Shown here: positions 1 to 64,000 of the stretch, piece by piece
How positions within the stretch are numbered: position 1 is the first letter of the stretch
How the letters are laid out: each line of letters opens with the position of its first letter
DNA from: Arenicellales bacterium
GTDB taxonomy: Bacteria > Pseudomonadota > Gammaproteobacteria > Arenicellales > Poriferihabitantaceae
DNA length: 64,000 nucleotides
Reading direction: 5' to 3'
Assembly (NCBI GenBank): GCA_965200715.1
Contig: OZ241374.1
Coordinates: 2,917,031 to 2,981,030, forward strand
Program-made: the position numbers and the translations under genes
Notes under the pieces: model-generated
The model's input: only the letters and a program-made list of their open reading frames with translations
Told to the model about the DNA's origin: nothing
The model's database searches: none

Positions 1-1146
1 GGTTTCTGCTTCAAACCCATAGAACGCCCCGACCACATCTGGGATACCATCTCGGTTTTGCCAATCACTAGCCGAATCGAAGTAATGGCCATAGAGACTA
101 AGGTCGTAGCGATAGCCGTTTCGATTCCACCAGTTGCCATCCCAGTCCGCAATCCGGTGAAAACGGGCCACTCCCGTTCCTCGATTAAAGTTAATGCTGA
201 GATCTGCGTCACCATGTACAGGTTCGTCATCAGCGTATCCAACCAAAGTACCGCTATACGATGCTCGGCCTGACAGCTCATCTAATCTCGGGGCTGCTAT
301 GTGTCCGGCATCTACCCACGGAATGACAACCGTTCCCTGGTGCAAACTGTGTACCCCAAAATGTACCCCGCCCGCATGATCCGCTACCCTTTTCATGTCG
401 GTATCCCAGGATCCCCATTCATACAGATCGTACAGTATGGACGCATCAATCAGCGGTACGCTGTCCAACTCCCCTTCTCGGTGATGGCGATAGGACATGA
501 TCGAGGTATGGACTGCGTGTGGATGCCCGCTAAGGCCGAAAGCATGAAGGAATTCATGCACCATGGTATCGATCAAAGCCCTCATGCCATGAGGGGTAGA
601 AAGATCATAATTAACCCGATCTCCAAGCGCATAGCCCCTTTCACCATTCGTCCATGCTACCCCGCCGAATTCTGGATCGTCATACGGATAAATCTCTACA
701 TGAATCACACCCTCCGGTACAAGAGACTTGGAACGCTCTACCTGATCATCCCGGTCTATCCCGGAAAACGTCCGGCGGGTTATTTGATAGGTATGCCGGT
801 ATTCCACGGGAAGGAATCGGTTGAGTATGCCGATTGCCCTCCGGATTGCCCAGACTTCCTGTTGTGTGCTATTTGAGGATACATGAACTTCGGGCAATTG
901 GTTCCAAGCATGAAACCATCCGTCTCCAGATAAGGAACAGTCCTCGTGCTCAAGCGCACAATCCTCATACATCGCTTGACGGTAATCTTGACGGGCATCC
1001 GGGCCAATGCCTTTGTGGTGTTTTCCGGTAGTGGAAACGGCAGCTTGTGGTTCGGTTTGATTTACCGGATCCAGATTGTCAGTACCGATAGAACCGCCCC
1101 CACAGCCTACAAGGGCAAGCATTAAGGCCAATAGGATCGCTTTCAA
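1..1146 (-). CDS. Zinc-metalloprotease lipoprotein (metzincin/serralysin-like) with TbpB-like C-terminal barrel; 3' end runs off the window
   Basis: The minus-strand frame stays open from TTG at 1146 to position 1, so it is absent from the ORF track (no stop in window). My translation gives KAILLALMLALVGCGGGS (lipobox), MVHEFLHAFGLSGHPHAVHTSIMSY, and IPDVVGAFYGFEAET at the window edge. Paralog of 17336..18556 and closest to the decayed copy 29830..31049. Confidence 0.75.
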   Translation of the reverse strand, partial: MKAILLALMLALVGCGGGSIGTDNLDPVNQTEPQAAVSTTGKHHKGIGPDARQDYRQAMYEDCALEHEDCSLSGDGWFHAWNQLPEVHVSSNSTQQEVWAIRRAIGILNRFLPVEYRHTYQITRRTFSGIDRDDQVERSKSLVPEGVIHVEIYPYDDPEFGGVAWTNGERGYALGDRVNYDLSTPHGMRALIDTMVHEFLHAFGLSGHPHAVHTSIMSYRHHREGELDSVPLIDASILYDLYEWGSWDTDMKRVADHAGGVHFGVHSLHQGTVVIPWVDAGHIAAPRLDELSGRASYSGTLVGYADDEPVHGDADLSINFNRGTGVARFHRIADWDGNWWNRNGYRYDLSLYGHYFDSASDWQNRDGIPDVVGAFYGFEAET

Positions 1147-1167
1147 AATTCTCTGTTTGTTGGTATA

Positions 1168-1199
1168 GAAAAAAACCGGGGCAGTTACGCCCCGGTTTG
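1168..1199 (-). terminator. Rho-independent terminator of the conserved CCGGGG-N8-CCCCGG family
   Basis: On the minus strand: ACCGGGGCGTAACTGCCCCGG followed by a T7 run, 16 nt downstream of the stop of 1215..3728. Confidence 0.8.
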
Positions 1200-1214
1200 T
1201 ATCAATATAGGTTG

Positions 1215-3728
1215 TTAGTTGTTATCCAGATTGACTCCGAAAGCTCCAACCATACGTCCCGTATTATTGTATTCGGAATGGAATATACCCGTCGCTGACT
1301 GAGGCGTACCAGCTCCGTCTTCTCCAACTGCAATATTGTTGCGAAGTTGTCCGGTCCAATCACCAGATTTAGTAGCATTGGTATCGGTGTCGTTCATTTT
1401 CCATGTGGTCATGGCACCGCTATCGGTATCTACAACTGTATCATCATCATCACCAGCATCACGAATTAAACCAGTATCGCCAATATCAGATTCTTCCAGT
1501 GCAATAGACCAGTCCCGAGATTCACCATCATCACCAACCTTGAAATTGTTAATGGTGCCTGAAATCTCGTCTTCAGTGAAGTTCGCATTCAGCGTGGCAT
1601 CGGCGATAAAGTGCCCGGCATCGTTGGTTGAGCCAGCGCGAATCGCATACTTGCCAGCTGCTCCGCCCTTGTAGGTTGCGGTACCAGTGAAAGCAGTCAA
1701 CCCAGTGGCGGCGGCGACATCAGGATCATCATTATCTTCATTATTCCTAACGGCAGTAAATGCACTGACCGTGGCTTTGCCCTCATCATCTTCATGCAAC
1801 CACCAGCCATAGACATTATATTCATTATCAGGCATTTCCGTTACTCGGTCTTCAGGTTCATTCGGCGTGAAAGTCCAAACACCACCTCCCAGCGTATAGC
1901 CTTCAGATGCTTTCGTTACACTACAACCAGTAGCATCAGCAGTCGGATTACAAGTATAGCGACCAGACACGCCGAAATAACTTCCCTGAATGAGGGGTAT
2001 ATTAGGTGCGTTTAGTGGATTAGGATCAGGCAATTTGTAGAACCTAGGCCCTGAAGTAGGGACATCGCGATCAAAGGTCGGGCTTGCGATCCTGTCCGCT
2101 TCTCCACCACTAGCAAGAGTTAATACTCCATCTGCGAAAGCGCCATCATCAGTTGCATCTAAAGTACCATCCGCATTAAACTTTCCTCCTTCCGTAGCCT
2201 TTCCTACATTCGAGTACAGCCGCGCCGTGTAGGTGCCGTTGTCATTATCAGTATCGTCAGGTACTGTCAAAGTCTGCTCGGAACCTACCCAACCGTGGAG
2301 AGGTGCTACAACAGTCTTGCTTGCCTTCAGTTCAATAGCACCAGGATCACCATCACCACCATCACCATCGGGATCAGGCCGATCGATCGTAATCAGTCCA
2401 TCGTTAGCAGTGGCACCAGTTGGTGTATCAGTATCTACAACAGTACCTTTATTGCCATCTTCTCCGATTGCGTCCCAAAGCTTCAAGGTCATGGCCAGAG
2501 CATCGGCATTCTCTTGATTATTCTGTTGGGTTTCTAGTCCTGTTATCCGAGTATCCTGCACTTCAGCCCAGCCTGACGCAGTGTCGAAGGCCGTCTGATA
2601 GGTGGATTTATCGAGAACCTGAGCAGCATTATCAAGAGCGGTTTTCAGTTCACCATGAGCCTCTAGGACGGTATTCAGTTGGGCGCGGGTTGGTGTATCT
2701 CCCGCTGCCTGTCTTGCATTAGTCAGTTTAGTATTTGCCGTATTCAACGCGTTGACCTGCGCTAACCGTGATTTCAGGGTTGCTATTTGACCGGTATCAC
2801 CATCTGCGGCAGCGCGCTGTCCCTCATACGAAGCTTTATCCGTATTGGCTACATCTGTCGCTTCGGTAATCCGAGTTTTCAGAGTGCCAAGAGCGGCTTC
2901 TACTGCTTCAATCTGCTCTTGAGTAACGGCATCCTTTGCATCAGTAGCTGCGCCTAATTTGGTAGTCAACTCTTCGCCAGCTGCCTTAAGGGCGGTTAAT
3001 TGAACAGGATTGTTAAGCTCGGCTCTTTTCGCAGCGGCGGCCATTTGATACGAACCTGCATCATCAGCGTCCTTGTCTTTTTCTTCCTGCTTAATAGCGG
3101 CATTGTTATCAGCTTCACCTTCAGCAGTGTCAACTTGCGCCAGTGTAGTCGCAGCGTTGATCGCGGTTATTGCAGCTTGAACGGCGGTATTAGAAGCAGT
3201 ATCCCGTTGTTGATCAGCGGCCATCTGAATCGCGGTTTTCCGATCAGTAGCAGCCATATCCAATCTTCCCTGTGCAGCCGTATCATCTGCCGGAATGTTC
3301 GGATTATTTTCCTTAGCCGTTCGCAGCTGAAAATCAACATCAGCGGCATCGTCTTGAGCCTTGATCACGACTATTGCAACATCAACGGCATCAGTGGTAA
3401 TCATTCCTTTCTTAGTGGTTGCCTCACCTTGCAAGGTTATATAAGCTTCCGAAGATATTGCACCTTGATCCAAACCTTTAATGACGGCATCTACTTCCAC
3501 TAAAGTTGTAGCGGCGTCAATATCAGCTGAAGCATCGGTAACGATCTTAGCGGCAGCCTCTGCAGCGGCAGCAGCAGCTTCTTCAGCGGCTTTAGCTTCG
3601 GCTTCAGCGACCGCAGCAGCAGCTCGTTCAGCCGCTTCCTCTTCGCTGATACCACTACTCCCGCCCCCGCATCCTGCGAGTGCCAGCATACCGGCTAATA
3701 GTACCGCTATGTATATTTTCTGTTTCAT
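1215..3728 (-). CDS. Surface lipoprotein, 837 aa: Ala/Glu-rich helical stalk plus TbpB-like C-terminal beta-barrel
   Basis: Lipobox MKQKIYIAVLLAGMLALAGCGGGSS. About 400 aa of A/E/T/D-rich low-complexity sequence. C-terminal GTATYKGGAAGKYA..GHFIADATLNANF..ISGTINNF..GDWTGQL..GRMVGAFGV pattern. Starts 28 nt after the porin stop, behind an AGAGGAA Shine-Dalgarno (SD) sequence. Confidence 0.85.
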   Translation of the reverse strand: MKQKIYIAVLLAGMLALAGCGGGSSGISEEEAAERAAAAVAEAEAKAAEEAAAAAAEAAAKIVTDASADIDAATTLVEVDAVIKGLDQGAISSEAYITLQGEATTKKGMITTDAVDVAIVVIKAQDDAADVDFQLRTAKENNPNIPADDTAAQGRLDMAATDRKTAIQMAADQQRDTASNTAVQAAITAINAATTLAQVDTAEGEADNNAAIKQEEKDKDADDAGSYQMAAAAKRAELNNPVQLTALKAAGEELTTKLGAATDAKDAVTQEQIEAVEAALGTLKTRITEATDVANTDKASYEGQRAAADGDTGQIATLKSRLAQVNALNTANTKLTNARQAAGDTPTRAQLNTVLEAHGELKTALDNAAQVLDKSTYQTAFDTASGWAEVQDTRITGLETQQNNQENADALAMTLKLWDAIGEDGNKGTVVDTDTPTGATANDGLITIDRPDPDGDGGDGDPGAIELKASKTVVAPLHGWVGSEQTLTVPDDTDNDNGTYTARLYSNVGKATEGGKFNADGTLDATDDGAFADGVLTLASGGEADRIASPTFDRDVPTSGPRFYKLPDPNPLNAPNIPLIQGSYFGVSGRYTCNPTADATGCSVTKASEGYTLGGGVWTFTPNEPEDRVTEMPDNEYNVYGWWLHEDDEGKATVSAFTAVRNNEDNDDPDVAAATGLTAFTGTATYKGGAAGKYAIRAGSTNDAGHFIADATLNANFTEDEISGTINNFKVGDDGESRDWSIALEESDIGDTGLIRDAGDDDDTVVDTDSGAMTTWKMNDTDTNATKSGDWTGQLRNNIAVGEDGAGTPQSATGIFHSEYNNTGRMVGAFGVNLDNN

Positions 3729-3756
3729 TGTTTATTCCTCTTAAATTAAATCGGGC

Positions 3757-4755
3757 TTAGAAGTCGTAACGAATGCCAATCCAGTGCTTGACTTGGTCGT
3801 CACTGCCGGCCACATCATTGTCGGTAGATCCGCCCTCATACCAGAGACGCAATCCACCGCCCATGTTGTGATACAGGCCAGCGGCAATCTTGCTGGGTTC
3901 GGCGGTTGATCCTTCGGTTTCCGACATGGAGTAGCCAAGCCATCCCGAAGTACTGTCGGAAAAGCTCATACCCACATAGCTAGTGACATACTCCTTATCG
4001 GGCTGGGCAACCCCAGAACTGTTTTCTGATTCATGTCTGCTCCATCCCAAAGATCCCCAGAATTGACCAAGCGAAACCTTGCCGGTAATCGCTGCGCGGT
4101 TATGCTCTAATCCATGTTTAGCAGTGGTGGCCGGAATGGACTTGAATGCTCCATTTTCGCTACCTGCCATTTCAGGCATTGCGGGGGTGACGACGATCTC
4201 AGTCTGATCGTCCACATCAAAGGCGGCTGCAACCGTCACATTATCCGTTGCGGCAACGCGGACACCAATACCGCCGCCATTACCGGACAGGTTGGCACCT
4301 TCACCGCCCTCATCACCGAGACGCAAATCTGCTTCTAAGGACAGCGGGCCGACTGAGTTGGAATACTTGATGGTATTGGGAGATCGAAAAGGAGTCGGAC
4401 TACCCACCGGCCCGACCGTGTAGGTTGGATCAAGATCAACCCCGACCGAGTTGTAGAAGGCACTCCACTGGTTACCGACATCAACCCGTCCGAAACCACC
4501 GGAAATCCCGGCCGTAGCAATCCGGGTAGAGGTGATACCACCGGCACCGTCATCGGTATTGGTAGCAAACTCGTAATGACCATGAGCGGTCAGACCGTTG
4601 CCCAGATCAGAACTGGCTTTGACTCCAAACCGAGAGCCAACGCCCTGGATGTCAGCCGTTGAGTCATTCGAGCCGCCCGTGTCCTCCAGGACAATTGCGT
4701 TGTTGATACGACCGTAAACAGTCGCCTCCGCCTGGGCTCCAAGCGGGATCATCAC
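3757..4755 (-). CDS. Gram-negative porin family beta-barrel (OmpC/PorB-like); 5' start unresolved
   Basis: EATVYGRINNAIV, GSRFGVKASSDLGNGLTAHGHYEF, NTIKYSNSVGPLSLEADLRL, alternating amphipathic strands, C-terminal IGIRYDF. The ORF-track start is a GVM-internal GTG that leaves only 8 aa before the AQA|E cleavage-like site. Confidence 0.85.
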   Translation of the reverse strand: MMIPLGAQAEATVYGRINNAIVLEDTGGSNDSTADIQGVGSRFGVKASSDLGNGLTAHGHYEFATNTDDGAGGITSTRIATAGISGGFGRVDVGNQWSAFYNSVGVDLDPTYTVGPVGSPTPFRSPNTIKYSNSVGPLSLEADLRLGDEGGEGANLSGNGGGIGVRVAATDNVTVAAAFDVDDQTEIVVTPAMPEMAGSENGAFKSIPATTAKHGLEHNRAAITGKVSLGQFWGSLGWSRHESENSSGVAQPDKEYVTSYVGMSFSDSTSGWLGYSMSETEGSTAEPSKIAAGLYHNMGGGLRLWYEGGSTDNDVAGSDDQVKHWIGIRYDF

Positions 4756-4779
4756 CGCGGCAGAAACGACCTCTGTCGC
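4750..4779. repeat. Invariant 26-nt porin 5' element (reverse orientation) with palindrome GGCAGA-AACGACC-TCTGTC
   Basis: CATCACCGCGGCAGAAACGACCTCTG is the reverse complement of CAGAGGTCGTTTCTGCCGCGGTGATG, which is found in all six porins. Confidence 0.9.
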
Positions 4780-5117
4780 TATTGGAATCTATCACGATAG
4801 CGACGAGAAAAGTCCCATAAGGATTTACGAATTGAGTTGTTTTAATGTAGAATGGACCGAAATATAGCGTAGGATTTGCGATTTCGCGTGTTTGAAAAAT
4901 GGAAAATTCCTTAGCGTATGATCCTGCCCATTTGTAGAATCGACCCCCTTTAGGATGATTGTCATATATGAACAAAAGAAGAGTTCGTACGTGAAATTTT
5001 GTTTGCTCAACCAAATCACTGAAAACCAGGGAATAACTGGATTATTATTTTTTTGGGACACAGTCCAAGCCAGTGCCTTAATTAGTTTTCTTTCTACCTT
5101 TCCTTTGGAGGATATTT

Positions 5118-5471
5118 ATGACTCAATCAACTAAAAAAACCAGTAATAAAGCCACTTTGGAATATGAAAACCTTGATTTGCCTCCAGTATATGTAGATGG
5201 TGCTCAAGGGACTTTGAGCCCAAATAAGGATGTGCTTCATGTCAGTTTTTCTGAACGAATAGCAGGCTTGCCATCACTTTCCGTTAATACAGAAATAATC
5301 GAAAGCCAAGATAACAAAACTTGTCAGGCAAATTTTGGTGATTGCTTCGGTTTAGACACAGGAAATATCCACTTAATCAGGCGTGTGGAGGCTAATTTAA
5401 TTTTCAGTCGACACTCATTGGAAGGAATAATTTCTTGGCTACAACAACAACTTAATACTTTGCCGAAATAG
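5118..5471 (+). CDS. Hypothetical protein (AT-rich island)
   Basis: 117-aa ORF with GGAGGA SD 7 nt upstream. It is followed after 11 nt by the next ORF. No domain recognised. Confidence 0.55.
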   Translation: MTQSTKKTSNKATLEYENLDLPPVYVDGAQGTLSPNKDVLHVSFSERIAGLPSLSVNTEIIESQDNKTCQANFGDCFGLDTGNIHLIRRVEANLIFSRHSLEGIISWLQQQLNTLPK

Positions 5472-5482
5472 GGGACAAGTCG

Positions 5483-6055
5483 ATGATAAATATTGAATTG
5501 AATAGCAAAATTGAAAGTTCATCGAATTCTCTGGATTCGCTTGAGATGATCATTCAACCTAATGGCAACTCTGTTTCAAATTTGAATATAGAAAAATCAT
5601 CAGAAAACTGTATTCTCGAAAATAACAGTATCAATTTTTCATTTTCCCATGATCCTGATTTTTCACCTAGGACTTCATCGTTGAATACGAATAATGAGCA
5701 AAAGGCGCTGGATGATGCACTTGCAGATATTGATTCTATCGCCAGTAAACTCCACGATTACGATGTAGAAGAACCGCCTGAGCAATCCGCTATAGACAAC
5801 GCACGGGACTTGCTTCAAAAAATTTTTAGGATTTATCCAGTTAAGTATTTTATATCTCCTACGGAAAGATGCGGCGTAGCCATCTCTCCTCCAATTCGGA
5901 AAGGAGGGGCTGTTTCGTTTGAATGTGCTCCAAGTGGAGTCGTTCATTGTTTTGCTTCTATCGATGGCAATCGCCGCCGTGCAAAATATTTTCAAACAGA
6001 TGATCTTCCTGACCCATTTATGGAGAAGGCATTGAAAGATCTTGCAAAAAAGTGA
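5483..6055 (+). CDS. Hypothetical protein (AT-rich island)
   Basis: 190-aa ORF tightly coupled to 5118..5471. No domain recognised. Confidence 0.55.
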   Translation: MINIELNSKIESSSNSLDSLEMIIQPNGNSVSNLNIEKSSENCILENNSINFSFSHDPDFSPRTSSLNTNNEQKALDDALADIDSIASKLHDYDVEEPPEQSAIDNARDLLQKIFRIYPVKYFISPTERCGVAISPPIRKGGAVSFECAPSGVVHCFASIDGNRRRAKYFQTDDLPDPFMEKALKDLAKK

Positions 6056-6198
6056 ATCGTGGATAAAGTTTGCGAAGATGAGCACGTTTGGCGCGATGTT
6101 TATCATCAAAATATAGAAAAATATTTGAAAAGAACAGAACGCCAAATAAATAGTTTAGCAAAAGCATTTTTTGGAGACAGGCAGTTTCCAAAAAAAGT

Positions 6199-6507
6199 TT
6201 GTCCAGTAATTTGTATGATCTTATTTCGCTAAAACAAGCTACAGCATTTTCAGATTCTAGAGCAGGCAAACACGATCCACCCAAAACGATCAGGGGTTGG
6301 TGGAAAATGCGAGTGGCAGATCTACATGTGAATAAAATGATAGTTGAACATGCCCCCATTCATACTGAATATTGCAATAATGATTACCATGCAGAAATTA
6401 TCTTTCCAGAAGGTCATTGTGATTCGTGGGAAGATGCTGAGGTGCAATTGCTGTGCTTTATTTCTAATGGGTCATGGCAAGATATAGAGAAAATAGATGT
6501 TTCTTAA
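6199..6507 (+). CDS. Hypothetical protein
   Basis: 102-aa ORF in an AT-rich region. No clear SD and no domain. Confidence 0.3.
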   Translation: MSSNLYDLISLKQATAFSDSRAGKHDPPKTIRGWWKMRVADLHVNKMIVEHAPIHTEYCNNDYHAEIIFPEGHCDSWEDAEVQLLCFISNGSWQDIEKIDVS

Positions 6508-7202
6508 GATTATCCACAGTTTTTCTTAATTCGCTATATTCTTGACTTCTGAATTAACGCTCAAATATTCGGTTATTATTGATTGTTATCTTACTAGAAT
6601 TTGCAAGTATATCTCGGATCTAAGCAAGGCGAATTTAATTTTCTTTGTTAGCGAGTTTTTGCTCGGATTCTAGGGTTTGTTTTCTATTTTGTGCGTGATG
6701 GAGAGGTGTTGGATAGTCACAAATTCGGGTAATCGATTGTAATTGAACGTCATTTTTCTCAATTTATGGCTACAGGTAATGCCAGCATGAGCCTGATGCC
6801 CATCGGGCGCTATCGAAAATCAGTAGGTGCAGTTCGGTTTGCTGACTCATAGCCAGCGACAGATGTCCTAGCCCGAAGTACTGATCGATTTGCAGAGTTA
6901 TTTACAGGGTATAGCCGAAGATTTTAGGCATAAGGAAACGGTGTAAATAAGCATAAGAACCAAGATTGCGGTTTGCTATTTGGATAACCCAGACATTATC
7001 TAGAAACCGTTTAAGTAATCCGGCTTTGAGCACCGATATTGCTTGATAGCAAACATGATAACGATCTGTTTGTTCTGGTCGCGAAGGAATTCGAGAAACA
7101 CCAGAAAACTAGTTGGCTTATCGTATAACACAATATAAATCATCGTGAAAATCCACCTAAGTCAGTGTCTCTCCAGCGCGGAGTTATTAACACTGTTTCC
7201 AA

Positions 7203-7814
7203 TCACTGGGTTGAATCTCTTACCACATTTTCGTGAAAACGACAAAAATGCACGGATATTTTAAACAGGAACATATAAAACCCAAACTGACTTAATGTGA
7301 AAAGATTTTGCTCGCAATCTAAACAATCAAAATAGTCAACGGGTATTGTATGTATGTCATCAAAATAGGCAATATATTCGTCAAACAACTCTCCACCTTT
7401 AGGCAAATAAAAAACTGATGTCACTTCCTGTCTTCTTATACTCTCAATTTTCGACGAAATTACGTCAACTGGTAAACACTGACTTATGAGCAATTCTCTA
7501 TATCGAGATAGACTGATTAATGGGGCGAATACAATGTTTGGCGGTCGTTCTCTTTTATTGGCGATATCCATGTCGCAAGTATTCGAAAGCAAAATTCCTT
7601 TTGTGCTGATTCTTCTTGTATCTTTGAATTGAACTATTTCGAGCGCATCCCAACCGTCGCCCTGTAGTAACTCTCCCTGATGATGAGTGGTGTAATATGA
7701 GGCACTCTCGCCTTTTTGGGAGAAATCCTCAAGTGCTCTTCTAAGTCCTTCTTTTTGGTTCTGGGTCAAATAATACGGTATATGATCTCGTAACAAGTCA
7801 ACTGATACTTCCAT
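7203..7814 (-). CDS. Hypothetical protein, third gene of an AT-rich three-gene operon
   Basis: 203-aa ORF, 10 nt downstream of 7825..8172 on the same strand. No domain recognised. Confidence 0.55.
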   Translation of the reverse strand: MEVSVDLLRDHIPYYLTQNQKEGLRRALEDFSQKGESASYYTTHHQGELLQGDGWDALEIVQFKDTRRISTKGILLSNTCDMDIANKRERPPNIVFAPLISLSRYRELLISQCLPVDVISSKIESIRRQEVTSVFYLPKGGELFDEYIAYFDDIHTIPVDYFDCLDCEQNLFTLSQFGFYMFLFKISVHFCRFHENVVRDSTQ

Positions 7815-7824
7815 GTTAATTGCT

Positions 7825-8172
7825 TTATGAGCCGTATAAATCTGATAGGTTTTCGTTCAATACTTGTTCAAATTCCTTTCCTAATGGTTTCTGCCTAGAA
7901 GATAAAGTTGCATAGAAGGTAGAAACAGCTTCAACAAAATCCTCGTCACGTTTTACTAAATGAGGATTCTTGGAAGAGTAAGTTTCTAGACTTGTAGTAG
8001 AAGAGATGCCGTCATAAGTATATGAAGACTGAGATAAATTCCATTTTAAGCCTGTGGCATTTTTTTCTGATGTATCAACAGAGCTCAGATACTGACTAGC
8101 TGTGACGCCAATCAAAAAAAGGGCATTGGCCAAAGTTGCCGAGGACTGGCGGGAAAGATATTTATACGTCAT
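7825..8172 (-). CDS. Hypothetical protein, middle gene of the operon
   Basis: 115-aa ORF that overlaps the 3' end of 8162..8920 by 11 nt. Confidence 0.5.
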   Translation of the reverse strand: MTYKYLSRQSSATLANALFLIGVTASQYLSSVDTSEKNATGLKWNLSQSSYTYDGISSTTSLETYSSKNPHLVKRDEDFVEAVSTFYATLSSRQKPLGKEFEQVLNENLSDLYGS

Positions 8173-8920
8173 ATTTTGGATTCAAGGATGCAATCGTTTC
8201 CTCTTTCAGTAAATTGAAAAATAGTCTTTTATTTTCAGCATGAATAGATTCAAGGCCCTCTGAGACATATTGGGGCCAATCATCAATATCACTAGATTCT
8301 GGCATCATAAATATAGTATCTATATCAATAATAACGCCTTCTTTTACCACATTATTATTGACTATCAATTGTGCTAACGAAAGAATATTAACAATGTTGA
8401 GAAATTCTTCATGTGAAATTTCCACTTTTAATGAAAAGTCTTGACCCTCAAGTTTGTATTGACCAATGGATATTGTTGATTCAAGTAAGTCTATGTATTT
8501 CCTTGATGCATCCATTTCCAAGAGGTCGACATACTTCAGCGAGTATCTATGGATGCTCTTTACGATTCCTGCCTCATTAATTATTCCTATTATCTGTCTT
8601 ATTTTGGATCTGAATGGACTCCAACCTTGATATGGCATATTACAGGAAACGGCCGCATTTTTGTCGCCTATCAAAACATCATATCCTTCAAGCTGGAGTT
8701 TTACCAAAAAGGCAAATTGTAGGTTTGGGTCATTTTGCCTAATTATTGTGGGTATCTCGTTTGCAGGGAGTTTCTCAATATGTTTATGACCATCTAGCTT
8801 GCTATATAAAATACCTGCCAAGACATCAGATGTTGGCATATCGCTCGAAAAGCGAATCTCAAAAAGAGATTCAATAAGCGGTTCTTTTTCAAGACTTTTA
8901 GGTAATTTTCTATCTGACAT
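8162..8920 (-). CDS. Hypothetical protein, possibly TIGR04255-family
   Basis: 252-aa ORF. The N-terminal EPLIESLFEIRF resembles the conserved start of TIGR04255-family proteins. This is from memory and unverified. Confidence 0.5.
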   Translation of the reverse strand: MSDRKLPKSLEKEPLIESLFEIRFSSDMPTSDVLAGILYSKLDGHKHIEKLPANEIPTIIRQNDPNLQFAFLVKLQLEGYDVLIGDKNAAVSCNMPYQGWSPFRSKIRQIIGIINEAGIVKSIHRYSLKYVDLLEMDASRKYIDLLESTISIGQYKLEGQDFSLKVEISHEEFLNIVNILSLAQLIVNNNVVKEGVIIDIDTIFMMPESSDIDDWPQYVSEGLESIHAENKRLFFNLLKEETIASLNPKYDV

Positions 8921-9307
8921 GTTTCAATGCTCTGCTACAAACCAGTAAGTCCTAAATGACTGAGTGCAGGTTAGATTTGTGGTCTTCAATGATAGTGTCT
9001 CCGCATTGTGGGGTTGTGACTCCATCCTGAGATCCATTCTCAATCGCAGTACCTTCCCTATCTGCCGATGGATGAATTGCATCACCGCTAAGCCAGAGTC
9101 CAATACAACCTTCAGAGGATGGAGGTCATCATCTCACTCCAATATGGTTGCTAGACCGGTAATTCCGATCATAAGCGAGAACTTCATGGAATGCAATAAC
9201 AGTCTTATCTTCAACAGGGCAATTTTATGTTTAGCCTCAAATATTCAATTATAAATAAATAACACAAAAAGCTGGACTTTTGAATTTCAGTTTGTTATGC
9301 TCTCGGC

Positions 9308-11172
9308 ATGAACAGTCCAGTTAAGCCCTCGAAATCCGATCCACCGCTGCTCAATTTGCGCCTGGTGCGATACGATGAAATGGCGCAATACGATGATTTC
9401 ATGGATCAATACCATCGTCGTGGTGCCTTGAGACGGATCGGTCACGAGCTGCACTATGTGGTGGAAGATCGGGGGCAGTGGATTGCACTGATCAGTTTTT
9501 CTCCGGCCGCGCTGAAGTGTTCGGCCCGAGATCAGTGGATTGGCTTGATCTCGCAAATCCAGAACGACCGGTTGCGGTTTATCGTGAACAATTCGCGCTT
9601 CCTGATTTTGCCCGGTCATGCTGTTCCGAATCTGGGCTCGCGGATTCTGTCGACCTGCCGCAAGCGGCTTGCGAGTGACTGGATGAGGCATTTTTCCCAA
9701 CCGTTGTTATTGCTTGAGACCTTTGTTGATACGGATTTCCACGTGGGAACGATTTATCGTGCCGATAACTGGGTGTTGGCGGGAAAGACCCGAGGCTACC
9801 GGCGGGTGCATGGTGGCTATAGTCCGACTCCGACCGAGTCGGTCAAGTTGGTATTTGTGAAACCCCTGCATGCGGATGCCCAGGTGATCTTGCGAGCCCA
9901 GCCGCTTCCGGATGTGGATCAATATCGAGTGAAGAAGATGAATTTGGCAATTGAAGACTATGGTTCCCTGTACGACTATTTCCAGGGCATGAAGGATGTT
10001 CGCAGTCGCCAGGGCAGACGGCATGAACTGGCCAGCGTATTGTCCCTGATCGCTGCGGCGATGTTAAGTGGTGCGATCGGGTATAAGGGCATCTGGATCT
10101 GGTGCGATGAGTTGTCGCAGGCCAATCGTCGGCATTTCCACTGTCGAAGATGGAGAGGCAAGCGAATCACCCCTTCCATCACCTGTATTCGCAATACCAT
10201 GATCCAGGTGAATCCCGACCGACTGCAACAGCTGGTCAACCGGTTCAGCATCCAGCATTTCGGTTTGCCTTTTGAGCCGCTTGCGATTGATGGCAAGGTG
10301 CTGTGTGGTTCGAAAGGCGAGCACCATCGTCAGACCCAGGTTATGAATGTGGTGGGGCATGATAGTGGGTTTTGCTATGCGAAAAAAAAGTAGGGACGTT
10401 GCCGGTTGAGGGATCAGACGAGGAGAAGCAGTCGAACGAGATCAAGTTTTTCGCCCCGACTCTTGAGCAGATGGATATTGCCGGAAGGACGATCACGGCG
10501 GACGCGATGAATACCCAGATTGCATCGGCCAATTACATGATCGAACGCGGGGCGGATTTTCATTTTTCGGTCAAGGGCAACCAACCCGGTCTGCTCGAGG
10601 ATATCCAGGTCTGGTATGAGCAGCAAGGTCAGTTTCAGGAGCCGGATTTCGAAGAGCCGTTGGAGAAAGATCATGGGCGCATCACGCAACGCAAGATCTG
10701 GGTAACCGATCGGTTGAATGAATAGGTTGAATTCCCACATGTACAACCGGTATTTGTGATTGAGCGAAACGTCAAGGACCCCAAGGGGGAAAATCCAGAT
10801 CGTGTCGAGATCGTGTATGGCATCACCTCGCAGCATCAGGATCAGACAACCGCAGAAGAAATTCTGAAAACCAATAGAGGACATTGGTCGGTCGAGACCG
10901 CCCATCAGGTGCTGGACAATCCGCATGCCTTTGATGAGGACGGCAGCCGCATCCGCTGTGGGCACGGTCCGGAAAACATGGCCTGCATGCGACGTCTTGC
11001 CCTGACCCTGCTGCGCTATTATCAGCAGCGCAATCGTCAACCGATCACGGAACAGATCGAACGACTCAAGTACAACCCGCGACGCGTGCTTGACTATCTC
11101 CGGCTGACTGGCAACACCCGGCCCAGAAGGCGATCACCAACCGAGTGTTGGCCGCTATCGCTGGCTACCTAA
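9308..11172 (+). pseudogene. ISAs1-family (H-repeat-like) DDE transposase with N-terminal DUF4338-like domain, disrupted
   Basis: Three ORF pieces: 9308..10393, 10372..10725 and 10756..11172. N-terminal ARDQWIG..NNSRFLILP..LLLETFVD is homologous to the N-termini of the two 782-aa transposases. AIDGKVLCGS and ITADAMNTQ..FSVKGNQPGL are ISAs1 hallmarks. There is a frameshift at an A8 run (10382-10389) and an in-frame TAG at 10726. Confidence 0.75.
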
Positions 11173-11624
11173 GACAACCGACTGATATCTGCTGATTTTC
11201 GATGGCACCCGATGGGCGCCAGGTATCCGCTCGTGTCGATCTTGCCCACAGCACCGAAATCCTGGCGAAAGGATGCTCAATTCCAACGGATTAGCCGAAT
11301 ATCCGTCTAACCAACGCTCCCTGACCACATACAAATGGAAAAACAACCTCTGAAACCGAGCAAAAACGAGCGAATAAAAAAGAATAAATTTGCCTTGTTA
11401 TCCGATCTTTAACATTTTTGCGTTATCTGATCTAGGTCAAAATCCTATTTGGTCTATCTCTGGTCCATAAATATGCCCTTTTATGGCCTTTTTAGCCCCT
11501 TTTTTACGGATTTCGAGGCCTTCTAGAAAATGTAGTGACATGTAATAAGATATGGGTATTGACAGCGCTTGTAATCCACTGCTACGATTGCCTGTTCTGA
11601 AATACTGAATAGCTCCAATCGATC

Positions 11625-13469
11625 ATGTACATTCGTCAAGCCAAGACCGGAACCAGCTCAGATGGAACGGTCCACTACAGTTTCCGACTCGTCGAGAGCG
11701 TTCGAAATGGCGCACAAGTCCGACAGCTTACCTTGTTGAATCTAGGTCGTTATTTTTCAATTGAGCGGGAGTACTGGCCGCTACTCTGCCAGCGCATTGA
11801 AGAGTTGCGTAGCGGTCAGGTGCCCATTGGATATGGAGAGATCGACCCAACACTCGAAGCGGAAGCGCACCGCATTGCCAATCTTCTCAACCAGCGTCAG
11901 GGGCAGGCGGTCCCGGAACGCGTCTCGGTCGAGTCGGGACCGGACTGGCAAACCTTAGACCTCAATTCGGTCCAGGATCATGATGTGCGGACCATTGGAG
12001 GTGAATATGCGGCGCTTCAGGCGGTGCAGGAACTGGGACTGCCCGAGCGGCTGTTGGAATTGGGATTCAACCCTCGTCAGCAGCGGGTTGCCCTGGGTTT
12101 GATCATCGCCCGCATGATTGCTCCGGCATCCGACCGGCAAACGCATCACTGGCTGAGCAATATCAGTGCCACTGGGGAGTTACTCGGTCAGGACTTTGGT
12201 GCCTTGAGCGAGATGACGTTGCATCGGGTCTCGGATAAGCTGCTGGATCATCAGCAGGGCATCGAAGAGCAGGTATTTGAGCGGGCTTGCTCGCTGTTTC
12301 AGCTGCAGCCAACCTTGGCATTCTATGACTTAACCAATACCTATTTTGAAGGTTCGGCAGAGCAGATTCCCGAAGCCCAGTTTGGGCGTTCGAAAGAAAA
12401 GCGCAGTGACTGCCGGTTGCTGACCCTTGGACTGGTGGTGGATGCCAGTGGATTTGTGATGAAATCCCGCATGTTTGCCGGTAATGTTGCCGAAGTTCAG
12501 ACTCTTGAGACGATGATGGGTCAGCTTGGTGGGAAACCGGGAGCCGTTGTGGTCATGGACCGCGGCATTGCCTCGGCTTCCAACCTGGCTTGGCTGCGTG
12601 AGCAGGGCTATCAATATGTGGTGGTGTCTCGTGAGCAGACGCGGGAATTCGATTTCGAACATGCCCAGCTTGAAACCTTGACCAATCGCGCAAACCGGGA
12701 AGTACAGTATTACCAGGAGTTGGTGGAGCATCAGGAAAACGGGGAGACTTGGCAGGAATCCTATGTGCGTTGCTACTCGGAGGCGCGAGCTGACAAGGAA
12801 CAGTCACTGCTGAGGCATCATCAAAAGAACTATGAAGAACAGCTCACGCAACTCAATCATTCACTGGGTAAGCCCAAAGCCCGCAATACCATCGCCGTGA
12901 TTCAGCAACGTCTTGGTCGTCTGCACAAATCTCATTCCCGAGTTGCCCGGCATTATCAGCTGAATCTGATCACTACCGATGACGATACCCGGGTGAGTCG
13001 GGTCGACTGGCAGTTTGACCCAAAATCCGGCACCATGATGACCCATCCCGGCGTCTATGCCTTGCGCAGTAACATCCTCAACTGGGATGGGGAGACGCTC
13101 TGGAGGACCTATCATACCCTGACCGAAGTGGAGTCGGTGTTTCGTGCTCTGAAATCCGAACTGGGCATGCGACCGGTGTATCACCAGACCACTGAGCGCT
13201 GTTGTTCCCATCTATTGATCGCGGTACTGGCGTATCAGGCGGTGTGTGTGTTACGCACCCGCATGAAGGCGCAGGGCCATCATGACAGCTGGGGCATGAT
13301 TCGTGAAACTCTCAGCACCATCTGCAGAACCACAACCACCTTCCAGCGTCGGGATGGCCGCACCCTACATTTGCGAAAAACCGCCATGCCGGATGCCATC
13401 CAGTCCACGTTCTATCAGGCAATGGGATTGAAAACCCCACCTCGTAGACTGCAAAAAACCGTCGTCTAA
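11625..13469 (+). CDS. IS1634-like (IS4 superfamily) transposase
   Basis: 614-aa ORF starting MYIRQAKTGTSSDGTVHYSFRLVES, with YDLTNTYFEG and SKEKRSDCRLLTLGLVVD, all typical of IS1634-group transposases. GC is higher than in the flanks. The IS ends were not resolved (roughly 11.4-13.6 kb). Confidence 0.85.
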   Translation: MYIRQAKTGTSSDGTVHYSFRLVESVRNGAQVRQLTLLNLGRYFSIEREYWPLLCQRIEELRSGQVPIGYGEIDPTLEAEAHRIANLLNQRQGQAVPERVSVESGPDWQTLDLNSVQDHDVRTIGGEYAALQAVQELGLPERLLELGFNPRQQRVALGLIIARMIAPASDRQTHHWLSNISATGELLGQDFGALSEMTLHRVSDKLLDHQQGIEEQVFERACSLFQLQPTLAFYDLTNTYFEGSAEQIPEAQFGRSKEKRSDCRLLTLGLVVDASGFVMKSRMFAGNVAEVQTLETMMGQLGGKPGAVVVMDRGIASASNLAWLREQGYQYVVVSREQTREFDFEHAQLETLTNRANREVQYYQELVEHQENGETWQESYVRCYSEARADKEQSLLRHHQKNYEEQLTQLNHSLGKPKARNTIAVIQQRLGRLHKSHSRVARHYQLNLITTDDDTRVSRVDWQFDPKSGTMMTHPGVYALRSNILNWDGETLWRTYHTLTEVESVFRALKSELGMRPVYHQTTERCCSHLLIAVLAYQAVCVLRTRMKAQGHHDSWGMIRETLSTICRTTTTFQRRDGRTLHLRKTAMPDAIQSTFYQAMGLKTPPRRLQKTVV

Positions 13470-13679
13470 GTCAGACTCAACCTCCATTCATCCACCGAAA
13501 ATCGGTGGATGAATGCACTTGTAGTGCCACTCGATTTTTTTAATTGCAAATTATCAATAGGTTGGAACACTACATGTTAAACTTCGGTTATCTTCAATGA
13601 TAGAACTGAAATACCTTCCGATCGGCAATCATGTGGTTGTTGAGTTTTCTACGGAGGTAATGATTTCACGGCAGAGGTC

Positions 13680-13700
13680 GTTTCTGCCGCAAGCGGGTTT
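13680..13700. repeat. Orphan copy of the palindromic element (no porin attached)
   Basis: GGCAGAGGTCGTTTCTGCCGC is identical over 21 nt to the porin-linked copies. It then continues into the X flank instead of GGTGATG. Confidence 0.85.
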
Positions 13701-13815
13701 TGAAGGGGATTAAACTAATAGATAATCGTATTGTTGCAGACCAGTCCGTGTGATACAGAGTGGGCTGCAGATGTGGAGTTCAAGAACCTGATAACTGGAT
13801 TTAGGGCTATAGGGC
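13701..13815. repeat. X flank module (about 115 nt)
   Basis: AAGCGGGTTTTGAAGGGGATTAAAC....GATGTGGAGTTCAAGAACCTGATAACTGGATTTAG. It recurs inverted at 25050-25149 and 42230-42377, and as a short stub at 33786-33830. Confidence 0.75.
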
Positions 13816-13882
13816 TAGCGAGAATTTCCGTATAAAAATAACTCAGAGGACTCAAGAACTAGTCTATTGTGCAACGTGGCAT

Positions 13883-14410
13883 TTAACACAGACTTACGTA
13901 ATTTGGCCCTAAGTATTCTTCTATCTTTTCACCTTTGAGAGGCACCTCAGTGCCAGCAATTTCTGCATGCGATATGTTTTCAGAAAGTGCAGTATCGTAC
14001 ACGGCAATTGCCCGCATTCCATGATGATTAATTTCTCGGATAGTCTTAACGGAAATCTCAATAGAACCACAGTTTTTCTTTTTGTTATTTCCCTCTACTA
14101 ATTTAGTTGCCCGTAAGTTATGAGATTGCTGTGAAGTATACCCCTTTCGATCGGTAGACATGCCGTTTGTTATTCTTTGTTCAAAAAATGTGGGCTCTAT
14201 ACAACCATCAATTGACAAATAATTCTCAGAAGTAACAACTGAAAGAAGTGTTTCATGGTCATTTACAGGGCCGGGTGAGTAATCGCTTACTGAAACAAGC
14301 TCACATTCACAGCAGGGATGCTTTTTTCCTAGATCGTTCCAAAAATTTCGGCCTAACTTATTACGATTTTGAAAAAATTCTCTACATTTTGTTTCTTTAT
14401 TCTCGGTCAT
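13883..14410 (-). CDS. Hypothetical protein (module gene 2)
   Basis: 175-aa ORF that overlaps the upstream gene's 3' end by 14 nt. AT-rich. No domain recognised. Confidence 0.55.
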   Translation of the reverse strand: MTENKETKCREFFQNRNKLGRNFWNDLGKKHPCCECELVSVSDYSPGPVNDHETLLSVVTSENYLSIDGCIEPTFFEQRITNGMSTDRKGYTSQQSHNLRATKLVEGNNKKKNCGSIEISVKTIREINHHGMRAIAVYDTALSENISHAEIAGTEVPLKGEKIEEYLGPNYVSLC

Positions 14411-14867
14411 TTTGTGCCAGGAAGTTCGAAAGTACTTTCCAAACTTGACTCGTATCAGAGTTTACTACTGTTTCAAAATCTTCTTCAATCAACTGAATTT
14501 CATCACTTTCATAGTCACAGCACATTGATAATTTTCTATTTCCATTAAAATTTATTTCTGCATATCCTGCAAAATTATACCAATACAATACAACTTCTCC
14601 ATCTGGACTGGGCGCAGCACTAGTTGGTTCTTTTCCAAAAAAGCGACTCCTAAATTTATTCAAAAAATTTAACGATTGATAAATTGCTGATGATGGAATT
14701 TCCTTTGCACCATCTCCGTCCCAATTTTTTCCATAGGAAAAAAATTCTTGAATTCGTGCGTCAATCTTAGATTTTCGACCGTGTTCATCATTTGACAATA
14801 AATACGCATCTCGCATTGCATTAGAAAGCCGATCAACGCTAGCGTTCAGTTTTGAATTATCGTTCAT
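14397..14867 (-). CDS. Hypothetical protein (module gene 1) with shared leader and N-terminus
   Basis: 156-aa ORF with GGAGG SD. The first 20 codons (MNDNSKLNASVDRLSNAMRD) and about 170 nt of leader are homologous to 42399..42625. The rest is unrelated. Confidence 0.6.
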   Translation of the reverse strand: MNDNSKLNASVDRLSNAMRDAYLLSNDEHGRKSKIDARIQEFFSYGKNWDGDGAKEIPSSAIYQSLNFLNKFRSRFFGKEPTSAAPSPDGEVVLYWYNFAGYAEINFNGNRKLSMCCDYESDEIQLIEEDFETVVNSDTSQVWKVLSNFLAQNDRE

Positions 14868-15038
14868 ATCATTACCTCCATTTGTAGTCAGTATAGCGCG
14901 TCATACTGCTGAGATTTGCATGAAGAATAACGCGATAAAATACACTAATCATTTATATATTACCATTTTTTCTGGTATTTTTCATCATAACTGAACCGTA
15001 TGAATTATAAGAAGAAATAAGATGAAAATCCTTAGCGA
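14868..15038. promoter_or_regulatory. S flank module: conserved divergent leader between 14867(-) and the porin element
   Basis: Homologous to 42399..42565 (inverted). It contains a TATACT -10-like box and a GGAGG SD for the minus-strand gene. It also has ATGAAAATCC (15022) facing the porin, but in the +1 frame relative to it. Confidence 0.55.
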
Positions 15039-15064
15039 CAGAGGTCGTTTCTGCCGCGGTGATG
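15039..15064. repeat. Invariant 26-nt porin 5' element
   Basis: CAGAGGTCGTTTCTGCCGCGGTGATG, with the left arm as GACAGA. Confidence 0.9.
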
Positions 15065-15997
15065 TTGCCTATCGGGGCACAGGCGGATGTGTCCATTTAC
15101 GGGCGCATAACGAACGGAATTAAGTACGTTGATCCGGCGGAACCTGGTGCCGATTCAACGACCGATGTCCATAGCTATGGTTCACGATTTGGCTTTAAGG
15201 CCAATTCCGATCTGGGTAACGGCATGACTGCAATTGGTCATTTCGAGTTCCAAGCCAGTACCGACAATACAGGTGCCAACGCTGACGGGCTGGGGAATAT
15301 GAAAACCCGGCTTGGATATGTCGGGGTTGAAGGCGGATTCGGGAAAGTCACAATTGGCAACCAATCCGCGGCGTTTTATAACAATGTTCACTTTGATCGC
15401 AGTTTCTGGAACGGCGGACACGGAGGCTATCCGGGTAGCCGCTCTTCCAATACGATTAAGTATTCCAATGCCGTAGGGCCGTTAAGCTTTCAAGCCGACT
15501 TAAGAGTCGATGCTGCAGATGATGGAGCATATGAAGCAAATACCGAAGGTTTAGGCAAAGGCAATGGTGGAGCTTTGGGTTTACAAGCCGCATTATCCGA
15601 CAACCTGACTTTGGGATTTGGTTTTGACACTCAAGACCAGGCAGATATGACCGATGGCACGGAAACCGATGTTTTTGGCATGTCCGGGCTAGCTACCTTT
15701 GGCCAATTTGATGTTTCGCTAGCCTATGCAAACAAAGAAGTGTCTGGTGAAGAAGATACCCAGCTCATGCAGTTATGGGCCAGTGCAAGCCTAACCGATC
15801 AAACTCTTGCGCGGGTTGGATACGGGCAGGAAGATCAGGACGAAAGCGAAGCAACGCCAAGCACTCTGACCGCAGTATTGATTCACAATCTTGGAGGCGG
15901 TTTTCGAGTTTGGTATGAAGGCAATGCCACAGATGACGATGTAGCTGATATGGATACCAAAGTAACCCATGAATTTGGCTTGCGGTTTGACTTCTAA
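15059..15997 (+). CDS. Gram-negative porin family beta-barrel; 5' start unresolved
   Basis: DVSIYGRITNGIKY, GSRFGFKANSDLGNGMTAIGHFEF, NTIKYSNAVGPLSFQADLRV, C-terminal FGLRFDF. The upstream in-frame codons run into TGA without any ATG, GTG or TTG. Confidence 0.85.
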   Translation: MMLPIGAQADVSIYGRITNGIKYVDPAEPGADSTTDVHSYGSRFGFKANSDLGNGMTAIGHFEFQASTDNTGANADGLGNMKTRLGYVGVEGGFGKVTIGNQSAAFYNNVHFDRSFWNGGHGGYPGSRSSNTIKYSNAVGPLSFQADLRVDAADDGAYEANTEGLGKGNGGALGLQAALSDNLTLGFGFDTQDQADMTDGTETDVFGMSGLATFGQFDVSLAYANKEVSGEEDTQLMQLWASASLTDQTLARVGYGQEDQDESEATPSTLTAVLIHNLGGGFRVWYEGNATDDDVADMDTKVTHEFGLRFDF

Positions 15998-16026
15998 CCC
16001 CATATTGATTTAGAGGAAATTAAACA

Positions 16027-17223
16027 ATGAAACAAAATATTTTTATAGCGGCCCTATTGGCCGGTATGCTGGCACTCGCGGGTTGTGGGGGCGGAAGTAG
16101 TTCAAACAACAGCGGCGGTAATGATGACAAGACGCCACCTCCGCCACCACCGCCAACTACCACGAAAACCGCGGGCGTTCCAAATAATCTAGTAGTCCGA
16201 GGCGGTACGGCCGGACTATCGTTTAACCTTGCTACCGGTGAACTTCGGTTTATTGAAGGTTATTGGTTTAGATGTACAGGTGGAACCTGTGCCGGATCTG
16301 TGGCCGCTGGCGCACAGGTTGGCACAGTTTCTTACACTGGAACAGGGACTCTTGAGATTCTTACAAGCAACCCAACTCTGGCGGATTCAAGTACTGGTAA
16401 TATAGATCAGCCAACCGAATCTACCGATCCATTGAGTAATGATGTATTGCTTAAAGCGCTTCGAGGCACAGGTAGAGTTGCCACTGACAATACAGTTTGG
16501 AATGTCGGAGAAGGTGCTGGAACACGGCCCACTAACGGCACCACATTGCCATTTACCCCTTTAGATGGTTCGCGAATAGATCTAACGATTAGTGCGGCCG
16601 GAAGTTCCAACGACGCTTATTTTGGTCATTGGGTAAAGAGCACGGCAGACCTTACCAGCTCAGGAGATCAAGATACTCTTGTAAATCGGAACCTTGGTGA
16701 TCGAGGAACTGTATGGGGCGGGGCAATGCCTTATGGGAAAAAGCCTGACACTTCCCTAGGAACGGCCTCTTACGATGAAGATGATGCAGTATTGCTTTAT
16801 TTCAGTGGCAACGGAAGAACATGGACGAACGCTACTGGAAACCTTACTTTTAATGCCAATTTCGAAACAGGCATGGTAGGCGGAAATATCGTTGTAGTTC
16901 CCGGAGGTGCTACTGGACTTGTAGCGGCAACCGACAACATTGATCTTATGGCTACCATGATCGGAAATGATGGTAAGTTTTCTGGCTCTGCCAGCTTTAC
17001 CAACTCTAATGTTAGGCGTGATTCTGGTAGTTGGAACGGAGGGTTTTTTGGTCCTACAACAACAGTTACTGGAACACCGCCGGCAGAAGCTCATGCACCG
17101 CCAGATTTTGTAGCGGGTGCGTTTAGTGTTTCAAGGCCAGCGATCGGAACATCTACTACAGTTAGTGCAACAGCACAAAACCAGTTGCACATTCGCGGTG
17201 CATTTGGAGCAGACGACGGATAA
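16027..17223 (+). CDS. Surface lipoprotein with TbpB-like C-terminal region
   Basis: MKQNIFIAALLAGMLALAGCGGGSS lipobox, a PPPPPPP linker, C-terminal GGFFGP..AGAFSV..IRGAFGA. Starts 29 nt after the porin stop. Confidence 0.8.
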   Translation: MKQNIFIAALLAGMLALAGCGGGSSSNNSGGNDDKTPPPPPPPTTTKTAGVPNNLVVRGGTAGLSFNLATGELRFIEGYWFRCTGGTCAGSVAAGAQVGTVSYTGTGTLEILTSNPTLADSSTGNIDQPTESTDPLSNDVLLKALRGTGRVATDNTVWNVGEGAGTRPTNGTTLPFTPLDGSRIDLTISAAGSSNDAYFGHWVKSTADLTSSGDQDTLVNRNLGDRGTVWGGAMPYGKKPDTSLGTASYDEDDAVLLYFSGNGRTWTNATGNLTFNANFETGMVGGNIVVVPGGATGLVAATDNIDLMATMIGNDGKFSGSASFTNSNVRRDSGSWNGGFFGPTTTVTGTPPAEAHAPPDFVAGAFSVSRPAIGTSTTVSATAQNQLHIRGAFGADDG

Positions 17224-17234
17224 CTAACCAACCA

Positions 17235-17262
17235 AACCGGGGCGTAACAACCCCGGTTTTTT
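17235..17262 (+). terminator. Rho-independent terminator (conserved family)
   Basis: AACCGGGGCGTAACAACCCCGG followed by T6. Confidence 0.85.
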
Positions 17263-17335
17263 CTATACCGAAACCCCAAACCCATACGGCGGATCGGTTT
17301 GATCCCGTCAAGCAACTATCCCATAAGAAGAAGAA

Positions 17336-18556
17336 ATGAAACCGAAATGCTCAATAGCGATCCTGTTGACCACAATGCTAGCCTTAACAGGTTGCGGGGG
17401 TGGCGGATCGGGCAATGCTGAGCCAGGCAATGAAGCAGCACCACTAGCAAGCGTTTCCAGTACCGGAATACACCACTACGGCATTGATTCGGATGCCCGC
17501 CGGGACTACCGGCGATCCATGTATGATGACTGCGTAGCAGAGAGAGGCCGGTCGCGCTGTTCCCTATCCGGTCGTGGATGGTTTTACCGCTGGAACCAAT
17601 TGCCGAAAGTACATATTTCCTCAAACACTACACAGGAGGGAATATGGGCAATTCGGAGGACAATCGGCATCCTCAACCGTTCTCTACCTGAGGAATACCG
17701 GCTTAGTTACGAAACAACCAACCGGACATTTTCTGGTGTGGATAGGGATGACAGGACATCCCGTGTCGAGTCTCTTGTGCCGAGGGGCGTGATTCATGCG
17801 GAGATCTACCCCTATGATGACCCAGAGTTTAGCGGATGGGCTTGGACCGATGGCGAACGGGGCTATGCCCTTGGCGATGAGACCGATCTTGACCTATCCG
17901 ATCCCTTGGACATGTCCTTTGCGGTGGAGACCATGGCACATGAGTTCCTGCATGCTCTCGGGCTGGTCGCACACCCACAGGAAATCCACACGTCCATCAT
18001 GTCCTATCGCTATCACTCTGAAGGAGAAATTGAGAGAGTGCCGCTGATTGATGTTGCCATGCTCCATGACCTATACGGCTGGGGATTCTGGGATGGGGAA
18101 ATGAAAAGGGTTACCGAGCATGAGGGTGGAGTGCATTTCGGGGTAGATAACCTGCATCGAGGGACTGCCGTCATTCCATGGGTGGATGCAAGATACCTAG
18201 CGGCTCCAAGACCGAATGAATTATCAGATAGTGCATCATACGATGGAACCTTAGTCGGATATGCTACGAATGGAACTGCCCTATATGGTGACTCAGATCT
18301 CAGCATTAACTTTAATCGAGGAACGGGAGTGGCCCGTTTTCACCGGATTACAGACTGGGATGGCAATTCTTGGAATCGAAGTGGCTATCGCTATGATCTC
18401 AGTCTATATGGCCATTACTTCGATTCGACCATAGATTCACAGGATCAAGATGGTATTCTAGATGTGGTCGGGGCGTTCTATGGGTTTGAGGCAGAAACCG
18501 CAGCAGGTACACTTCAAAGACCGGAGATTACCGCCGCTTTTGGTGCGGTTAAGTAA
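17336..18556 (+). CDS. Zinc-metalloprotease lipoprotein (metzincin/serralysin-like) with TbpB-like C-terminal barrel
   Basis: 406 aa. Lipobox LALTGCGGGGS, HEFLHALGLVAHPQEIHTSIMSY (HExxH..G...H plus an SxMSY Met-turn), C-terminal ASYDGTLVGYA..DLSINFN..GVARF..VVGAFYG..AAFGAVK. Confidence 0.85.
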   Translation: MKPKCSIAILLTTMLALTGCGGGGSGNAEPGNEAAPLASVSSTGIHHYGIDSDARRDYRRSMYDDCVAERGRSRCSLSGRGWFYRWNQLPKVHISSNTTQEGIWAIRRTIGILNRSLPEEYRLSYETTNRTFSGVDRDDRTSRVESLVPRGVIHAEIYPYDDPEFSGWAWTDGERGYALGDETDLDLSDPLDMSFAVETMAHEFLHALGLVAHPQEIHTSIMSYRYHSEGEIERVPLIDVAMLHDLYGWGFWDGEMKRVTEHEGGVHFGVDNLHRGTAVIPWVDARYLAAPRPNELSDSASYDGTLVGYATNGTALYGDSDLSINFNRGTGVARFHRITDWDGNSWNRSGYRYDLSLYGHYFDSTIDSQDQDGILDVVGAFYGFEAETAAGTLQRPEITAAFGAVK

Positions 18557-18655
18557 GGATTCGTTTTTTCCGTTTTCGACTCAGTTGTAATCCAGCTCTT
18601 CGGTTCTTTGCAACGATCCTGAAACGCTTGTTTAGCGGTTTGGAATAGGCTGGTT

Positions 18656-18817
18656 TTAACTCCCTTTTTCAATGTTTGGATAATCCAAATAGCAAACCGC
18701 AATCTTGGCCCTTATGCTGGCTTGTAGCGTTTGCGGTGATTTCTTTTCGGCTATACCCTGTAAGTAACTTTGCAAATCAATCAAGGCTTCCTTTTTCGTT
18801 TCATGCTCATCTGCCAT
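18656..18817 (-). CDS. Small hypothetical protein (53 aa), paralog of 61638..61799
   Basis: My translation: MADEHETKKEALIDLQSYLQGIAEKKSPQTLQASIRAKIAVCYLDYPNIEKGS. It falls below the ORF-track length cut-off. A partial third copy lies at about 6890-7010. Confidence 0.45.
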   Translation of the reverse strand: MADEHETKKEALIDLQSYLQGIAEKKSPQTLQASIRAKIAVCYLDYPNIEKGS

Positions 18818-18879
18818 GCTGGTTTACCTCATAGGGCGTGAAGTTCCGTTTAGCGGCGTGGTTATTGGTTAGGGTATTA

Positions 18880-19113
18880 TTATGAGGAATCAAGCCTATT
18901 TCTTATACTTTCTAGTAATCCATTTGTTTTATACATGTTTCTATTCAAATCGCAAATTAGCGTGTCAAGCAAATTGCCTATATCATCCAACTTGTGTATC
19001 AATAAAAGGGTTGGTATATCATTGTTAAGCTCAGATAACGGCACTTCGAGTTCATGATCCTTTTTTCCAAGATTTATTGTTACTTTAACTTTTTCTGGTT
19101 CCATTTTTCGCAT
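18880..19113 (-). CDS. Small hypothetical protein
   Basis: 77-aa ORF downstream of the 19162..20971 terminator. AT-rich. No domain. Confidence 0.35.
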   Translation of the reverse strand: MRKMEPEKVKVTINLGKKDHELEVPLSELNNDIPTLLLIHKLDDIGNLLDTLICDLNRNMYKTNGLLESIRNRLDSS

Positions 19114-19125
19114 CTCAAAAGGAAA

Positions 19126-19146
19126 CCGGGGGTTGTCACGCCCCGG
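19126..19146 (-). terminator. Terminator hairpin (conserved family, weak T-tract)
   Basis: CCGGGGCGTGACAACCCCCGG on the minus strand, 16 nt after the stop at 19162. Confidence 0.6.
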
Positions 19147-19161
19147 TATATTGATTGTTAA

Positions 19162-20971
19162 TTATGGTTGCTCAACGGCTCCGAATGCGCCGCGATGTCG
19201 TATGTAGGTAAATCCTTCAGGATCAGGATCGGCTGTACTATCATTTTCGGTGGCGGTATTGAGGGTTGTATCAGTGCCATTTGGCTGATAGTCAAAATCA
19301 CCGACAATCCATCGCCCTTGATGTACAAACCTTGCGTTCCAGTCACCAGAATCTTCACTTTGACCATTGTTTATATTGCCAGAGGCCATATAGTTACTGA
19401 TAGCACCTTCCTCAAAGGCTATGGTGTCAGTTGGAATCGGATCATCGTGCCTTCCTCTACTTATGCTTCCGTTAAGAGTATTGTTATCAAAATCAGCAGT
19501 CAATGTTATCTCTCCAATCCAAGGTAAATATTGAGGATCATATACAGGATTTGTGATATCTCCGTCACTTTCTGTAATACCCACAACATCACCTCTATAG
19601 CTTGCCGTTCCAGTTTTCGCACCGAGATACTCCCTTCCGGTTGCGGGTGCGGGGTCATTACCACCAATAGCCGCACCCCCCTCAATAAGTACAGGAACGG
19701 AATCGGTATTGCCAACTATTATCCCACTATCCGAAACCCAGGCCCCAAAACCCATGCGGTCATCGTCATCAAAATCGTTGGCAGCATCATCTTTTGACTT
19801 GCCATATACGGCTATGGCGTATATATTATTACCAGTGTTCTCCGCTCCTCTACCCGGTGCTACAGAAGTCTCGCTAGTTACGCTAATCCAGCCGTGAGTA
19901 TCAACTACCGTAACTTCATGACTTGCACCGCCAAGACCAGAGGATATGTCGATTGTCCATCGGCCCATAGTACCATCACCATTATCGAAAGTAGCATCAT
20001 ACTCAATCTCGGTTGTAGGTCGGTCTGCTAGCACTTCGGGCTGTTCTGGCATCCCAGGAACGTTAGCCCTTATCGCATCGAGACGGGCGGTATAACTCAA
20101 AATAGTACCATCTCCGACCAGCAATTCGTGAGCTTCGGTGTTATCCACACCATCCGCCATGAGTGCTGTTAGTAGCGCTGCATGAAATTCTTCAATATCC
20201 GTAATATCAGTAGTCATGGGAGTTGCTCCTGACTGTTCCTGAACTTCCAGCGCAGTTTTCAGATTCATAACCGCGGTGTTCAATGTCATCTGAGGTGGAA
20301 ACGCAAGCCTTATCGCAGCGAGACGCTGGACATAAGTCATACTAGCCGGAGTACCCGCATCAGCAGCAGTATCTCCGTTCAGCAGATTTTGGGCGGTAGT
20401 ATGCTCTGGGCTACTATCTACACCAGTATCCAGATTGCCTAAGAGGTTTCGTAACATTGTACGTGCAGATACAATGTCCCCAATTTCCTTAGCTGTTGGA
20501 ATTCCATCTTCACCTTCGTCCAATGCCGTCATGAGTGCTGCGGCTGCTTTTCCCAGATCCGCCGCGCTCGTTTTAGCTGGAGGCGGTGGTGGCGGTGGTG
20601 GAGGCCCACCATTACTAGCGACCACCTGATTATCCTCACCCTTTATCTTCTCGAGGCGGCCTTCATACCCATTCAATAGCATGGTGATCTGATCGGTTTT
20701 GGTATCTACTCCGTCCGCCGCATCCTCGATGGCCTTGTCAAGTTCCCCTTTCGCTGTTTCAATGTCCGCAATCTGCTCAGACGTGGGGGTTGTTGCAGCT
20801 TCGGCCTTCTTCAATGCGGTATCTAGTTTCATGACCGCATCATCCAACTTCGTTTGGGCGGCTTGCCTAACTGATTCAGTATCGTCAAGGGTGCCGCCCC
20901 CCCCCCCCTCCGCAACCTGCCAGGGCTAACATGGCCGCCAGTAGTGCGGTTATCAAAATATTCTGTTTCAT
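19162..20971 (-). CDS. Surface lipoprotein with TbpB-like C-terminus; out of frame at a poly-G tract (putative phase-OFF)
   Basis: ATG at 20971 gives MKQNILITALLAAMLALAGCGGGGG, then 12 G put the reading frame into a TGA. The 561-aa body (19162..20847) is in the frame that 11 or 14 G would restore. C-terminus GTASYRGDVVGITE..LTADFDNNTLNGSI..GDWNARF..RHRGAFGAVE. Confidence 0.8.
20897..20908. repeat. Homopolymeric tract, 12 C on plus (12 G in the gene sense)
   Basis: Counted directly: gccg + cccccccccccc + tccgc. It lies 3 codons after the lipobox Cys. Confidence 0.95.
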
Positions 20972-21047
20972 TATTGATTCCCCCTTAAAGGTTCTAGGAA
21001 TGCCCAGCTTTTCATGCTGGTTCCGGTTTCAAACTGATAGAAAAAAA

Positions 21048-21067
21048 CCGGGGTTGTTACGCCCCGG
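21048..21067 (-). terminator. Rho-independent terminator (conserved family)
   Basis: Minus strand: ACCGGGGCGTAACAACCCCGG followed by T7, 17 nt after the stop at 21084. Confidence 0.85.
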
Positions 21068-21083
21068 TTTGTGTTAAGCGTTA

Positions 21084-22439
21084 TTACTTGGTAGCTCCGA
21101 ATGCGCCGATTATTTCGGCTCGGTTGTTGGTTATATCGAATTGACCGGTTACATGGTTTGGAACTTGATCATCACCTACATCATGAAAATGAACATTACC
21201 CCAAGTTCCAGATTCTGGATCGTTATCGCCTATTTTCCATTCGGCAATGGCAGTTATACCGTCATAATTAGTTAAAGCACTTATGTTTTGTGTGCCGCCA
21301 CTACCATCAGATTCTGTAGAGGTTAATGAGATGGACCAACCCGCTTTTTCCTTGCCATCAACCATGAATTTGTCAATCGTGCCTTTTAGCGTATTCACAG
21401 TAGCATCGAAATCAGCCGTAAGCTTCGCATTGGCAGTGAAATGACCGGATTCATGCGCCTTTGGTACTTCACTGTATATGGCATACTTGCCCGCCGCTCC
21501 GCCTTCGTAGGTTGCTGTTCCGGTAGTAGCTGCTACTTCGCTAAATCTCCTTGCATCAGCATCAGCAGCAGCAGTTCCAGTAGTTCCAGAAAATACGTTT
21601 ACTTGGTATTTATCACCAGTTGCACCCGTATCAAGCCACCATCCGTAATAGGCATATACATTTTTCGGATCGGTTACTTTGCTATCTGCTGAAGTGGGGG
21701 TAAACGTCCAAGTCCCAGTCAACGCTCTTTTTTCATCGGCATGTTTTGTAATAAAGCAGGTGCTGACAGTGCCTGTACAATCATATTTGCCCGAAACACC
21801 ATAATATGACCCTTGAATAGTAAATCCACCACGTATCAAATCTGCTGCTTTGAAAGCATGCCTGCCTGAAGTGCCGGTTATACTGGGAATGACTATCCGG
21901 TCTGTTGGAGCGGCACCAGAAAAATCAAAACTAAGGACGCTACCAGCCGCAACTCCTGTTACCCCGGGGTCTTCAGTTCTTGCGGAAAAATCAGTAGGAA
22001 ATTCTGTACTAAACTTCATTCCTTCCCCTTTTGCATTGGCCCGCCAGTAGACGCGCGCTTCCTTCTTGTCCTTTTTGAAATAGCCGCCAGTCCATCCGTT
22101 GTTAGCTGATACGCTATCGGTTGTTTTGGCCAAGTCATCAGTACCTTGTTCAACCTTTGTTCCATCAAATGTAATCGTGCTAGGTGCAGGTGTACCAATC
22201 GCAGCGTGCAGTTTCTTGGCCATGGTCTCGGCATCCTTACCTTGTTCTTTGGCTAAATCATCTTGCGCTTTTTCTAGATCTTCCTTAAGTTCCTTATTCT
22301 CATCTTCAAGCTCACTAATCTTTTCTTTGTCTGGATCAGTCGGCGGATCCTGCTGCACCGTGCTGCTGCTCCCGCCCCCGCAACCTGCGAGTGCCAGCAT
22401 ACCGGCTAATAGGGCCGCTATGTATATTTTCTGTTTCAT
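21084..22439 (-). CDS. Surface lipoprotein with TbpB-like C-terminal barrel
   Basis: 451 aa. MKQKIYIAALLAGMLALAGCGGGSS, SYYGVSGKYDCTG..WTFTP..YYGWWL handle-like motif, GTATYEGGAAGKYA..GHFTANAKLTADF..LKGTIDKF..GTWGNVHF..AEIIGAFGATK. Confidence 0.85.
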   Translation of the reverse strand: MKQKIYIAALLAGMLALAGCGGGSSSTVQQDPPTDPDKEKISELEDENKELKEDLEKAQDDLAKEQGKDAETMAKKLHAAIGTPAPSTITFDGTKVEQGTDDLAKTTDSVSANNGWTGGYFKKDKKEARVYWRANAKGEGMKFSTEFPTDFSARTEDPGVTGVAAGSVLSFDFSGAAPTDRIVIPSITGTSGRHAFKAADLIRGGFTIQGSYYGVSGKYDCTGTVSTCFITKHADEKRALTGTWTFTPTSADSKVTDPKNVYAYYGWWLDTGATGDKYQVNVFSGTTGTAAADADARRFSEVAATTGTATYEGGAAGKYAIYSEVPKAHESGHFTANAKLTADFDATVNTLKGTIDKFMVDGKEKAGWSISLTSTESDGSGGTQNISALTNYDGITAIAEWKIGDNDPESGTWGNVHFHDVGDDQVPNHVTGQFDITNNRAEIIGAFGATK

Positions 22440-22468
22440 TGTTTATTTCCTCTTAAATTGAATCAGGC

Positions 22469-23383
22469 TTAGAAGATGTACCGAAGTCCGATACGGTGGA
22501 TTGCCTCGTAGCTTTCCCTGAGTGCTGCATCATCGTCATCGTCGTTGACCTGTCCTTCATACCAGATTGCTAGGCCGCCGCCCATGTTGTGGAATACACC
22601 GAATGTGGTTGCGGTTGGAGTAGCCTCTCCTCCATCGTCTTCTTGGCCGTAACCAAAATGAACGGAAGTACCATCGGCAACATCTGCACCTAACCACAAA
22701 GTGGTGTAGTCAGTATCGCTAGTAGTTTTGCCCGCCGCATCGGTTTTTTCATTGTTTGTCCATCCCAGAGCACCCCAGAATTGGCCCAGACTAACCTTTC
22801 CAGAAACACCAATCCAATCGCTATCTTTGCTTTCATGCTCGGACATTTCAGCAGCAAATCCTAGTTCAATGTTGTCCGTCAATGACGCTTTGAGGCCAAT
22901 CGCTCCACCATTGCCTGCTGGACCCTGGATATCTGTATCGCTATCGTTGGCTTTCAGGTCAACTTGCAAACTCAAAGGACCAACAGCATTTGCGTACTTT
23001 ATTGTGTTGGAATGCCTAGCTCCGGTAGTTCCACCGATTCCGCCTTCCCAGATGCTCTGATCCATGTGCAACGATCCCTTGAACGCTGCTCCCTGACTCC
23101 CGATCGTAACCTTGCCGAAGCCGCCGGAAAGCCCGACAAAACCAAGACGGGTTGTGTTCTTTCCTGTGGACTGATCGGCAGCAACCTGAATTTCAAGTTG
23201 AGCGTGCCCAACCAGACCGTTTCCAAGATCGCTATTGGCCTTGAATCCAAACCGTGAGCCAAGACTGTCTACATCAACTGTTGACTCTTTGTCACCTTCA
23301 TAGCTCTTGCTAACTAGCGCATTATGAACATGACCGTAAACCGTCAGTTCGCTTTCCGCTTGTACACCAAGCGGGATCATCAC
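22469..23383 (-). CDS. Gram-negative porin family beta-barrel; 5' start unresolved
   Basis: LTVYGHVHNALV, GSRFGFKANSDLGNGLVGHAQLE, NTIKYANAVGPLSLQVDLKA, C-terminal IGLRYIF. Confidence 0.85.
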   Translation of the reverse strand: MMIPLGVQAESELTVYGHVHNALVSKSYEGDKESTVDVDSLGSRFGFKANSDLGNGLVGHAQLEIQVAADQSTGKNTTRLGFVGLSGGFGKVTIGSQGAAFKGSLHMDQSIWEGGIGGTTGARHSNTIKYANAVGPLSLQVDLKANDSDTDIQGPAGNGGAIGLKASLTDNIELGFAAEMSEHESKDSDWIGVSGKVSLGQFWGALGWTNNEKTDAAGKTTSDTDYTTLWLGADVADGTSVHFGYGQEDDGGEATPTATTFGVFHNMGGGLAIWYEGQVNDDDDDAALRESYEAIHRIGLRYIF

Positions 23384-23387
23384 CGCG

Positions 23388-23413
23388 GCAGAAACGACCT
23401 CTGCAACTAATGA
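23388..23413. repeat. Invariant 26-nt porin 5' element (reverse orientation)
   Basis: CATCACCGCGGCAGAAACGACCTCTG. Confidence 0.9.
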
Positions 23414-23850
23414 TCTAACCCAATAACCGCGAGAAAAGTCCCATAGGATTTACGAATTGAGTTAGTGGGTGAGTGCGAGGAATTGGGAATATGTGTTCAG
23501 GCAAGCGACTTGAATGAACTTTGATCAGTGTTTGAGGAAGTAATGATATTTCGTAATAGTCGATTTAGTTGAAGATATGGAACTTGATGAATTTATAGCC
23601 ACTAAAGGCAACATTAGGTAACCAATTATTCCGTGGGAATTGAAGGTGAGGTTTAATTCAAGTGATAGAAAGTGTTTGCATAAAGAACTTCGCAACAGAC
23701 GTTACTACTTAAAATCAAAGTAACGATCGAAAGGTATAGGATAAAAGGAAGATTGACAATCTTTACCAGTTAGCTTGGCGGCACCACTCAATTTGTTATA
23801 AGAGTGCTTGAGAAAATCATGATTTTCTATTCACGTATATATGCAAAAAA

Positions 23851-24264
23851 CTAATCCTTTCTGTTTGCAATCCTTAGGATCATATTCAGTAGTGGATATA
23901 TTTCAGCTAGTTTCCACGAAGTTTCCTCCACATCTTTGCCTTTTCCCGATTTTCCGAATGCTCCAGCAAGCACAAATACGGTTATTACCGTAAATGAAAG
24001 TATCGTGGATACTGCAAGAAGAACGTTCATTCCTGTATCAAAATTCACATCCGCACAGACCAGCGTATAAACGGAAAGACCAAAACTTGCAATCATTGCT
24101 AAAGATCCCACCAAAAAACCAGACCATCTAATCCTGCTGTGATGCCGTTCAATCCCCTTTAACGTCTGCTCCCCTGATTCTTGATCAAGGTCTTCGGGAT
24201 CAGGATCAGGCAGCGGCAATTTCCCTTCTTCTTTCACGGTTCCTGAATCTTCTGATTTTTCCAC
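23851..24264 (-). CDS. Small membrane protein (2-3 predicted TM helices), candidate toxin partner of the Panacea-domain gene
   Basis: 137-aa ORF with an acidic N-terminus. Hydrophobic stretches are WSGFLVGSLAMIASFGLSVYTLV and MNVLLAVSTILSFTVITVFVLAGAF. It overlaps the 3' end of 24206..24700, so a later Met start is possible. Confidence 0.5.
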   Translation of the reverse strand: MEKSEDSGTVKEEGKLPLPDPDPEDLDQESGEQTLKGIERHHSRIRWSGFLVGSLAMIASFGLSVYTLVCADVNFDTGMNVLLAVSTILSFTVITVFVLAGAFGKSGKGKDVEETSWKLAEIYPLLNMILRIANRKD

Positions 24265-24700
24265 TGAAATGCTCTTCTATCAGTTCGTTTGGAATGATTA
24301 TGCCATGTATCCCTGGCTTATAGCATGTATGCCAAGGGCCTCCTTCAATATGCGTTAGCCTAGAAAGCCGAGCATCATTCATATTTTCATAGGTAATGTG
24401 AACCCTTCGAATTAATATGTGAACATAATCTTCTGTTTCAGGCTCATGTGGAAGTTCTATCCTTGGCAGATTGTATATTCCATGAGGCCTGAATGAAAAA
24501 TATATCGATGGAATGACAGGACCATATCTCCATGCCTGCACATAGTCATTTACAAGAGGTTCCTTATGCAAAGCCAGATTCCATCCGTGCGCCATGTATG
24601 CAAGCTTTAGAAGTCTCATAATAGAAACTTCTCGCCCCATTTCATTTGCCGTATCTATTATAACATTGGCAACATGACGACTGTCGTAGGGATTGGACAT
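24206..24700 (-). CDS. Panacea (DUF4065/SocA-like) domain protein, putative antitoxin
   Basis: SIMRLLKLAYMAHGWNLALHKEPLVNDYVQAWRYGPVIPSIY matches the KLxKLLYxAxGWxLA...AWxYGPVxPxxY core of DUF4065. I trimmed the start to MSNPYD (ATG at 24700); the ORF-track ORF extends to 24874. Confidence 0.65.
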   Translation of the reverse strand: MSNPYDSRHVANVIIDTANEMGREVSIMRLLKLAYMAHGWNLALHKEPLVNDYVQAWRYGPVIPSIYFSFRPHGIYNLPRIELPHEPETEDYVHILIRRVHITYENMNDARLSRLTHIEGGPWHTCYKPGIHGIIIPNELIEEHFSGKIRRFRNRERRREIAAA

Positions 24701-25049
24701 GATACAGTAACACTTGCGTTGCGAATCGACTTGCGTAACGAGTCTATCATATGTTATTTTCACTCGCAAACTTTTTCGCAAACAGCAAAAACGGGTGTAC
24801 GATATTTTTTTGAGAAAGTCATAATTTTTGTTGATACAGTTCCTGCCAACCTTGTAGCTCCCAAAAGTTGTCAAGGTGATTACTTTGGACAGTCTATTGC
24901 ATGCTACCCAGTTTGAGTTGGTTGCCTATGAGCGATTGCATGTGCCCTCAAGGATTCCGAATGGCACCTAAATCCCCTATGTTCTGAACTCTGAGTAGTT
25001 CATACTAATATCCACCATTCTAGGACTTGCCTTCGTACAAGACAAGTTA

Positions 25050-25149
25050 TGTCTCTTCAGTCTAAATCCTGTTATCAGGTTCTTTAGTTCCACATCTTTA
25101 CCCGGCTCTGCAATCCGATAACTTAACATCCTTCAAATCCCTCTTGTGG
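25050..25149. repeat. X flank module, inverted, abutting porin element
   Basis: The reverse complement reads CAAGAGGGATTTGAAGGATGTTAAG...GATGTGGAACTAAAGAACCTGATAACAGGATTTAG, homologous to 13701-13815. Confidence 0.7.
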
Positions 25150-26234
25150 CAGAGGTCGTTTCTGCCGCGGTGATGATCCCGCTTGGAGTTCAAGCGGATG
25201 TGACTGTTTATGGACGTATAAACAATGCAATTGAGCTTGATGATAAGGGAATGCAGCCAAACAAAGGGAAAACTGCATTGGAAGATAATGACTCAACGAC
25301 CGATGTAAGTACCATTGGATCGCGATTTGGCGTCAAAGCGAATTCCGATCTGGGCAATGGTCTGACTGCTCATGGTCATTATGAATTTGCGACCAATACC
25401 GATGACGCTGCGGGTGGAATCACGGCTACCCGTATTGCAACTGCTGGGCTTTCTGGCGGTTTCGGCAGGATTGACGTGGGCAATCAGTGGGGAGCTTTCT
25501 ACAATACGGTTGGCGTTGATATTGATCCGACCTGGTGGATTGGTCCGATTGCAGGTGCCACGCCTGGTCGCTCACCCAACACCATCAAGTATTCAAATTC
25601 GGTCGGTCCGTTGGCTTTGGAAGCGGATTTGCGATTAAGCAATTCTGCCGAAAATGTAAACGCTAAAGGCACCCCGGTGCTTTCCGGTTCGGGGGGTAGT
25701 ATTGGTGTTCGAGTTGCCGCTACTGACAATCTCACGCTTGCCGCCGCCTTTGATTTGGACGACCAGACAGATGTGGTGGTTACTCCTAAGATGGATGCAA
25801 AGTCGGGCGTTAATAAAGCGGGTACCGCACTTGCAGTCATCCCAGCAACGAAAGACGTTATGGGTCTTGAACATACACGTGCTGGCGTTTCTGGGAAGGT
25901 AACCCTTGGTCAGTTCTGGGGTGCTCTGGGATGGAGCAGCCATGAAGCCGAAAACGCAGCTGGGGTCACTCAGGCTGATAAAGAATTCGTTGCGGGCTAT
26001 GTGGGCATGAGTTTTAGCGACAGTAGTTCGGGCTGGATTGGCTATTCGCAGTCTGAAGAAGATAAGCCGAACACCCCGGAGCCAAGCAAGATTACGGCTG
26101 GCTTATATCACAACCTAGGCGGTGGTTTGCAGTTCTGGTATGAGGGTGCATCCGTAGATCCAGATGAAACGATTAATGGCCGTGAGGCAGACAACCATGT
26201 GACTCATTACATCGGCATTCGCTACGACTTCTAA
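25146..26234 (+). CDS. Gram-negative porin family beta-barrel; only a GTG start with an atypical signal peptide
   Basis: MAEVVSAAVMIPLGVQA|DVTVYGRINNAIE, GSRFGVKANSDLGNGLTAHGHYEF, NTIKYSNSVGPLALEADLRL, C-terminal IGIRYDF. There is no SD and no basic n-region. Confidence 0.85.
   Translation: MAEVVSAAVMIPLGVQADVTVYGRINNAIELDDKGMQPNKGKTALEDNDSTTDVSTIGSRFGVKANSDLGNGLTAHGHYEFATNTDDAAGGITATRIATAGLSGGFGRIDVGNQWGAFYNTVGVDIDPTWWIGPIAGATPGRSPNTIKYSNSVGPLALEADLRLSNSAENVNAKGTPVLSGSGGSIGVRVAATDNLTLAAAFDLDDQTDVVVTPKMDAKSGVNKAGTALAVIPATKDVMGLEHTRAGVSGKVTLGQFWGALGWSSHEAENAAGVTQADKEFVAGYVGMSFSDSSSGWIGYSQSEEDKPNTPEPSKITAGLYHNLGGGLQFWYEGASVDPDETINGREADNHVTHYIGIRYDF
25150..25175. repeat. Invariant 26-nt porin 5' element
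   Basis: CAGAGGTCGTTTCTGCCGCGGTGATG, preceded by GG, which gives a perfect GGCAGA/TCTGCC palindrome. Confidence 0.9.
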
Positions 26235-26260
26235 CCCGTATTGATTAAGAGGAATAAACA

Positions 26261-27769
26261 ATGAAACAGAAAATATACATAGCGGCACTATTGGCCGGTA
26301 TGCTGGCACTCGCAGGATGTGGGGGTGGAAGTAGCACAGTGGAGGTAACGCCTGCTACAGTAACGGCCGCGCAAACAGCGATAACAGCAGCCAATACTGC
26401 TGTTGATGCTCTAACCGCAACATCAGATCAAGTTGACGTTAATGCGGCAGATGGTTTGATAACAGCCGCAGAAGAAGCAATCGCAAAAGCCCCGGAAGGA
26501 GAACGAGCGACCTTAACTGCAATGCTTGCTGATTCCAATCGACAAATTGCCATTCATAATGATCGATTCACGGATGACGGCATAACCCCAGCTCAATTAG
26601 CCGAACTTTGCAAGGCTGATGGGGTCACTGTTAATGATGCTGGAGATGGTTGCATAGCAGATACAAGCATTGCAGATCAAACAAAGAAAGAAGCGGACTA
26701 TCTTGCTATTTTCAATGCCTTGAATGGACCTATTATTGGAGCGGCAACGGCCACTCAAACAAGTTTTACTAGTAGTTGGGATGGAAGTACAGCAGTTTCT
26801 TACACCGAGGCAGATGCCGAAGATCAAGATAACCACAAATCTGCATCGATTTCAATGCAGGGAGCTAAATTTAGTGAATTAACTACTGGATCAGAAGGCA
26901 ATGGAGTAGAAAGGAACAGTGATGGTGATGATGATATATTAGAGCTTACGGATGGCGCTGATAAAGATTACGTTATGTTTTCCGGGATATCAACCGGCCA
27001 ACAGGAAACGCATGAAAAGAAAAACATAGTAAAGGTTGGTGGCACTGATATGATAGCTTTTGTAGTTTCAGGATCATATCGCGGTGTTACGGGAACATAT
27101 CAATGTACTGGTGCAGACTGCACAACAAGCTTAGCCGGTGATGCTGCTGGCAATTTAGTGTTTGAAGGCACATGGCAGTTTAAAGCAACGGATGAGGACG
27201 CTCGGATAACCGATCAGGATGTTGTTACCTATGGCTGGTGGACTAATACAGCTTCTGCGCCGGGCAGTGTTCTACAAGCCGGATTATTTTCCGATAGGGA
27301 AAAAACAGGGCATGTCGATGCTCGCTACGCTGGCGGTGGTTCGGCAACCTACAAGGGTGAAGCTCTTGGTCAGTATGTGATGAGCGCGGATAATTTTGGA
27401 GCATTTACTGCGGATGCTACCCTAACCGCAGACTTCACAGGTACAAATACTTTGGAAGGTATGATAAACGGCTTTAAGGATGCTGATGGTGGAGACTTGA
27501 CGGGTTGGGAAGTTAAACTGCATAAAACCAACATAGCTGTTAATGGAACATTTTCCGGTACACAGACAGGAGCTGAAAATGCAAGGCAAGCAAGATGGAA
27601 CATCGGCGATAAAAAGGGAGCAGCAGGAAATTGGCAGGGGGCCCTATATGGCCCAGAAGGCACTAGTACTAATAAATATCCTACTCACGCCGCAGGAGAA
27701 TTTAGTGCACAGCATGGGCCTACTGGGCGCATGATCGGCGCATTTGGGGCCGAACTGGAAAGTAACTAA
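26261..27769 (+). CDS. Surface lipoprotein with TbpB-like C-terminal barrel
   Basis: 502 aa with the same lipobox. SYRGVTGTYQCTGADC..WQFKA..TYGWW, GSATYKGEALGQYV..FTADATLTADF..LEGMINGF..GNWQGALYGPEG..GRMIGAFGAE. Starts 26 nt after the porin stop. Confidence 0.85.
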   Translation: MKQKIYIAALLAGMLALAGCGGGSSTVEVTPATVTAAQTAITAANTAVDALTATSDQVDVNAADGLITAAEEAIAKAPEGERATLTAMLADSNRQIAIHNDRFTDDGITPAQLAELCKADGVTVNDAGDGCIADTSIADQTKKEADYLAIFNALNGPIIGAATATQTSFTSSWDGSTAVSYTEADAEDQDNHKSASISMQGAKFSELTTGSEGNGVERNSDGDDDILELTDGADKDYVMFSGISTGQQETHEKKNIVKVGGTDMIAFVVSGSYRGVTGTYQCTGADCTTSLAGDAAGNLVFEGTWQFKATDEDARITDQDVVTYGWWTNTASAPGSVLQAGLFSDREKTGHVDARYAGGGSATYKGEALGQYVMSADNFGAFTADATLTADFTGTNTLEGMINGFKDADGGDLTGWEVKLHKTNIAVNGTFSGTQTGAENARQARWNIGDKKGAAGNWQGALYGPEGTSTNKYPTHAAGEFSAQHGPTGRMIGAFGAELESN

Positions 27770-27782
27770 TAAACCAACATAA

Positions 27783-27808
27783 ACCGGGGCGTAACAACCC
27801 CGGTTTTT
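27783..27808 (+). terminator. Rho-independent terminator (conserved family)
   Basis: ACCGGGGCGTAACAACCCCGG followed by T6. Confidence 0.85.
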
Positions 27809-27889
27809 TCTATCTGTTGGGAACGGTAACCCGCATGGAAAGCTGGCCATTCCCAGATCATGAACTAGAACCTGTAAGAGGGAATCAAC

Positions 27890-29709
27890 AATGAAACAGA
27901 ACATTTTACTATCCGCCCTGTTGTCGACCATGCTGGTGATTGCAGGTTGCGGTGGAGGCAGCTCCTCGGATGGCGGTAAGATTGAAGATGGGCGGTAAGA
28001 CCCTGAGTGAAATCTACCAGTCTGCAATCACCGATGGGGAGGAACACACGTTTGATATGGTATTGTCCGCATCGGTTCTTCAGAATCAAGATTCTGACAA
28101 TCCTTCAACTTCGATTCCTGAAAACAACGAATTATCAGTTTCACAAATCGTGAGGAATGAGGATGGTGGTTATGATGTCACCTACCGCATTGATGATTCT
28201 TCTGAGACTGTAACTTTCTTGCCTAGTGATTGTAACAATCAAGATGAAGAATGCGTTTTATCGAATGAAGAAGGTCAACGAGAATTTGATATTTGGGCAA
28301 TGCCTAGTACGGAAGAAGGTACAGGTCAACTCGGCCCCGCCGCAAATCTTGTCTATCATAATATCAAACATTTTCAAGTTCATGGAACAACTTCTAGCGA
28401 TGAAAGAATTCTTCACAAGCAAATATTTGTCTTTGGCGTAACGACTCCAGAGTCAAATCAACCCAAAACGGGAACGGGAACCTACTACGGTTGGTTTTTC
28501 GGTTATGCGAATCGAATGACAGAGGCAGGTAATGCCTTCCGGCAACGAATTATGGCAGACATGCAGTTGGTAGCGAATTTTGACATGAACACCATCAATG
28601 GGGATTTGACTGGGGTTGAAGGAACACCACCAGGAGGAAATAACAATTCATGGGAAGATTGGCAGGAGGAAAGTCGTTTTGAAATCACCGGTACTGGAGT
28701 GAATTCAGCGGGGCAGTTCACGGCTACCGTAACCGGGATGGATGCTTCTACTGCGGATGACGTTGAAAGTGTACGGGGATTCATGGGTCAACTCACAGCG
28801 CAATTATTTGGCCCGAATGCCGAGGAAATTGGCGGGGTATTGAGTGCATCTCGTGATTTGGACGGTGATGATAATGACCTTGCTTTGTATGGTTATGTTT
28901 CGAGTACCAAATTCGGCCCTGCCAAGATACTTAGTTCCGAAGGTGTATCCGTTGGAGTCAAAAGAAATTTTGAGGAGAGTAAGACCGAACTACAGGAACA
29001 AGGCGAGGTCAAAATTATGAGAGATGCCGGTGATAGTGGTTGGGTGCTCACTACTGATGCTCGTACAGTCGAATTCGAAGACGAAGATTACCGGTATGGA
29101 GAGGGAAATTATTTTCGAGCTAGTGCTGCAGATGACGCGCAAGATGGCGATTATTTTTGGACGAATACTAATGGTTTTTTCGTTACCCCTGACTATGATT
29201 ACTTCGACATCAAGGGCTGGGCAAATAATCATGACAATCCAGGGATTTGGGTAAACAGTTTTATCATTCATGGTGATCGGACACCCATCTCATCCCTGCC
29301 TTTTTCAACCGCGACCTATCATGGGCGGATGCACGGTCGAGAGTTTCCATCTGATGATGCAATTAGTTGGATATCCGAAGCAAGGCGTTATCAAGGTGAT
29401 TTGACTCTGACCGCAGATTTTGCAAATACGAGTGTGATGGGTGAGATAACGAATCTAGAAACTCGAGTAGGAAATAGCGGTAGTTATAGTGACATTCAAG
29501 GAGGTGCTCGTTTCAATGCATCGATCACTGGTCACAATTTCACGGCTGATGATTTTAGTGGAACAGGGGATATATCGAATCTACAAAATGGCAATGTCTA
29601 CGGTTCGTTTTTTGGTCCTACAGCCCAGGAAGCCGGTGGGGTTTTTGATGCGGACCTTGGAAGCGACGTTGTCGTTGGTTATTTCGGTGCAACTCAGGAG
29701 AATGAATAG
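27890..29709 (+). pseudogene. Bilobed TbpB-like surface lipoprotein, frameshifted just after the lipobox
   Basis: ATG at 27890 gives MKQNILLSALLSTMLVIAGCGGGSSSDGGKIEDGR, then TAA at 27995. The 589-aa body (ORF 27940..29709) is in another frame. There are two barrel-like lobes, each ending in a FGP..AEE.GG motif (QLFGPNAEEIGGVL and SFFGPTAQEAGGVF..VVGYFGA). Confidence 0.8.
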
Positions 29710-29771
29710 ATTGATCAGTCATCGTGAATTCCATCTTTGGTAGATTCGGTGCAGCACGATGACCAATCCAA

Positions 29772-29797
29772 CCGGGGTGTAACAACCTCGGTTTTTT
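29772..29797 (+). terminator. Terminator hairpin (conserved family, one stem mismatch)
   Basis: CCGGGGTGTAACAACCTCGG followed by T6. Confidence 0.7.
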
Positions 29798-29829
29798 ATT
29801 TCAAATACAATAAATTCAGTCAAAAGAAA

Positions 29830-31049
29830 ATGGAACAGAAACACACAATAGTGATCCTATTAGTCTTAATGCTTACCCTTGTAGGCTGTGGGGGCGGTTC
29901 TATCGGTATTGACAGCTCTATCCGGTGAACCAAACCGGACGCGAGCAAGGCGCGGTTTCATGGTCTGAGGCACACCACAAAGGCATTGGTCCTGATGCCC
30001 GTCAAGATTACCGTCAAGCGATGTATGAGGATTGCACGCTTGACCGTGAGGACTGTTCCTTATCTGGAGATGGATGGTTTCATGCTTGGAACCAATTACC
30101 CGAAGTTCATGTATCCTCAAATAGCACACAACAGGAAGTCTGGGCAATCCGGAGGGCAATCGGCATACTCAACCGATCCCTTCCCGTGGAATATCGGCAT
30201 ACCTATCAAATAACCCGCCGAACCTTTTCCGGCGTGGGTAGGGATGATCAGGTAGAGCGTTCCAAGTCTCTTGTACCGGAGGGTGTGATTCATGTAGAGA
30301 TTTATCCGTATGACGATCCAGAATCCGGCGGGGTAGCATGGACGAATGGTGAAAGGGGTTATGCGCTTGGAGATCGGGTCAATTATGATCTTTCTACCCC
30401 TCATGGCATGAGGGCTTTGATCGATACCATGGTGCATGAATTCCTTCATGCTTTCGGCCTTAGCGGGCATCCACACGCAGTGCATACCTCGATCATGTCT
30501 TATCGTCATCACAGGGAAGGAGAGCTAGACAACGTACCCCTGTATTGATGTGGCCATGCTCTATGACCTCTATGAATGGGGCTATTGGGATACCGACATG
30601 AAAAGGGTAGCAGATCATGCGGGCGGGGTACATTTTGGAGTACACAGTTTGCACCAGGGAACGGCCGTCATTCCGTGGGTAGATGCCGGACACATAGCAC
30701 CCCGAGATTGGATGAGCTGTCAGGCCGAGCATCGTATAGCGGCACCCTGATTGGATATGCTGATGACGAACCTGTACATGGTGACGCAGATCTCAGCATT
30801 AACTTTAATCGAGGAACGGGAGAGGCCCGTTTTCACCGGATTGCGGACTGGGATGGCAATTCTTGGAATCGAAGTGGCTATCGCTATGATCTCGGCTTAT
30901 ATGGCCATTACTTCGATTCGACTATAGATTCACAGGATCAAGATGGTATTCCAGATGTGGTCGGGGCGTTCTATGGGTTTGAGGCGGAAACCGCAGCCGG
31001 TACACTTCAGAGGCCGGAGATTACCGCCGCTTTCGGTGCGGTTAAGTAA
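29830..31049 (+). pseudogene. Zinc-metalloprotease lipoprotein paralog, multiply frameshifted
   Basis: Pieces at 29830..29928 (MEQKHTIVILLVLMLTLVGCGGGS), 29925..30548 (HEFLHAFGLSGHPHAVHTSIMSY), 30550..30750 and 30576..31049 (..AAFGAVK) lie in different frames. Collinear with <1..1146. Confidence 0.85.
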
Positions 31050-31185
31050 GGATTCGTTTTTTCAGTTTTCAGCTTAGTTGTAATTCAGTTTTTCAGTTCT
31101 TCGCAACGATCCTGAAACACCTTTTTAGCAGCTTATAACAAATTGGTTTCAACGCTGATTACCCTTCCAAGCAGATAGAAAAAAA

Positions 31186-31205
31186 CCGGGGTTGTTACGC
31201 CCCGG
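31186..31205 (-). terminator. Rho-independent terminator (conserved family)
   Basis: Minus strand: CCGGGGCGTAACAACCCCGG followed by T7, downstream of the stop at 31227. It could also serve the convergent plus-strand gene. Confidence 0.8.
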
Positions 31206-31226
31206 TTTGTATAGTTTGGTTATTGG

Positions 31227-32750
31227 TTATGGTGCAGCAGTATGATCCGCGCCGAAAGCTCCGGCCATCCTGCCATTTAAGCCCAAATGCGCGTTAAACG
31301 TCCCGGTCACAATATCCGGTACGCCATCAGTTTCAGATCCTTCATTCCACATATTACCCGACCATGAACCGGCAGCCGTGCCATCTGCTTCTCCGACCTT
31401 CCATGTGGTAGTGCCAAGAGTAGTTGCACCAATTACTCCAGTACCGTTTATCGTCGCTTTATTCAAATCCACCAACCAGTCTCCGTCAATGTCCGCGCCT
31501 TTACCATCCTTGAAGTTGCTCACCGTGCCGGAGATCATATCAGTCACGACAGGGGTAGCAGTGCTATCCCCAAACTTAGCCGTGAGTTCTACGCTCGCGG
31601 TGAAGTGTCCAGCTTCGTTCCTTCCGCCGGTACTACTGGACAAGGCATACTTGCCAGCTGCTCCACCTCGGTAGGTTGCACTGCCGGATTCTAGTCTAGT
31701 ATTGAGAGAAGATGGTACAGCCGCAGCCGCACTCCTACGGTTTATATCGAATACTCCAACGATCCAGTTATCATCATCATCCTTATTCAGCCACCACCCG
31801 TAGGAGGCAAGCGGAGTAGCTTCGCCCATGGTAATCCGGTCATCTGGGTTGTTGGGAGCGAAACGCCATGCAGCATTTGTCTCAAACGTTTGTTTGTTTT
31901 CGCCTGCGTGATTTACCCTGCAAGCCGCACCCTCGGCACCACTACAATAAAACGTTCCTCGGACTCCATGATAGGAACCAGCTTCGGAAATATATGCAGC
32001 AGTAGAACCAGTAGGCTTTGTATAGTCCCTGCTTCCTGCGGTCTGGGTAAAGCTGTCAATGTTTATGGTAGCGACCTCACTGGCAGCAAAGGTAATCCCT
32101 GAACGACCTATATTGTAGTCGTCATTGTCTAATAAAATAAGGGTGTACCTATGTGTATGCCGCATAGATTCATCAGTTTCTTCAGGGTTAGGAGCGCCAA
32201 CTTTATCTGTTTCTGTCGAAGCGAACATCAGCCCTTCCGTTCCCGGACTCACCTTCGTATAGACATGGGCTTCGCGGTTGACTTTCTTGTCAGTTCCTGT
32301 GGTAGTGGTGTACTGAGCACCGGTCCAGCCCTCGAGAGCAGAAACGGTAGCATCGGTTTTTTCCAAGTCAATATCTGGAGATGTTGCAATTCTCAAATCA
32401 CCATTACTTTGGAAGGTAACATCAGTTCTATCCAAACCGTTCGTTCCATTACCAAATCCATTCGTAGGACTAAGTGCAGCGTGCAGACTTGCGGCATCAG
32501 CCTTTGCATCCGTTGCTTTGTCTTCCTCTGCTATCTTTTCTCCCTCATCAGCTCTTATCTGTTCTTCGGTGAGGCATTTCCCTCCACTATAAATGGTCGC
32601 ATCATCGCAATCGGCTTGACTGAGTGGCGGATCGTTTTTATCGTCACCTCCACCACCTCCGTCACCTGAACCGGAAGAACTCCCGCCCCCGCATCCTGCG
32701 AGTGCCAGCATACCGGCTAATAGGGCCGCTATGTATATTTTCTGTTTCAT
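31227..32750 (-). CDS. Surface lipoprotein with TbpB-like C-terminal barrel
   Basis: 507 aa with the same lipobox. SYHGVRGTFYCSGAEG..WRFAPN..SYGWWL, GSATYRGGAAGKYA..GHFTASVELTAKF..ISGTVSNF..GSWSGNMW..GRMAGAFGAD. Confidence 0.85.
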   Translation of the reverse strand: MKQKIYIAALLAGMLALAGCGGGSSSGSGDGGGGGDDKNDPPLSQADCDDATIYSGGKCLTEEQIRADEGEKIAEEDKATDAKADAASLHAALSPTNGFGNGTNGLDRTDVTFQSNGDLRIATSPDIDLEKTDATVSALEGWTGAQYTTTTGTDKKVNREAHVYTKVSPGTEGLMFASTETDKVGAPNPEETDESMRHTHRYTLILLDNDDYNIGRSGITFAASEVATINIDSFTQTAGSRDYTKPTGSTAAYISEAGSYHGVRGTFYCSGAEGAACRVNHAGENKQTFETNAAWRFAPNNPDDRITMGEATPLASYGWWLNKDDDDNWIVGVFDINRRSAAAAVPSSLNTRLESGSATYRGGAAGKYALSSSTGGRNEAGHFTASVELTAKFGDSTATPVVTDMISGTVSNFKDGKGADIDGDWLVDLNKATINGTGVIGATTLGTTTWKVGEADGTAAGSWSGNMWNEGSETDGVPDIVTGTFNAHLGLNGRMAGAFGADHTAAP

Positions 32751-32781
32751 TGTTTATTCCTCTTAAATATTGAGATCAGCC

Positions 32782-33789
32782 TTAGAAGTCGTAACGGATA
32801 CCGATGAAGTGCTTAACATGATCATCTGTACCGGCTTTATCTTTATCCTCGGATCCGCCCTCATACCAGAAAATCAGTCCTCCACCCATATTGTGATACA
32901 GGCCCGCGGCAATCTTGCTCGGCTCGGCCATATCATTTTCGGTTTCGGCGGTTGAGTAGCCAATCCAACCCGAAGTGCTATCCGAAAAGCTCATGCCTAC
33001 ATAGCCTGCAACATGTTCCTGGTCGGGCTGGGCAACTCCAGAGCTGTTTTCCGATTCATGTCTGCTCCATCCGAGTGCTCCCCAGAACTGGCCAAACGAA
33101 ACCTTGCCGGTAATCGCAGCACGGTTGTGTTCGAGACCATTCTCTTCTTTTCCATCTTCTTTCACTGATCCATCCAGATTCCAGGTCGGTTGAGTGGTGT
33201 ATTTGATGTCGGTCTGATCGTCGACATCAAAAGCCGCCGCAACCGTAACATTGTCAGTTGCATTAACTCGGATGCCAATGCCACCGCCGTTGCCGGATAG
33301 GCTCGTGCCTTCACCACCCTCATCACCAAAACGCAAGTCTGCTTCTAAGGACAGCGGGCCGACTGAATTCGAGTACTTGATGGTATTAGGAGATCGGAAC
33401 GGAGTCGGACTACCCACTGGCCCGATGGTATAGGTCGGATCAAGGTCTACCCCGACCGAGTTATAAAAGGCACTCCACTGATTACCGACATCAACCCGAC
33501 CAAAACCACCGGAAACCCCGGCGGTTGCAATCCGGGTTGAAAGGACTCCGTCCGCACCGTCATCGGTATTGGTCGCAAACTCGTAATGGCCATGAGCGGT
33601 CAAGCCATTGCCAAGATCCGATTCTCCCTTAATACCAAAACGCGATCCAACGGTGCCGATGTCGGCTGTTGAGTCATTCATACCGCCCTTATCTTCCAGA
33701 ACGATCGCATTATTAACACGACCGTAAACAGTCGCCTCCGCCTGTACTCCAAGCGGCAACATCACCGCGGCAGAAACGACCTCTGCCAC
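32782..33789 (-). CDS. Gram-negative porin family beta-barrel; only a GTG start with an atypical signal peptide
   Basis: MAEVVSAAVMLPLGVQA|EATVYGRVNNAIV, GSRFGIKGESDLGNGLTAHGHYEF, C-terminal IGIRYDF. Confidence 0.85.
   Translation of the reverse strand: MAEVVSAAVMLPLGVQAEATVYGRVNNAIVLEDKGGMNDSTADIGTVGSRFGIKGESDLGNGLTAHGHYEFATNTDDGADGVLSTRIATAGVSGGFGRVDVGNQWSAFYNSVGVDLDPTYTIGPVGSPTPFRSPNTIKYSNSVGPLSLEADLRFGDEGGEGTSLSGNGGGIGIRVNATDNVTVAAAFDVDDQTDIKYTTQPTWNLDGSVKEDGKEENGLEHNRAAITGKVSFGQFWGALGWSRHESENSSGVAQPDQEHVAGYVGMSFSDSTSGWIGYSTAETENDMAEPSKIAAGLYHNMGGGLIFWYEGGSEDKDKAGTDDHVKHFIGIRYDF
33760..33785. repeat. Invariant 26-nt porin 5' element (reverse orientation)
   Basis: CATCACCGCGGCAGAAACGACCTCTG followed by CC, which gives a perfect palindrome. 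Confidence 0.9.
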
Positions 33790-33862
33790 AAGAGGGCTTT
33801 GATAAGGATTAAGCTATCGGATACTTCTATTCACTGGTAGATTAACTTTCAACCGCTTACCC

Positions 33863-34120
33863 TGTTATTTTCCGCAATAAGTCAGAACTCGATTCTCAGA
33901 TTAAATTGAAAGGAATGGGACAGTTTGTCCCGGATTGTGCTGGATAGTTTTGGTTTCTTTTTCCAAGTAGTCATGGTATCCCCATTTGCCGCACTGAAAA
34001 CTGACTGCTTGGAAAAAATAAGCAGCTCAGTCCAGTTTATACCAGAATAGAGGAAAAATCATACTGAATGAATTCGAACCAAAACCACTACTTTCTCTCA
34101 AAATAGTGTGGGAAATAACA
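33863..34120. mobile_element. MITE-like internal-deletion derivative of the TG..CA transposon (left end fused to right end)
   Basis: 33863-33985 matches the left end at 44059-44185. About 33998-34120 matches the right end at 54306-54433. It starts TGTTATTTTCCGC and ends GTGGGAAATAACA. ACCC(T) is present on both flanks (33859-33863 and 34121-34125). Confidence 0.75.
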
Positions 34121-34382
34121 ACCCTCGCAAATTGTGATGGTTGTGGTTCAGCGTCATTTCTTTATACAACACTTGTACTTCCCTAATCCTGAAAGAAAAA
34201 CATGAGAGCACCCCAATGTTCTTATGTGGTATGGATTTGGAGGGGCTAGCGTTTCACCTAATAGATGACCTCATTTCTGGCATCGAAACCCACTGTAAAT
34301 AATACTTTACAAATATACAAAGAACTCGATTTAAGGATTAGGGTACTTTCATTATGTGCGGTATTACCGTACACTATAGGCT

Positions 34383-34673
34383 ATGATTATTCGCTCTATA
34401 CGCCATCGGGGATTAAAATTGCTGTTTGAAAAGAATTCCACACGGTTGTTAAGACAGGACCAGGTAGTACGGTTGCGAACTGTTTTATTCTCGCTGGAAA
34501 TCGCGGAAAGCATTGAGGATTTCAACAACAATGCCATGCCAGGATGGCGGGTTCACCGGCTGTCAGGAGAACGCCATAATGAATGGAGTATAGCCATATC
34601 GAAGAACTGGCGCATTACCTTTAAAGAATGTGACAATGCAATTGAGCAGTTAAATTTGGAGGACTACCACTGA
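34383..34673 (+). CDS. higB: HigB-like (RelE/ParE superfamily) toxin
   Basis: 96 aa: IRSIRHRGLKLLFE....HRLSGERHNEWSIAISKNWRITF, the typical killer-protein HigB layout. Its stop overlaps the next start (ATGA). Confidence 0.75.
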   Translation: MIIRSIRHRGLKLLFEKNSTRLLRQDQVVRLRTVLFSLEIAESIEDFNNNAMPGWRVHRLSGERHNEWSIAISKNWRITFKECDNAIEQLNLEDYH

Positions 34674-34978
34674 TGACAAAAAGCGGAATCAAAATGGGAA
34701 TGATGCCCCCGCAACCCGGAGAAGTCATTCGGACTGAAATCCTCGAGGAACTTGGATTGAGCGTTTCAGAGGCGGCCCGGATTCTTGGTGTCCGACGTGC
34801 GACGCTGTCGGATTTAGTAAACGGCAATTCCTCTTTATCACCAGAAATGGCGTTACGGATTGAAAAGGCATTCGGACCCAGCATGGACTATCTACTCAAG
34901 ATGCAGGCAATGCATGATGCAGGACAGATGCGGAAGCGCTCCAGCGAGGTGGACATTCAGCGTTATCAGCCGAAATAA
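34673..34978 (+). CDS. higA: HigA-like XRE-family HTH antitoxin
   Basis: PGEVIRTEILEELGLSVSEAARILGVRRATLSDLVNGNSSLSPEMALRIEKAFG is the canonical HigA/VapI HTH. Confidence 0.8.
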   Translation: MTKSGIKMGMMPPQPGEVIRTEILEELGLSVSEAARILGVRRATLSDLVNGNSSLSPEMALRIEKAFGPSMDYLLKMQAMHDAGQMRKRSSEVDIQRYQPK

Positions 34979-35689
34979 CCGTATAGCATGTCTATTGGCT
35001 TCGACAGGGAAATCTCATTTGACAACACCCACACTGCTCCCACATACCCATTCACATGTAATTGTCGAGTCTAAGTGTTGTCCAATGACAAATGGGCCTG
35101 CCTGAACGAAAGGCATAATTCCAGTGTGAAATTAACCTGCTGAGGTCAACACTAGCAGTCGGAAAAACCGACTCAAAGTAGAATTGTCAGATTAAACGAC
35201 TTTTGCGTTTCCTTGATGGCTCTTGATATGACGAAATTTCATGAAACAAGACAACTGACAATTCAGGAGGTTTCTTGCTCTATCTTCCCATAATGGATAT
35301 AACCCATTATCCATACCGAATCGGACATAGGGTTGGCGAAAAAATAAAATATCATTTTGACGCGTAATAGTGTCATTATTTTTTCGATTCTCGGTTTCTT
35401 CTAACCGGTTTTCGGGTTTATACCGGTTATTCTCCTTCAAAATCGCAAGAACAGATCAGGGAATCTCCTATAATTGATCGGTGATTTCCTGCATTTGATT
35501 CTTATTATGACATTATAATATTTACTCCAGATTATTTCTATTCGATGTTTCATCGAATACAGTGGTTTCTTCTTATTCATCATATGAGGAAACAATGATA
35601 TGCAAATCATTCTGGATCAATTCCAGGAATACCCATATAGTCCTTCGATTACTACGCGTCAAGTTCAGACTAACCGCGATCCTATGTGA

Positions 35690-35998
35690 ACTCAGCCCTC
35701 AAACCGAGACTCCTACCCGTCTACTTGAGCGGGTAGCAGAACCCGGCTCAATGGGAATCTCTCAAGCCCAAATCCAATCCGCTACCATCGCCTCCATCTC
35801 CACTACTTCGAAAGCCGAAATACCATCCGTCCGAGAGCCGACTCCAATTACCGATTGGACCAATCCGGTGCGGACAATAGGGATACCATGACTACTTGGA
35901 AAAAGAAACCAAAACTATCCAGCACAATCTGGGACAAACTGTCCCATTCCTTTCAATTTAATCTGGGAATCGAGTTCTGACTTATTGCGGAAAATAAC
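35690..35998. repeat. Solo inverted copy of the transposon left end (about 310 nt)
   Basis: Reverse complement of 44059-44365, including the CTACCCG..CGGGTAG hairpin. It ends ..CGGAAAATAACA at 35998. Confidence 0.8.
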
Positions 35999-36336
35999 AC
36001 CAGATACAATATAACTCCCATCATTTTCGAAAGTCGAAATATTTACTCGTAGGAGATTGTATAACAGGCGAGATTGCAATATTGTGGAACTGACCTGAGA
36101 ATGACCGTCTGGTCTAAAATGAAGTTGCTTTACTGTTCAGTGGACGTGCTACCCAAAGACATTGGCATGATTTTTCTCGCGATATACTGGAATTTTCTTT
36201 AAAACTCATATATCATGCTATAATTCTATAAGGATACAGTTAGTTATATATTCAATAATTAGTTTTTCTTACTCTAAAAGGCCTTATTTAGTGTCGTATA
36301 TTTGCGCTTAGATGGTATCATTACAGGAGCAGAATT

Positions 36337-36750
36337 ATGGTTCTTAACACCTTGGAAAGCAGGATCAAGTACAGGTTGAGTCGTAGCAGGAACCTAGTGT
36401 TCACGCCCATGGACTTTCTGGACTTGTCAGACCGCGATCAGACAGGCCGTGTTCTACGAAAACTGGTCGCCGAGCAATCACTTGTCAGAATTGCCCGTGG
36501 TTTGTATGCAAAGACCAGGAAATCCTCAGTGACTGGAAAAACTATCCCAGCCCTTCCCTTACCGGTTCTGGCAAGGGAAGGGCTGGCCAAGTTGGGGGCG
36601 CATGTTGTGCCTTCACGTGCCGAGCAGGAATACAACTCTGGCAATACGACACAGGTTCCAACAGGACGTGTAATCGCCATCAGGGGAAAGCGTGTTTCTC
36701 GTAGGATCGGCTTCAATGACAATTACATTGTGCTGGAACGTGCTCCTTGA
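36337..36750 (+). CDS. AbiEi-like (DUF6088) type IV antitoxin
   Basis: 137 aa. LVFTPMDFLDLSDRDQTGRVLRKLVAEQSLVRIARGLYAK matches the AbiEi N-terminal wHTH pattern. Confidence 0.65.
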   Translation: MVLNTLESRIKYRLSRSRNLVFTPMDFLDLSDRDQTGRVLRKLVAEQSLVRIARGLYAKTRKSSVTGKTIPALPLPVLAREGLAKLGAHVVPSRAEQEYNSGNTTQVPTGRVIAIRGKRVSRRIGFNDNYIVLERAP

Positions 36751-37641
36751 CAATGAATTGATCAGCGATGTAGCGTCTGAGCTTAATGTTAACGCATCGT
36801 TCGTAGAGAAAGACTACTACACGGTCAAGGTCGTCCGTGCGATTGCCGGTTACTCACATGATTTGATTACACCTGTATTTTGTGGTGGCACAAGCCTTTC
36901 CAAGGGATATGATATCCTGAAGAGGTTTTCGGAAGACATAGACTTTCGCGCACAATTCAGAGATAGCATCAAGCCAGGCAAGGGCATGCTCAGGACATTC
37001 CGGCATGAAATATGTGATCTGGTTGATCAATAGAGGGAATTACGCTTGACAAGGAGAAGATACGAAAAGGAGGAAGCCATTTCAAAGTTCCATTAACGTA
37101 CCAGCATATCGTAGAAATTTCACCGGTGTTACGTCCGCACCTGCAACTAGACTTCACTTATACACAAGCCCGCTGCGTACCCGAAGAGCGTTCCATATCA
37201 TCCTTTATGGAACAGTTTTCAAGTAATGGTTCCGAGACTCGTATTTTATGTCTGCATCCGGTGGAAACGGCTGCAGATAAATTCTGCGCACTTCTCTGGA
37301 GGGTGAACAAGAGAAACCGGAAGGATGCGAAGGATTATCCTGCCTTGATCAGGCATCTTCACGATCTGCATGATTTAAGGGGTCATATCGGTTCTATGCA
37401 AAAGGAATTCAATGAATTGGTGAATACCTCATTTGCAGCTGATCAGGATACGGCAAGACGCCGAGTCAATATGACACTGTCTGAAACAATTGGGAAGATG
37501 CTTGACAGTTTGAACAGGGATGAACTGTACAAGATGGAATATGATCATTTTGTATTAAGAATGTCTTATGCCAACCAGAAAGATACGACAAGCTTCCGTG
37601 ACGCAATTGATTTCCTTGGCAGTCTGGCAGAAAAATTCTGA
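36716..37641 (+). pseudogene. AbiEii/AbiGii-family nucleotidyltransferase toxin, single frameshift
   Basis: FVEKDYYTVKVVRAIAG..VFCGGTSLSKGYDILKRFSEDIDFR is the DUF1814 core. The frame changes at about 37030-37036 (..LVDQ* then GITLDKEKI.. in the next frame). Confidence 0.7.
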
Positions 37642-37967
37642 CGGACGATCTCCTGGTTTTCCCTATTTCATTGGTATTTTAGTTATTTATTAAACCCTCA
37701 GAAATCTTGGGTTGCCGGCCCGTTTGGACGGCGGACCCTATGGTCACCTCTTGGTAACCACAGTATTTTTTGGAGGTGCCGTTGCAACTTTGGATCTCTC
37801 AGAGTCAAAACCATCGATATCCTTAACCAAAGATTAGTTCTTGTTGTTCCGTCTTCAGCATAGCTAGCCCGTCTTTCGCAAGTGGGCCATTATTGAAAAA
37901 TCAAGTCATTGATTTTATTCAATAGCACCCTCATAGGTCGGCAACACAACCTATCATTTTTGGGAGC

Positions 37968-39752
37968 CTAGAGAGATCCGATCTGAAACCGAGGTCGCGG
38001 TTGATCGGGTAATGTCAGACCCAGTTGATACAGCAATAGCTGATGATCCTGATTGGGTTGTGTATACCGAGACATCACCAAACATCGTCCATCGGAGGTT
38101 GGCAGATGCACGTCCACCAGTTGCATCGAGGCAAACTTCTCCAGGATCTCCCGAGGGGTGAGCCCCGAAGCTTGTCGTTTGGCCAGATTCTTCAAGGTCA
38201 CATGCAGACAGTAGGCGATGAAGGACAGGAAGATATGTGCCTCAATGCGTTGTTCGGTCTGGTGATAGATCGGACGAATCGAGAGACTATGCTTGAGTTC
38301 CTTAAAGGCCTGCTCCACTTCGGAGAGTTGCATGTATTGTTTCCACAACTCGGCCGGATCAGTATCGGTGAGATTGGAACGTAACAGATAACGCCCTTCA
38401 CGGCGCATAGTTTGTCGCAGTTTTTCCCGTCGCAAGTGGAACGTGAACGATCCCGGTTGCTGGCCATCCTCCGGGGCAACCTCAATCTCGACTAGATGCC
38501 AGGCCCGTCCGGCTTCTTGCTGGGCTGCACCCAACTTGCGTTGCAGTTGATCCCGGCTGTTGCTTTGTTGCTGCAGCTCATGCAGACGTTTCCAGAGCTT
38601 TTTCAAACGTCTGCGACGCATGCTACGCTCCTTGAGAATCCGCCCTTCGCTGCGCACCAGGATGTACACTTCCTCTCCTCCCTCTTGCTGATGTAGCTTG
38701 ACCTGGAGCGAATCCCGAACCGACTGCCAGGGTCGGTTGAGAAAGGATTGCTCCAGCTTGCTTAGCCGTCCCTTGGGGGTACCAACCAGATAGCGCACAC
38801 CCGACGGATCAGCACGCATGGCTTCCAGGGTTTCTTCGGTCGGGATTCCACGGTCCATCACCCAGACCCGCTCCGAACGGCCATACTGCGCCTCAATCTT
38901 GCGCACGAAATCCAGCAATGTGGTCTTGTCCGAGGTGTTTCCCGGCATCACTTCATAGGCAACTGGAAACCCATCCGGCGTCACGATCAGGGCAATTACC
39001 ACCTGCACACAGTCCGAACGTTTATCCCGACTGTAACCAAACTGGCGTTTGCCAGCAAACGGCGCATCACTCTCGAAATAGGTACTGGTCAGATCGTATA
39101 GCAAGACCTCATAGCGGGCACCAAACAAGGTGCCCCAGCGTTCTTTCAAAAACGCAAAAAAGTCACGACGGTGCGGCTCCAGACGGTCCAGTACCCGGTA
39201 AAACCTATCCTTCGGAATCACGGGGTCCAGACCCAGTAGATCCCCCATCGCACAGTTCTCATACCAGCGCCGATACAGTCGCCACTCACTGCCCGGATCA
39301 ATCAGACGATAGCAGGCCTGTACCTTCAGAATATCCAGCCAACCGGTGCCCTGACGACTCGCCGGCAACCGTTCCTTCCAGAACTCGTCCAGACCCAGAT
39401 ACTTCCAGATCGTCAGTGCCAGCCAGCAGGCCCCCCATTGGCGTGGACGATGCAACTCCATCGCATCCACACAAATCTGAATACTCTCAAAGGGCAACTC
39501 CGGTGCTTCCCGGTCATCCGGAAACAGAGCCACCTGCCGTGACTCTGCTTCCCCCGTGATCACCTCAATGGCCCGAGTCCAGGCCGCCTTCTGGCTGTTG
39601 TTGATCTCACCAAGATACAGAACCTGACGCTGTACGGTACGGGTTGGAGACAACCGAATCGATTCCATAATACTGAAATAACGGTAGTGAACTCCGTCCT
39701 TGTAGCGACTTTTTTCTCGAATGTACATCGCCAAATCTTCGCCTTTGTGCAC
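37968..39752 (-). CDS. IS1634-like (IS4 superfamily) transposase
   Basis: 594 aa. YIREKSRYKDGVHYRYFSIMES, YDLTSTYFES, SRDKRSDCVQVVIALIVTPDG. Short inverted AAGTCATTGATTTT motifs at about 37903 and about 39808 may mark the ends. Confidence 0.85.
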   Translation of the reverse strand: MHKGEDLAMYIREKSRYKDGVHYRYFSIMESIRLSPTRTVQRQVLYLGEINNSQKAAWTRAIEVITGEAESRQVALFPDDREAPELPFESIQICVDAMELHRPRQWGACWLALTIWKYLGLDEFWKERLPASRQGTGWLDILKVQACYRLIDPGSEWRLYRRWYENCAMGDLLGLDPVIPKDRFYRVLDRLEPHRRDFFAFLKERWGTLFGARYEVLLYDLTSTYFESDAPFAGKRQFGYSRDKRSDCVQVVIALIVTPDGFPVAYEVMPGNTSDKTTLLDFVRKIEAQYGRSERVWVMDRGIPTEETLEAMRADPSGVRYLVGTPKGRLSKLEQSFLNRPWQSVRDSLQVKLHQQEGGEEVYILVRSEGRILKERSMRRRRLKKLWKRLHELQQQSNSRDQLQRKLGAAQQEAGRAWHLVEIEVAPEDGQQPGSFTFHLRREKLRQTMRREGRYLLRSNLTDTDPAELWKQYMQLSEVEQAFKELKHSLSIRPIYHQTEQRIEAHIFLSFIAYCLHVTLKNLAKRQASGLTPREILEKFASMQLVDVHLPTSDGRCLVMSRYTQPNQDHQLLLYQLGLTLPDQPRPRFQIGSL

Positions 39753-39982
39753 CCCATTTTCAAGTCAAAAGTCGGCAACACAACCGGTTTTCAGGCCCCC
39801 AAGAACGAAAAATCAATGACTTATAGACAGATTTGCGCCAAAATTAGTCGAAATTTATCAGTTTTTCAGACGAGTTGCGAAGGTCGGGTTAGTTCGTCCT
39901 TGACGCCCTTGAAAGACCCGGCTCGAATCGAAGGTGGAATTGTAGTGTTATCTTTCACATTAATAAACCAGAACGCAATTCC

Positions 39983-40038
39983 CAGATTATTTTGAATTGA
40001 ATGGGACAGTTTGTCCCGGATTGTGCTGGATAGTTTTT
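39983..40038. repeat. Fragment of the transposon left-end repeat
   Basis: ..AATGGGACAGTTTGTCCCGGATTGTGCTGGATAGTTTT matches 44105-44150. Confidence 0.7.
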
Positions 40039-40192
40039 GTATAACTGCTCACACAATATGTGATAAGCAGTTATTGCAAATCATCACCTTTATTTTCTTT
40101 CATAAGTTAACCTTGATCCGCTTTTATTTTGGTCATGACCCGGCTGATCACTTGGCTCGGGAGGCATTGAACCGGCTACGTTATCGGTAGCC

Positions 40193-41533
40193 TCACATTT
40201 CGTCACTGCTTCTAACAGAATCCAATAAAGGATCAGAGTTCTCTACAATTCCACCCTGGTCAAGCAGGTAGGTGCGGAAGGATGGAATCGGACAAACAAA
40301 CCGGTCAACGGACTCTTCGTGCAAGGCTCCCCTGTGAACGAGATGGTCGAAGAAAGAGTCGGCATCCATCCCAGCAGGAAAGCGGTATTTTCGGTGGTCC
40401 ACATCATGTAGCTCACCCATGAGGCACTTGATTTTAGAACGACTCTGACAGCGGTCCAGTCCGGACATCACCCTGTCGATGAGGTTTATAGCATCCCTCA
40501 TCTCTGCTGAAAACTGATGACCATAGTAACCGTCCCTTCCGGTCCTGATTTCGGTACCTATTTCTTCCCATTCCACTTTGACGAGATCACCGCCTGTCCT
40601 CAGGGCTTCCCTGCCAAGGGCCTTGAGAACGATGTGCAGGTGACGGGGCCAGCCATCGCAGGATCCGGCTAGCCGTTTGACTTCATCCTCGAAACCGGTA
40701 ATGACGATCCCGAAATGAGCGCAGGACTTGGTTATGAAATTCCAGGCCTCATGATCTGAAAAGCAACCGATGTTATGGACCTGCCCAGCCGGAATGCGGG
40801 TCAGGTCCATCCTGCCAGCAGAGAATTCGGTGTCGCTGAGTCCGGCCAGCACTAGTACGATCGGCAAACTGCATCCGTCATGGAGGCTCTGAAACAGCTT
40901 GGAGAGCGGATCTTCTGGAACACGGTCAAACCGCTGTGCCTCATCGATGGCAAGGACAATCGGCCGAAAGAATCTGCCGTGCTGTTTGGCCCATGCGCCA
41001 AAAGTATTCCAGTCTGCATCTGGTTCCGCATGTTTAACATCGGTCTCCCTCCTACGGACGAAACGGAACAGACCAAGGCCAAATCCGGCTTCTCCTCCAG
41101 TGTTTCTGCTGATTCTGGCCATAAACTCACGAGATCCTGAAGGATGCATCTTCTCGGCCAGTGGCCTGAGAATGTCCACGGGTCCACGGATGTCGCCGGA
41201 CTTAAACGTCACCACCATCGGAACAGGGACACCCTCCCGACATAAACTCTCAGGATTCTGTGCGATCTCGTTCAGGATCGAGCTCTTGCCAGCTCCGGGT
41301 GCACCCTGCACAATACGTGTCGCCTTCTCCATACCATGCAAGCCAGAACCCGTACCTTTCCAAACCTGCTCAGCCGCCAGAGCAATGTCCCCAAGCACTT
41401 CCTCCCTTCCAACAAACACCGGAGGCGGTGCGCCCTCCGTCTGCACGAGAAAAGATTCCAGTTCTCTCTTCTGGTCATCATTCATCAATACTACTCTCCG
41501 CACTACATTCATTCTCGGTGTAGTCTGAAACAC
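40193..41533 (-). CDS. Orphan P-loop NTPase (AAA_16/ORC-like ATPase layout)
   Basis: 446 aa. FVGREEVLGDI, then Walker A GAPGAGKSS, then Walker B-like VLAIDEAQ. Flanked by IS and repeat debris on both sides. Confidence 0.6.
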   Translation of the reverse strand: MFQTTPRMNVVRRVVLMNDDQKRELESFLVQTEGAPPPVFVGREEVLGDIALAAEQVWKGTGSGLHGMEKATRIVQGAPGAGKSSILNEIAQNPESLCREGVPVPMVVTFKSGDIRGPVDILRPLAEKMHPSGSREFMARISRNTGGEAGFGLGLFRFVRRRETDVKHAEPDADWNTFGAWAKQHGRFFRPIVLAIDEAQRFDRVPEDPLSKLFQSLHDGCSLPIVLVLAGLSDTEFSAGRMDLTRIPAGQVHNIGCFSDHEAWNFITKSCAHFGIVITGFEDEVKRLAGSCDGWPRHLHIVLKALGREALRTGGDLVKVEWEEIGTEIRTGRDGYYGHQFSAEMRDAINLIDRVMSGLDRCQSRSKIKCLMGELHDVDHRKYRFPAGMDADSFFDHLVHRGALHEESVDRFVCPIPSFRTYLLDQGGIVENSDPLLDSVRSSDEM

Positions 41534-42229
41534 GGGACCGATCCTGTTTCCCAGACGGGGATGACTGTTGACAGAAACATGGGCCCGCCTTCATGAGCCG
41601 AGGTCTCAAGTCTGCATTTCGGTTGTGAAAAATCTACTTGACAGTTACCAGGTACAATCAAAAACTGGATAGCCGGACAATGCAATGCCTTATACCCTAT
41701 ACCACCTCCCGGTACCGATTCCTGTAACAGCATTACTGTTTTTCCCAGTCTATTTCAAAAAGAAGTAGTGGTTTTGCGCCAACCCCAAGTCAATTTAGAG
41801 TCATATTTTCCCAAAAAAGCTTCAAGATGATTCAACATTTTTGGTATTTTAACTAGGGTAACACGAAGTTGATTGATATAAGAATTTTCAGTTCTCCTGC
41901 TGATATTGCGAATATCACAATGGGCAGGATTTTGTTTGTGATTTTTTGATAATCTCAAACATTGTGATCCTGTCATTATTCTTACGAGCACGGATATCTC
42001 CACAATTCAATTGAATATGCTTTTTCTTTCTTAACTGTATCACTGTTGGCCTTCTCTACTTGCCGTGTGGCTATTTTATTGGGCTTATTGTATTGCTTTT
42101 TCAAGATGCAGTAAAACCATGGTTGAGTGAAGAGTATCGCTCTAATGGGATTTCCTTGCGACAATGTCGCAAACCCAACTTGGGTATATCTCGATCACGC
42201 TGTTGCTTTTTTCGGTAAGCCATAAGAGA

Positions 42230-42377
42230 AATGACCGATTCGTGAAGTGGCATACTTAAGCCGAAATCCTGTAATGAGGTTCTTTTGCTCCGCATCTGTA
42301 ATCCACTCTATATCACACAGACTGTTCTGCAACAATACAACTATCTATTAGTTTAATCCCCTTCAAAACCTTCTTGT
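42230..42377. repeat. X flank module, inverted
   Basis: The reverse complement reads CAAGAAGGTTTTGAAGGGGATTAAACTAATAGATAGTTGTATTGTTGCAGAACAGTCTGTGTGA...GATGCGGAGCAAAAGAACCTCATTACAGGATTT, close to 13701-13815. Confidence 0.75.
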
Positions 42378-42398
42378 GGCAGAGACTACCTCCGTCGC
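42378..42398. repeat. Degenerate copy of the palindromic element joining X and S flanks
   Basis: GGCAGAGACTACCTCCGTCGC compared with GGCAGAAACGACCTCTGTCGC at 4759-4779. Confidence 0.65.
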
Positions 42399-42565
42399 CA
42401 AGGATTTTCATCATATTCCTCCTTATAATTTTATGGTTCAGTTATGATGCAAAATACGCGAAAAAAATGGTAATATATAAACAGTTCAAGTGTCTTATCG
42501 CGCTATTCGTCATGCAAGCCCCAGCAGTATGGTGCACTATACTGACTACAAATGGCGGTAACGAT
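42399..42565. promoter_or_regulatory. S flank module (conserved leader with -10-like TATACT and SD)
   Basis: Homologous to the reverse complement of 14868-15038. TATACT at 42538-42543, GGCGGTAA SD-like sequence, ATG at 42566. On the other strand AAGGAGGAATATGATGAAAATCC faces the element. Confidence 0.55.
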
Positions 42566-42727
42566 ATGAACAAATATTCAAAACTGAGCGGTAGCGTTGA
42601 TCGGCTTACTAATGCAATGCGAGATGTGTATTATGCCGAAGTGGTTGAAGGAGCTGTTGAACCCATAGGAAATGAGATCACAACTCTTCGTGACGAATTG
42701 AAGGAAATACGAACTATCATATACTGA
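42566..42727 (+). CDS. Small hypothetical protein sharing its N-terminus with 14397..14867
   Basis: MNKYSKLSGSVDRLTNAMRDVYYAE.., 53 aa. I trimmed the start from ORF 42374..42727 to the SD-preceded ATG. Confidence 0.5.
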   Translation: MNKYSKLSGSVDRLTNAMRDVYYAEVVEGAVEPIGNEITTLRDELKEIRTIIY

Positions 42728-42735
42728 TAACCAAA

Positions 42736-43290
42736 ATGTTATTTCTAAAAGATAACTGGTTTCTTATAAGTATTTTTTTAACCCTTGTGTTAGTGCTTAT
42801 TAAAGGTAGGGCTTGGATTGGATCTACTAACATCAGTATCGATTTCTTGAAAAAAGGACTAGCAGAAGTTCAAAAAAGTCTTGAGGTGATGCAAGACGAT
42901 ATAAAAAAAATACTTGGAAGATTGCCTGAGCAAAAAACGACGCAATCATCCAATCCCATAAAATTGACTTATTTTGGAAGGGATGTTTCTGAACATGTGC
43001 ATGCGGACGTTTGGGTAACAGAGAATTACGCGCAAGTATTTGACAGAGCAAAAGGCAAAGAAGAGTTTGAGATATTTGAAATCTGCAAAGAGCATGTAAA
43101 TCTTTGTTTTACAGAAATTGCCGAATTTGCCCGCACTGTGAAGTCTACCTCATACAATTATGGCATTGAAGATGATCAAGTCTTGATAGTATATCAAATT
43201 GAATTGAGAGACTATGTTATTGGCAAGCTAAATAACGAGTACACCCATGACCACCTTCAAACAAGCCCAGAAAGTTCCGAAGCGACTTAA
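42736..43290 (+). CDS. Hypothetical protein with an N-terminal TM helix
   Basis: 184-aa ORF, 8 nt after the previous stop. N-terminal WFLISIFLTLVLVLI. No domain recognised. Confidence 0.5.
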   Translation: MLFLKDNWFLISIFLTLVLVLIKGRAWIGSTNISIDFLKKGLAEVQKSLEVMQDDIKKILGRLPEQKTTQSSNPIKLTYFGRDVSEHVHADVWVTENYAQVFDRAKGKEEFEIFEICKEHVNLCFTEIAEFARTVKSTSYNYGIEDDQVLIVYQIELRDYVIGKLNNEYTHDHLQTSPESSEAT

Positions 43291-43379
43291 GCAGTTTATC
43301 CGGGAGTATCAACGAAACTATGAAAGACCAAGATAAGATGAACAATCTTATCCAGTCGATGGCTCAGGATAGATCGTGA

Positions 43380-44058
43380 TCAGTTTGGGGAACATCCGCT
43401 CCTCCGGGGCGTGGCGTGAATTAAACCGCTACTCGAACGCTTGCTATATTTGTCCAGATACCTGCCAGACACATGTACGTGTGAGCCCCTGATAGACAGT
43501 TTCAACCGAGACCAAAGCCCTTCTAGTGTATTGATGTAGACATCATTGTCTACATACTCTCTTTTTCTGTGATTAACGGTCTTATGGCCATAACCCATTT
43601 TGTTAAGCTTGTTATAGGCCTTCACTCATCGAGAAAGAATGGTCGTTACTTTCCGGATATTCTTCTACATCTCTGGCTTTAACGCCCTACCCTTGGCATT
43701 GGGAACAATCTTGGTGATCACATCACTACCGAGCTCCAACATTCCAATAAGTTGTCAGTTTTTCAGTCGTGTTTCATAACCATTGTTAGCCAGAGCATGG
43801 TAACCTAGATATCTTTGGTTTGAGAGTCCCTGTCTACTCAACATAATAGGATTACGATTTCGCACCCAGTCCAGCTAGGTTCATGATGCACTCGAATCTC
43901 ACTCACGCCCTTTCCCGCCGATCTGAAATCTTCGAAATTTAGCAAGCCATCAAATCAACTACTGCAACTGGCAAAAATCATAGACTTGATGCATGGGTAT
44001 TTCAGTTAATCACTCATCCAAGCGAGACAGTGGTGGACTGAGCTCAACCTGATACTGG
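43380..44058 (-). pseudogene. IS1595-family (ISXO2-like) transposase, decayed C-terminal two-thirds
   Basis: ORF 43380..43625 contains GYGHKTVNHRKREYVDNDVYINTLEGLWSRLK. Upstream, my translation gives IGMLELGSDVITKIVPNAKGRALKPE, interrupted by stops. Confidence 0.55.
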
Positions 44059-44350
44059 TGTTATTTTCCGCAATAAGTCAGAACTCGATTCTCAGATTAA
44101 ATTGAAAGGAATGGGACAGTTTGTCCCGGATTGTGCTGGATAGTTTTGGTTTCTTTTTCCAAGTAGTCATGGTATCCCCATTATCCGCACCGGATTGGTC
44201 CAATCGGTAATTGGAGTCGGCTCTCGGACGGATGGTATTTCGGCTTTCGAAGTAGTGGAGATGGAGGCGATGGTAGCGGATTGGATTTGGGCTTGAGAGA
44301 TTCCCATTGAGCCGGGTTCTGCTACCCGCTCAAGTCGTCGGGTAGGAGTC

Positions 44351-45196
44351 TCAGCCTGCAGTTGAGGTTTTCTGTTGGCTCGGGTTTCGGAGCAGGTCGT
44401 TCCAGTCTTTGGCATTTCCGGGCAGCAGTCTCGAGACTCGAGGATCGGTTTTTAGTGCCTGATAGGCCAGTTGTGCAGGTGGGTCGGCATCGTAGCCACA
44501 CACGATGGTGTTCAGATTCAGGCGATTGAGCCATTCCGGTACGCGATGAGCGAGTCCGGCGGTTGAGACAATCAACTGCTGCTGGGGTGCGATCGGCAGG
44601 CAAGCGACCGACAGTGCATCGATTGCGGATTCGACCAGCAATACCGAGTCGCATTGTGCGGGGTTGCGGGTCGGATCGGTGCTGATCCAGAAGCTACCGA
44701 GTGGTTTACGGGTGCCTTTGGTGAGTCCTTTGAAGGGGTATTGGGGATGGGTGCCGACGAGTTCGGCGCCGATGGCCTGCTGGTGTGCATTGCGCATACA
44801 GAATACCGCATTATTGCGTGAGTCGGCCTCAATCAGTTGTTGACGATGGTACTGTTCAATCAGGTTCGGATGCAGTTTGCGATGCTGACACAGGTAGTGT
44901 TGTACGGTGGACCAGTTTGTTTGGGGTATTGGCATGACCTCGGCGAGTGGTTGCAGCCATTGTAGGGCCTGCTGGAAGGTGCACATGTGGTCATGCATAA
45001 CCAGATCGATGGCACCGCCGCCCCCGCACTGCATGAGGTGATCATAGAACTTACTGCCGTTGATACTAATGATACTGGATGCTTTTTTCCATTTGGCCGG
45101 ATCCCGGGGTGAGCGCTGATAGCCCAGCGCTGTGGCCACCTCGGGTAGCGGTAATTCACGCAGTTGACGGATTTGTGCGGGGGATCGGCGTTTCAT
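44351..45196 (-). CDS. DUF3991/Toprim-domain protein (primase-like)
   Basis: 281 aa. INGSKFYDHLMQCGGGGAIDLVMH.. then LLVESAIDALS..VCGYDAD, a Toprim-like acidic motif. Its ATG overlaps the upstream stop (ATGA). Confidence 0.55.
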   Translation of the reverse strand: MKRRSPAQIRQLRELPLPEVATALGYQRSPRDPAKWKKASSIISINGSKFYDHLMQCGGGGAIDLVMHDHMCTFQQALQWLQPLAEVMPIPQTNWSTVQHYLCQHRKLHPNLIEQYHRQQLIEADSRNNAVFCMRNAHQQAIGAELVGTHPQYPFKGLTKGTRKPLGSFWISTDPTRNPAQCDSVLLVESAIDALSVACLPIAPQQQLIVSTAGLAHRVPEWLNRLNLNTIVCGYDADPPAQLAYQALKTDPRVSRLLPGNAKDWNDLLRNPSQQKTSTAG

Positions 45197-45996
45197 GACT
45201 GGATATCCAGGATGGCGTTTTGCACATCTTCGAGTTGCACCTGGTCGTGATGTTCAATGGCCGCGGCCGACAGGGCCAGATGGGCAATGCGGTCGATGCG
45301 TCGGGGCACTCCGTTGCTGGCCTGGGCGATGGCTTCGATGGCATTGGCCGGGAATAGCGGAATCTCGGCACCGGCCAGTCGCAGACGATGTTCCAGATAG
45401 CGCGGGATTTCCTCAGCTTCGAGACTGCCGATATGACAACGTGCGGTAATGCGCTGGCGGAGCGACTCGAACACATTCATCTCGAGTCGGGCGCGCAATT
45501 CGGTCTGTCCGACCAGGATCAGGCAGAGGCGATATTCCGAATCCATTTGGAAGTTGGTGATCAGGCGCATTTCCTCCAGCGCTTCGGTGCGCAGATAATG
45601 CGCTTCATCGATGACCAGGATGGACAGCTGACGGGCTTCCCGGTGTTGCACCGAGAACTCTTCGCGGAGCGACAGGAAGGCCTGGGCCCGGTGGCGTGCT
45701 GGCGGCACTCCGAAGGCCTGGGCGATGACCTGATACAAATCGAGAATGCTGCCGGTGGTGAGCGACACATAGCGGGGACGATACTCGCCCGAATGCAAAC
45801 CGGCAAACAGCTGACGGCAGACCGTTGACTTACCACAGCCCGGCTCGCCGGTCAACAGGCCAATCCCACCACGGGCTTGCCTCAGTTGACCCAAGCGCAT
45901 CAGGGCTTCCTGCTGACTCTGGCTTTGGAACAGTTGATCCGGGGGCAGGCTGGGTTCAAACGGATAGCGGTTCAAGGCAAAATGGTGCTTATACAT
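45193..45996 (-). CDS. ExeA/TniB-like AAA+ ATPase (transposition helper)
   Basis: MYKHHFALNRYPFEPSLPPDQLF...LLTGEPGCGKST (Walker A) ..LSILVIDEAHYL (Walker B). I trimmed the start to the ATG at 45996, which overlaps the transposase stop. Confidence 0.75.
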   Translation of the reverse strand: MYKHHFALNRYPFEPSLPPDQLFQSQSQQEALMRLGQLRQARGGIGLLTGEPGCGKSTVCRQLFAGLHSGEYRPRYVSLTTGSILDLYQVIAQAFGVPPARHRAQAFLSLREEFSVQHREARQLSILVIDEAHYLRTEALEEMRLITNFQMDSEYRLCLILVGQTELRARLEMNVFESLRQRITARCHIGSLEAEEIPRYLEHRLRLAGAEIPLFPANAIEAIAQASNGVPRRIDRIAHLALSAAAIEHHDQVQLEDVQNAILDIQS

Positions 45997-46785
45997 GGTC
46001 CGGCTCCGTATCGAGTGGGTCTTCGAGTTTGCGAAAGGCAATCGACTGGGTCGGCTGCTGACGCTTGATACGGGTATTGGCTGCCAGATCGACCACGGTG
46101 GCCTGGCCAACCGGTTTGCCCCGGTAGACCACTTGCCGAGGACGTTCGGGCGGTGCCGATGGATCAAACCGCACGGTGACGGTTTCCCCGACCAATACGG
46201 CCTCCACTTCATAGATCACATTTTCGATCTGGATCGTGCGGTCTTTCTTGACCTTGCGCTCGACTTCAAACTGGAACAGATCGCTCAGATCACTCTCGGC
46301 AACCCGGATCTCGGTGCTACACTGCGCCCATTTGTCAAACGGGGTCAGACCCCCGAGTCCATGATGCGGGGTGCGGTGATACTCGCCTTCAACCCAGGCT
46401 CGGAAATGCCGATTCAAGGCCTCGAGACTCTGCAAGTGGCATGCATCGATGCCGCGCAGCACCTGCTGTCGGACCCGCTGCAGATAGCGTTCTATTTTGC
46501 CCTTCCCCGCAGGCTGATAAGGCTTCGCAAACAGGATTGCGGTGCCCAGTTTGGCACACACCAGATCCAGCTGGCGAGAGCGAAAGGTCGACCCGTTATC
46601 GACATACAAGCGCTGCGGAATGCCGCGTCTCTCGACCGCCTGACGGAACACCGTCAGGAAGTCCCGGGCGGTTTCGGAAAAGGCAAACTGGGCATACGGC
46701 ACCACTCGCGTCGCATCATCGATGATCGCCAGTAAATAGGTCTTGCGTAACGTACCTTGCTCGGTTCGGACTTTCATGGCATGCA
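45989..46785 (-). pseudogene. DDE (rve/Mu-like) transposase, C-terminal fragment separated by the RIT insertion
   Basis: ..YLLAIIDDATRVV..LYVDNGSTFRS..KPYQPAGKGKIERY is an rve catalytic core. It continues the frame of 50573..51082 once the insertion is removed. Confidence 0.8.
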
Positions 46786-46882
46786 ATAATGCCGAGTTAA
46801 TAGTAATGCCGAGTAATGAGGAACGAAGCCTTGATTGAAGTGGGTTGAAGCCTATTTTTACTCGGCATTACTGTTGATCTGA

Positions 46883-47872
46883 TTACCCCCCAAGGACTGC
46901 CATTAGTCCGTCCTTGACGCCCTTGAAAGACCCGGCTCGAATCGAAGGCGGAATCGTTGTATGCATGATCTGCAGTTTTTCAGCCGGAGTCGCATTCAGA
47001 TACGCTTCGGTCGATTTGATGCTCGCATGACCCAGCCACAAAGACACCTTACGAATGTCACCTGTCGCATGCAATATCGCCATTGCTGAGGAATGCCGAA
47101 GGCAATGTGGGGTAATGTGCTTGTCGGCCAGCGAGGGAACGAGTTTGCTCGCCTCGGCAACATATTTGCCGAGCAGGTAGGAAACGCCATCGGTACTCAG
47201 TGCGCGACCTCGAGCACTGACAAATAACCAACGGCACTCGAGGGTCGGTCGCACGGCCAACCAGCTACCCAGTGCATCGATGGTCTCGTTCCAAAGTGGT
47301 AGTTCCCGTTCACGCCGACCCTTGCCCATGACCCGTACGCTGCGAAATTCGGGACCGACTAAGCTTTCCAGCGTCATCGAGGTTAACTCGGAAACCCGAA
47401 GCCCAGCGGCATAACACAAGTGGAACATCGCCCGGTCGCGAACGCCGCCGGGTTGTTTGATGTTCGGGGCATCCAGAATCGCTTGCACCTCGTGGGCCTC
47501 CAGCCAATCAATCAGTGGCCTTTCGGTGCGCCTTTGCACAATCGCTTGCACTTGTCTTGCCTGTTCCAGGCAGGTCGGTTCGCGATATTCAAGATAATGG
47601 AAGAATGACTTGACCGATGCCAGTCGAACGTTGCAGGTACTGCGACGGCAGTTTTGCACATGTTCCAGTGAATTCAACCAATCGTACACCAGTGCAGCAC
47701 TGAGTTGTTCGATCTTCAGTTGGCAAGGACGGATACGGTGCTGTTTTGCTGCAAAGCGAACGAGTAGCCGGAAACTGTCGGTATAGCTTTGCACGGTGTG
47801 CTGACTGCAACCCCGCTCATTGGGCAGATGCTGTTGCAGAAAATCGCTCAACAAGGTGGCCAGCTTAGTCAT
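46883..47872 (-). CDS. Tyrosine recombinase (RIT third gene)
   Basis: 329 aa. ..RAMFHLCYAAGLRVSEL.., HCLRHSSAMAIL, LGHASIKSTEAYL (R..HxxR..Y pattern). Confidence 0.85.
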   Translation of the reverse strand: MTKLATLLSDFLQQHLPNERGCSQHTVQSYTDSFRLLVRFAAKQHRIRPCQLKIEQLSAALVYDWLNSLEHVQNCRRSTCNVRLASVKSFFHYLEYREPTCLEQARQVQAIVQRRTERPLIDWLEAHEVQAILDAPNIKQPGGVRDRAMFHLCYAAGLRVSELTSMTLESLVGPEFRSVRVMGKGRRERELPLWNETIDALGSWLAVRPTLECRWLFVSARGRALSTDGVSYLLGKYVAEASKLVPSLADKHITPHCLRHSSAMAILHATGDIRKVSLWLGHASIKSTEAYLNATPAEKLQIMHTTIPPSIRAGSFKGVKDGLMAVLGG

Positions 47873-48785
47873 GGTAACCTCCGAGTCGATTGAAGTGATC
47901 CTGTTCCGTTTGAGCGGCGATCCGGTTCAGCAGTACCGGTGTCGATTGCAGATACCAATAGGTGCTTGCCACCCCGTTGTGTCCCAACGTCGTAGCAAGT
48001 GCCAGAATGTGGCGATTGACGTCGGCACCGGCAGGCAGGTTTTCCAGCGATCGGACGACAAATGAATGGCGCAACGAGTGCAACGTCGGCCGATAACCGG
48101 CCCGTTCATCACGAATTCCCGTGTCTATGGTCAGTCGTCGGAACATGGCTATTGCCTGGGCCGCGCTCGGAGGGCGACCGGAAGCGAGAATGAATAGATG
48201 TTGGTCGGTGCTACCGAGCTGGTTCCGAACCGCAATGTATCGGTTCAGTTGATCGACGGTAGTCGGGGCAAGCACGACGATCCGAGATTTCTTGAATTTG
48301 GTTTCCCGAATGAACAGACCGTCGGGAGCAACATCGTCAAGCGTCAGTCGGATGGCTTCGCCAAGGCGCATTCCGGTAACCGCGACCAGACCGAACAGAC
48401 AATACCAGGTTAACCGAGTGATGGTAGCCGCCGGCGAAATACCGAGGGCCGCCGACAACACGGTTCGAATCTGCTCGACCGACATCAGGTGCGGTGCGGG
48501 TCGAGTGTTCGGGTATGGCCCGAATGCGTCCGCGGGCGGCACTGCATGCCGCGAATCCTCAGCGTGTAGCCAAAGCGCAAAGGAATGCGCGACTCGCAGT
48601 CGCCGCACCCGAGCATAGCGGGAAATCCCTTGCGATGCCCACTCCAACAGAGTGTGTGAGCAGATAAACTCGTCGTTGACTGCAAATCGCACAAACGATC
48701 GGAGGATTTTCGCATGACCTTCGAACCGGTAGCCCAGTTGCTGCTTGGTCTCGACATATCGTCGCACATGATCAGCCAGCTTCAT
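47865..48785 (-). CDS. Tyrosine recombinase (RIT second gene)
   Basis: GMRLGEAIRL, HSLRHSFVVRSL, LGHNGVASTYWYL. I trimmed the start to the ATG at 48785; the ORF track extends to 48848. Confidence 0.8.
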   Translation of the reverse strand: MKLADHVRRYVETKQQLGYRFEGHAKILRSFVRFAVNDEFICSHTLLEWASQGISRYARVRRLRVAHSFALWLHAEDSRHAVPPADAFGPYPNTRPAPHLMSVEQIRTVLSAALGISPAATITRLTWYCLFGLVAVTGMRLGEAIRLTLDDVAPDGLFIRETKFKKSRIVVLAPTTVDQLNRYIAVRNQLGSTDQHLFILASGRPPSAAQAIAMFRRLTIDTGIRDERAGYRPTLHSLRHSFVVRSLENLPAGADVNRHILALATTLGHNGVASTYWYLQSTPVLLNRIAAQTEQDHFNRLGGYHD

Positions 48786-50367
48786 TGCACTCCTCCCCGA
48801 TCCACGCTTGAGCGACTTCCTGCAACATGGTCGTATCGGTTTTCGCATAGATCATGGTGGTTTGAACACTCCTGTGTCGAAGTAACGATGCGATCACCTC
48901 TAACGAAGCACCGGATCGGAGCAGTGTCGTCGCCTGACTATGTCGAAACACATGAGCGCCGCGGTTACCAACAGTCTCGATCCCTGCACGGTCCAGAGCA
49001 CGGTGCGCAATCGAAGTCACGGTGCCCGGATGGCCAAGTGGCCGATACGGCGCACGTGCGGTGTAAAATAACGCTTGTGTAGCTAGGTTCGACTGGTCTT
49101 GCAGCGGGCGCGAGTGGCGGATGTAGTGGCTGATTGCGTCGCCCACATCCTGAGGAAGCGGTAGCACGGTCCAGCACGGTGATTTGCCTAACACACGAAT
49201 CTCGGCCCGATCCCAGTCGATATCGCCGATGCGCAAGGCAACAATATCGCCCGCACGAAGTCCCAACCGTGCAAGCAACAATAATACGGCCCGATTGCGG
49301 ATCCCCACGCGATGGTCCTTACAGGTTGCAATCGCACGTTCGACGTCGTCAGCACTGATGTACTGAGGCAAGGATGCGAGCCGCCACTGTGGGATGGTCG
49401 GCACGGCAGCGAGTAGCGCCGGAGATACGCGGTCTTCGAATACCAAAAAGCGCAGATACATCCGCGTCGCGATTGCGAGTCGCCGGATATAAGGCAAGGA
49501 ACGCCCGCTGGTTAGCCCACCGTTGAATACCTGATGAATCATGGCCGCGTTGTAGGCCTGCGGATTGTCTCCAATTTCCGATTGCAACAAACGTATCAGC
49601 AATCGGTAGCGACGAATCGTCTTTGCCGTGATACCACGATAATGCTCAAGCCAGTTGGCAAAACGCTCCATCTCTTCGGTCATCATGGGCTCATGGTGTG
49701 GTGGCTGCCACCCGCTCACTTCACCAATCTCGATGAGATAATTCACAAAACCAGACACTTCCTTGAGCGAGGCAGGAGTGCAATAACGCCTCCTGAAGCC
49801 ATGGAACATGCCCGGAATGGAACAGACCAGCTGTCTTTCACGAAACTGTTCCAGGGTCTGTTCGGTCAGTTCCGTGAGACGAATTCTTGACCAGTGCAAC
49901 CAGATAATCAGGCTGGACGACGCAGTATGGTAGGGTCGAATAGTCAACTCGGAATAACCACTGGCGCGCAGTCCATCAAGGTATTGGTCGAGTAGCTGGA
50001 AATTGTGCTGCAGGTCGTCTGGCACCGGAACCCGATTGGTGCGTTCAAGGAAGCAGATGAAACGGATTAGGTTCGGTGCAGAACGCCGTTTTCGCCATTG
50101 AGAAAATCCGACGGGTGCCGGAACGCTCGTGATGCATCGGCAGTCATGTTGCAAAAAACGCTCAATGACCGTTGCGTCAATCTGCTCAAGTGCCATGCCG
50201 GACAGTTCAAGCCAGGTGAGAAAATGGCGGATCAGCGGCCTGCTATTCTGTATGCTTGACTTGGCAACCTGCATGGTTTTGAAGTCGTCGGCAAACTCGT
50301 CAATGATCGCATTGAAGTCATCCCGCAACATTGGGGCAACGGGCTGACAATGATGGCTTTTAGACAT
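48772..50367 (-). CDS. Tyrosine recombinase, large (RIT first gene)
   Basis: GLRAGDIVALRIGDID, HVFRHSQATTLL, LRHRSVQTTMIYAK. I trimmed the start to the SD-preceded ATG at 50367. Confidence 0.8.
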   Translation of the reverse strand: MSKSHHCQPVAPMLRDDFNAIIDEFADDFKTMQVAKSSIQNSRPLIRHFLTWLELSGMALEQIDATVIERFLQHDCRCITSVPAPVGFSQWRKRRSAPNLIRFICFLERTNRVPVPDDLQHNFQLLDQYLDGLRASGYSELTIRPYHTASSSLIIWLHWSRIRLTELTEQTLEQFRERQLVCSIPGMFHGFRRRYCTPASLKEVSGFVNYLIEIGEVSGWQPPHHEPMMTEEMERFANWLEHYRGITAKTIRRYRLLIRLLQSEIGDNPQAYNAAMIHQVFNGGLTSGRSLPYIRRLAIATRMYLRFLVFEDRVSPALLAAVPTIPQWRLASLPQYISADDVERAIATCKDHRVGIRNRAVLLLLARLGLRAGDIVALRIGDIDWDRAEIRVLGKSPCWTVLPLPQDVGDAISHYIRHSRPLQDQSNLATQALFYTARAPYRPLGHPGTVTSIAHRALDRAGIETVGNRGAHVFRHSQATTLLRSGASLEVIASLLRHRSVQTTMIYAKTDTTMLQEVAQAWIGEECNEAG

Positions 50368-50572
50368 AAGATATTCTCCGAAATAACCAAGAATATAGCC
50401 TGCCTGTCCGCCGATGTCGAAACGGCATAGCACCAGACAATGGCGAAGAATATGGCCAACAGTAATGCCGAGTAAAAATAGGCTTCAACCCACTTCAATC
50501 AAGGCTTCGTTCCTCATTACTCGGCATTACTATTAACTCGGCATTACTGCATTAATGCCGAGCTCGACATTA

Positions 50573-51082
50573 ATGCAGGACGTCAGCCTGCCATAAGGAA
50601 TTCGATCGCTCATAGGCGAAGCGTCGGCGATCGTGCACCAGCGACTGCTCCGGCGAGACCAGCAGGCCTTCCTGTTCGAACAACCGGTGAATCGTGGTGC
50701 GCGGCAAGGGCACCGCCGCATCGACCCGACCGGATGCATGAGCCTGCTGGATCACCATGCGGGTACTCCAATGCGGATGCTCCTGCTTGAGCGACAGCAA
50801 GATCTCTATCACCTCCGAGTCGAGCTTACGCGGACGCTTGCGGTCCGAGCGGCGTTTCGGCTTGAGCGCCTCAAAACCACCGGCTTTATATTTGACCAGC
50901 CAGTCATACACCGTGCCGGCACCGAGCCGACTCCGGGTCGAGTACGGAATGCGGTACTCCTGCTCGGCAATCTTGCGGATTTCACGCGACACAGACCCGG
51001 CTGGCTCATGCACCAACGGGGCGATGATTCCGAACCGAAATAAGGCAATTTCATGCGCTTTGTCGTGGGCTTGGTCAGACAT
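50573..51082 (-). pseudogene. DDE transposase, N-terminal HTH fragment ending at the RIT junction
   Basis: ..ALFRFGIIAPLV..RTIHRLF..LWQADVLH, then the element-derived stop. WQAD is the start of the catalytic domain. Confidence 0.8.
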
Positions 51083-51177
51083 GATGTTCTCTCCAGTAAA
51101 AACACCGATTGTGCGCCGGATCCCCCCAAATCTCGACTACCATCGAGTGTTGGCAGGCCAAACCCGCTCCTGTCCCA

Positions 51178-51732
51178 TTACGGAGGAAGGTGAAATCCAA
51201 GCGGAATCGACAGCTGCGGCAGCTGCGCTTGACCAAGTTTGCGCAACTCGCACAACACCGCTTCCGATGACAACCACTCGCGGACCTCCACCACCTTGGG
51301 CGGCGTCAGACTGAGCACCAGCAATAATCCCGATAAGGCCGATAAGCACTGATGAACCCGAGTGACTCGACGCTTCAAGGTCCGCCACAGATGCTCCGGA
51401 TGCGGATGGTTCGGGTAGAGAATACGCACCGCCTCCATCAACGACGAGGCCGTCTCGGCTAGCGCAACCTGACGCTCCAGCTCCGCTAACGTACCGCGAT
51501 AGCAACTGGCCAGGAAAATCGGCAGGGCGCTGAAGGTCTTCTGACACCGCTGACAGTACCAGCGAGCGATCTTGATCCCATGCGGATACTTGCGGGTATA
51601 GGTACCATGCTTCTGGGCCCCACATTCCTGACACGATAACCCTTGGCAACACGGCGGCGGCGGTGCCTTTTTCCAACCGGCTGTGCTAACATATTCCTCA
51701 GCGGTTAAATTGGTTATATGTGGATATTGCAT
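51178..51732 (-). CDS. Cys-rich zinc-ribbon-like protein of the transposon
   Basis: MQYPHITNL..CCQGLSCQECG...RWYCQRCQKTF. I trimmed it to the ATG at 51732 because the first 17 codons of ORF 51178..51783 run into the end of the Tn5-like IS. Confidence 0.45.
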   Translation of the reverse strand: MQYPHITNLTAEEYVSTAGWKKAPPPPCCQGLSCQECGAQKHGTYTRKYPHGIKIARWYCQRCQKTFSALPIFLASCYRGTLAELERQVALAETASSLMEAVRILYPNHPHPEHLWRTLKRRVTRVHQCLSALSGLLLVLSLTPPKVVEVREWLSSEAVLCELRKLGQAQLPQLSIPLGFHLPP

Positions 51733-51768
51733 TTGACCGCTCACGGCCCGGCGGTGATGACGCGCGGG

Positions 51769-54185
51769 CTGCCTATTAGCCACAAGTTTTGTCTGGACGT
51801 AAATTCGGATATAGGTATTCCGGATCCAAGCGCTTGAACAGTTCGTAAGCTCGGCCGTAGGCGCCGAGTTCGATATATCCGGTCCAGATCACTTTGTGAC
51901 CGGGCGGTGGGTCGTTTTTCCGGGCCAGATAGCCGCCGAGCATGGCCATGGTCAATACCGCTCGACCCAAATTCGAAGGCGCAGGGCGTTTGCGGTCGAG
52001 GGCAACCAATTCCAGCATGCGGATTTCCAAATGGGAGAATAACACCTCGGCCGGCAACTCCGGCGTGTCCCGTCCCAACAGCACCATCGCATGCAGGCGC
52101 CAGGCAATCACCGCCTTGATCGCAATCGCCCGTTCCAGTCGATCGGCCGTTTGCAGATTCAGGAATTCGGCCTTGCATCCGGATTTCAGGATCCGGTGCC
52201 AGTCCTCAATCCGCCAGCGCAAGCGGTAGTACTCCAGTAGCTGCTCGGCAGCCTCAGCATGCTCGACCGGTAGCGTGGTCAGCAGAAACCATTCCAGCGG
52301 ATCACTGCCATCACGGGGAACCGAGGTCTCCTGTACATGCACCAGGTTCAAGGGCACGCTGGTCGAGCGGGAAGAGCAAGGGTTGGCCAAGATCGTCACT
52401 GCCTGCCAACGCAATTCGCACTCCGCCAGTCGGGCTTCCCGGAACGCTTTCTCCCGCTGTCCCCGGGCCGACCGGCGGGCCGAACTCCGCATCACCTCAA
52501 TTTCCACTCGGGCCTGGGCTGGAGCCTGACGGACCTGGTCAAATAGACGGGCACCCTGCGCACCCAGCACTCGATTATGTCTCGCCCGAAACAGCAAATC
52601 CACATGCTCCAACTGCCGGCATTGTTGGAAGATCTCGTAGGCATCTCCTTCCCGGTCCATGACCGCAATGCAGGACACATCCGGCACCCGTTGTGCCGCT
52701 TGAGCGCTGTCCTGTACACCCCGAATCCAACGCTGGGTCTTGCTCTTTGCATCTTCTCCCGATGGCTCTTTTGGAGACTTTGGAGCATCAAACTCCAGAT
52801 GCATCACCCCCAACGGCACGCCACTCGTCGACACCGCCAGAGTACTGTGCAGATGCAACCCCAGACTGCCTTCGCTAGACTGGTTCTTGCCAATCAGACC
52901 CAGACCTTCACAGGCACCGTGTGTGGCAAAGTTCAGATCCGTTCCGTCTTGGATCAGCAACACCGAAGACTGGTTCGCAATCCGCTCAATGGTCCGCTCA
53001 CGATGCACCGCCAGAATGTTCTCAACCGACACCTCCGACTCGGCCGGATGTTCGATCATCCGGTAAAAACCGGCCACACTCGCCGCGTCCCCTTTGGCCG
53101 CCGCCGGAAACGAATCCATTGGCGATTCCGCCATCCTATGGGCACTCTTGACCAGTCGTTTACTCAATCGTTTATCTCCCAGCGGCGCACCGCCAAATTC
53201 CTGTTCGCTCCAACTCCACCGATCCAAACCCGCGGCCACATCCCGTTTGACGACCTCGGGTGGGCACACCCCCAAAGCCGCTCGCCAGTCGGCGCTCAGT
53301 GGACGACACCAGATGGCCCGTTTCGGCACCCCTTGTCCGGCGGGCGAGAAACGCCCCCGACCGGCCGTTTCACCGACTTTGGTCCAGCCCGCTGCGAGCA
53401 GCGAATGCCCGGTGTGCTGCTGCGCATGCACAAAGGTCTCGACCAGCACCGGACGATAGCCGTAGTGTCGCATAAAATCCTCTCCGAGTCTGCCCACAGT
53501 CTGGGCTAATGCCCACGAGGCGAGATTTTGACAATGCACCTCGGGACGAATCAGAAAGCGGCTGAGATTGGTCACCAAATGCCGCGGCGGATGCCCGGTC
53601 TCCCAACCAATCCACTGATCCCGGGCCTTCAGTAGATAGGCCGAGGCGGAAAATCCCAACCCACCCAGCCAGCCATGCTCCGAACCGATCAGATAGCGCA
53701 TCTGGGCTCCGGCTTGAAACACACTCCCCATCGGGTGTTCCCGGGCCATCAGTTCGTTGAAGATGCGATGCTGGTGATCATCGCAGACCCGAGACACATG
53801 TAACCCCACAATCCGATCCACCCGATCGGGCACCTCGACCGGACTCGGCACGGCCTCCTCCAGCCGTTTCGGATGACCACGAGCCCCGCTACCGGTTGGA
53901 CTGACCGGCAACGAGATCTTGCCCGCCGTCTCGAGTTTCGCCAAGGCTGCACTACAACTGCTGATCCGGGGCAATCCACCGGCATCCTGAAAATCAAACT
54001 GCTCGCACAGGGCCAGGGCTACTTGTCGACGGCTGGTACAGGTCTCTGACTCCAATAGCGCCGAGAGCCAAGACAATCTCTCTGGCTGTAACAGGGTTTC
54101 GCGAATGGGGGTCAGTGCGTCCATGCACCGGAATATAGCCCTTCCGATAAGTTATGTCAAGAGATTATTTGTGTAGAAGAGGCAG
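51769..54185. mobile_element. Tn5/IS50-like IS (IS4 family) with DUF4338-transposase fusion
   Basis: Left end CTGCCTATTAGCCACAAGTTTTGTCTGGAC. The reverse complement of the right end is CTGCCTCTTCTACACAAATAATCTCTTGAC. Flanked by the direct repeat CGCGCGGG (51761-51768 and 54186-54193). Confidence 0.8.
51776..54124 (-). CDS. Tn5-like DDE transposase with N-terminal DUF4338-like domain
   Basis: 782 aa. N-terminal ARDQWIGW..NLSRFLIRP..VLVETFV. C-terminal YYRLRWRIEDWHRILKSGC is the Tn5 YREK-region signature. Confidence 0.85.
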   Translation of the reverse strand: MDALTPIRETLLQPERLSWLSALLESETCTSRRQVALALCEQFDFQDAGGLPRISSCSAALAKLETAGKISLPVSPTGSGARGHPKRLEEAVPSPVEVPDRVDRIVGLHVSRVCDDHQHRIFNELMAREHPMGSVFQAGAQMRYLIGSEHGWLGGLGFSASAYLLKARDQWIGWETGHPPRHLVTNLSRFLIRPEVHCQNLASWALAQTVGRLGEDFMRHYGYRPVLVETFVHAQQHTGHSLLAAGWTKVGETAGRGRFSPAGQGVPKRAIWCRPLSADWRAALGVCPPEVVKRDVAAGLDRWSWSEQEFGGAPLGDKRLSKRLVKSAHRMAESPMDSFPAAAKGDAASVAGFYRMIEHPAESEVSVENILAVHRERTIERIANQSSVLLIQDGTDLNFATHGACEGLGLIGKNQSSEGSLGLHLHSTLAVSTSGVPLGVMHLEFDAPKSPKEPSGEDAKSKTQRWIRGVQDSAQAAQRVPDVSCIAVMDREGDAYEIFQQCRQLEHVDLLFRARHNRVLGAQGARLFDQVRQAPAQARVEIEVMRSSARRSARGQREKAFREARLAECELRWQAVTILANPCSSRSTSVPLNLVHVQETSVPRDGSDPLEWFLLTTLPVEHAEAAEQLLEYYRLRWRIEDWHRILKSGCKAEFLNLQTADRLERAIAIKAVIAWRLHAMVLLGRDTPELPAEVLFSHLEIRMLELVALDRKRPAPSNLGRAVLTMAMLGGYLARKNDPPPGHKVIWTGYIELGAYGRAYELFKRLDPEYLYPNLRPDKTCG

Positions 54186-54433
54186 CGCGCGGGCCACTCT
54201 CTTTCTTCTGAATGGGTGCTCTGTACCTGCCTACACCCGTGCACTCAACGCGCCGTTGAACCGCAACCAACGGGTATATACGATCTGGATGATTAAATCA
54301 TAACTACTGAAAACTGACTGCTTGGAAAAAAGAAGCAACTCAGTCCAGTTTATACCAGAATACAGGAAAAATCATACTGAATGAATTCGAACCAAAAACA
54401 CTACTTTCTCTCAAAATAGTGTGGGAAATAACA

Positions 54434-54601
54434 GCGGGTGTTCAGGAGACAGCTCCTGTCGTGGCCGCAGTGCGGGCACACGAAGCCGTCCGGCCAGCGC
54501 AGCCGGAACAGTGCGTCATGGCACTTGTCCTCGTCTCCGTAATGTTCGAGAAATTCGTTGAGACTGAGGCCTTTCTGGAACTGGACAGGATTTCGCTTCA
54601 T
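54434..54601 (-). pseudogene. IS1595-family transposase, N-terminal zinc-ribbon fragment cut by the transposon right end
   Basis: MKRNPVQFQKGLSLNEFLEHYGDEDKCHDALFRLRWPDGFVCPHCGHDRSCLLNTR. The reading frame then enters the transposon end at 54433. Confidence 0.75.
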
Positions 54602-54881
54602 GGATATACTCCTTTTTAATCAAGTGGTTGCATCTGTCCCATTGTAGCACAAAACCTGCTTATGATTAGTGGTAATTAGGAAATAATTTGTTAGTTTAGG
54701 TCTGATTTTGTCCTTGTAGTCAGTTTCACGATGTGGGTACGATCGAGTAGTTCCATTTCGGAATCTGACTATCCCAGACTAGGTTGAGTGCTTGCTTCTG
54801 CACATCGCTAATGGCAATGCCTTTTTCAGCGAGTAAATAATGGCCATCCGAAAACATAATTCCCTGCAAACTCTATTGTAG

Positions 54882-54907
54882 CAGAGGTCGTTTCTGCCGC
54901 GGTGATG
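54882..54907. repeat. Invariant 26-nt porin 5' element
   Basis: CAGAGGTCGTTTCTGCCGCGGTGATG. Confidence 0.9.
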
Positions 54908-55921
54908 TTGCCCATCGGGGCACAAGCGGATGATGGGCTGACCGTCTACGGAAGTATCCGAAATGCGATCGATTTTGTCGATCCAGCGGATCCGGCGGCG
55001 GATTCCACAACCGATATTTCAGCTGTTGGTTCCCGTCTGGGATTCAAAGGCAGTGCTGATCTCGGTAATGGTTTGACCGCACGCGGTCATTACGAGTTCG
55101 GACTAAATACCGATCGGAAGGGTGCCGATCTCAATCACCGGCTTGCTACGGTCGGCGTTTCCGGCGGTTTCGGTAGTATTGATATCGGCAACCAGTGGAG
55201 TGCTTTCTACAACACAACCGGCGTGGACATGGATCCCACTCCGAGATATGGCGGTATTCCCGGAACGCCCTACCGAGCTTCCAACACCATTAAGTATGCC
55301 AATTCAGTTGGCCCCTTGACGGTTGAGGCGGATTTGCGTTTGAACGGCGGTGGCGATGAAGCAGGCACCGATAGCCTGGCCGGTGATGGCGGCGGTCTTG
55401 GAGTTCGGGTTGCGGTTGCCGAAGGGCTTACCCTTGCGGCGGCTTATGACACCGAAGACCGGTCGGATAATCTGAGACATGTGTATACGGCAGCGGTGGC
55501 CGCTCAGCCGGCTAACAATGTGGCCCCGGCAGTTACAGCCAAGGGCGCAGTTACTGGAAGAGGCCCTGAGACCGATCGGGTTGGGGTTTCTGGCAAACTG
55601 GAACTCGGACAGTTCTGGGGAACTCTCGCTTGGAGTTCCAAGAATGTGACCGGAACGGCAACCGATCGATCGGAAAAGGAAACCGAATACACGCAACTAT
55701 TTATCGGTGCAAGCCTGACCGATAACACTTCGGCATGGGTTGGTTACGGACAGAGTGAAACGGAAAGAGAAAAAGAAGAACCAAGCGTTGTGAATGTGGG
55801 ACTTAGCCACAGTCTCGGCGGCGGCATGAGCCTTTTCTACGAGGGTAGGTCTGAGGATACAGATAAGGCTAACCAAGATTCGAAAATTGGGCATTATGTC
55901 GCACTTCGGTTTGATTTCTAA
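54902..55921 (+). CDS. Gram-negative porin family beta-barrel; 5' start unresolved
   Basis: LTVYGSIRNAIDF, GSRLGFKGSADLGNGLTARGHYEF, NTIKYANSVGPLTVEADLRL, C-terminal VALRFDF. Confidence 0.85.
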   Translation: MMLPIGAQADDGLTVYGSIRNAIDFVDPADPAADSTTDISAVGSRLGFKGSADLGNGLTARGHYEFGLNTDRKGADLNHRLATVGVSGGFGSIDIGNQWSAFYNTTGVDMDPTPRYGGIPGTPYRASNTIKYANSVGPLTVEADLRLNGGGDEAGTDSLAGDGGGLGVRVAVAEGLTLAAAYDTEDRSDNLRHVYTAAVAAQPANNVAPAVTAKGAVTGRGPETDRVGVSGKLELGQFWGTLAWSSKNVTGTATDRSEKETEYTQLFIGASLTDNTSAWVGYGQSETEREKEEPSVVNVGLSHSLGGGMSLFYEGRSEDTDKANQDSKIGHYVALRFDF

Positions 55922-56058
55922 CCGATATTGATTTAGAGGAAATAAACAATGAAACAGAAAATATACATAGCGGCCCTATTAGCCGGTATGCTGGCACTCG
56001 CAGGTTGTGGGGGTGGGGGTAGCTCTGGTGGAGGTGGTAATCCTCCGGGGGGCGGACC

Positions 56059-58651
56059 CTGCCCATTAGCCATAAATAGTGTCACAGCAAAGGGGTAGAA
56101 ATTCTATGATTTTTCCGGATTTTGGACAAAATCCGTAGCAAAAACACCACAAACAAGATTGAATTGAACGGCAATATCGGACTCATTCGGTAATCATGCG
56201 AGACACTTCACTGCCGATGCCGAGGGCTTTGGCCCGTTCAATCACTTGCGCATTGCCGTACAGATAACTGTATCCTTCCCACATGATCTGACTGCCGGCA
56301 GGGGCATCATTCGGCCGGTTGAGGTAGCCACCCATCATGGCCAGGATATTGACCGCCTGTCCGAGATTCTCCGGTAACTTTTGATTCCGGAAACGGGCAA
56401 AGTCCCGAATCACCGCCAGTTCGACTTCGGAAAACAGCACCGATGGGTCCAGTCCCGGAGTCTCTCGACCCAATAGGGTTAGGGTCGCAAGCCGCCAGGC
56501 AACCACAGCGCGCAAGGCGATGGCACGTTTCAAACGTTCTGCGGTGCGGTGCGCCAGTAATTCCACATCACAACCACTTTTCAGGATGCGATGCCAATCC
56601 TCGATGCGCCATCGCAGCTTGTAATACTGAATCACGTCAAGGGCCTGTTGGGTATTCGAAATCGGTAAACTGGTATACAGCAACCACTCCAGGCGCTCGG
56701 CATCACCATCCGGTTCCTCACTCTCCCGAATATGCACCACATGCAATACCACCGGCTGATCCCCCAATTCCTGCTTGCGCTTCTTGGGAATGGGGATCGT
56801 AACCTCCATCCAGCGCAACTCGCAATCGGCAACCCGGGCTTCGTGTCCGAGGACCGCTTTCTGAGTACCGGTGGCACGACGTGCCGATTGTTTCGGCACC
56901 CAAATCTGTAGCCGATGACGCACCGGCTGAGAACGCATCTGGGCAAACAAGGAACCCCCAACAATCCGCCGGTTATGTTTGGCACGCACCAGTAGATCGA
57001 GATGATCCTTCCGTTTGCGGTGCTCATCAAACACCTTGATATCATCCCCCTCCCGATCCATGGTGGCAATCAAGGTAACCTGCTCCAGATCACGGGCCAG
57101 TTCCGCACTGTCTTTGAGGCCTTCAATCCAACGCAATGTCTTCGGCTGCTCTTCCTGATGTCCCCGGTCGATCTGCAGGGCGGCAACCCCAAGCGGGAGT
57201 CCGTCACCCGAAACTACGTAGGTACTGTGCAAATGCAGCCCCAGCGTGCCTTCACTATGCTTGTTCTTGCCAATTCGACCCAAACCTTCACAGCCTGGAT
57301 GGCTGGCAAAATTCAAATCACTGCCATCCTGGATAATCAGGGCAACCGACTGCGCCTGCATGCGTTGTCGGGTGCGCTCCCGATGCCCGGCCAGGATGGT
57401 CTGCGCATTGATCGCCTCTTCATCCGGATGTTCAATTAATCGGTAATAGCCTGAAATCATCGCACTGTCTCCTCGTGTTGCAGTAAAAAATGTGTGCGAG
57501 GGCATGCCGGTCATGACCTCAATAATCCGGATCAGTCGCTGCACCCGCCGAGCATCCCCAAGCTGAGCTCCGGCAAACTCCTGCTCCGCCCAGTTGCGCG
57601 AATCAATGCCCTCCCAGGCGTTCAAAGGCTTGACCTTGCGAATCCCCAACTCGGCACGCCAGGCCGAACCTAATGGTTTCACATAGATGGCCTTTTTCGG
57701 CACCGGACGGCCGCTTCGATCCCGACCATACGTCTCACCAATGTGCTCCCAACCACAAGCCCGATAACTGATTCCAGAATACTCGGGGGAAACGTAGGTC
57801 TCGATCAGAACCGGACGAATACCATACTTCAGATGATAATCCGAAACCACCCGACGAGACAAGAATCCGAGCGACTTGGAGGCCAGATTCGCACACCGAA
57901 TGTGCGGACGAATCAGAAACCGGGCCATGCCGATGATACGCTGAAGGTTGGTCCTCCGTTCGGCTTGTGACCAGCCAATATACTCCTCTCTTGGACGTTG
58001 TACCAGGGTGGCGGAAGCGATCAGGAATCCACCCAGTACTCCGTGTTCCGAACGAATCAGATAGCGAATCTGCCAACCGGCCCCCCGAGCACTGCCGAGC
58101 GGATGTTCCAGGGTCATTAAGGATCGCCATTGCCGCCGTTCTAAATCGGTGCGGACCGGAACCACTTCTAGTTGCTCGATCGCATCCACTCGCGAGGGGA
58201 CTCCCAGAGCGGGCGCAACCGGCTCATTCGCCGGATTGATCTGCTTCGCAACCGGTTCCAGGGGTGGTGGTAGCGAAATCCGGCCTTGCCGATCAAGTTG
58301 GGTCAATGCAGCCAGACAGCTGTGACCGCGCACCTGACCTTTGGCATCGAGAAAATCAAACTGTTCACAGACTTCCCGGCTAATCGCCCATCGGGTAGCC
58401 GGATCCTGTTCGGTGATGATTTGCCGCACTCGCTGCAGATTCTCGGGTTCGAGCAGAGTCGCCTTGATCGGGATGGGTTGATACATGGTAGAATCGGTGT
58501 CTATTGAATCGGAATGGCGATCATCCCTCATTCGGTCCGATTTGTCAATACCGGTAAAGAAAAAAAATCAAAAAATATTTGCCGGTCAGACCGTCAATTT
58601 TATCGAACCGATTCTCCCTTTGCTGTGACGCTATTTATGGCTAATAGGCAG
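56059..58651. mobile_element. Tn5/IS50-like IS (IS4 family) with DUF4338-transposase fusion
   Basis: About 36-bp imperfect terminal inverted repeats: CTGCCCATTAGCCATAAATAGTGTCACAGCAAAGGG, and the reverse complement of the right end CTGCCTATTAGCCATAAATAGCGTCACAGCAAAGGG. An 8-9-bp target duplication (G)GGCGGACC sits at 56050-56058 and 58651-58659. Confidence 0.9.
56183..58531 (-). CDS. Tn5-like DDE transposase with N-terminal DUF4338-like domain
   Basis: 782 aa. EEYIGW..MARFLIRP..VLIETYV at the N-terminus. YYKLRWRIEDWHRILKSGC at the C-terminus. A moderately diverged paralog of 51776..54124. Confidence 0.85.
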   Translation of the reverse strand: MRDDRHSDSIDTDSTMYQPIPIKATLLEPENLQRVRQIITEQDPATRWAISREVCEQFDFLDAKGQVRGHSCLAALTQLDRQGRISLPPPLEPVAKQINPANEPVAPALGVPSRVDAIEQLEVVPVRTDLERRQWRSLMTLEHPLGSARGAGWQIRYLIRSEHGVLGGFLIASATLVQRPREEYIGWSQAERRTNLQRIIGMARFLIRPHIRCANLASKSLGFLSRRVVSDYHLKYGIRPVLIETYVSPEYSGISYRACGWEHIGETYGRDRSGRPVPKKAIYVKPLGSAWRAELGIRKVKPLNAWEGIDSRNWAEQEFAGAQLGDARRVQRLIRIIEVMTGMPSHTFFTATRGDSAMISGYYRLIEHPDEEAINAQTILAGHRERTRQRMQAQSVALIIQDGSDLNFASHPGCEGLGRIGKNKHSEGTLGLHLHSTYVVSGDGLPLGVAALQIDRGHQEEQPKTLRWIEGLKDSAELARDLEQVTLIATMDREGDDIKVFDEHRKRKDHLDLLVRAKHNRRIVGGSLFAQMRSQPVRHRLQIWVPKQSARRATGTQKAVLGHEARVADCELRWMEVTIPIPKKRKQELGDQPVVLHVVHIRESEEPDGDAERLEWLLYTSLPISNTQQALDVIQYYKLRWRIEDWHRILKSGCDVELLAHRTAERLKRAIALRAVVAWRLATLTLLGRETPGLDPSVLFSEVELAVIRDFARFRNQKLPENLGQAVNILAMMGGYLNRPNDAPAGSQIMWEGYSYLYGNAQVIERAKALGIGSEVSRMITE

Positions 58652-59685
58652 GGCGGACCAGGTGATGAGCTAAGCGAGGAAGAGATCGCATTTCTCAAGG
58701 ATAACTGCGATGCGGAGTTCAACGAGACAACCAACAAGTGCGAACCAAAACCGATGCAAGCCGCAGGGCCAAGCGTTCAGGAAGTTTATGATGAGTTGAG
58801 CGCTGATATCATTCGTCCCAAGGAACAGATGAATTTTGATGACGCAGACAAAAAGGCTTCCGAGAAGTTCGATGTTAAGGGGACTGATGATTTCTTTACC
58901 GGTGGCTATGCACTTGAAATGAGCGGGGACAATGAAGGCAAGCTGGCAATTAACACTAAAGCTAAACGGGAGAAAGCAAAAGCCTCTGTTTTTGGAGGGG
59001 TAGAAGAGAAAAAGCACGACACTGCCAACGGAAAGTTCACCACCGACGGCACCTTTGACGGAGCTGAAGGTACTTTTGAATGTATGGGTACTAATGAAAC
59101 CTGTATTTCACAGGATGGAGAGCCAAAGGGTGATATGTGGACATTCACGCCGGATGATCCAGATGCAAAAGAAACCATAACCGCTGAATGGGGCTGGTGG
59201 TGGAGCTACGATGCCGATGCCGATGACAAAAAACTAACCGGTCAGGTATTTCGCGACAGTGGTGATTTTAGTCCGTCCAGTGCACTTAATCTGTTAGGAG
59301 AGGGAACGGCAACTTACACGGGTGATGCACTAGGTTTGTATTCCATTCCGGGAGAGGCTGGAAACTTCACCGCAACCGCAACCCTAACAGCAACATTTGG
59401 AGGAGATGAAAACCCAAAACTGAAGGGCATGATTGACAACTTTTCCAATAATTCGGACTGGAAGGTAGAGCTGAAGGAACTTACTGCTGCTGATCCTGCT
59501 GGGTCTTTTACTAAAAGCGATTTTGCAGAAGTTGGCACCTGGGAGGAAGTTAGTTGGAGTGCTGACATGTACAACGGAACTGCAGCTAAAAAGCCGGATA
59601 CGATTCTGGGTGATTTCAAGGCAACCGCTCAGGGAAGTGTTGTGGTAGGAGCATTTGGAGCTCAGGAATAACCAACCAATACCAA

Positions 59686-59708
59686 CCGGGGCCGTAAAAC
59701 CGCCCCGG
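59686..59708 (+). terminator. Terminator hairpin (conserved family variant)
   Basis: CCGGGGCCGTAAAACCGCCCCGG followed by TTTTC. Confidence 0.7.
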
Positions 59709-59790
59709 TTTTCTTTATGCCTAGAACCGTAACAATGCAGATTGAGGGCATGAAAATCTTTGACCACTAAGAGATAGAGTTAATTAGACA

Positions 59791-61236
59791 ATGAAACACA
59801 ATATTTTACTATCCGCCCTGCTTGCGGCCATGCTGGTCATTGCAGGTTCCGGAGGGGGCGGAAGTAGCGGCCCCCCAATAACCGGAACGACCATGGCGCA
59901 ACTGGATAAGGCGGTCATGGAACTGGAGGCCGCAGTAGCTGCCGGAAATATAGATACCCCTACCCAGGCGTTGATTGACGCTATCGATAGGGAGATCAGG
60001 GAACTCCAGACGGCTATCGATAATGCGGCGGACGGGGTAGTTACCACTGCTGCTACTACGGCATTAAATACTGCCATGACTACTCGCGGAACAATAAATA
60101 CAAGGTTTGCCGCACTTCCAGATCCGACTGAAGTAGATGCCGGTCAGTTAGCTATGGCGGTCATGGAACTGGAGGCCGCAGTAATGGCCGGAAATATAGA
60201 TACCCCTACCCAGGCGTTGATTGACGCTATCGATAGGGAGATCAGGGAGCTCCAGGCGGCTATCGATAATGCGGCCGAAGGGGTAGATACCACTGCTGCT
60301 GCTAGGGCATTAACTACTGCCAGGACTACTCGCGGAACAATAAATACAAGGTTTGATAATCTTCCAGATCCGAACGCAATGCTAGCAAACCGACCTACAA
60401 CCGAGATTGAGTATGATGCTACTGCTAATGATGGTAATGGCCGATGGACAATCGACATATCCTCTGGTCTTGGCGGTGCAAGTCATGAAGTTACGGTAGG
60501 TCTTACTCACGGCTGGATTAGCGTAACTAGCGATACTCCTTTAGTAACAAAAACGGGTGCAGCGACAGAAATCGATGAGATATACGCCATAGCCGTATAT
60601 GGCAAGTCAAAAGATGATGATGCCAACGATTTTGATGACGAAGACCGCATGGGTTTTGGAGCCTGGGTTTCGAATAGTGGGATAGTGGTTGGCAATACCA
60701 GTTCCGTTCCTCCGCTCATTGACGGGGTTGCGGCTAGTGGTGATGACCCCGCAACCGGAAGGGTGTATCTCGATGCGAAATTAGCAGGAACAACAGGAAC
60801 GGCAACCTATACCGGTGATGTTGCGGGTATTACAGAAAGTGACGGAGATATCGGAAACAATGTATATGATCCTCAATATGTACCTTGGATTGGAGCGGTA
60901 GAATTGACGGCCAACTTAGCTAACAATACTCTTGATGGGAGCATAACTGGAAAAGTCGGTAATCCGATTCCAACTGACATAGCCTTTGAGGGAGGTGTTA
61001 TCAGTAACTATATGGCCTCTGGCAATATAAACAATGGTCAAGGTGAAGATTCTGGTGACTGGAACGCAAGGTTTGTACATCAAGGGCGATGGATTGTCGG
61101 TGATTTTGACTATCAGCCAAATGGCACTGATACAACCTTCAATCTCAAAACCGAAGCTGATAGTACAGCCGATCCTGATCCTGCAGGATTTACCTACATA
61201 CGACATCGCGGCGCATTTGGTGCCGTTGAGGAATAG
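59791..61236 (+). CDS. TbpB-like surface protein paralog of 19162..20971 with lipobox Cys replaced by Ser
   Basis: MKHNILLSALLAAMLVIAGSGGGGSS (TCC where the paralogs have TGC). An internal 82-aa tandem duplication. C-terminus GTATYTGDVAGITE..LTANLANNTLDGSI..GDWNARF..RHRGAFGAVE. Confidence 0.8.
   Translation: MKHNILLSALLAAMLVIAGSGGGGSSGPPITGTTMAQLDKAVMELEAAVAAGNIDTPTQALIDAIDREIRELQTAIDNAADGVVTTAATTALNTAMTTRGTINTRFAALPDPTEVDAGQLAMAVMELEAAVMAGNIDTPTQALIDAIDREIRELQAAIDNAAEGVDTTAAARALTTARTTRGTINTRFDNLPDPNAMLANRPTTEIEYDATANDGNGRWTIDISSGLGGASHEVTVGLTHGWISVTSDTPLVTKTGAATEIDEIYAIAVYGKSKDDDANDFDDEDRMGFGAWVSNSGIVVGNTSSVPPLIDGVAASGDDPATGRVYLDAKLAGTTGTATYTGDVAGITESDGDIGNNVYDPQYVPWIGAVELTANLANNTLDGSITGKVGNPIPTDIAFEGGVISNYMASGNINNGQGEDSGDWNARFVHQGRWIVGDFDYQPNGTDTTFNLKTEADSTADPDPAGFTYIRHRGAFGAVEE
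59911..60372. repeat. Tandem direct repeat, 2 x about 216 nt with a 246-nt period, inside the CDS
   Basis: GCGGTCATGGAACTGGAGGCCGCAGTA...CCAGATCCG occurs at 59911-60126 and again at 60157-60372 with a handful of substitutions. Confidence 0.9.
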
Positions 61237-61253
61237 TATTAACAATCAATATA

Positions 61254-61280
61254 CCGGGGCGTAACAACCCCCGGTTTTTT
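61254..61280 (+). terminator. Rho-independent terminator (conserved family)
   Basis: CCGGGGCGTAACAACCCCCGG followed by T6. Confidence 0.85.
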
Positions 61281-61296
61281 CTATCGAGGTGAAACA

Positions 61297-61581
61297 ATGG
61301 AAGATAACAGCATAAAAAGCGAAATAGATGCTTTAAGAAGCAAGTTCAATATGATGTGGCATGATTTGAAGGGTATAGGAACTGAAGTAAGCGAACTACG
61401 AAGTGATGTAAATGAACTTAAAGCCGACATGAAAAAGGTTAAATCTGACATTGCAGAAATAAAGGAAATGCACAAAGCGTCAGCCAAAACGCTTGAGGCG
61501 CACTTTTCTACTGGAAGGCCAGAAGTAATAGCAAACCTTCAAGAATCTAAAAATACCCAAACCAATAACAACCCAGATTGA
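61297..61581 (+). CDS. Small coiled-coil hypothetical protein
   Basis: 94-aa ORF with heptad-like EIDALRSKF..VSELRSDVNELKADMKKVKSDIAEIKE. GAGGTGAAACA SD-like sequence upstream. Confidence 0.45.
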   Translation: MEDNSIKSEIDALRSKFNMMWHDLKGIGTEVSELRSDVNELKADMKKVKSDIAEIKEMHKASAKTLEAHFSTGRPEVIANLQESKNTQTNNNPD

Positions 61582-61637
61582 CGCTGATTGATTCCGCGCC
61601 GCTAAACGGAACTTCACGCCCTATGAGACAAAGCAAC

Positions 61638-61799
61638 ATGGAAGATGAGCATGAAACGAAAAAGGAAGCACTGATCGATTTGCAGAGTTACTTACAGGAC
61701 ATAGCCGAAAAGAAATTACCGCAAACGCTACAAGCCAGCATAAGGGCCAAGATTGCGGTTTGCTATTTGGATTATCCAAACATTGAAAAAGGGAGTTAA
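61638..61799 (+). CDS. Small hypothetical protein, paralog of 18656..18817
   Basis: MEDEHETKKEALIDLQSYLQDIAEKKLPQTLQASIRAKIAVCYLDYPNIEKGS. I trimmed the start from ORF 61578..61799. Confidence 0.45.
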   Translation: MEDEHETKKEALIDLQSYLQDIAEKKLPQTLQASIRAKIAVCYLDYPNIEKGS

Positions 61800-61890
61800 A
61801 ACCAGCCTATTCCAAACCGCTAAACAAGCGTTTCAGGATCGTTGCAAAGAACTGGATTACAACTGAATAGAAAACTGAAAAAATGAATCC

Positions 61891-63111
61891 TTACTTAACC
61901 GCACCGAAAGCGGCGGTAATCTCTGGTCTTTGGAGTGTACCGGCTGCGGTTTCTGCTTCAAACCCATAGAACGCCCCGACCACATCCGGGATCCCGTCCC
62001 GATCCTGTGAATCTATGGTCGAATCGAAGTAATGGCCATATAAGTCGAGATCATAGCGATAGCCACTCCGATTCCAAGAATTGCCATCCCAGTCCGCAAT
62101 CCGGTGAAAACGGGCTACTCCCGTTCCTTGATTAAAGTTAATGCTGAGATCTGCGTCACCATATAGGGCAGTTCCATTCGTAGCATATCCGACTAAGGTT
62201 CCATCGTATGATGCACTGCCTGATAGTTCATTCGGTCTTGGAGCCGCTAGGTATGTTGCATCCACCCACGGAATGACGGCAGTCCCTCGATGCAGGTTGT
62301 CTACCCCGAAATGCACTCCACCCTCATGCTCGGTAACCCTTTTCATTTCCCCATCCCAGAATCCCCAGCCGTAGAGGTCATGGAGCATGGCCACATCAAT
62401 CAGCGGCACTCTCTCAATTTCTCCTTTCAGATAGTAGCGATAGGACATGATGGACGTGTGGATTTCCTGTGGGTGTGCGACCAGCCCGAGAGCGTGCAGA
62501 AATTCATGTACCATGGTCTCCACCGCAAAGGACATGTCCAAGGGATCGGATAGGTCAAGATCGGTCTCATCGCCAAGGGCATAGCCCCGTTCGCCATCGG
62601 TCCAAGCCCATCCGCTAAACTCTGGGTCATCATAGGGGTAGATCTCCGCATGAATCACGCCCCTCGGTACAAGAGACTCGACACGGGATGTCCAGTCATC
62701 CCTATCCACACCAGAAAATGTCCGGTTGGTTGTTTCGTAGCCAAGCCGGTATTCCTCAGGTAGGGAACGGTTGAGGATGCCGAGTGTTCTCCGAATTGCC
62801 CATGTTCCCGCCTGTGCAGTATTTGAAGAAATATGTACTTTCGGCAATTGGTTCCAGCGATAAAACCATCCACGACCGGATAGGGAACAGCGTGACCGAC
62901 CACTCTCTGTTACGCAGTCATCATACATGGCTCGCCGGTAGTCCTGGCGGGCATCCGAATCAATGCCGTAGTGGTGTATTCCGGTACTAGAAACGCCTGC
63001 CAGCGGTGCTGCTTCATTGCCTGGTTCTGCATTGCCCGTTCCACCGCCTCCGCAGCCTACAAGGGTTAGCATTGTGGCCAACAGGATCGCTATTGAGCAT
63101 TTCGGTTTCAT
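61891..63111 (-). CDS. Zinc-metalloprotease lipoprotein (metzincin/serralysin-like) with TbpB-like C-terminal barrel
   Basis: 406 aa, about 94 percent identical by eye to 17336..18556. Lipobox LTLVGCGGGGT, HEFLHALGLVAHPQEIHTSIMSY, ..AAFGAVK. Confidence 0.85.
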   Translation of the reverse strand: MKPKCSIAILLATMLTLVGCGGGGTGNAEPGNEAAPLAGVSSTGIHHYGIDSDARQDYRRAMYDDCVTESGRSRCSLSGRGWFYRWNQLPKVHISSNTAQAGTWAIRRTLGILNRSLPEEYRLGYETTNRTFSGVDRDDWTSRVESLVPRGVIHAEIYPYDDPEFSGWAWTDGERGYALGDETDLDLSDPLDMSFAVETMVHEFLHALGLVAHPQEIHTSIMSYRYYLKGEIERVPLIDVAMLHDLYGWGFWDGEMKRVTEHEGGVHFGVDNLHRGTAVIPWVDATYLAAPRPNELSGSASYDGTLVGYATNGTALYGDADLSINFNQGTGVARFHRIADWDGNSWNRSGYRYDLDLYGHYFDSTIDSQDRDGIPDVVGAFYGFEAETAAGTLQRPEITAAFGAVK

Positions 63112-63526
63112 TGTCGCGATCAGTGCTTCGTCATGGAAAGGCGTGAAGTTCCGTTTAGCGGCGTGGTTACGGGTTCAAGATGCTATGTTGTTTATTAAAA
63201 TATGGGTTGTGTTCATCGTTGTATATTGGCTCTAACTCTTCAATCAATTCTTTTTCAATTTTTTTCTACGTTTAGAAGAGACGCTACAAGAGACCGAAAC
63301 AACCCTAAATTGGCTCAATAAATCACTAACTTTTTCATAGCAAATAGGAGCTATTTTTTCAACTTTCATGATATTTAGCCTAAGTGAACTACCTAAATCA
63401 TTTACTTGAACCTCTATCCTTTCGGCCATATCTCCGCTTTCTCCTACGTATACGACCTCGTTATTATGGAAAAATGCATCGTATATTTTTTTGTAGATTT
63501 ATCCATTGGCATCTACCTTAAAAAAA

Positions 63527-63546
63527 CCGGGGTTGTTACGCCCCGG
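63527..63546 (-). terminator. Rho-independent terminator (conserved family)
   Basis: Minus strand: CCGGGGCGTAACAACCCCGG followed by T7, downstream of the partial gene's stop at 63612. Confidence 0.8.
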
Positions 63547-63611
63547 TATATTGATTAGGGCAATCAGGGCAACCGAGGCCGCCCCTTTGATTGCAATTTT
63601 AAGAGATCCGA

Positions 63612-64000
63612 TTAGTTCTGCTTGGTACAGTTACCACCGCGACATTCAGTACCAAATGCACCGGTTGCGTGTCCATCATCAAATGAATCTTGGAACGTGC
63701 CAACTAAACCATACGGCGCATAACCATGTCCGTTTGACTGTCTTGTTGCGGCAACCTGACCTTGGAATTGGCCATGGAAACTGGCATCGGTGTTGGTAAC
63801 ACTTCCATTATCCTCAATTGATAGTGGTTTGGCAGCAGTGCCTGCATTAACTGTCCAGTCTCCAGGGCCATCGCCAGCACCAGTACCCGCTATCCTTGCA
63901 AAATTGCTAATCGTTCCATAAACAGTATCGCTAGTAGTGCCAAATTTCGCCGTGAAATTTGCATTGGCAGTAAACTCACCGTATCCAGTTGGAACATTAT
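63612..64000 (-). CDS. C-terminal part of another TbpB-like surface lipoprotein; 5' end off-window
   Basis: Not in the ORF track because no start lies in the window. My translation of the minus strand: ..GEFTANANFTAKFG..VYGTISNFARIAG..GDWTVNAG..FHGQFQGQVA..GLVGTFQDSFDDGHATGAFGTECRGGNCTKQN, then the stop. Confidence 0.7.
   Translation of the reverse strand, partial: NVPTGYGEFTANANFTAKFGTTSDTVYGTISNFARIAGTGAGDGPGDWTVNAGTAAKPLSIEDNGSVTNTDASFHGQFQGQVAATRQSNGHGYAPYGLVGTFQDSFDDGHATGAFGTECRGGNCTKQN

Follow-up and report, generated by a model that had tools for sequence, protein, structure and literature searches.

RIT elements have been described (Van Houdt et al. 2009, 2012; Ricker et al. 2013) as trios of adjacent, overlapping tyrosine recombinase genes, a long RitA followed by RitB and RitC, and long terminal inverted repeats are common to the published copies. 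The overlaps within a trio are 4 to 8 bp in the literature, two sequential core-binding domains are a hallmark of RitA, and RitC has an extra C-terminal helix (PMC8138268). Published RITs interrupt genes of other mobile elements, such as radC of an ICE, tnpA of IS66, and, in Acidithiobacillus ferrooxidans, the transposase of a Tn6049-like transposon. A table in a 2023 review marks their mode of movement, target specificity, and formation of empty sites as "not tested," and transposition has yet to be reproduced, which is why mechanistic leads are useful. The accessible RIT papers do not give an exact empty site, a 6-bp center, back-to-back arms with an inner core, or inversion variants; Ricker et al. 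2013 may describe part of these. Further literature searching found no mechanistic RIT paper.

The window analyzed here is a 64,000-nt stretch of an Arenicellales bacterium genome. Its RIT element occupies positions 46786 to 50577 (3792 bp) and encodes three Xer-like tyrosine recombinases. A preliminary description of the window had named it as a RIT, and this identity holds: the overlapping recombinase trio, in the same order, and the long terminal inverted repeats match the published traits, and no structural difference from the published descriptions was seen, the comparison being by description. The element is therefore another member of an already known kind. Identity with the published Acidithiobacillus Tn6049::RIT was considered and dropped, as nothing supported it and the sole named cluster member was a cyanobacterial MAG fragment. 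A megablast of the element against PLSDB plasmids gave zero matches, and an Rfam scan of the window gave none. The coordinates described earlier for the genes, inverted repeats, 10-mers, and 5-bp repeat were all recovered, and the features are listed here by position.

44059 to 54433, minus strand: host transposon, extent by identity to contigs L075 to L078; ∼4.2 kb when its two insertions are discounted.
45989 to 46785, minus strand: C-terminal part of the host transposase, rve core and Mu-transposase C.
46781 to 46786, plus strand: left junction central region ATGCAA; first 5 bp as in the target, sixth base A versus G in the target.
46787 to 46873, plus strand: left terminal inverted repeat, 87 bp, perfect; arms a1 (46787 to 46796), a2 (46804 to 46813), and a3 (46861 to 46870).
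46883 to 47872, minus strand: ritC, 329 aa, Xer-like tyrosine recombinase, SAM-like N domain and catalytic domain, HCLRH...H...Y.
47865 to 48785, minus strand: ritB, 306 aa from the ATG at 48785, tyrosine recombinase.
48772 to 50367, minus strand: ritA, 531 aa, tyrosine recombinase, two N-terminal SAM-like (core-binding) matches.
50460 to 50546, plus strand: right terminal inverted repeat, 87 bp; arms a3 (50463 to 50472), a2' (50520 to 50529), and a1' (50537 to 50546).
50547 to 50552, plus strand: inner central region CTGCAT, reverse complement of ATGCAG and thus equal to the target 6-mer.
50553 to 50572, plus strand: arms b (TAATGCCGAG) and b' (CTCGACATTA) arranged back to back; together with the flanking centers they make a palindrome of 30 to 32 bp.
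50573 to 50578, plus strand: right junction central region ATGCAG, where the 5-bp repeat recurs (50573 to 50577).
50578 to 51082, minus strand: N-terminal (HTH) part of the host transposase, ending ...LWQADVLH.

Each of the three overlapping minus-strand reading frames contains a Phage_integrase domain, as expected from their earlier assignment as tyrosine recombinases, and all three keep the catalytic signature, an HxxRH box (HVFRH, HSLRH, and HCLRH) with an H and a Y after it, close to the C terminus. The first Arg box was recognized by eye in the translations. The best-scoring models were XerC/XerD, with 190 bits for RitC, 130 for RitA, and 68 for RitB, and the family cutoffs (220 to 335 bits) were not reached by any of them. 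Two SAM-like matches lie in RitA (residues 39 to 96 and 147 to 197 in the numbering of the 553-aa reading frame; E = 3e-7 to 2.5e-5), although no single stretch passed alone, and a C-terminal tail is present in RitC. The ritB and ritC genes overlap by 8 nt (ATGACTAA) and ritA and ritB by 14 nt when ritB starts at ATG 48785. This start is more likely than the one at 48848, where the mechanically called reading frame begins: the 306-aa product is on record in 13 contigs, whereas an exact look-up with the 327-aa version found no record because its start codon was wrong.

The insertion is clean. Removal of positions 46786 to 50577 rejoins the host gene in frame, as had been predicted, and yields a 433-aa protein that is 100% identical to database protein P0001. 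The uninterrupted host gene that the preliminary description proposed to look for also exists: exact matches to the predicted 169-bp empty site are present in three independent public contigs (L075 to L077), where the repeat ATGCA, present at both junctions of the element (46781 to 46785 and 50573 to 50577), is single copy and the site reads GGC-ATGCAG-GACG. It is this uninterrupted gene with one ATGCA in three contigs that proves the clean insertion. The host transposon has four genes, encoding a 184-aa product, a DDE transposase (rve/Mu-transposase-C), an AAA_22 ATPase, and a DUF3991/Toprim protein. Tn6049-like transposons are small and carry a DDE transposase and a GspA/ExeA-like ATPase (PMC2864759), and the present host, with its rve/Mu-C transposase, AAA_22 ATPase, and DUF3991/Toprim gene, was compared with them by description only. 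The suggested second junction at a RIT remnant did not materialize; the segment at 39889 to 39946 is only 58 bp of the 3' end of a ritC (93% identity) and has no inverted repeat, so it offers no junction to compare.

The two ends of the element share an elaborate layout. The exact reverse complementarity of 46787 to 46873 and 50460 to 50546 over 87 bp was confirmed, and at 90% identity the inverted repeat grows to 119 bp (46781 to 46899 and 50434 to 50552). The 10-mer TAATGCCGAG or its complement occurs seven times exactly in the 64-kb window, only at the end positions reported for it, and the variant at 50563 brings the arms at the element ends to eight copies. With one mismatch allowed, 16 matches were found in the window compared to 3.8 expected, a number reached in 0 of 100 shuffles. 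At the left end, a1 and a2 are direct with a 7-bp spacer and a3 is inverted. These 10-mers are the sole strongly conserved part of the ends among relatives whose Rit proteins are only 50 to 64% identical, a pattern that fits candidate recombinase-binding arms. Within the element, at the ritA-side end, a1'-CTGCAT-b (50537 to 50562) makes up a complete dif-like core. Its center holds an inverted third copy of the 5-mer (50548 to 50552) that the preliminary description lacked. The repeat unit is in fact 6 bp, ATGCAA at the left junction and ATGCAG at the right junction, the inner site, and the empty target; this follows from the base after the outer 5-mer, which equals the sixth base of the element in every examined copy except at the left junction of the window.

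Natural variants of the element point to recombination at these sites. In loci L083 and L085, the insertion site seen in the window is occupied by a RIT that is 99.8% identical and has an inverted interior; in L084, the palindrome is present at two ends. An A/G marker at the sixth base and a C/T marker in an arm are reassorted among these copies as crossovers at the three centers predict. For example, two such inversions, or reintegration via the other core, would turn the arrangement of the window into that of L085, and a single inversion would yield one end of L084. Judging from the inverted and reassorted copies, the sites do recombine in nature, and the reassortment of the sixth base among the three centers fits strand exchange there. 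All recovered copies occupy the same site of the host transposon. Empty and occupied copies of that transposon were present together in the same sample, and therefore at least one integration or excision was recent.

The end layout is general. The a1-N7-a2...a3 arrangement is common to 74 loci, and the palindrome was found in 33 of the 83 ends from these loci, which span many phyla; five plasmid RITs show the same layout with different, TTATG-type arms. RitB homologues (≤46% identity) are encoded in 591 plasmids. In six fetched plasmid regions the homologue lies beside one or two more recombinase genes, with full trios in five (L092 to L096) and two genes in pRL7. The palindrome-bearing end adjoins ritC in 14 complete copies and ritA in 10, so the end system is symmetric, with the palindrome on either side, and the idea that it is always on the ritA side was rejected. 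Comparison with other RIT copies, as had been proposed, showed that flanking repeats occur in related elements too. Of 26 complete copies, 14 have the same 5-mer on both flanks, whereas permutation of the 5-mers gave 0.9 identical pairs on average and never more than 6. The inverted third copy equals a flanking 5-mer in 9 of the 26, and all three agree in 8, with the 5-mer differing between elements. The outer 5 nt of the palindrome also vary between elements, yet they are complementary in 17 of 33 ends. An inner 5-mer that always equals the left one was not borne out among related copies. In L008 and OZ244830 c2, the flanking repeat is perfect and the inner 5-mer is unrelated.

Other relatives have flanking 5-mers equal in length and unequal in sequence. 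A good example is OZ252020 c2, where the reading frame is restored with 5-mers of the same length and different sequence on either side. Such unequal flanks in paralogous targets could also come from homologous recombination between copies; OZ242260 c4 and c6 have 252 bp of one flank in common. In several genomes, copies whose flanks are unrelated share one outer 5-mer, and RITs that are near-identical within one genome occupy unrelated genes. Miniature derivatives contain little beyond the two ends, at most a short ritC remnant; L004 is flanked by exactly matching 5-mers and L027 by a 4/5 match. When target flanks were scanned for arm-like sequence or a consensus, nothing was found beyond the central 5 to 6 bp, and an apparent conservation of the flanks was rejected, as the same genes had been used repeatedly as targets.

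These observations are best accommodated, and we think probably explained, if the RIT transposon was integrated into the transposase gene of another transposon by tyrosine-recombinase site-specific recombination between a circle and a matching target 6-mer, with the same sites also serving for inversion. The arms would be Rit binding sites, and arm-6 bp-arm would make up a dif-like core cut at the borders of the 6 bp. The free form would be a circle with the junction a1'-CTGCAT-b/b'-ATGCAx-a1, that is, two inverted cores in one long palindrome, and either core could recombine with a target whose 6-mer matches it. Integration would leave the shared 5 to 6 bp on both sides of the element as an apparent duplication and the unused core intact at one end. 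Recombination of the left junction with the right junction would then excise the element, that of the left junction with the inner core would invert the interior, and that of the inner core with the right junction would flip the 20-bp arm pair. If mismatched centers are tolerated and segregate after replication, 5-mers of earlier sites would be carried along. Different Rit paralogues may recognize the a-type and the b-type arms, as is the case for the XerC and XerD arms of dif, and the two core-binding domains of RitA may span a1 and a2.

The meeting of a circular form and a target 6-mer is a step that we infer. The full a1'-c-b/b'-c-a1 junction was seen in L072 only among the fetched loci, and no circular or excised form was found in JGI metagenome contigs scanned for the end of the element and for a generic full junction; one published mobilome study reported extra RIT coverage and no circle junction (PMC5737581). 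Two further points count against the integration model. A single insertion followed by spread of the host transposon would suffice to explain the same-site copies, and a target that, by its sequence, lacks likeness to the arms leaves binding of the target by the recombinases unexplained.

Several other recombination systems come close to RITs. First, the Rit core, like the dif site of XerC/XerD, has two inverted 10- to 11-bp arms around 6 bp. The inner arm ends read GCAT(T/A)A and T(A/T)ATGC, and the dif site of Escherichia coli is GCATAA-TGTATA-TTATGT. The a and b arm types recall the XerC and XerD arms, and RITs differ in having three paralogues instead of two, accessory arms a2 and a3, a target without recognizable arms, and recombinases of their own. 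Second, Tn916 and CTnDOT also integrate through a tyrosine recombinase and a short crossover region. Their crossover regions (coupling sequences) may be heterologous and segregate after replication, so that the flanks can differ. Unlike RITs, they are large and conjugative, with a single integrase plus Xis, no trio, and no long inverted repeats. Third, the Fim switch and shufflons resemble RITs in their inverted crossover sites and in a segment found in both orientations in a population, but in the present element it is the recombinase operon that inverts, and the element is an insertion, more than a switch, because an empty-site/occupied-site pair exists. Finally, Tn554, strand-biased circularizing integrative (SE) elements, and GInt islands are also transposons with several tyrosine recombinases, and in Tn554 and SE elements six bp beside the element are moved from donor to new site, which resembles the carried-over 5-mers of some RIT copies. 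In contrast to RITs, these elements have no long inverted repeats or palindromic double core and need extra nonrecombinase proteins (TnpC, Srap, Tfp), and flanking 5-mers are usually identical in RIT copies.

An unlikely alternative is a strand-biased, copy-out or folded single-strand/hairpin intermediate, as proposed for Tn554/SE elements, integron attC sites, or telomere resolvases. Under this view, fold-back copying would create the palindromic end, and the right-hand 5-mer would record the previous site as a footprint and would not reflect a need for homology. Consistent with it, the outer 5 nt of the palindrome covary as though copied, the outer 5-mer stays constant despite unrelated flanks in several genomes, 6-bp donor-site footprints occur in Tn554 and SE elements (PMC10214605), and the authors of the mobilome study, whose RIT DNA was exonuclease protected without a circle junction, proposed hairpins (PMC5737581). 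Both ends also fold strongly as single strands (z = −5.8 and −6.1), but these scores do not discriminate because any inverted repeat folds well. A footprint without homology does not predict the 14 identical pairs of flanking 5-mers, and the observed inversions and reassorted markers are what ordinary double-strand site-specific recombination should produce.

More improbable still is a true target site duplication, in which an arbitrary target is cut with a 5-bp stagger and the gap is duplicated by repair synthesis, as for DDE transposons, and the inner copy is incidental. The perfect repeat of the window with its single-copy empty site and the many different 5-mers that are identical on both sides in related copies speak for it, and the perfect flanks of L008 and OZ244830 c2 with their unrelated inner 5-mer would be explained equally well this way. 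The element, though, encodes tyrosine recombinases only, and such enzymes swap strands without DNA synthesis. By sequence, the 5-bp repeat is probably not a classical duplication but the shared crossover (central) region of a core site, for four reasons. First, an inverted third copy lies within the element, and duplication does not predict its identity with a flank in 9 of 26 copies or the agreement of all three in 8. Second, the sixth base of the left copy in the window is different, and this is the very position at which segregation of a heteroduplex would be expected. Third, some related copies, such as OZ252020 c2, have unequal 5-mers of equal length. Fourth, the site-specific inversions fall exactly at these sites.

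Least probable is that the RIT no longer transposes in this genome and is a passenger of a multicopy host transposon, its recombinases acting mainly as an invertase on their own sites, a reading that concerns present activity only and is compatible with the integration model: it matches the single position of every recovered copy, the two orientations and recombinant forms there, and the lack of another target among PLSDB plasmids and JGI metagenome contigs, but not the coexistence of empty and occupied host copies, with the recent integration or excision this implies, the near-identical related RITs in unrelated genes of one genome, or the miniature derivatives.

RITs are widespread, with RitB homologues in the 591 plasmids and one arm motif in many phyla, and they prefer to interrupt genes of mobile elements (transposases, relaxase, primase-like), which bears on competition among such elements. 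This locus supplies an occupied/empty pair, candidate arms and crossover sites, a predicted free-form junction, and natural recombinant variants; together, the ends, the empty site, and the naturally flipped copies suggest how RITs, which have received little study, move. A more speculative idea, which we offer tentatively, is that RITs pick targets by identity to a 6-bp center carried twice, inverted, in a palindromic double core; that this 6-mer is rewritten or swapped when a mismatched site is used or an end segment flips, making the target reprogrammable by six bases; and that the three paralogues divide the a-arms, the b-arms, and the armless target among them. If the 6-bp center does set the target, the RIT would be a small tyrosine-recombinase system, complete in itself, whose target specifier is short and can be changed.

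The recombinase-in-trio (RIT) element is, with near certainty, a clean insertion in a transposase gene. As the preliminary description had proposed, joining 45989-46785 to 50578-51082 restores one reading frame, and the resulting 433-aa rve/Mu-transposase-C protein is 100% identical to an uninterrupted host transposase (P0001) encoded in three independent metagenome contigs (L075 to L077), where the four-gene transposon is intact. The predicted 169-bp empty site was found exactly in all three (3/3). The window flanks overlap by 5 bp on these contigs; therefore, ATGCA is single-copy in the empty site, as anticipated, and the insert is 3792 bp. The host transposase is broken between LWQADV and LH, and the Asp of this motif is taken, from the sequence, to be its first catalytic Asp. 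The features at the locus are as follows.

46786-50577, minus strand: RIT element with ritA, ritB, and ritC
L075 to L077: host transposon genes, encoding a 184-aa ORF, the transposase, an AAA_22 ATPase, and a DUF3991/Toprim protein
51770-54185 (ORF 51776-54124), minus strand: IS4-family element, 782-aa transposase with Tn5-like DNA-binding and DDE domains

Relative to L075, the IS4-family element is a second insertion in the RIT's host transposon. A 9-bp duplication, CGCGCGGGC, borders it; 2 kb away is another 782-aa copy (ORF 56183-58531), and this IS is also present elsewhere in L075. The mechanically called ORF of the AAA_22 ATPase (45193-46212, 339 aa) overlaps the 3' end of the host transposase; in related contigs the gene is called at 267 aa, and its true start thus probably lies inside the ORF. 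The window also contains many insertion sequences, and porin-like and Slam-like genes are present. An RIT remnant suspected near 39889-39948 was borne out in part: 39889-39946 (58 bp) matches the 3' end of ritC (46903-46960) at 93% identity and has no inverted repeat. This fragment, just downstream of an IS1634-family transposase gene (37968-39752), is probably the relic of another RIT copy wrecked by rearrangement.

The three recombinase genes and the repeats described earlier were both recovered. Each gene is a minus-strand ORF with a Phage_integrase domain; the best NCBIfam matches are XerC/XerD models, with scores well under the cut-offs of those families, and the HxxRH...H...Y residues are retained in all three Rit proteins. 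The ritB/ritC overlap is ATGACTAA. The ritB start is most likely at 48785, giving a 14-nt overlap with ritA, and the 306-aa RitB is the form recorded in 13 contigs. Positions 46787-46873 are the exact reverse complement of 50460-50546 (87 bp), and the repeat extends to 46781-46899/50434-50552 (119 nt, 90%) when mismatches are allowed. Across the whole 64 kb, the 10-mer TAATGCCGAG and its complement together have exactly seven occurrences, every one in the element's ends (46787, 46804, 46861, 50463, 50520, 50537, and 50553), with a variant at 50563. At up to one mismatch, there are 16 matches compared to 3.8 expected, and none of 100 shuffles reached 16.

Read inwards, the ritC-side end consists of the flank, ATGCA, A, the first arm a1 (TAATGCCGAG), 7 bp, a2, ∼47 bp, and an inverted a3. 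On the ritA side the order is flank, TGCAT, TAATGTCGAG, CTCGGCATTA, ATGCA, G, a1, 7 bp, a2, and so on. There are thus three copies of the ATGCA 5-mer, one at each junction and an inverted one at 50548-50552. In the ritA-side end, positions 50537-50562 form a complete arm-6bp-arm site, after which another arm stands back to back (the pair b and b'). ATGCAG is found in the empty target, the right junction, and the inner site, and ATGCAA at the left junction. The E. coli dif site resembles the inner ends of the RIT arms, GCAT(T/A)A and T(A/T)ATGC around 6 bp, which fits the Xer-like Rit proteins.

Exact RitB and RitC sequence look-ups showed that the window's RIT recurs in other assemblies with 5 to 7 differences over 3760 bp, each time at this site of the host transposon, in the following states.

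L082: orientation as in the window
L083 (long-read): interior inverted, arm pair still on the HTH side
L085 (k = 141, longer than the repeat): interior inverted, arm pair still on the HTH side
L084: two palindrome-bearing ends, HTH flank on both sides
L078, position 4159 (window 49041): full host-transposon copy inserted into ritA

Since the RIT lies in the host transposase and the host transposon in ritA, the two elements interrupt each other both ways. One sample, ERZ25067984, contained the empty host transposon and three of the occupied forms. Two markers move from site to site, A/G at the sixth base of the three 6-bp centres and C/T in the b arms. L085 corresponds to the window after inversion of two segments, left centre to inner centre and inner centre through b and b' to outer centre, or, equivalently, after excision and re-integration via the other core. 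The ritC-side end of L084 corresponds to the first inversion alone, with the A marker then at the inner site. These variants are read as directly showing that site-specific recombination has occurred in nature precisely at the three 6-bp centres, the route being either in situ inversion or excision followed by re-integration.

A scan for a1-N7-a2, with one genome per species, returned 74 loci from Alpha- and Gammaproteobacteria, Acidobacteriota, Verrucomicrobiota, Bacteroidales, Desulfobacterota, and Firmicutes MAGs. Because the relatives' Rit proteins are only 50 to 64% identical to the window's (about 30 to 35% in one Bacteroidales element), conservation at the ends is concentrated in the arms. 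The identical pair TAATGCCGAG-N7-TAATGCCGAG is found in RITs of at least six phyla, many of them in long-read MAGs from the same sequencing projects, which suggests either strong constraint on the arms or inter-phylum transfer. Once adjacent blocks were stitched, the back-to-back arm pair was present in 33 of 83 ends, and in 17 of these 33 the 5 nt on either side are exact complements, the 5-mer varying between elements. Of the 26 complete copies, 14 have identical flanking 5-mers (permuted partners: mean, 0.9; maximum, 6) and 8 have all three 5-mers in agreement. In all copies compared, except at the window's left junction, the element's sixth base is matched by the base that follows the outer 5-mer, which makes the unit 6 bp long. 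The comparison also took in five plasmid RITs whose arms differ (all TTATG-type; RitB 41 to 43% identical). The same end plan was found in four (Salmonella, Methylocystis, Sphingobium, and Mameliella), with triple 5-mer identity in two (ACATA and AGCCA) and 6/6 and 5/6 matches in one; no long inverted repeat was found in the fifth, from Agrobacterium. Thus, the plan is a general RIT property.

Some trends among the relatives bear on the mechanism. First, in near-identical copies with unrelated flanks, identity on one side starts with base 6 (or with base 1 of a1) and on the opposite side extends through the arm pair and the outer 5-mer; therefore, either the element carries this 5-mer along or the target has to provide it. 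Second, the palindrome-bearing end adjoins ritC in 14 complete copies and ritA in 10, so the two inverted repeats are interchangeable. Third, CAXXPN c3 (a numbered copy in that genome) has its interior inverted and its inner and outer 5-mers swapped relative to sister copies, as expected if a palindromic junction, a1'-c-b/b'-c-a1, can open at either core. Fourth, two miniature derivatives, L004 309-634 (326 bp) and L027 4537-4873 (337 bp), are reduced to little more than their inverted repeats plus the arm pair (L004 with a short ritC remnant); their flanking 5-mers match in L004 and at 4/5 in L027, making them candidate non-autonomous elements. Finally, L072 1-200 carries a full symmetric junction, a2'-N7-a1'-ACGGAA-b-b'-TTCCGC-a1-N7-a2; on its outer side stands a lone inverted repeat, and no rit genes follow. 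It looks like the predicted free-form junction fixed in a chromosome.

Joining the flanks of relatives' RITs restored long ORFs, so most of the targeted genes belong to other mobile elements.

TrwC relaxase/helicase gene: broken within the Walker A motif
IS91 transposase gene
YspA/SLOG gene: broken five codons before the stop
Short ORF without a Pfam match: taken as primase-like on motif alone

Alphaproteobacterial RITs from different genomes share the position a few codons before the YspA/SLOG (DUF2493-like) stop, after ...KLGIPV, and in one genome paralogous TrwC relaxase genes carry RIT copies within their Walker A motif (loci L065+L014, L012+L029, L030+L070, L037+L020, L039+L035, L016+L022, L054, and L004). 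This recurrence means either that target choice is much tighter than 6 bp or that element and gene are co-inherited. Copies with two simple or two palindrome-bearing ends (L031+L033 [CAXXPN c4], L044 [CAUVXB c1], and L084) have homologous, inverted flanks, which imply large inversions via recombination between RIT copies. One alphaproteobacterial MAG (L023+L050, L052+L018, and L067+L010) has 7.8-kb, 99.99% identical copies at unrelated sites, whose ritC appears to be interrupted by a ∼4-kb block.

We favor, with moderate confidence, a model in which the arms would be Rit binding sites, arm-6bp-arm would form a core, and the free form would be a circle with a palindromic double core, its junction predicted as ...CTCGGCATTA-CTGCAT-TAATGCCGAG-CTCGACATTA-ATGCA(A/G)-TAATGCCGAG-TTAATAG.... 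Integration would proceed by strand exchange across a 6-bp centre matching the target, leaving an apparent 5- to 6-bp duplication and one intact core at one end, and the same sites could yield excision and two kinds of inversion. Several points weaken this model: all recovered copies of the window's RIT are at one site, some relatives have a perfect flanking repeat and an unrelated inner 5-mer, and flank scrambling can also arise by homologous recombination between copies. Two negative results count against it as well. No free RIT form was seen in JGI metagenome contigs scanned for this element's end and for a generic full junction, and the 2017 study (PMC5737581) also had no observed free form. 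No arm-like sequence was found in the target flanks.

In OZ252020 c2, another numbered copy, the frame is restored though the flanking 5-mers differ (GACGC versus TCCGC). Such equal-length, unequal 5-mers are the signature not of repair synthesis but of a heterologous crossover region or a footprint carried over. Movement by a single-strand, hairpin, or copy-out route that leaves donor footprints would accommodate the second of these, and the marker exchange at the three centres, as expected of ordinary double-strand recombination, speaks against it; we consider it unlikely. A true target duplication would accommodate the single-copy ATGCA of the empty site, and the unequal OZ252020 c2 pair speaks against it; it seems somewhat less likely still. 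That the RIT is immobile today and only inverts, which is not exclusive of the other readings and would suit the inverted forms at a single site, is the least probable, near-identical copies having unrelated flanks in relatives.

RITs were first defined in Cupriavidus and have since been surveyed widely. Published insertions include radC, IS66 tnpA, and the transposase of a Tn6049-like transposon in Acidithiobacillus ferrooxidans; therefore, an RIT inside a transposase gene is not new. Nothing in the present data ties the window to A. ferrooxidans, and the sole named cluster member is a cyanobacterial MAG fragment. Palindromic repeats at RIT ends were noted in 2017, with hairpins guessed at (PMC5737581), and part of the end architecture may already have been described by Ricker et al. 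(2013). In 2023, target specificity, empty-site formation, and movement were given as "not tested," with the statement that no RIT transposition had been reproduced (PMC10214605). This locus and its relatives turn the question of RIT movement into specific, testable predictions.
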